From Minisyncoccota bacterium (GTDB lineage: Bacteria; Patescibacteriota; Minisyncoccia; Phycocordibacterales; UBA2100): a stretch of DNA of 25,816 bases. Both the position numbers and the translations under genes were made by a program. The notes under the pieces are model-generated. The model worked only from the letters and a program-made list of their open reading frames with translations, was not told the origin of the DNA and did no database searches. How positions within the stretch are numbered: the first letter of the stretch is position 1; the number at the start of each line of letters is the position of its first letter. The stretch lies in contig DATECE010000090.1 of assembly GCA_036516595.1 (NCBI GenBank), positions 1 through 25,816 of the forward strand, given 5' to 3'. This document shows, one piece after another, positions 1 through 25,816 of the stretch.

Positions 1-735
1 CCCATCGGCGGGACTGCCTGCCCGCAAGATGCCATGCTCTGTCCCGACGGCTCATGGGCAGAACGCTCTGGTCCCAGCTGTGAATTCATATGCCTCGGTA
101 CATCGAGTGACGGAGTGCGGGGCATGATGGGCAACTTTGGCAATTTCGGGAGCATCGTTCAGCTTGGTGTCACGAGGACCGACGATGGCATGCGCAACCG
201 TGGTTTTATTTCTAACATCTTCGACGTGGATTCGTGGCTCGGTGGAGGGAGAAACGTCATAGTCGATGATCGCGTGAGTGTTGCCGTAGAGCCGGCGTGC
301 TTCGGGGCGTTTCCGGATACTTCATCGAGGGGCTGGCTCTCCATTTTCTTCTCGCGACTGCAAAACATTCTCGGGCTGTGCGTCGATTCGGGCAACTACG
401 GAGATGTCATCGATGATGGCAATGACGATGACATTTTCACGACCGGCGACGAGACATTTAATGCCAGCCCGACAGCTGGCAATGCGCCGCTTCTTGTCCG
501 CTTCAGCTCATCGCTCACTGAACCTGCCCAGTATTCCGTAAATTTCGGCGACGGAGAGAGCGCTCGCTACAAAATCTGTGCGGAGTCGTACCCGTATCAA
601 TGTTCGCTCTCACATACGTACAGATTGCCCGGCACGTACACCGCGCAGCTCTCGCGCAGTCTTTGTCCGCAAAACGCCGAGGGATGTCTTGCGCCAGAGA
701 TGCTCGTCGCGTCGATCACGATTAGGGTCCGGTAG
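1..735 (+). CDS. 5'-truncated secreted/surface protein with a C-x-x-D-A-x-x-C-P-D-G-S...GP-x-C-E-F Cys motif and a C-terminal PKD-like domain
   Basis: Frame 1 is open from base 1 (PIGGTACPQDAMLCPDGSWAERSGPSCEFIC), so the ATG at 34 is probably internal. The C-terminal YSVNFGDGESA...LSHTYRLPGTYTAQL matches the PKD signature (WDFGDG...HTY..PG.Y). Confidence 0.7.
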   Translation, partial: PIGGTACPQDAMLCPDGSWAERSGPSCEFICLGTSSDGVRGMMGNFGNFGSIVQLGVTRTDDGMRNRGFISNIFDVDSWLGGGRNVIVDDRVSVAVEPACFGAFPDTSSRGWLSIFFSRLQNILGLCVDSGNYGDVIDDGNDDDIFTTGDETFNASPTAGNAPLLVRFSSSLTEPAQYSVNFGDGESARYKICAESYPYQCSLSHTYRLPGTYTAQLSRSLCPQNAEGCLAPEMLVASITIRVR

Positions 736-790
736 AAGCGTCTCTATCAGGCTGAAGAATTTCGAAAGGGTGTACGTATATAAATCAGGA

Positions 791-820
791 GGCCGCGGCG
801 AGAATTGCCGCGGCCCGTTT
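791..820. terminator. Hairpin between convergent genes, likely terminator
   Basis: ggccgcggc (791-799) pairs with gccgcggcc (807-815) and is followed by cgttt. It lies between the + gene ending at 735 and the - gene ending at 853. Confidence 0.5.
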
Positions 821-852
821 GTGCATATTGTCACCGAGCTCGCACCACTCAG

Positions 853-1227
853 TCACCCCAAGAGAGCGAGCACGCTCACGAGCTGCGAGAGCTCGCCCGA
901 GAGCATCGCCGACCTGACGGTGTTGCCACCGAGCTCGTCGTATTTCGTTTCGAGCCACTTGTGGTGTGGCGCATTGTCCTCGCCGAATTTGGCGTTCAGT
1001 TTTGCGGGCAGCGAGACAATGAGCGCGCATCGCTGCTCGAAGTCTTGAGTCGGCGAGAATAGAAGCTTGTGCTCCAAATACTTGGGGTTTTGACCGACAT
1101 CGCCGGCAATCCCCATGAGCTTTGCCGTATCGGGCCACACGAAGCCGAGACCACTAGCGATACGAAGCGCACTACTCACGACCCCCGCGTACGCCTCTTG
1201 ATCCACTACCTTCCAGCTCGTAGCCAT
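853..1227 (-). CDS. MbcA/ParS/Xre-like antitoxin (toxin-binding domain), apparently orphan
   Basis: The C-terminal KWLETKYDELGGNTVRSAMLSGELSQLVSVLALL resembles the W-L-x-x-x-N-x-x-L-G-G-x-x-P-x-x-x-x-x-x-G motif of Xre/MbcA/ParS C-terminal domains. An upstream promoter and a GGGGG RBS-like run are present. Confidence 0.55.
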   Translation of the reverse strand: MATSWKVVDQEAYAGVVSSALRIASGLGFVWPDTAKLMGIAGDVGQNPKYLEHKLLFSPTQDFEQRCALIVSLPAKLNAKFGEDNAPHHKWLETKYDELGGNTVRSAMLSGELSQLVSVLALLG

Positions 1228-1272
1228 ATCGTCCCCCAGACGTTGCGATGCGGTGCATCGCCTCTGCGCAGT

Positions 1273-1301
1273 ACCGTAGGATAAAAATGTATATTTGTCA
1301 A
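1273..1301 (-). promoter_or_regulatory. sigma70-type promoter for the 853-1227 gene
   Basis: On the minus strand, TTGACA (1301-1296), 17 bp, TACGGT (1278-1273). Confidence 0.55.
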
Positions 1302-1343
1302 ATCTAGACCGGGTGCGCGAGGGCGGGGAGCTCCGGATGATTC

Positions 1344-1372
1344 TTGACGAATGCCAACAATATTAGTATAAT
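1344..1372 (+). promoter_or_regulatory. Near-consensus sigma70 promoter
   Basis: TTGACG (1344-1349), 17 bp, TATAAT (1367-1372). AGGAGG SD at 1397-1402 precedes the ATG at 1409. Confidence 0.75.
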
Positions 1373-1408
1373 ACACCAAGTATCAACGGATTGGTCAGGA
1401 GGACCACA

Positions 1409-2032
1409 ATGCCGAACGAAGACACTTTAACGATGCGCTCCACTCAGCAAGGCTACGCGTCGCAGTATTTTTGGGCGATAATGTGGTCGTTCATCCTCGC
1501 CTACACCGCACTGCGCACCGAAGCCTACATCCTCGACGCGTATGCATCGGTCGGTGCCGAGACACTCGCGGAGTACAAGAGCAACATGCGCGTCCGCAGT
1601 AGCTGGGTGGCGGTCGACGGCAATATTCCGCTGATGCATTTCATCTGGTGGTTCTGCGCCATCCTCGCCGCCATCATCGTTCTCGTGCAAGCGTGGACGG
1701 TCATCTATTCCGCCCGTACGGTCAACGTCTTCCGCAAGAACAGCGATGGCAAGTGGGGTAAGGTCGTGCGAACCTCGTACGCATTCCCCGCGAGCGTCGA
1801 GCGGCAGCAACAAGTGTTTGACCGCGTGACCGACATCACGGTCAGCCAATCATTCATCGATCGCCTCTTCGGCACGGGCAGCATCAAATTGAAACTTGCC
1901 ACGTTCGCCAACGTCGAGAGCGACGAGATCGAATGGATCGTGTCCGCCGTGAAAGATCCGTATCACTGGGAGGGCATGCTCTCCGCGGCTCTTCCGGACG
2001 GTGCCGGATTGCGCATCAAGCAGACGGTCTAA
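1409..2032 (+). CDS. Membrane protein with bacterial PH domain (YdbS/bPH_2-like)
   Basis: Two hydrophobic helices, then FDRVTDITVSQSFIDRLFGTGSIKL, which matches the bPH_2 pattern (I..V.V.QS...RLFG.G.I). Start chosen at the ATG after AGGAGG. Confidence 0.8.
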   Translation: MPNEDTLTMRSTQQGYASQYFWAIMWSFILAYTALRTEAYILDAYASVGAETLAEYKSNMRVRSSWVAVDGNIPLMHFIWWFCAILAAIIVLVQAWTVIYSARTVNVFRKNSDGKWGKVVRTSYAFPASVERQQQVFDRVTDITVSQSFIDRLFGTGSIKLKLATFANVESDEIEWIVSAVKDPYHWEGMLSAALPDGAGLRIKQTV

Positions 2033-2058
2033 AATCCGTCACAGCACACGAAATTCAG

Positions 2059-2091
2059 ACGGCCGCGTTCGCGCGGCCGTTTCGTTTTTTT
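2059..2091 (+). terminator. Rho-independent terminator
   Basis: Stem acggccgcg, TTCG loop, cgcggccgt, followed by ttcgttttttt. Confidence 0.75.
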
Positions 2092-2182
2092 CTGAGTACG
2101 TATTCTCAATTGAAAGATATTGAAAAAGTTTGAGTATTCATGATGAAAGCCGCGGCTCTTCCACCCGTCTCACTATGTACAC

Positions 2183-3268
2183 ATGATGAAGCACTCCATA
2201 CGAGTAGTTCACGCCCTCTCTACGGCACTCCTCGTCTGCGCTCTTTTTCTTGCACCGCTCGCAGTCTCTGCGCAGGAGTATGAAGGATGGCGCGGCTGGT
2301 TTGGCCGTACGAGCGAGATACAGCAAAAGATACAGGCGCTCCCATCGGTCGCCGTCGCGAGCCTACCCATACCGATACTCTTTGGCGTCGCTCAGAGCAA
2401 CCTCACACACAATTTCGGTGACGCGCGTGACGGTGGCACGCGCACCCACGAAGGACTCGATATCATGGCGCTGCAGGGTACGCCAATCGTGAGTCCCACG
2501 CAGGCGGTGGTCACCCGCGCAGGTACGGGAGGCTCGGAAGGGAATTATGTATACACCGCGGGTCCCGGCGGAGAAACATTTGCGTACATGCACCTCTCCC
2601 GCTTTGGTGAGGGTGCCGTCGTGGGCGCTGTGCTCGCGCGCGGCGACATCATCGGCTACGTGGGCAATACCGGCAACGCCTCCGGCGGCTCCCCGCACCT
2701 GCATTTTGAAATACGAAACAACGGCGCGACGGACCCGTTTCCGCGACTCACGCTCGAATTTACTCTCGCCGAACGCATGGCGTTTCTTACGAAAATTTTG
2801 GCGAACACGTCGGACACATCACTCGCGGGGACGCTCGTCGCCAATTTCCGCTCCGTATTCACGGCGGCGCAATCCCAAGGGATAGCGCTCCCGCCTGCGA
2901 TTGCGAATCTAGTCGGCGGCAATGCACCGACACCACCACTCACCACATCGACAAACACGCAAATAGCAGCACTCCTCGCACAACTACAGGTGCTGCAGGC
3001 ACAGCTCGCGGCGCTACAGGGCACGACACCAACATCGTACACGCGTGACTTACGGCTCGGCTCAACTGGTGCCGATGTGAAAGCGTTGCAAATCTATCTC
3101 AATACTCATGGTTTCGCCGTCGCCGTAAGTGGCGCAGGCTCACTCGGGAGCGAGACGACGTATTTCGGCCCCGCGACGAGAGCAGCGCTCATTCGATTCC
3201 AAGTTGCGAAGGGAATCACGCCGGCCGCAGGCTATTTCGGCCCTATCACCCGCGCCGCTCTCATATAG
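2183..3268 (+). CDS. Secreted M23 family metallopeptidase with C-terminal peptidoglycan-binding domain
   Basis: Signal peptide. M23 motifs HEGLD (HxxxD), YMHL and PHLHFE (HxH). C-terminal DLRLGSTGADVKALQIYLN...YFGPATRAALIRFQ is PG_binding_1-like. Confidence 0.92.
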   Translation: MMKHSIRVVHALSTALLVCALFLAPLAVSAQEYEGWRGWFGRTSEIQQKIQALPSVAVASLPIPILFGVAQSNLTHNFGDARDGGTRTHEGLDIMALQGTPIVSPTQAVVTRAGTGGSEGNYVYTAGPGGETFAYMHLSRFGEGAVVGAVLARGDIIGYVGNTGNASGGSPHLHFEIRNNGATDPFPRLTLEFTLAERMAFLTKILANTSDTSLAGTLVANFRSVFTAAQSQGIALPPAIANLVGGNAPTPPLTTSTNTQIAALLAQLQVLQAQLAALQGTTPTSYTRDLRLGSTGADVKALQIYLNTHGFAVAVSGAGSLGSETTYFGPATRAALIRFQVAKGITPAAGYFGPITRAALI

Positions 3269-3306
3269 TTCGTCGCGCGGCAAAAGGGAATGATATTGTG
3301 TGAGGC

Positions 3307-3813
3307 GTGGACCTGATACAGCTCATAAATCCGGAACATGCAACGGAGGAAGAGGTGGCTCATTACGCTGTCCGCGAAGCCGCGCGTGCCATCGTTCGTG
3401 ATACGGAGGGGTTCATCGCACTCTTGCATGTCACTAAGAAAAATTACTACAAACTCCCCGGCGGCGGGCTCGAGGGCGACGAAGACAAACTGATTGCTCT
3501 GCAGCGCGAGTGCGAAGAGGAGATTGGGTGCAACATCGATGTGCTCGACGAAGTGGGCATGACAATCGAATATCGGAAAATGTTCCAACTCAAACAAATT
3601 TCATATTGTTACTATGCGACGGTGAGAGGGGAGAAAGGCACTCCACATTTTGTGGGGGATGAGATAGACGATGGTTTCGAGGCACTGTGGCTTCCGTTTG
3701 ATAAGGCGCTCGATGTCATGAAAACATGCGAAGCAAACGATTTTGAGGGAAGCGCCTACATCGTCCCTCGCGACATCGCGTTCCTCGAAGCTGCGCAGGA
3801 ACGGCTGAATTAG
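3307..3813 (+). CDS. NUDIX hydrolase
   Basis: Nudix box GGGLEGDEDKLIALQRECEEEIG (GX5EX7REUXEEXG). GTG start. Confidence 0.9.
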   Translation: MDLIQLINPEHATEEEVAHYAVREAARAIVRDTEGFIALLHVTKKNYYKLPGGGLEGDEDKLIALQRECEEEIGCNIDVLDEVGMTIEYRKMFQLKQISYCYYATVRGEKGTPHFVGDEIDDGFEALWLPFDKALDVMKTCEANDFEGSAYIVPRDIAFLEAAQERLN

Positions 3814-3902
3814 CAAATAAGGTTCGAGTCGGATGACGCTTGCCGTGGGAAGGGCACGTGGCATAGTGCGTGCGGGAATAGTCCCACAAGAGAGGTGTCG
3901 CC

Positions 3903-4403
3903 ATGCCGCTCGAGATCGAAAGACGTTTTTTGCTCCCCAAGGCGCCGGCGCATAACCATCCTGACCGCTTGGATCATACCGCGTGGCTCCGGCAGGGGTA
4001 CCTCGTCGTCTCGCCTGAGGGCGCCTTGCGCATCCGCGAAGAAGAGGGCGCCTGTACCCTGACGGCCAAAGGGCAAGGCGAGCTCGCGCACGAAGAGTGC
4101 GAGCTGCCAATCGAATCTGCGGACATGAGCGCACTGCTCTTCCGGCTGGCCGTCGGAACGCCGGTGGAAAAAATCCGCCACTCGTATATCGGTGCGACGT
4201 ACGAATACGTCATCGACGTGTTCGAGGCGCACCTGAAGGGGCTCGTCATGATGGAGATTGAGTTCCCCAGCGAGGAAGCGGCGCACGCGTACGTACTGCC
4301 GGCGTGGGCGTCGGGTGCGGTCGAGGTGACTGGCAACATCGCCTACACCAATGCTTATCTCTCGCAAAAAGGTCTGCCGCAACGCATCAAACCCGATGCC
4401 TGA
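3903..4403 (+). CDS. CYTH domain protein (triphosphate tunnel metalloenzyme / class IV adenylate cyclase-like)
   Basis: N-terminal EIERRF (ExExK/R), plus RQGYL, LRIR, EKIR, IDVF and EIEF motifs. Confidence 0.9.
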   Translation: MPLEIERRFLLPKAPAHNHPDRLDHTAWLRQGYLVVSPEGALRIREEEGACTLTAKGQGELAHEECELPIESADMSALLFRLAVGTPVEKIRHSYIGATYEYVIDVFEAHLKGLVMMEIEFPSEEAAHAYVLPAWASGAVEVTGNIAYTNAYLSQKGLPQRIKPDA

Positions 4404-4440
4404 CGGAAGGCCGCACTGCTCTGGGAGAGAAAAAGTGAAA

Positions 4441-4478
4441 CCGCGCAGAAGACATCTCGTCTCTGCGCGGCCCTTTTT
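4441..4478. terminator. Hairpin between convergent genes, probable bidirectional terminator
   Basis: ccgcgcag (4441-4448) pairs with ctgcgcgg (4463-4470), with an inner agac/gtct pair. A-rich run before, ccctttttat after. Confidence 0.5.
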
Positions 4479-4884
4479 ATACCCGAACGGGTGTCCATGC
4501 TTCTCTTGCTTGCCACAGGTCTTTCCTGCGGCGCCTTCGGCGCGGTGGTCGGCGTCGGATTCGGTACTCGAACATGTCGACGAAACCGAGATTGAGTCTC
4601 GACAGTAGGTCGAAGTAAGCCGCCGCTTCGTTTGCGTCGGCGAAGGACACTTCACCGCGGACCTCAAGAATGTTGCTTACGATGAGCAGGAAGACCGCGT
4701 TCCGCGCGAGTACGCGTGAGCAGTTCGCCTCCGCTACTATCCGATCGAAGCTGAGCCAGTCCGGCGGGAGGTCCCACCAAAGTCTCGCCGCGTAGAAGCG
4801 AATCATCCACATAAATACGAAGCGGGCTACGAGGTGTGCGACCATGAGGCCAAGCGCAATCTGGTCAAGGAATTCGTTTGTCAT
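4477..4884 (-). CDS. Hypothetical protein with N-terminal hydrophobic helix and Arg-rich C-terminus
   Basis: 135-aa ORF filling the gap between CYTH and VIT1. Purine-rich RBS-like AAGGGGGAG lies upstream. No family recognised. Confidence 0.55.
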   Translation of the reverse strand: MTNEFLDQIALGLMVAHLVARFVFMWMIRFYAARLWWDLPPDWLSFDRIVAEANCSRVLARNAVFLLIVSNILEVRGEVSFADANEAAAYFDLLSRLNLGFVDMFEYRIRRRPPRRRRRRKDLWQAREAWTPVRV

Positions 4885-4959
4885 TGCTCTCCCCCTTGCT
4901 TTTGACGTTATACGCTGATTCGCGCCATTTGAAAAGTCGCATATGGTACGCTGTCCGAG

Positions 4960-5676
4960 ATGAAACTTCCTTCAAACGCACACATCGAACTGCACACTGG
5001 CTCGCTCACCTCTCAGCAGAATTGGCTGCGCGCAGGAGTCCTCGGTGCCAACGACGGCATCGTCTCGGTTGCCGCGCTCATCGTCGGCGTCGCCGGCGCG
5101 ACCGCTGATATCAAACTCATTCTCATCACTGGCGTCGCCGGCATGACGGCAGGGGCACTCTCAATGGCAGCGGGGGAATACGTGTCGGTCTCGAGCCAGC
5201 GCGACACAGAAAGAGCGCTCCTCGAAAAAGAGCGCCGTGAACTCGCCGAATCTCCGGCCGAAGAGCTCGAAGAGCTCACGGTCATATACGAAAAGAAGGG
5301 GCTCGCACGCCCGACGGCCGAGACGGTCGCGAGAGAACTCACCGCGCACGATGCGTTTACTGCACACGTCGAAGCCGAGCTCGGCATCCATGCACACGAT
5401 TTGACCAACCCGTGGCATGCGGCCATCGCGTCGGGCTTTTCATTTGTTGTCGGTGCGTTCATTCCGCTGGCTGCCATCATCATCTCACCTCCGGCGCTGC
5501 ATATACCGGCGACTTTTATCGGCGTCATCATCGCGCTCGCTATCACCGGATACCTGAGCGCACGGGTGAGCGATGCCCCACCCACTAAGGTAGTGACGCG
5601 AGTGGTAATAGGTGGCGCTATCGCGATGGCGATCACCTACGGCATCGGTACCGCTTTCGGCATCGCGACGGCATAA
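4960..5676 (+). CDS. VIT1/CCC1 family Fe/Mn transporter
   Basis: NWLRAGVLGANDGIVS, AGALSMAAGEYVSVSSQRD and NPWHAAIASGFSF motifs with five hydrophobic segments. Confidence 0.93.
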   Translation: MKLPSNAHIELHTGSLTSQQNWLRAGVLGANDGIVSVAALIVGVAGATADIKLILITGVAGMTAGALSMAAGEYVSVSSQRDTERALLEKERRELAESPAEELEELTVIYEKKGLARPTAETVARELTAHDAFTAHVEAELGIHAHDLTNPWHAAIASGFSFVVGAFIPLAAIIISPPALHIPATFIGVIIALAITGYLSARVSDAPPTKVVTRVVIGGAIAMAITYGIGTAFGIATA

Positions 5677-5678
5677 TA

Positions 5679-5707
5679 TTGACGACGACCCGAATATAGG
5701 GTACAAT
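5679..5707 (+). promoter_or_regulatory. sigma70-type promoter
   Basis: TTGACG (5679-5684), 17 bp, TACAAT (5702-5707). GGAGG at 5726-5730 precedes the ATG at 5737. Confidence 0.65.
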
Positions 5708-5736
5708 ATACGCAGCTTAATGGCGGGAGGAATGCC

Positions 5737-5997
5737 ATGTCAAACGCTTCGGTTAGCGTCGCTCAGTTCATTCGAACGATCTTCTATCACCTGCTCGGCT
5801 TCGCCGCGTTCGTCTTCGGCGCACTTCCGGTGATAGCGCTCCTGCTCGCCGCGCTCTGGAGTTGGCAGGCGGGCATGGTCCCGCAGCTTTCGCTCGAGAA
5901 CATCATCGTGATCTCGATATTCACGCTCGTGATGCTCCTGTGCGCCGGCTGTCTCGGCGTGAGGGCGTATATGAAGCGGCGATGGGGGCACCTATAA
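5737..5997 (+). CDS. Small two-TM hypothetical membrane protein
   Basis: 86-aa ORF with two hydrophobic helices, own promoter, SD and downstream terminator. Confidence 0.7.
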   Translation: MSNASVSVAQFIRTIFYHLLGFAAFVFGALPVIALLLAALWSWQAGMVPQLSLENIIVISIFTLVMLLCAGCLGVRAYMKRRWGHL

Positions 5998-6019
5998 GCC
6001 GAGCCCAGTTTTCAGTTTC

Positions 6020-6050
6020 GCGGCCATCTTCGGGTGGCCGCAACTTTTTT
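6020..6050 (+). terminator. Rho-independent terminator
   Basis: gcggccatc, TTCG loop, ggtggccgc (one G-U pair), then aactttttt. Confidence 0.65.
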
Positions 6051-6111
6051 GTATCCGTATTGCGTTTTGGCGGCCCATAGTGCATACTCCACCCGTTCCT
6101 TTCAAAACGGT

Positions 6112-6507
6112 ATGGCAGAAACAAGTACAGCGTCCACCAAAGGCGGATCCGCCTCCGGCGGAAAAAAGCGCACATCACGCGCGAAGAAGTCTGCAGAGGG
6201 CACACACCGCCTTCGTATCCGCGTGCGCGCATACGAGCACGGGGTGCTCGACCGCGCGGTGAAGCAAATCATCGATGTCGCGTCACGTCACAATGCGACC
6301 ATCATCGGCCCCGTACCGCTCCCCATCGATATCAAGAAATACACGGTCAATCGCGCGTCGTTTATCGACAAGGATTCGCGTGAACAGTTCGAGATGCGCA
6401 TCCACAAGCGCATGATAGATATTTTGAATCCGGTCCCCAAGGTGATTGAAGCTCTGACAAATATAGACCTCCCTTCCGGAGTGTCGATAGATGTCAAAAT
6501 GATGTAG
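6112..6507 (+). CDS. rpsJ: 30S ribosomal protein S10, with N-terminal extension
   Basis: RLRIRVRAYEHGVLD...IIGPVPLP...VNRASFIDKDSREQFEMRIHKRMIDI...LPSGVSIDVKM. The ATG at 6112 is preferred over the ORF-track start at 6034. Confidence 0.97.
   Translation: MAETSTASTKGGSASGGKKRTSRAKKSAEGTHRLRIRVRAYEHGVLDRAVKQIIDVASRHNATIIGPVPLPIDIKKYTVNRASFIDKDSREQFEMRIHKRMIDILNPVPKVIEALTNIDLPSGVSIDVKMM
6133..6162. repeat. 30-bp double-hairpin palindromic element, in-frame copy in rpsJ (encodes STKGGSASGG)
   Basis: TCCACCAAAGGCGGATCCGCCTCCGGCGGA, matching the copies in rplC, rplD, rplV and rplW. Confidence 0.85.
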
Positions 6508-6528
6508 ATTTTTTACGAATCCCAATTC

Positions 6529-6558
6529 AAAAAAGCCCGCTCGTAAGCGGGTTTTTTT
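6529..6558. terminator. Bidirectional Rho-independent terminator after rpsJ
   Basis: aaaaaa, gcccgct, cgta loop, agcgggt, tttttt, between convergent rpsJ and the ArsR-family gene. Confidence 0.85.
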
Positions 6559-6592
6559 GCTACGGGTACGGAAAAAGAAGTCGGGACTCGCC

Positions 6593-6895
6593 TTATCCGG
6601 CTCGTGACAGCTTGTACAAAATCCGGCACGGTTCGACGATGCGCGGATCCACAATAGCGTAGTATGCATTCAACCCGTCGCGACGAACTGTCACGAGTCG
6701 CTCTCTGCGCAGTATGCCGAGGTGCTGCGATACATTTGCCTTCGAGATTCCCAATGTTTTCACGAGATCCTGTACCGCCATCTCCTGCTCCCGCAGAAGA
6801 TTCAATATCTCGAGGCGCTTCGGGTTCGCCAGTATTTTGTACGTCTCCGCGTTCCTTTCATATGCCGAGCGGGGGAGCGGTCGCTTGATTTTCAT
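6593..6895 (-). CDS. ArsR/SmtB family winged-HTH transcriptional regulator
   Basis: YKILANPKRLEILNLL...VQDLVKTLGISKANVSQHLGILRRERLVTVRRDGLNAYY. Start placed at MKIKRPL (6895). Confidence 0.92.
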   Translation of the reverse strand: MKIKRPLPRSAYERNAETYKILANPKRLEILNLLREQEMAVQDLVKTLGISKANVSQHLGILRRERLVTVRRDGLNAYYAIVDPRIVEPCRILYKLSRAG

Positions 6896-6910
6896 AGTTT
6901 GAGTATGCAC

Positions 6911-7038
6911 TAGTTGCGCATGCGCGCAACCGCTTTTCGCTGAAGCACCGCGGTGACGCGCCCTTGCATCCACACTTTTCCCCACTCGCCGCTTGTGCGG
7001 ACACTCTCGTGCGATATAGTTTCTATATTGCGCAACTA
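6911..7038. promoter_or_regulatory. Divergent promoter region with paired TTGCGC(A)A operator-like sites
   Basis: TAGTTGCGCA (6911-6920) is the exact reverse complement of TGCGCAACTA (7029-7038). Local inverted repeat GTTGCGC-atgc-GCGCAAC at 6913-6930. Candidate -10 boxes are CATACT (minus, 6907-6902) and TATAGT (plus, 7015-7020). Confidence 0.45.
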
Positions 7039-7053
7039 CGAAACAGATAGCGT

Positions 7054-7254
7054 ATGATACAAAAGTCGATAAAGATACTCCGTTACTCTGTCATGTGCAC
7101 GGCTGCGTTCCTTGCATCGTTTGTAGTCAATTTCTCGTCACCCGCGCACAATTCTACGGATATCCCGAGCATGTTCGCGCCTATCGTACATGCCGATGCG
7201 CCGACGGGGGACGGCGGTGATGACGGTGATGGCGGTAGCGACGGTTGTCCCTGA
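7054..7254 (+). CDS. Candidate RiPP precursor peptide 1 (hydrophobic leader, HADAP motif, Gly/Asp/Ser/Cys tail)
   Basis: 66 aa: basic N-terminus, hydrophobic stretch, ...IVHADAP-TGDGGDDGDGGSDGCP. It shares HADAP and overall layout with the 14322-14543 peptide next to the SagB gene. Confidence 0.7.
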   Translation: MIQKSIKILRYSVMCTAAFLASFVVNFSSPAHNSTDIPSMFAPIVHADAPTGDGGDDGDGGSDGCP

Positions 7255-7259
7255 ATTGT

Positions 7260-8477
7260 ATGGAAACGCACGACACTCCCGAGAACAACGTATCCGAAGG
7301 CGTGCGCATATGGGCCGCGCGCAAGCGGGAATACACTGCAGTCTTGGTAGTCACTCTGGTGCTCGTTTCGGTGTACCTCGGTTCGGAAGTCGCAACGAGG
7401 CAGAGGGAGCGTGCGAGAGAGGCGAATGTCGCGAATCTCAAGGGGGCGATTGAACGATCGCTCGAGTTGCAGTACCAAGGTGACTTCGGGGCATCGGCGC
7501 AAAACGCAGAGTATGCACTTGCTCTGCTCGATGCGACTTCAAGTCTAGAGGCGCAGCGAACGATAACCGTTCTCGCCAACGCACATATTTGGTCCGCCGA
7601 GCTGGACAAGCACCTTGAAGCTGTGGATCTAGCGAAACAGCAACTACGTGACCTGCCAGGATCCCCTCGAAGTCAGGCATTTATCATAAATCGTCTCATC
7701 GGGTATATGACGGCGGCGATGGAGCCCGAGGTCATCGAGAGGGTGTTCACAGGCGAACCCTTCGCAGAACTCTACGATTCAGCGAGCGTCACGGACTCCA
7801 TTTTCAAGAACTTGGCAGGGGAGTCTCTTTCGCGATACCCCACCTTCCTCGCATATGCGTGCGTCGGCATTTGGCACGCCGAGAAGTTGTTCAAGCATTA
7901 CGATGGCATCGAGACTCTCTCGCAGGAAGAGATGCGCGAGGCTGTCTCGGGAGTGCAAGACGCTATTGCGAAAATGAACGGCATCATAGACGAGGAGTTG
8001 AAAGTAGATATCGTATACAAGCAAACAAGGCAAGCGCAATTCGATTACTATCAAGAGTTCCTCCACGGGGCGCTCGCGCTCACAGACCCAGCGTACCTTA
8101 CTGCGATGCAGGAAGCATACGAGCGTGTGCGTTCTGAGGTCGCGGCACAAAAAAATACCGCGGGCAACACGATAGCGCTCCTTGATACGCGCCTCGTATA
8201 CGCCGATTTCGCCTTCTCCACGTATGTAAACGCCGTCGCAGGCGAAAACCGTGCGAATGACGTACAGAGATCTCTGCAGGAGATGATCGACCTCATGACG
8301 GCGAATCCGGAGGCGCATCAGGGTGGCTTTCTTGCGTTCGTGCGTCAAACCGCGCGGAGCGGTCCGAACGGCACAGAGGGGCACGGACGCTGGTACAGCT
8401 ATGGGCGATTTAAGCGCATGGCAGATTTCTACCCACCGTTTAAAGATTTTCTTAATGCCAACGGATGGGGTCTGTAA
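7260..8477 (+). CDS. Single-pass membrane-anchored alpha-helical (TPR-like) hypothetical protein A, paralog of 14549-15670
   Basis: N-terminal TM (AVLVVTLVLVSVYLG) and helical composition. Colinear motif matches to protein B. Start METHDT at 7260, 5 nt after the peptide-1 stop. Confidence 0.8.
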   Translation: METHDTPENNVSEGVRIWAARKREYTAVLVVTLVLVSVYLGSEVATRQRERAREANVANLKGAIERSLELQYQGDFGASAQNAEYALALLDATSSLEAQRTITVLANAHIWSAELDKHLEAVDLAKQQLRDLPGSPRSQAFIINRLIGYMTAAMEPEVIERVFTGEPFAELYDSASVTDSIFKNLAGESLSRYPTFLAYACVGIWHAEKLFKHYDGIETLSQEEMREAVSGVQDAIAKMNGIIDEELKVDIVYKQTRQAQFDYYQEFLHGALALTDPAYLTAMQEAYERVRSEVAAQKNTAGNTIALLDTRLVYADFAFSTYVNAVAGENRANDVQRSLQEMIDLMTANPEAHQGGFLAFVRQTARSGPNGTEGHGRWYSYGRFKRMADFYPPFKDFLNANGWGL

Positions 8478-8522
8478 TGCCCGAAGCCTCTCTGCATATC
8501 GCTGTCGACCCGCTCACGAACA

Positions 8523-10268
8523 TCAAATAATTTTCTCGAGGCAGTAGATTTCGTTGGCGTAGGTGCTTAGAAAAAATCGTCCCGTTTTCGCGTTGTGGAA
8601 GACCCGATTTGTGATTCGTTCAGGCACGGTGAAGTAAGAGCGCTCTTTGCCCGTCTGCGGGTCAATCTCTGTGAGTCTGCCAGCGTTCGTGCCGATATAG
8701 AGACTGCCGTCGATGTGCACAGGCGTCGAGAAAATGCGAGCGTTTCCGTGCCAGCGCCACTGTTCGGTGTACGCATTGGCATCGATTGAATATAGATGCT
8801 TATCGAGTGAGGACACGAAGACATTCTCGCCGACGACAAGGGGAGTCGAATACACACCGAAATCGGTCTTGAAGAAACCATTTCGTATGCCGCGACGTCT
8901 ATCGATAAAATGCACCTCCCCGAGCATATTCCCAAAGATGACCTGATCACGTTTCTTGTCATATGCAAAGGAAGCTTTGATGTCGCCGTCGCAAAAACCC
9001 GAGTCGAGCGCGGGACCGGAAGGCGTGTAGCTCTCGTACTTCCATTTCAGCACGCCGCTTTGCGCATCGAAAAGATAAGCTGCACCGTCATTCGAACCGA
9101 TGATTACCTCGCGGTGCTCGCGGATGTAGAGCGGCGAAGAGTGTGTAAGGCTCGGCATAGTGTAACGCCACTTCGCCTCACCGGAATATGCGTCGAGCGC
9201 GATGATGCCGCCGCGCTTCCGCCACAAGCCAAACTCGAGCCCGATGTATACAAGCCCGAGATCATCCGCGACGGTGGGGGACGAGCCGACCCAGTCTGCT
9301 TCGAAAGACACCCAGCGTTTTTTGCCGTTTGTCACATCGAGCGCGTAGATGTTGCCGTCATAGGCGCCGAAATACACCATGTCACCGTAGAGGGCGGGCG
9401 AAGAAAAGATTCCTTTGCCGTGTGGGTGCAGACCCGTCTTGAACTCCCACTCGACGCGACCATCGGCTTGGTTAAGCGCGCGAAAGATTCCGCTGTCGGA
9501 ACCGACATAGAGACGTGTCTCGTCGAACGCGGGTTCCGATTTCGGCACCACGTGAAAATAGCTTGGCGCGGGCGCACTAAATCTCCAGAGCGTTTTATAG
9601 GCCTGTTTTGCGGAGGGAGTATCTTTGCGGGGCAGATTGTTCACTCCGAGCGCCTCTGAGAAGTCATTGAGCTCGAACGCCGAGCGCACCTCGACGCCTT
9701 CTTTTGCGAAGTACTCGTAGTATTCGGTATCTCGGAAACGCACGATGGCCCAGATAGCGGAAACTGTTTTGCCGGATTCTTTCAACACTTCAATTTGACG
9801 GATAAAGCTTCGGCCGCTGTTGAGGATGTCATCCACGAGCACGACGGGACTGTTGTCGGTGGCGTCGCCCTCAACCATTTTCATGAGCCCGGACTTTTTT
9901 CTCGATTTGCGGATGAAAAAACCGTTTGGTTTTCGCGGACCGCCGTGTTTTGCGGATAGGAGCACGAGAGCAGTGGCGAGCGGAATTCCACCAGATTCGA
10001 GACAGCCGATTTGTACGTCGTGATAGCCGTGAAATGTATCCCAAAAAATGGCGGCAGCATCATCAAGAATGTCTATATCGAAGAGTATGTTCCGGAGATC
10101 GAAAAGCCACTTTGATTCTTTTGTGTCGTCGCTTCTACTCACGATCTCCGCATCTGTCCCGCGCACAAAAGCACGCTCAGCAATCGCGCGCTTGATTCTC
10201 TCGAGGCGCTTCAGGCGCTCGCTGCTGTCCATGCGCCCAGTATACTCGTCCATTTCATGCGGAGTCAT
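8523..10268 (-). CDS. Fusion of an orotate-phosphoribosyltransferase-like type I PRTase and a PQQ-like (BamB-type) beta-propeller
   Basis: N-terminal IGCLESGGIPLA, FFIRKSRKKSG and VVLVDDILNSGRS (PRPP loop). C-terminal repeats such as SSPALYGDMVYFGAYDGNIYALDVTNGKKRW and GGIIALDAYSGEAKWRY. Confidence 0.85.
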   Translation of the reverse strand: MTPHEMDEYTGRMDSSERLKRLERIKRAIAERAFVRGTDAEIVSRSDDTKESKWLFDLRNILFDIDILDDAAAIFWDTFHGYHDVQIGCLESGGIPLATALVLLSAKHGGPRKPNGFFIRKSRKKSGLMKMVEGDATDNSPVVLVDDILNSGRSFIRQIEVLKESGKTVSAIWAIVRFRDTEYYEYFAKEGVEVRSAFELNDFSEALGVNNLPRKDTPSAKQAYKTLWRFSAPAPSYFHVVPKSEPAFDETRLYVGSDSGIFRALNQADGRVEWEFKTGLHPHGKGIFSSPALYGDMVYFGAYDGNIYALDVTNGKKRWVSFEADWVGSSPTVADDLGLVYIGLEFGLWRKRGGIIALDAYSGEAKWRYTMPSLTHSSPLYIREHREVIIGSNDGAAYLFDAQSGVLKWKYESYTPSGPALDSGFCDGDIKASFAYDKKRDQVIFGNMLGEVHFIDRRRGIRNGFFKTDFGVYSTPLVVGENVFVSSLDKHLYSIDANAYTEQWRWHGNARIFSTPVHIDGSLYIGTNAGRLTEIDPQTGKERSYFTVPERITNRVFHNAKTGRFFLSTYANEIYCLEKII

Positions 10269-10294
10269 GTCGTCAGTCGGCGCTCCGGCATCCC

Positions 10295-10323
10295 TTCACA
10301 TTGACTTCCGGTTGATTCATAAT
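10295..10323 (+). promoter_or_regulatory. sigma70-type promoter for the small Cys-rich peptide gene
   Basis: TTCACA (10295-10300), 17 bp, CATAAT (10318-10323). GAGGGAG RBS-like run lies before the ATG at 10382. Confidence 0.5.
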
Positions 10324-10381
10324 GCGTGGAGCTGGTCGCTGCGAAATCTCGCGGCGGGCTCGCTCAGAGGGAGTTATCCTG

Positions 10382-10591
10382 ATGCGCATCTTTGCCGTGG
10401 CTCTCATCGCAGGCGTTGTCCTCTCCTCGTTTGCGGCGCACGCTGCGCCGGCGAAGAAGGCGACACCCGCTCGAAGCGCAAACGCTGAATGTGTCGGCGG
10501 GAAATACGAAACCTGCGAGAGTCACTGGAGAAATCTGGGGTGGGCTACTCGCGAGCGTACTGCCTATTGCGGTCGCGTTTGCGGGAAGTAG
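10382..10591 (+). CDS. Small secreted basic peptide with 4 Cys
   Basis: MRIFAVALIAGVVLSSFAAHA signal peptide, then APAKKATPARSANAECVGGKYETCESHWRNLGWATRERTAYCGRVCGK. Flanked by promoter, RBS and terminator. Confidence 0.7.
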   Translation: MRIFAVALIAGVVLSSFAAHAAPAKKATPARSANAECVGGKYETCESHWRNLGWATRERTAYCGRVCGK

Positions 10592-10607
10592 AGGCCCGCG
10601 ACAATAT

Positions 10608-10643
10608 ATCTCCGCGACCAGTGCGTCGCGGAGATCGATTTTT
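10608..10643 (+). terminator. Rho-independent terminator
   Basis: 11-bp stem atctccgcgac / gtcgcggagat, followed by cgattttt. Confidence 0.65.
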
Positions 10644-10678
10644 AACAGGTGAAGTGCGCACGCCGTCCGAGGACCTAA

Positions 10679-11914
10679 TCACTCCCATCGGTCCCCGAAG
10701 AGTCCGAAGCGGTAATCAGGCAAGTCCGATTTGATGTCGCGGAAGGTGCGGTAGTTTTCCGCACAGACAGGATTTTCCCCACAGCGCGCGAGCAAACTCT
10801 CTTCAAAAAGCTGCCCAACGAACTGGAACACGTTGTAGTAGCAGATAGCGCGGCGATTTTTTTCTTCAATGCCGCTGCAATATGGCAGCGGGTCGTCTTT
10901 CAGAAAGGGAAAGAGCGGGATGATGCCGATAGTGCACGATGTTCGATCCTCAAAGAGTGGCAATTCGTCGCAGAGCGCGTGCAAAGCAGGTGCATCGTCA
11001 AGGCGGGTACCGTATGAGAATGATTGGAGACCGTATCCCTCGAAACAGAACGCACGTCGCTCTCCCGAAAGTGCAGTGCATTGTTCCCGCGCGGTGTCTT
11101 TACGCTGAGCAGAATCATCAGTAGCCGCATATGCGGAGGCAAAGTGAAAACACGCGTGACTGTAGCGCATCGGTGCGCTCTCGCAGGGGAAGAAGGTACT
11201 CGCTGTCACAGTGCCGGTCGCGCTTTGAAATGGGGAGAGCGCATCGGTCCAGCCGGTCATCTCCCCTGCGCGCTCCATGTAGACGCCCTGATAGCAGGCT
11301 TCTCGGGCATAACCGCTCGATACGCGTGCACATGTCGCGATTCCTTGTGGATCCTCTCCCTTCACGAGGTAGAGAATGTGACCGATGCCGTGGCAAAGTC
11401 CTGCACTCGAGGCACAATATTTCGATCCGATTTCTTCGATTGTCGCGATGTCCGCGTGGGCGATGTCCTCGTCAGGGTATTCCTCACCGAGTTCCGCGAG
11501 CACGCCGGCGCCGAGCGTACCGTGGAGGCAGGCCGCACGACACGCATTTGAGCACGCGGAAAGCGCGATTTCTAAAGCGCCCGCTTTTTTAAAATTTTCC
11601 TGTCCGATGATATGTCCGATAGCGTGGCATCGGTCGCGTATCGGCGCCGGCGTCGATTCCGCAACCGTATATGCCTGCAATGTCTTGGTGGACATATACG
11701 AAAGCAATTGCGGGATTGTTTCGTGGAGACATGCGGACGTTGTAGCAGGGTCTTCGAGGCACGAAAGCAGCGCTTCGGGCGATGGCGGTGCGGTGAAATA
11801 GGCGTAGAGACGCTCCGAAGTAGAGCCGAGCGCGTACGCCCCCCCAAATACGATGAGTGCGATGGATACTATGTGTATATAGGAGCGAAGCGGCGCATTC
11901 GATACAGCATTCAT
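10679..11914 (-). CDS. Membrane-anchored Cys/His-rich helical-repeat protein (CHxxGH motifs), function unknown
   Basis: N-terminal TM, 20 Cys counted, motifs RCHAIGHIIG, ACLHG, LCHGIGH and ACYQGVYME. TATAAT on the minus strand at 11929-11924 lies just upstream of the ATG. Confidence 0.8.
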   Translation of the reverse strand: MNAVSNAPLRSYIHIVSIALIVFGGAYALGSTSERLYAYFTAPPSPEALLSCLEDPATTSACLHETIPQLLSYMSTKTLQAYTVAESTPAPIRDRCHAIGHIIGQENFKKAGALEIALSACSNACRAACLHGTLGAGVLAELGEEYPDEDIAHADIATIEEIGSKYCASSAGLCHGIGHILYLVKGEDPQGIATCARVSSGYAREACYQGVYMERAGEMTGWTDALSPFQSATGTVTASTFFPCESAPMRYSHACFHFASAYAATDDSAQRKDTAREQCTALSGERRAFCFEGYGLQSFSYGTRLDDAPALHALCDELPLFEDRTSCTIGIIPLFPFLKDDPLPYCSGIEEKNRRAICYYNVFQFVGQLFEESLLARCGENPVCAENYRTFRDIKSDLPDYRFGLFGDRWE

Positions 11915-11962
11915 GTGATGTCGATTATACTCGGCCCCTCTCGGATGGCGAGCGGCGGGTGG

Positions 11963-13492
11963 TCAGGGGAAGGGATGAGGCCACGGGACGAAGTGTTCTG
12001 CTGGCGTATAGCCGAGCGTACGCGCGGCTTCTCGTAATCGCGTCGCACCAAGCGCTGGCAGGTGCTCGAACAGGTACAGAGGGATGAGACGCGGAACGAT
12101 GGTCTTTACCACGTGATAACCCAGCTCTCGGAGGACCTCGTGCTGCACTTCGTAGACGTACACTTCGTACCCAGCGCCTTTCTCTTTGAGCTTACCGAGC
12201 ACGTACGCAAGATGCGCCTCCGCCGAATCGTCCACCTGTATTGTGCGCGCAAACGTCTCGATGGACACGGCCCTTCCTTGGAGAAAAAAGGCGAACCGCT
12301 CAAGCATGTCCTTGCCGCGCCAAAGTGAGAGCCGTTCGCTCCGCCCGATTTTCTTGTCGGAAAAAGGTTTGTATTCCTTAGGGAGTCGGAACTGCTCAAG
12401 TTGAAGGGATGTGGTCAAGACTGCGAGCGCTTCGTATCCCGCATGCAGCATATTTCCCTCGGCGTCAATCCCCGCGGACGCGCCCATTGCGAGCACGGGA
12501 TCGTTGGCACGTGGGTCGATTATGACGCACAGAGCGGTAGGGATGCCGATGTCCGAGGTGATGTCGAGAAAATGCGCCTCGAGACCGTATCGCTCTGTAG
12601 CCGCGAGAAACTTGAACAACTCGGTATTTCGAGCGGAGCGCGCATCGATTCGATTCGGCGCGATGCCGTTCAGCCAGTAAATAAGAAAGCCGTCACGCTC
12701 GATGAGTTCGAGCAATCCAGAGAGTACCGCTTCCTTTTTTGTGAAGTGACCGCCCGCCCCACTCGTCGTTGTGTTGAGCAATACGGGCTCTTCCATATCG
12801 CGCGAGAAATCGTAATTCCAAAAGACCATCTGTGCCGGCACATGCACGACACCCCCGTCCATGCGCTCTGCAGTCACCCACGAAAATGGAGAGGAAGGAG
12901 AGACGTGCAAGCGCGGATTCGCCTCCACCTGCCATGGCAAGAACGTACTCTGCTCCGAGACATCGAGTACGGGTGAACCTGCGGCGCGCATTTCTGTACT
13001 CGTCATGCGTGGGAGCTTTTCGTTTCGGTAGAGCGTGAGGAAATGCCGCTCGAGCGCCTCACCGACGGATTTCGACATCGCAGTTTCCACAGAATGCGAG
13101 TGCGAAAATCCACCACCTTTTACATCGAGCCCGTCCGTGTCACGTTCGCGGTTTGTCTCGAGCCCGATTTGCCAGAACTTCGGAAGATCGTTATTGCTCT
13201 TAGCGAACCGGAAGTTCGGCGAGACGACGACGTTCTTTTTTTCTAGATATCGCAAAATCGCTTGCCAATTGAGTGGAACACCACTCGCGATGACCTGTGT
13301 CACGTTGTCCAAGAGGTCGACATTTGACATCTTTCCAGCGAGAAAAAGCCCGAGCCGCTCTTCAATACCGAGAGGATTTTTGAACCTTGAACACGGGCGG
13401 CCAAGCTCGGCGAGGGCCTCTCTTTTCGAGCGGTTGATATACGGTGGAAAGGCGAGAAAAGGCTGGTGCTGCAGCGTTTCTTCGAGGAGCAT
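11963..13492 (-). CDS. ycaO: YcaO-family ATP-dependent cyclodehydratase (azoline-forming type)
   Basis: SKSVGEALER, TTTSGAGGHFTKKEAVLSGLLELIERDGF (YcaO ATP-binding motif) and C-terminal PWPHPFP. Start placed at MLLEETL (13492), because the longer track ORF overlaps the SagB gene on the opposite strand. Confidence 0.95.
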   Translation of the reverse strand: MLLEETLQHQPFLAFPPYINRSKREALAELGRPCSRFKNPLGIEERLGLFLAGKMSNVDLLDNVTQVIASGVPLNWQAILRYLEKKNVVVSPNFRFAKSNNDLPKFWQIGLETNRERDTDGLDVKGGGFSHSHSVETAMSKSVGEALERHFLTLYRNEKLPRMTSTEMRAAGSPVLDVSEQSTFLPWQVEANPRLHVSPSSPFSWVTAERMDGGVVHVPAQMVFWNYDFSRDMEEPVLLNTTTSGAGGHFTKKEAVLSGLLELIERDGFLIYWLNGIAPNRIDARSARNTELFKFLAATERYGLEAHFLDITSDIGIPTALCVIIDPRANDPVLAMGASAGIDAEGNMLHAGYEALAVLTTSLQLEQFRLPKEYKPFSDKKIGRSERLSLWRGKDMLERFAFFLQGRAVSIETFARTIQVDDSAEAHLAYVLGKLKEKGAGYEVYVYEVQHEVLRELGYHVVKTIVPRLIPLYLFEHLPALGATRLREAARTLGYTPAEHFVPWPHPFP

Positions 13493-13551
13493 GCCGGCAG
13501 TATACCCCAAGCGATATTTGCTGACGGTGTGATCGGTTGTACGATGCCGAT
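13493..13551. promoter_or_regulatory. 59-bp back-to-back promoter region for ycaO and the SagB-type gene
   Basis: Minus strand: TATACT (13504-13499), 6 nt before the ycaO ATG. Plus strand: TTGCTG (13518-13523), 16 bp, TACGAT (13540-13545), 6 nt before the ATG at 13552. Confidence 0.5.
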
Positions 13552-14325
13552 ATGTATGTTGATTTCTCGGCGCTCTTCCACGCATCTTCAAAAGATTTGA
13601 ACGACAAGGGGCGTGTTTATATCCCACAAGATGCGAGCGCATGGCCGGACGAATGGAAAACGACCTACTACAAATCATATGCGCGCTCCCCGAAGATCCA
13701 GCTCGAGAAGCCTCGTGCGCTCGGGATGACGTTGGACGATATACTGAAAAAGAGGATTTCGACGAGGTCGTTTGCAGGCACACCGGTCGACCTGAAGGCG
13801 CTCTCAGGACTCCTATTTCACTCATGCGGCATCTCAAACGGAGAAAATCATGAGTGGGGGCGCATGTACCCGTCGGGAGGCGCTCGATTTCCCATCGAGA
13901 TATATCCAATCGTATTTGTCGGAGGAAAAGATATTCCGGCTGGCCTTTACCACTACAATGTGAAAGAGCACGCACTAGACGTTTTATGGAAGCGAGCATT
14001 CTCGAAAAAAGAGATTGACGAAATGTTTGTGTATCCGTGGGTAGAGCATGCGTCATTCGCAATCATCATGACCGCGGTTTTTGGCCGCAACCAGATGAAA
14101 TACGGTGAGCGCGGATACCGCTACGTACTGCTCGAGGCGGGGCACATGAGTGAGAATGTGTATTTGGCGGCGACGGCACTCGGTGTTGGATGCTGTGCAA
14201 TGGGTGGGACGCAGGACAAGCAGATTGAGCGGCTGCTCGACATTGATGGTATTACAGAATCTGTTATTCACAGCTTGGTCCTCGGCGAAGTGGGGTCGGC
14301 AAAACGTGCTATTATTCCCGCATGA
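13552..14325 (+). CDS. SagB/ThcOx-family FMN-dependent azoline dehydrogenase (nitroreductase fold)
   Basis: KKRISTRSF, RMYPSGGARFPIEIY, GLYHYNVKEHAL, MKYGERGYRYVLLEAGHMSENVYLAATALG. The KYGERGYRY segment is typical of azole-forming dehydrogenases. Confidence 0.93.
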   Translation: MYVDFSALFHASSKDLNDKGRVYIPQDASAWPDEWKTTYYKSYARSPKIQLEKPRALGMTLDDILKKRISTRSFAGTPVDLKALSGLLFHSCGISNGENHEWGRMYPSGGARFPIEIYPIVFVGGKDIPAGLYHYNVKEHALDVLWKRAFSKKEIDEMFVYPWVEHASFAIIMTAVFGRNQMKYGERGYRYVLLEAGHMSENVYLAATALGVGCCAMGGTQDKQIERLLDIDGITESVIHSLVLGEVGSAKRAIIPA

Positions 14326-14543
14326 TGGTGCACATGCAAGAGTCGTCACGACGCACCGTTCGCTACGTGCTGTACGGGATTGTCGCGGTCCTCGGCTTTA
14401 TCATCGCGTTCTTCGGCTCTGTGCCGCGCAGCGGCTCCCAATTGTTCGGTGAAGATGCTTCGGGTGCAAATACGGCGCACGCGGACGCGCCCGATGCTGG
14501 CAGCTCCCCCGGCACAGGAGGTACGGGAAGTACAGGAAGCTAG
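14322..14543 (+). CDS. Candidate RiPP precursor peptide 2 (TM leader, AHADAP motif, Gly/Ser/Thr core)
   Basis: ATGA overlap with the SagB stop. TM YVLYGIVAVLGFIIAFFG, then ...TAHADAP-DAGSSPGTGGTGSTGS. The start could also be the Met at 14325 or 14334. Confidence 0.75.
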   Translation: MMVHMQESSRRTVRYVLYGIVAVLGFIIAFFGSVPRSGSQLFGEDASGANTAHADAPDAGSSPGTGGTGSTGS

Positions 14544-14548
14544 CGATT

Positions 14549-25816: not shown

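Follow-up and report, generated by a model that had tools for sequence, protein, structure and literature searches.

A small acidic peptide gene with a TPR-like partner in the rpsJ–rplC island of a Minisyncoccota bacterium, and its relation to the YcaO and SagB enzymes of the same island

The stretch of DNA analysed here (25,816 nucleotides of a Minisyncoccota bacterium, contig DATECE010000090.1; hereafter the window) encodes a YcaO cyclodehydratase, a SagB-type dehydrogenase and two small peptides with a common HADAP motif, of which one, peptide 2, is encoded beside the enzymes and the other, peptide 1, apart from them. Is peptide 1 a second precursor for the enzyme pair, as a first-pass annotation of the window proposed, or does it serve another purpose? 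Genome mining counts YcaO/SagB loci of CPR bacteria as antibiotic-like azole-peptide clusters, and an organism with one peptide beside YcaO and one apart from it offers a clean test. Peptide 1 proved to be a real and most likely functional small gene. Serving as a substrate of the nearby YcaO is probably not its main role, because its lineage also occurs in related bacteria that do not have the azole-forming enzymes.

The peptide 1 gene and its island

The forward-strand frame at 7054–7254 is a 66-codon gene. Residues 1–12 of the product are basic, the most hydrophobic 17-residue stretch (residues 13–29) has a mean hydropathy of 1.65, and a linker of 15 residues leads from there to the sequence VHADAP. 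The core that follows, TGDGGDDGDGGSDGCP, is 16 residues long and consists of seven Gly, five Asp (31%) and one each of Thr, Ser, Cys and Pro, with Cys-Pro at the C-terminus; Ser62 and Cys65 are each preceded by Gly. Translation thus bears out both the layout described by the first-pass annotation, which peptide 2 (14322–14543) shares, and its description of the core as Asp-rich with a single Gly-Ser and a single Gly-Cys. The TGA stop codon occupies positions 7252–7254, and the gene for A405, a membrane-anchored protein, starts 5 nt further, at 7260. The 66-aa gene was called independently in 22 public contigs from several samples, and the encoded protein is identical in all of them.

The window belongs to a genome assembly (G000) of 628 kb in 99 contigs that is 74% complete. 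Two checks proposed in the first-pass annotation, a search of this genome for further HADAP frames and an alignment of the two peptides, were both carried out. A six-frame scan of the 628 kb returned peptide 1, peptide 2 and one 20-codon junk frame only. The leaders of the two peptides align with a BLASTP E-value of 0.002 in a single pairwise comparison, and word-indexed protein searches with both peptides as queries returned only the peptides themselves or near copies.

Both peptides lie in a 12.5 kb island between rpsJ and rplC (Table 1), in which B373 is followed by a TPR protein, a 679-aa protein and a 122-aa secreted protein. Peptide 1 had been placed about 6.3 kb from the enzymes. This distance is right for the start of YcaO (13492) or of SagB (13552), but the 3′ end of YcaO is 4.7 kb away, and peptide 1 is located within the same island as the enzymes, not outside it.

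Table 1. Features of the rpsJ–rplC island in the window, with promoter-like boxes of related loci
Feature	Position	Strand	Basis or remark
rpsJ	6112–6507
ArsR-family winged-helix regulator, 100 aa	6593–6895	−	Pfam HTH_5, E 5e-16; 100-aa gene called in public contigs
Operator-like palindromes, ArsR–peptide 1 intergenic region	7011–7044	.	inverted repeats; TTGCGCAA at 7028–7035
Peptide 1 leader, residues 1–50	7054–7203	+	basic N-terminus, hydrophobic segment 13–29, 15-residue linker, VHADAP junction
Peptide 1 core and stop codon	7204–7254	+	16 residues, Cys-Pro end
A405, membrane-anchored TPR-like superhelix partner	7260–8477	+	AlphaFold model, orthology
Phosphoribosyltransferase/PQQ-type beta-propeller fusion	8523–10268	−	Pfam and NCBIfam
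X411, membrane-anchored, no family assignment	10679–11914	−	Pfam/NCBIfam without match
YcaO cyclodehydratase, 509 aa	11963–13492	−	PF02624, E 4e-45
SagB-type FMN dehydrogenase, 257 aa	13552–14325	+	TIGR03605, 142.6 bits
Peptide 2, Ser/Thr/Gly core, YcaO/SagB-adjacent	14322–14543	+	leader profile, E 1.9e-7
B373, TPR-like partner of peptide 2	14549–15670	+	distant paralog of A405
rplC	19009–19653
TAnAnT boxes of family peptide genes	L016:6455–6475, L018:8789–8809, L020:6121–6140, L022:3487–3506
TAnAnT boxes of family peptide genes	L023:11413–11432, L025:9141–9160, L065:6826–6843, L060:1669–1686

YcaO scores 155 bits against PF02624 and 189 bits against TIGR03604, which is below the 219-bit cut-off of the latter model, while SagB lies well above the 78.4-bit cut-off of TIGR03605 and carries PF00881 in public gene calls; its 3′ end overlaps the start of peptide 2. 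An E1-like or McbB-type partner was not recognised at the window locus. Two candidate annotations were rejected. A 699-codon minus-strand ORF (11963–14062), which could be taken for a “fused” YcaO, is an over-extension whose 5′ third runs antisense to SagB; YcaO has its tabulated length in public gene calls and its relatives align only from residue ~194 of the long ORF, so that annotation as a 699-aa fused cyclodehydratase is wrong. A DNA-pattern scan of the genome contigs with the 699-codon ORF gave no match. X411, considered as a possible dehydrogenase, has no Pfam or NCBIfam family and carries an N-terminal membrane anchor, and SagB is encoded at another position. Atlas look-ups for X411 and the 679-aa protein returned unnamed clusters only (Minisyncoccota clusters in the case of X411). 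Homologs of X411 occur in some related islands, and those of the phosphoribosyltransferase (PRTase)-propeller fusion, at 40–53% identity, in nearly every one, including the YcaO-less islands of G078, G063 and G034.

A peptide family and its Cys-Pro-tailed branch

YcaO homologs of the same genus were located and their surroundings were then searched for peptide genes. Nearly every YcaO island in the genus contains one to three small genes that follow one plan: a basic N-terminus, a hydrophobic segment, a variable linker of about 15–23 residues, an [AV]-x-Ala-Asp/Glu-[AV]-Pro junction, in which only Ala and Asp are invariant, and a low-complexity Gly-rich tail that is different in every genome. 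The family comprises ~55 members from ~45 genomes, and behind each peptide gene, at a gap of −4 to +29 nt, stands a member of the A405/B373 family. Peptide 1 has every element of this layout, and its gap to A405 falls within the family range.

Among 116 genomes of the genus, the leader profile detects peptides in 44 and PF02624 detects YcaO in 46; 38 genomes have both, 6 have the peptide alone, 8 have YcaO alone and the remaining 64 have neither. It should be noted that the profile used for this count contained both window peptides, which makes the window genome positive by construction, and that one of the six peptide-only genomes, G033, represents a spurious match. Taken as a whole, the family goes together with YcaO/SagB. 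In this respect the first-pass annotation, which saw a conserved recognition motif joined to a hypervariable core, had recognised a real family that tracks the enzymes.

The membership of peptide 1 in this family appears less direct than that of peptide 2. When a leader profile built from 13 relatives, with the window sequences excluded, was run against 12,196 frames of the genome, peptide 2 was recovered with high significance (Table 1), whereas peptide 1 obtained an E-value of 0.62. A phmmer search with peptide 1 against 1.8 billion representatives identified a single outside relative, P0005 (91 aa; E 6.5e-5), which aligns over the leader, has a nearly identical junction and is followed by its next gene after 5 nt. 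P0005 in turn matches the family leader profile with an E-value of 5e-4, and the sequence link between peptide 1 and the family is thus an indirect one that passes through P0005. Taken by its sequence, peptide 1 is best viewed as a divergent member. What settles its membership is synteny, since orthologs of A405 always stand behind a family peptide.

Close A405 orthologs (40–71% identity) were found in G078, in G108, in G034, whose locus is the same DNA as locus L097, and in the metagenome contigs L099 and L100. Directly upstream of every one of them lies a family peptide gene whose core ends in Cys-Pro. The cores of the six modules consist of an acidic (Gly-Gly-Asp/Glu)n run and end in Asp-Cys-Pro or Gly-Cys-Pro; five of these cores contain no Cys other than the terminal one. 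A maximum-likelihood tree built from 36 partner proteins places all six partners of these peptides in one clade with 100/100 support. By its core and its partner, peptide 1 belongs to a separate sub-lineage that is defined by an acidic core, a Cys-Pro end and a partner clade of its own. Literature searches turned up nothing on this system beyond the CPR clusters of Sharrar et al. (2020), and, to our knowledge, neither the Cys-Pro-tail/A405/ArsR sub-lineage nor its occurrence independent of YcaO has been described before. At the rpsJ side of locus L097, public gene calls contain a 503-aa product (L097:47–1558) in which integrase (rve) domains and ribosomal protein S10 are combined; the product may reflect insertion of an IS element on that side of the island, or else a read-through call.

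Does peptide 1 depend on YcaO and SagB?

The distribution of the Cys-Pro-tail module provides the most direct answer to this question. The module is present in G078, a single contig that is 97% complete, and in G034, which is 98% complete; neither the family model nor a protein query matched a YcaO in these two genomes, and a protein query for SagB had no match in G078. Two of the four genus genomes with the module carry YcaO and two do not, which is no more than the genus background (46/116, 40%) and differs from the 38/44 seen for the peptide family as a whole; the sample is small, and its six modules, four from genomes of the genus, are related. Where YcaO is absent from the genome, the island has lost only YcaO and SagB; the PRTase-propeller is still there, as are the TPR proteins and the other anchored proteins. 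Four rpsJ–rplC islands without YcaO or SagB were seen, L062 (G078), L065 (G063), L064 (G081) and L068 (G094). They retain the PRTase-propeller, peptide, TPR partner, TPR264, Y679-like and Z122-like genes, and their peptide cores are poly-Asp or (Gly-Glu)n, with a run of 17 Asp in G063.

Core composition is the second line of evidence. The 41 cores encoded within 3 kb of a YcaO gene have a median of 4 Cys, with 12.8% Cys and 14% Asp+Glu, whereas six cores from YcaO-less genomes have 0–1 Cys, with 1.6% Cys and 29% Asp+Glu (Mann-Whitney p 3e-4, a value that is overstated because the genomes are related). With its single Cys and its high Asp content, the core of peptide 1 falls in the YcaO-less group. 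The leader points in the same direction: against a profile of YcaO-adjacent leaders, peptide 1 reaches 9.9 bits, as compared with 11.5 bits for other peptides of YcaO-less genomes, 18 bits for the Cys-Pro-tail group and a median of 36 bits for 33 independent peptides whose genomes have YcaO.

The alternative that fares best against these data is the proposal of the first-pass annotation that one enzyme pair modifies two different cores. Peptide 1 would then be a second RiPP precursor of YcaO/SagB, its leader would be recognised like that of peptide 2, and Thr51, Ser62 and Cys65 would become azol(in)es before export. Both a cyclodehydratase (PF02624) and a SagB-type dehydrogenase (TIGR03605) are indeed encoded in the same island, and peptides and YcaO do co-occur throughout the family, but the lineage of peptide 1 is found in two near-complete genomes that have no YcaO, and G078, the one of them searched for SagB, has no SagB either. 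The junction motif is likewise common to peptides encoded within 100 nt of YcaO in many genomes, but the low leader score of peptide 1 speaks against its recognition in the same manner. In microcin B17, sites with Gly before Ser or Cys are favoured; nevertheless, only 3 of the 16 core residues of peptide 1 (one Cys, one Ser and one Thr) could be cyclised, against an average of 33% Cys+Ser+Thr in YcaO-adjacent cores. Moreover, the terminal Cys-Pro is conserved in YcaO-less genomes also, which implies that the Cys is kept for another reason. The G108 ortholog of peptide 1, which lies 11 kb from a YcaO gene, has six Cys in GGGDC repeats, and this enrichment suggests that tailoring may take place where the enzymes exist. 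On balance, modification of peptide 1 by YcaO is possible, but we consider it unlikely, and the lineage does not depend on it. Of the original proposal, the association of the family with YcaO/SagB is supported and its extension to peptide 1 is not.

A less probable alternative, to which we give little credence, is that peptide 1 is matured by another activity universal to the island, that of the PRTase-propeller or of X411, so that it would represent a new kind of modified peptide for which YcaO is an accessory. The PRTase-propeller gene is found in nearly all islands irrespective of YcaO, is the immediate neighbour of four of the six Cys-Pro-tail modules and has no recognisable signal peptide by reading, so that a cytoplasmic product could act before export; in G078, however, the ArsR–peptide–A405 module is ~30 kb away from it, and we know of no chemistry on peptides for such a fusion. 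Lastly, the idea that the peptide 1 frame is decaying or fortuitous and yields no product could draw on a core that is the shortest of its lineage (16 residues against 32–43), on the weak hydrophobic segment and on the non-significant match of peptide 1 alone to the family leader profile, but it is highly improbable for a frame that is intact and identical across 22 contigs from several samples and that retains the junction, the acidic tail, the Cys-Pro end, the close coupling to an intact partner and the ArsR neighbour.

Export, partner, regulation and a possible function

The explanation that we favour, with moderate confidence, is that peptide 1 is a signal-anchored, exported acidic pre-peptide that works with a TPR partner and has a core role independent of azole formation. 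The way its charges are distributed, together with its hydrophobic segment, points to N-in insertion or export. The positively charged N-terminus would stay inside the cell, the short hydrophobic segment would enter the membrane by the general secretion route, and the remainder would come to lie outside. The [AV]-x-Ala | Asp-[AV]-Pro junction is a likely cut or recognition site, since Ala-x-Ala is the usual signal-peptidase site in this organism.

Cleavage there by signal peptidase is plausible but not secure. Peptide 1 has an n-region, an h-region and a Val-His-Ala site; in Sec-type signal peptides the Ala-x-Ala site stands 3–7 residues after the h-region, but in peptide 1 this distance is 15. 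Ordinary signal peptides of the window genome end in AHA, AYA or ANA followed by Gln, 3–6 residues past the hydrophobic core, as compared with about 15–23 residues in the peptide family, and Asp-Ala-Pro on the far side of the junction is conserved as well; it is these two features that make cleavage uncertain. HADAP is not simply a generic signal-peptidase context, which was part of the outcome that the first-pass annotation had named as fatal to its proposal: only Ala-x-Ala is generic in the genome, unlike the complete motif with its long linker. The 122-aa secreted protein of the island (18520–18888) has a classical signal peptide that ends AHA|ETD, so an acidic residue after Ala-His-Ala is nothing unusual at a cleavage site in this organism.

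The exposed part of peptide 1 would be a short acidic Gly/Asp tail with a Cys-Pro end, which A405, co-made from the adjacent gene, probably holds or presents. The AlphaFold model of A405 (pLDDT 91) consists of one long transmembrane or stalk helix followed by an all-helical repeat domain. No solved structure in the PDB matches the model at E ≤ 0.001; the best hits are TPR proteins of the LGN/Pins type (TM up to ~0.5), which bind extended peptides. Several members of the A405/B373 family have Pfam TPR matches, and it is mainly the all-helical model together with these matches that suggests a TPR-like nature for A405. Direct BLASTP between A405 and B373 was not significant, and their relationship is seen in shared homologs and in one tree. 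A disulfide between the terminal Cys and the partner, also considered, is unlikely, as the partners have 0–1 Cys and these are not conserved.

Expression of the peptide 1–A405 pair is probably controlled by the divergent ArsR-type repressor via a conserved palindrome. Orthologs of this regulator (76–96% identity) adjoin four other Cys-Pro-tail modules, that is, the adjacency is found in five of the six. A block around TTGCGCAA is shared by the ArsR–peptide intergenic regions of the window genome, of G108 (exactly) and of G078 (with one mismatch), which makes the intergenic palindrome a candidate binding site. An 80%-identical ArsR ortholog of G083 (L091:1468–1824) lies just after rpsL/rpsG and is divergent from a gene for a 370-aa secreted Gly-rich protein, with no small peptide, so the regulator is not exclusive to the peptide module.

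The first-pass annotation also suggested that the Asp-rich core might bind metal, which would fit the neighbouring ArsR. The adjacency holds, but this regulator lends the metal argument no support. The window ArsR resembles ArsR/SmtB metal-sensing repressors in its HTH_5 winged helix, in its divergence from the likely target and in the palindrome between the two, but by reading of its sequence (P0006) it has neither the alpha3 Cys-x-Cys nor the alpha5 Asp/His/His/Glu ligand set; its single Cys is near the C-terminus and its sole His is in the recognition helix. For this reason no metal can be assigned, and composition is what is left to support the metal argument. The tail may recall a Ca-binding “D-x-C-P” element like that of thrombospondin type 3 (TSP3); when 20 family peptides were searched against Pfam, no TSP3 model matched and nothing convincing was found for metallothioneins. 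That the Asp-rich tail binds cations is a guess from composition, and cation or thiol chemistry of the tail would likewise be speculative.

Known systems offer partial parallels. In microcin B17, the McbA precursor is processed by the McbBCD synthetase at Ser and Cys residues that follow Gly, and it has a soluble 26-residue leader and many Ser/Cys sites. The window locus is similar in its Gly-rich core with Ser or Cys after Gly and in its YcaO-type cyclodehydratase and FMN dehydrogenase, but peptide 1 differs by its signal-anchor leader, by having three candidate sites and by its Asp-rich core. Sec-dependent bacteriocins of the enterocin P type have short c-regions and folded, unmodified mature peptides. 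Peptide 1 shares with them the small pre-peptide, the basic N-terminus, the hydrophobic segment, the Ala-x-Ala junction and a predicted export by the general route; it differs in the distant junction of its family, in its low-complexity acidic tail and in its co-encoded TPR partner. CPR bacteria themselves provide a third parallel in the 110 predicted LAP/TOMM YcaO/nitroreductase clusters described in 93 CPR genomes (Sharrar et al. 2020, mBio, PMC7298704). As in the window, these place YcaO by a nitroreductase-type dehydrogenase and a small Ser/Cys-bearing peptide gene in Parcubacteria-type genomes; however, a membrane-anchored leader, a TPR partner gene and acidic Cys-Pro-tailed peptides were not described there, and the Cys-Pro-tail lineage also occurs without the enzymes.

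If the favoured explanation of an exported pre-peptide with a TPR partner is correct, YcaO/SagB would be an optional tailoring add-on, mainly for the Cys-rich peptides encoded beside these enzymes. The peptide and partner genes would constitute an older, self-standing system that works on where the enzymes are absent, and the sub-lineage with an acidic tail, a terminal Cys-Pro, its own TPR clade and an ArsR neighbour is not tied to YcaO/SagB. The question to ask would then no longer be what toxin the locus produces but what function it provides in the envelope of these tiny symbionts. A tentative extension, which we hold with less confidence than the favoured explanation itself, is that the rpsJ–rplC island is an undescribed envelope system of ultra-small bacteria in which the anchored low-complexity peptide, the TPR partner, the PRTase-propeller and further anchored proteins are universal and YcaO/SagB optional. 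The acidic Cys-Pro peptides could then be a separate class under ArsR-type control, with a role in cation or thiol chemistry at the surface or as targets of a new modification that does not involve YcaO.

Further observations concern the family at large. Peptide 1 has no TAnAnT box at the spacing seen in other family genes, its best −10 candidate being TATATT at 7024–7029. In most family peptide genes such a box (TATACT, GATACT, GATAAT or TATAAT) stands ~6 nt before the ATG with no Shine-Dalgarno sequence (Table 1), which suggests leaderless mRNAs. Locus L022 contains tandem peptide genes on the minus strand (3133–3486 and 3584–3940) with 100% identical leaders and different Cys/Gly cores, a recent duplication with divergence confined to the core. 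Finally, many peptides paired with B373-type partners (L016, L025, L040, L042, L050, L052 and L054) end in Gly-Lys, a second conserved C-terminal signature that is distinct from the Cys-Pro end.

Follow-up and report, generated by a model that had tools for sequence, protein, structure and literature searches.

A membrane-helix peptide family beside YcaO and SagB genes in Candidatus Kaiserbacteria-like bacteria as a probable class of linear azol(in)e precursor

The window analysed here is one whole contig of 25,816 nucleotides from a 628-kb genome in 99 contigs, and its features of interest are listed in Table 1. The YcaO and SagB genes are transcribed divergently, with YcaO on the minus strand, and in this respect the organization differs from the one implied by an earlier sequence-only reading of the same DNA. 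That reading's description of the open reading frame at 14322-14543 (PEP2) is otherwise accurate. The ATG start codon (14322-14324) sits on the SagB TGA (14323-14325) in the ATGA overlap that was claimed; the proposed helix of 17-18 residues and linker of about 20 aa correspond to a 17-residue hydrophobic stretch (VLYGIVAVLGFIIAFFG, residues 16-32) and a spacer of 19 residues when T51 is counted together with residues 33-50; and TAHADAP and a tail containing four Ser and three Thr are present at residues 51-57 and 58-73 respectively. The frame closes with a TAG stop codon at 14541-14543. Over a 19-residue window the hydrophobicity reaches a KD value of 2.45, and the insertion energy of the helix is approximately -1.1 kcal/mol.

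Table 1. Features of the window discussed in the text, in order of position.
Feature	Coordinates	Strand	Basis or remark
Precursor peptide 1	7054..7254	+	IVHADAP and acidic Gly/Asp tail with one Cys; leader-profile E 1.6e-22
HP-a, TPR-like partner of peptide 1, of the HP-b family	7260..8477	+	jackhmmer
PRTase-like domain and PQQ-type beta-propeller fusion	8523..10268	-	41 relatives in fetched loci; adjoins SagB in relatives
Membrane-anchored Cys/His-rich protein, 411 aa	10679..11914	-	22 relatives; subset of clusters
YcaO cyclodehydratase, 509 aa	11963..13492	-	PF02624 E 3.8e-45; TIGR03604 188 bits
SagB-type FMN dehydrogenase, 257 aa	13552..14325	+	TIGR03605 142.5 bits, cut-off 78.4
PEP2, putative precursor peptide 2, 73 aa	14322..14543	+	leader-profile E 3e-17 to 8e-24
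PEP2 basic N-terminal segment, residues 1-15	14322..14366	+	predicted cytoplasmic; R10, R11, R14
PEP2 hydrophobic helix, residues 16-32, with Gly25-Phe26	14367..14417	+	KD 2.45
PEP2 spacer, residues 33-50, little conserved	14418..14471	+	0.6-0.8 bits per column
PEP2 motif T-A-H-A-D-A-P, residues 51-57	14472..14492	+	putative A-x-A↓D cleavage/recognition site
PEP2 core tail DAGSSPGTGGTGSTGS, residues 58-73	14493..14540	+	4 Ser, 3 Thr, 6 Gly, no Cys
HP-b, membrane-anchored TPR-like solenoid, 373 aa	14549..15670	+	5 nt past PEP2 stop
Membrane-anchored TPR protein, 264 aa	15674..16468	+	Pfam TPR families; 50 relatives in fetched loci
Cys-rich envelope protein, 679 aa	16477..18516	+	41 relatives, always downstream of TPR gene
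Small protein, 122 aa, with C-terminal hydrophobic anchor	18520..18888	+	signal peptide ending TAHA↓E; rplC next

A second peptide of the same design is encoded in this contig. Peptide 1 was found by a six-frame motif scan and is laid out as PEP2 is, with a helix, a spacer, IVHADAP and a tail, the two tails being equal in length. For both peptides, a protein of about 400 residues with an N-terminal membrane helix (HP-a and HP-b respectively) starts 5 nt after the stop codon. Peptide 1 and HP-a form an orphan pair several kb from the enzyme genes, and the one YcaO/SagB pair would probably act on both peptides. A six-frame scan of the 628-kb genome yields four occurrences of HADAP, and only the two in this contig are embedded in the helix-spacer-tail layout. 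A rival candidate for the precursor, a 69-aa ORF with a signal peptide at 10382-10591, was discarded because it has no relatives in the other loci.

The search with a leader profile that the sequence-only reading had advised proved productive. Run against 116 species genomes of PEP2's genus (Candidatus Kaiserbacteria-like), the profile gives about 30 matches at E < 1e-4; 54 loci covering every YcaO gene in the genus were fetched and re-searched by profile and inspection, and the family total in the genus comes to about 55 members, such that the ORF is conserved, with homologues in other species. Members with the same synteny are present in four other families of the order, one is carried by a contig labelled Saccharibacteria, and 185 family clusters are found at E <= 1e-3 among 1.84 billion protein representatives, nearly all of them 58-156 residues long and with the leader at the N-terminus. 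A sample of 400 genomes from across the phylum yielded no member. Scanning 48 family members with Pfam and NCBIfam identified no covering model, and the matches obtained are low-complexity noise (MSCRAMM Ser-Asp repeats, YxzE and a metallothionein family). A word-indexed protein search with the 73-aa query matches only PEP2 itself and one strain variant. P0003, a protein of 1272 aa with 22 matches, is not a relative; it is an unrelated repeat protein in which AQADAP occurs by chance.

To judge from these sequence comparisons, PEP2 is a genuine gene and a member of a conserved family of small membrane-anchored peptides. Several metagenomes of groundwater and soil encode the identical product, on 20 contigs in all and with constant gene order, and the leader of a sister strain (~95% DNA identity) differs from that of PEP2 by five synonymous and three non-synonymous changes. 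Past AHAD the tail of the sister strain is wholly different, an observation to be read with caution as the divergence sits at the end of an 883-bp contig. A search of RNA runs for the PEP2 DNA gave no match.

The family members share a basic N-terminus, a single helix, a spacer of 14-26 residues (median 20), the motif [V/I]-A-x-A-[D/E]-[A/V]-P, and a core. Conservation in the leader is highest at Gly25, Phe26 and V-A-H-A-D-A-P, and the near-invariance of the mid-helix Gly-Phe (G in 43 and F in 38 of 49 leaders) was unexpected. Within the motif, Ala is present at position -3 in 46/52 and at -1 in 51/52 members, all 52 have Asp or Glu at +1, and 39 have Pro at +3; position -2 is free and is occupied by H, Y, Q, R, N, L, F, S or T. 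Nearly all HP genes at first thought to be peptide-less proved to have a peptide with a variant motif, for example A-N-A-D, A-S-A-D or A-F-A-D. We also considered A-x-A-D-x-P as a sorting signal used throughout the module and rejected this, because the module's other membrane proteins do not have it at their N-termini (0-1 members per protein family). The cores are hypervariable among species, with a median length of 42 aa, a median net charge of -6, and a composition of 32% Gly, 16% Ser, 13% Asp, 11% Cys and 10% Ala. That of PEP2 (16-19 aa) is the shortest among the family members and has no Cys.

The peptide gene is part of a conserved module with the PRTase-propeller, SagB and YcaO genes on one side and, facing them, the genes for the peptide, HP, the TPR protein, the Cys-rich protein of the 679-aa type and the small protein of the 122-aa type. 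The Cys/His-rich 411-aa protein has no Pfam or NCBIfam match. Pfam and NCBIfam scans and annotation of the fetched loci reveal neither a dedicated exporter nor a protease in the conserved module, and no TfuA gene is seen in the module by Pfam/NCBIfam. The 122-aa protein has an ordinary signal peptide with the end TAHA↓E, an observation that favours the idea of a Sec and signal-peptidase route.

HP, a protein of about 400 residues, is encoded within 150 bp downstream of 46/53 peptides. HP-a and HP-b are not significantly similar by BLASTP, and iterated profile searches place both in one family; their jackhmmer sets contain 55 hits each, of which 54 are common. This family evolves fast (mean column identity 21%, versus 32% for YcaO) and has no enzyme signature. 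In the HP-b model (pLDDT 94.7) a membrane helix at the N-terminus leads into a TPR-like solenoid that is all-alpha. Look-alikes of the model include the peptide-binding TPR proteins Tom70, LGN, PEX5 and NprR at modest TM-scores, and two uncharacterised AlphaFold DB clusters match it more closely than these. The charge bias around the helix is mixed (greater on the N side in 19 members, equal in 23 and smaller in 12), and a conserved basic residue (Arg or Lys) immediately ahead of the helix is suggestive of an N-in orientation. As each hypervariable core is accompanied by its own HP, core-specific binding is the natural supposition, and HP may act on its core as a receptor, immunity, docking or chaperone partner.

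Both enzymes look competent insofar as their catalytic hallmarks are kept. In an alignment of 47 YcaO proteins E145, E148 and R149 (ExxER) are invariant, as are several further residues; the YcaO of the window ends in PHPFP, and across the family P-H-P-F is at least 90% conserved, with a PxP end in 57/60. The closest matches of the YcaO AlphaFold model (pLDDT 92.5) are the heterocyclases LynD, MusD and TruD; thioamidating YcaOs from archaea, E. coli YcaO and McbD come next. The solved structure nearest in sequence is that of a thioamidating YcaO from an archaeon. The Lys-Tyr pair of SagB proteins is catalytic in FMN dehydrogenases, and in the SagB family here the Lys is retained in 52/54 and the Tyr in 53/54, together with R-x-x-P-S-G-G (52-53/54). 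No E1-like, Ocin-ThiF or RRE domain is detected in the module by Pfam/NCBIfam scan. The first 105 residues of YcaO have a confident fold in the model with a strand-helix order unlike that of an RRE, and the PRTase-propeller protein could be a substitute for a leader-binding partner. Prediction of a complex between YcaO (509 aa) and peptide residues 31-73 scored 0.00, which speaks neither for nor against binding.

Of the 116 genus genomes, 46 carry YcaO and 45 carry SagB, the two genes being nearly always adjacent. The sequence-only reading took the PEP2 tail to be the substrate of these enzymes, and the comparative context strongly supports this: the distance between peptide and YcaO genes in the fetched loci is at most 300 bp for 33/53 peptides, at most 1.5 kb for 39/53 and at most 5 kb for 46/53, and no other candidate substrate conserved in the module is seen in these loci. 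Because the peptide genes adjoin the enzyme pair in Kaiserbacteria-like bacteria, the peptide is most likely the YcaO/SagB substrate. Nor do homologues occur mostly without YcaO/SagB, in that all 25 genomes with a peptide match at E <= 1e-4 carry YcaO. The genomes are related and hence not independent, which makes the count short of formal, but its direction is plain. Among the exceptions is G078, a genome of 97% completeness that encodes a peptide-HP pair and neither YcaO nor SagB. The commonest arrangement in the family is a peptide gene beside a divergent YcaO gene, and the overlap of SagB and peptide is seen only in this window among 53 cases.

The claim that the leader is of a membrane type is supported by the family as a whole, both by a positive-inside bias and by the conserved mid-helix Gly-Phe. 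The helices have a median KD value of 2.17, and the number of Lys and Arg residues averages 3.1 on the N side and 1.24 on the C side, the N side being the higher in 46/50. By the positive-inside rule this predicts an N-in/C-out orientation with the core outside the cell. Generic signal peptides lack specific conserved residues in the helix; these helices have them, which suggests helix-helix contact and possibly permanent anchoring in the membrane. YcaO and SagB have no signal sequences, and the simplest reconciliation of this with a core outside the cell is that modification takes place in the cytoplasm and that insertion or export comes later, post-translationally. This is plausible because the ribosome would release a 73-residue protein when its helix has barely emerged.

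Whether Sec and signal peptidase I could take the place of a dedicated exporter and protease, as the sequence-only reading proposed, receives a divided answer. In favour are the A-x-A motif with its free -2 position, the lack of an exporter or protease in the module, and a signal peptidase I gene elsewhere in the genome (TIGR02227, 133 bits, contig C16). The charged n-region and hydrophobic h-region of a signal peptide are also present in the family. Against it, the A-x-A site lies 14-26 residues past the helix, whereas in a normal signal peptide a short c-region of about 3-7 residues separates the h-region from the cleavage site. Sec export of the peptide and cleavage at A-x-A may nonetheless occur. 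In a 2023 review of RiPP leader proteases signal peptidase is nowhere mentioned (PMC10885120).

Several known systems invite comparison. YcaO/nitroreductase (LAP) clusters in CPR genomes, among them 51 Parcubacteria genomes, were reported in 2020 (Sharrar et al., PMC7298704), and they resemble the present ones in having YcaO beside a nitroreductase-type dehydrogenase with a small putative precursor adjoining. The example cluster described there, from Microgenomates, has a peptidase and the PEP2 module has none, and that text, as consulted, describes no membrane-type leader, A-x-A-D-A-P, TPR-like partner or S10-operon position. As CPR clusters of this kind are already published (PMC7298704), the novelty lies in the type of precursor and its cognate TPR partner, and full-text literature searches found no description of membrane- or Sec-type leaders for YcaO substrates, of the PEP2 motif, or of the TPR partner.

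The designation 'microcin-B17-like' fits only in a loose compositional sense. In microcin B17 (McbA with McbBCD) the core is likewise rich in Gly, a YcaO enzyme and an FMN dehydrogenase turn its Ser and Cys residues into oxazoles and thiazoles, and McbA is of similar size (69 aa, versus 73 aa for PEP2), but its 26-residue leader is soluble whereas that of PEP2 is a membrane helix, and it relies on an E1-like McbB, TldD/E trimming and McbEF export, all absent from the PEP2 module (PMC6722960). Pfam/NCBIfam scans and annotation of the fetched loci show no McbA-like leader, McbB, TldD/E, or McbEFG export and immunity genes in the module, and McbD is only a distant structural match of the YcaO model. 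The PEP2 core also differs from that of microcin B17 in being acidic, short and devoid of Cys.

A parallel in the order of events is offered by the bufferins, RiPPs in which cytoplasmic modification precedes Sec export (PMC11626156). They too have an N-terminal Sec-type signal, heterocycles formed in the cytoplasm, signal-peptidase cleavage and no dedicated exporter, but they use MNIO/DUF692 and DUF2063 enzymes, ordinary signal peptides with short c-regions, and folded cores (PMC11626156). The parallel is an analogy of logic and involves no homology. RRNPP cassettes such as NprR-NprX likewise place a TPR-type protein of about 350-400 residues beside a small gene for a secreted propeptide. The resemblance of the HP model to NprR is weak (TM 0.40) and is a generic TPR solenoid likeness; HP differs from RRNPP receptors in its membrane helix at the N-terminus and in lacking a DNA-binding or phosphatase domain.

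We therefore regard it as likely, taking the reading in full, that the ORF at 14322-14543 encodes a linear azol(in)e-type (TOMM/LAP) precursor of the neighbouring YcaO/SagB pair. The family to which it belongs, centred on one Candidatus Kaiserbacteria-like genus of the CPR, would then be a precursor family not described before, and is best read as linear azol(in)e peptide precursors with a new class of leader, in which the tail would carry the azol(in)e modification. In the proposed sequence of events the short peptide would quit the ribosome before co-translational targeting, and cytoplasmic YcaO (with ATP) and SagB (with FMN) would form oxazol(in)es or thiazol(in)es from Ser and Thr residues that follow Gly, and from Cys in the relatives. 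The helix would then insert N-in/C-out via Sec or YidC, leaving the modified acidic tail outside, where it would either be cut after A-x-A by signal peptidase I or another protease or remain tethered. Outside the cell, the cognate TPR-like protein would handle the tail, whether as receptor, immunity factor, docking partner or chaperone. PEP2 itself is atypical of the family, with the shortest core, Ser and Thr only, and a tail that differs in the sister strain, and for these reasons it could be a weak or decaying substrate.

A variant of this scheme is that the modified tail is a surface azol(in)e peptide, tethered in the membrane or docked on the TPR protein, and not a diffusible antibiotic. 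Here one surface assembly, co-transcribed with the ribosomal S10 operon, would comprise the Gly-Phe helix, the membrane TPR protein and the envelope proteins encoded downstream, and would serve, for example, in metal binding or in host contact of an episymbiotic CPR cell. We consider this unlikely; if true, it would be the first membrane-anchored RiPP.

An explanation much less probable than the precursor reading is that the peptide is unmodified, a small membrane-anchored or secreted acidic Gly-rich product whose real partner is the TPR-like protein, with YcaO and SagB either mere neighbours or dedicated to another substrate. The TPR pairing (46/53) is indeed tighter than that with YcaO (33/53 within 300 bp), orphan pairs occur, including the one at 7054-8477 in the window and that of G078 with neither YcaO nor SagB, the TPR look-alikes include peptide receptors such as NprR, and the PEP2 core contains no Cys. 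Yet the presence of YcaO in 25/25 strong-match genomes compared with 40% of the genus, the adjacency of peptide and YcaO genes in most loci, and the RiPP-like pattern of a conserved leader with a hypervariable Cys/Ser/Gly-rich core speak against this explanation, and the module has no other conserved candidate substrate.

It is more doubtful still that the peptide is a YcaO substrate for a different chemistry, that is, formation of a backbone thioamide or amidine, or macrocyclisation. YcaO enzymes catalyse several reactions, and the solved relative nearest in sequence, the lack of an E1-like partner and the Cys-free PEP2 core could all be accommodated in this way; against this, a SagB with an intact K-Y pair lies beside YcaO in nearly all clusters, no TfuA gene is seen in the module, YcaO has a C-terminal PxPxP motif, and its model is closest to azoline-forming heterocyclases. 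That the ORF is simply an untranslated chance frame between SagB and the next gene seems extremely improbable: it is short and of low complexity and has no visible strong Shine-Dalgarno sequence, but its position, layout and specific motif are conserved in more than 50 species, and most of the changes that separate the strains are synonymous.

RiPP precursors are normally soluble and served by dedicated exporters and proteases. The present YcaO-associated family is unusual in its membrane-helix leader with A-x-A, in having its own membrane TPR protein, and in the lack of an exporter or protease in the module. The signature of a helix with Gly-Phe, a spacer and A-x-A-D-A-P provides a handle for precursor mining beyond current tools and beyond Pfam and NCBIfam. 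If the azol(in)e-precursor reading holds, Sec-dependent logic of the bufferin type would extend to azole chemistry, and CPR bacteria with tiny genomes would gain a cheap route to make and place a modified peptide.

The entire module, which includes the gene for the PRTase-like domain fused to a beta-propeller, YcaO, SagB, the peptide, its TPR-like partner and the gene for the 122-aa protein, lies between ribosomal protein genes, with rpsJ (S10) and rplC (L3) as its flanks (window 6034-19653). This position recurs in many species of the genus, where rplC follows directly after a gene of the 122-aa type and S10 lies at the opposite side (loci L051, L060, L061, L065, L066, L069, L071, L073, L078, L085, L086, L090 and L096). 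The genes from the peptide to the 122-aa protein share the orientation of the ribosomal genes, so that a common transcript with the S10 operon is possible.

The module contains no recognisable E1-like or RRE partner, and the PRTase-propeller protein, which has 41 relatives among the fetched loci and is kept beside SagB and YcaO, is therefore a candidate for a new substrate-binding or accessory partner. The nearby 411-aa protein is rich in both cysteine and histidine, with many Cys residues and repeated C-x-x-x-G-H-x-x-G motifs; it has no Pfam or NCBIfam match and is found in approximately 20 of the related clusters. Between these two genes is a 69-aa ORF, called by a gene caller on one metagenome contig, and no relatives of it are present in the other fetched loci. 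We also note that the signal peptide of the 122-aa protein ends in SHTAHA (followed by ETD), the same T-A-H-A context as in the peptide motif.

Features of the module and of related loci
Feature	Location	Strand	Remarks
PRTase-like domain fused to PQQ-type beta-propeller	8523-10268	-	Conserved neighbour of SagB/YcaO
69-aa ORF	10382-10591	+	Signal peptide …SSFAAHA, followed by APAKK; four Cys
411-aa Cys/His-rich protein	10679-11914	-	Membrane-anchored
122-aa protein	18520-18888	+	Normal signal peptide and C-terminal hydrophobic anchor
Sister-strain peptide	L011: 677-874	+	~95% DNA identity
Peptide family member with added domain	L084: 4-570	-
Tandem peptide genes, species G009	L100: 3136-3940	-
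Peptide-TPR pair, G078	contig C1, locus L102: 5556-7014		Genome of the genus

The peptide family itself is variable beyond the leader. In one species, G009, two peptide genes with identical leaders and different Cys-rich cores stand in tandem, and a single TPR-like gene lies behind both. In the sister strain the leader is unchanged and the tail past AHAD is unrelated and shorter (DPPAANLTPA); this could reflect true hypervariability of the core, or it could be an assembly artefact, since the contig stops 9 nt beyond the peptide. In two further members (that in L084 and the protein P0030) an additional conserved domain, about 110 residues long and with the pattern …ICTE[LM][YF]RQG[RK]L…WYEAD…, comes after the Gly/Cys-rich core; here the 'core' does not form a C-terminal tail but an internal linker. 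Finally, the 97%-complete genome G078 has a peptide-TPR pair together with the Cys/His-rich and PRTase-propeller genes; YcaO and SagB are absent anywhere in it, and the core of its peptide lacks Cys. This pair is either a remnant or is able to function without modification.
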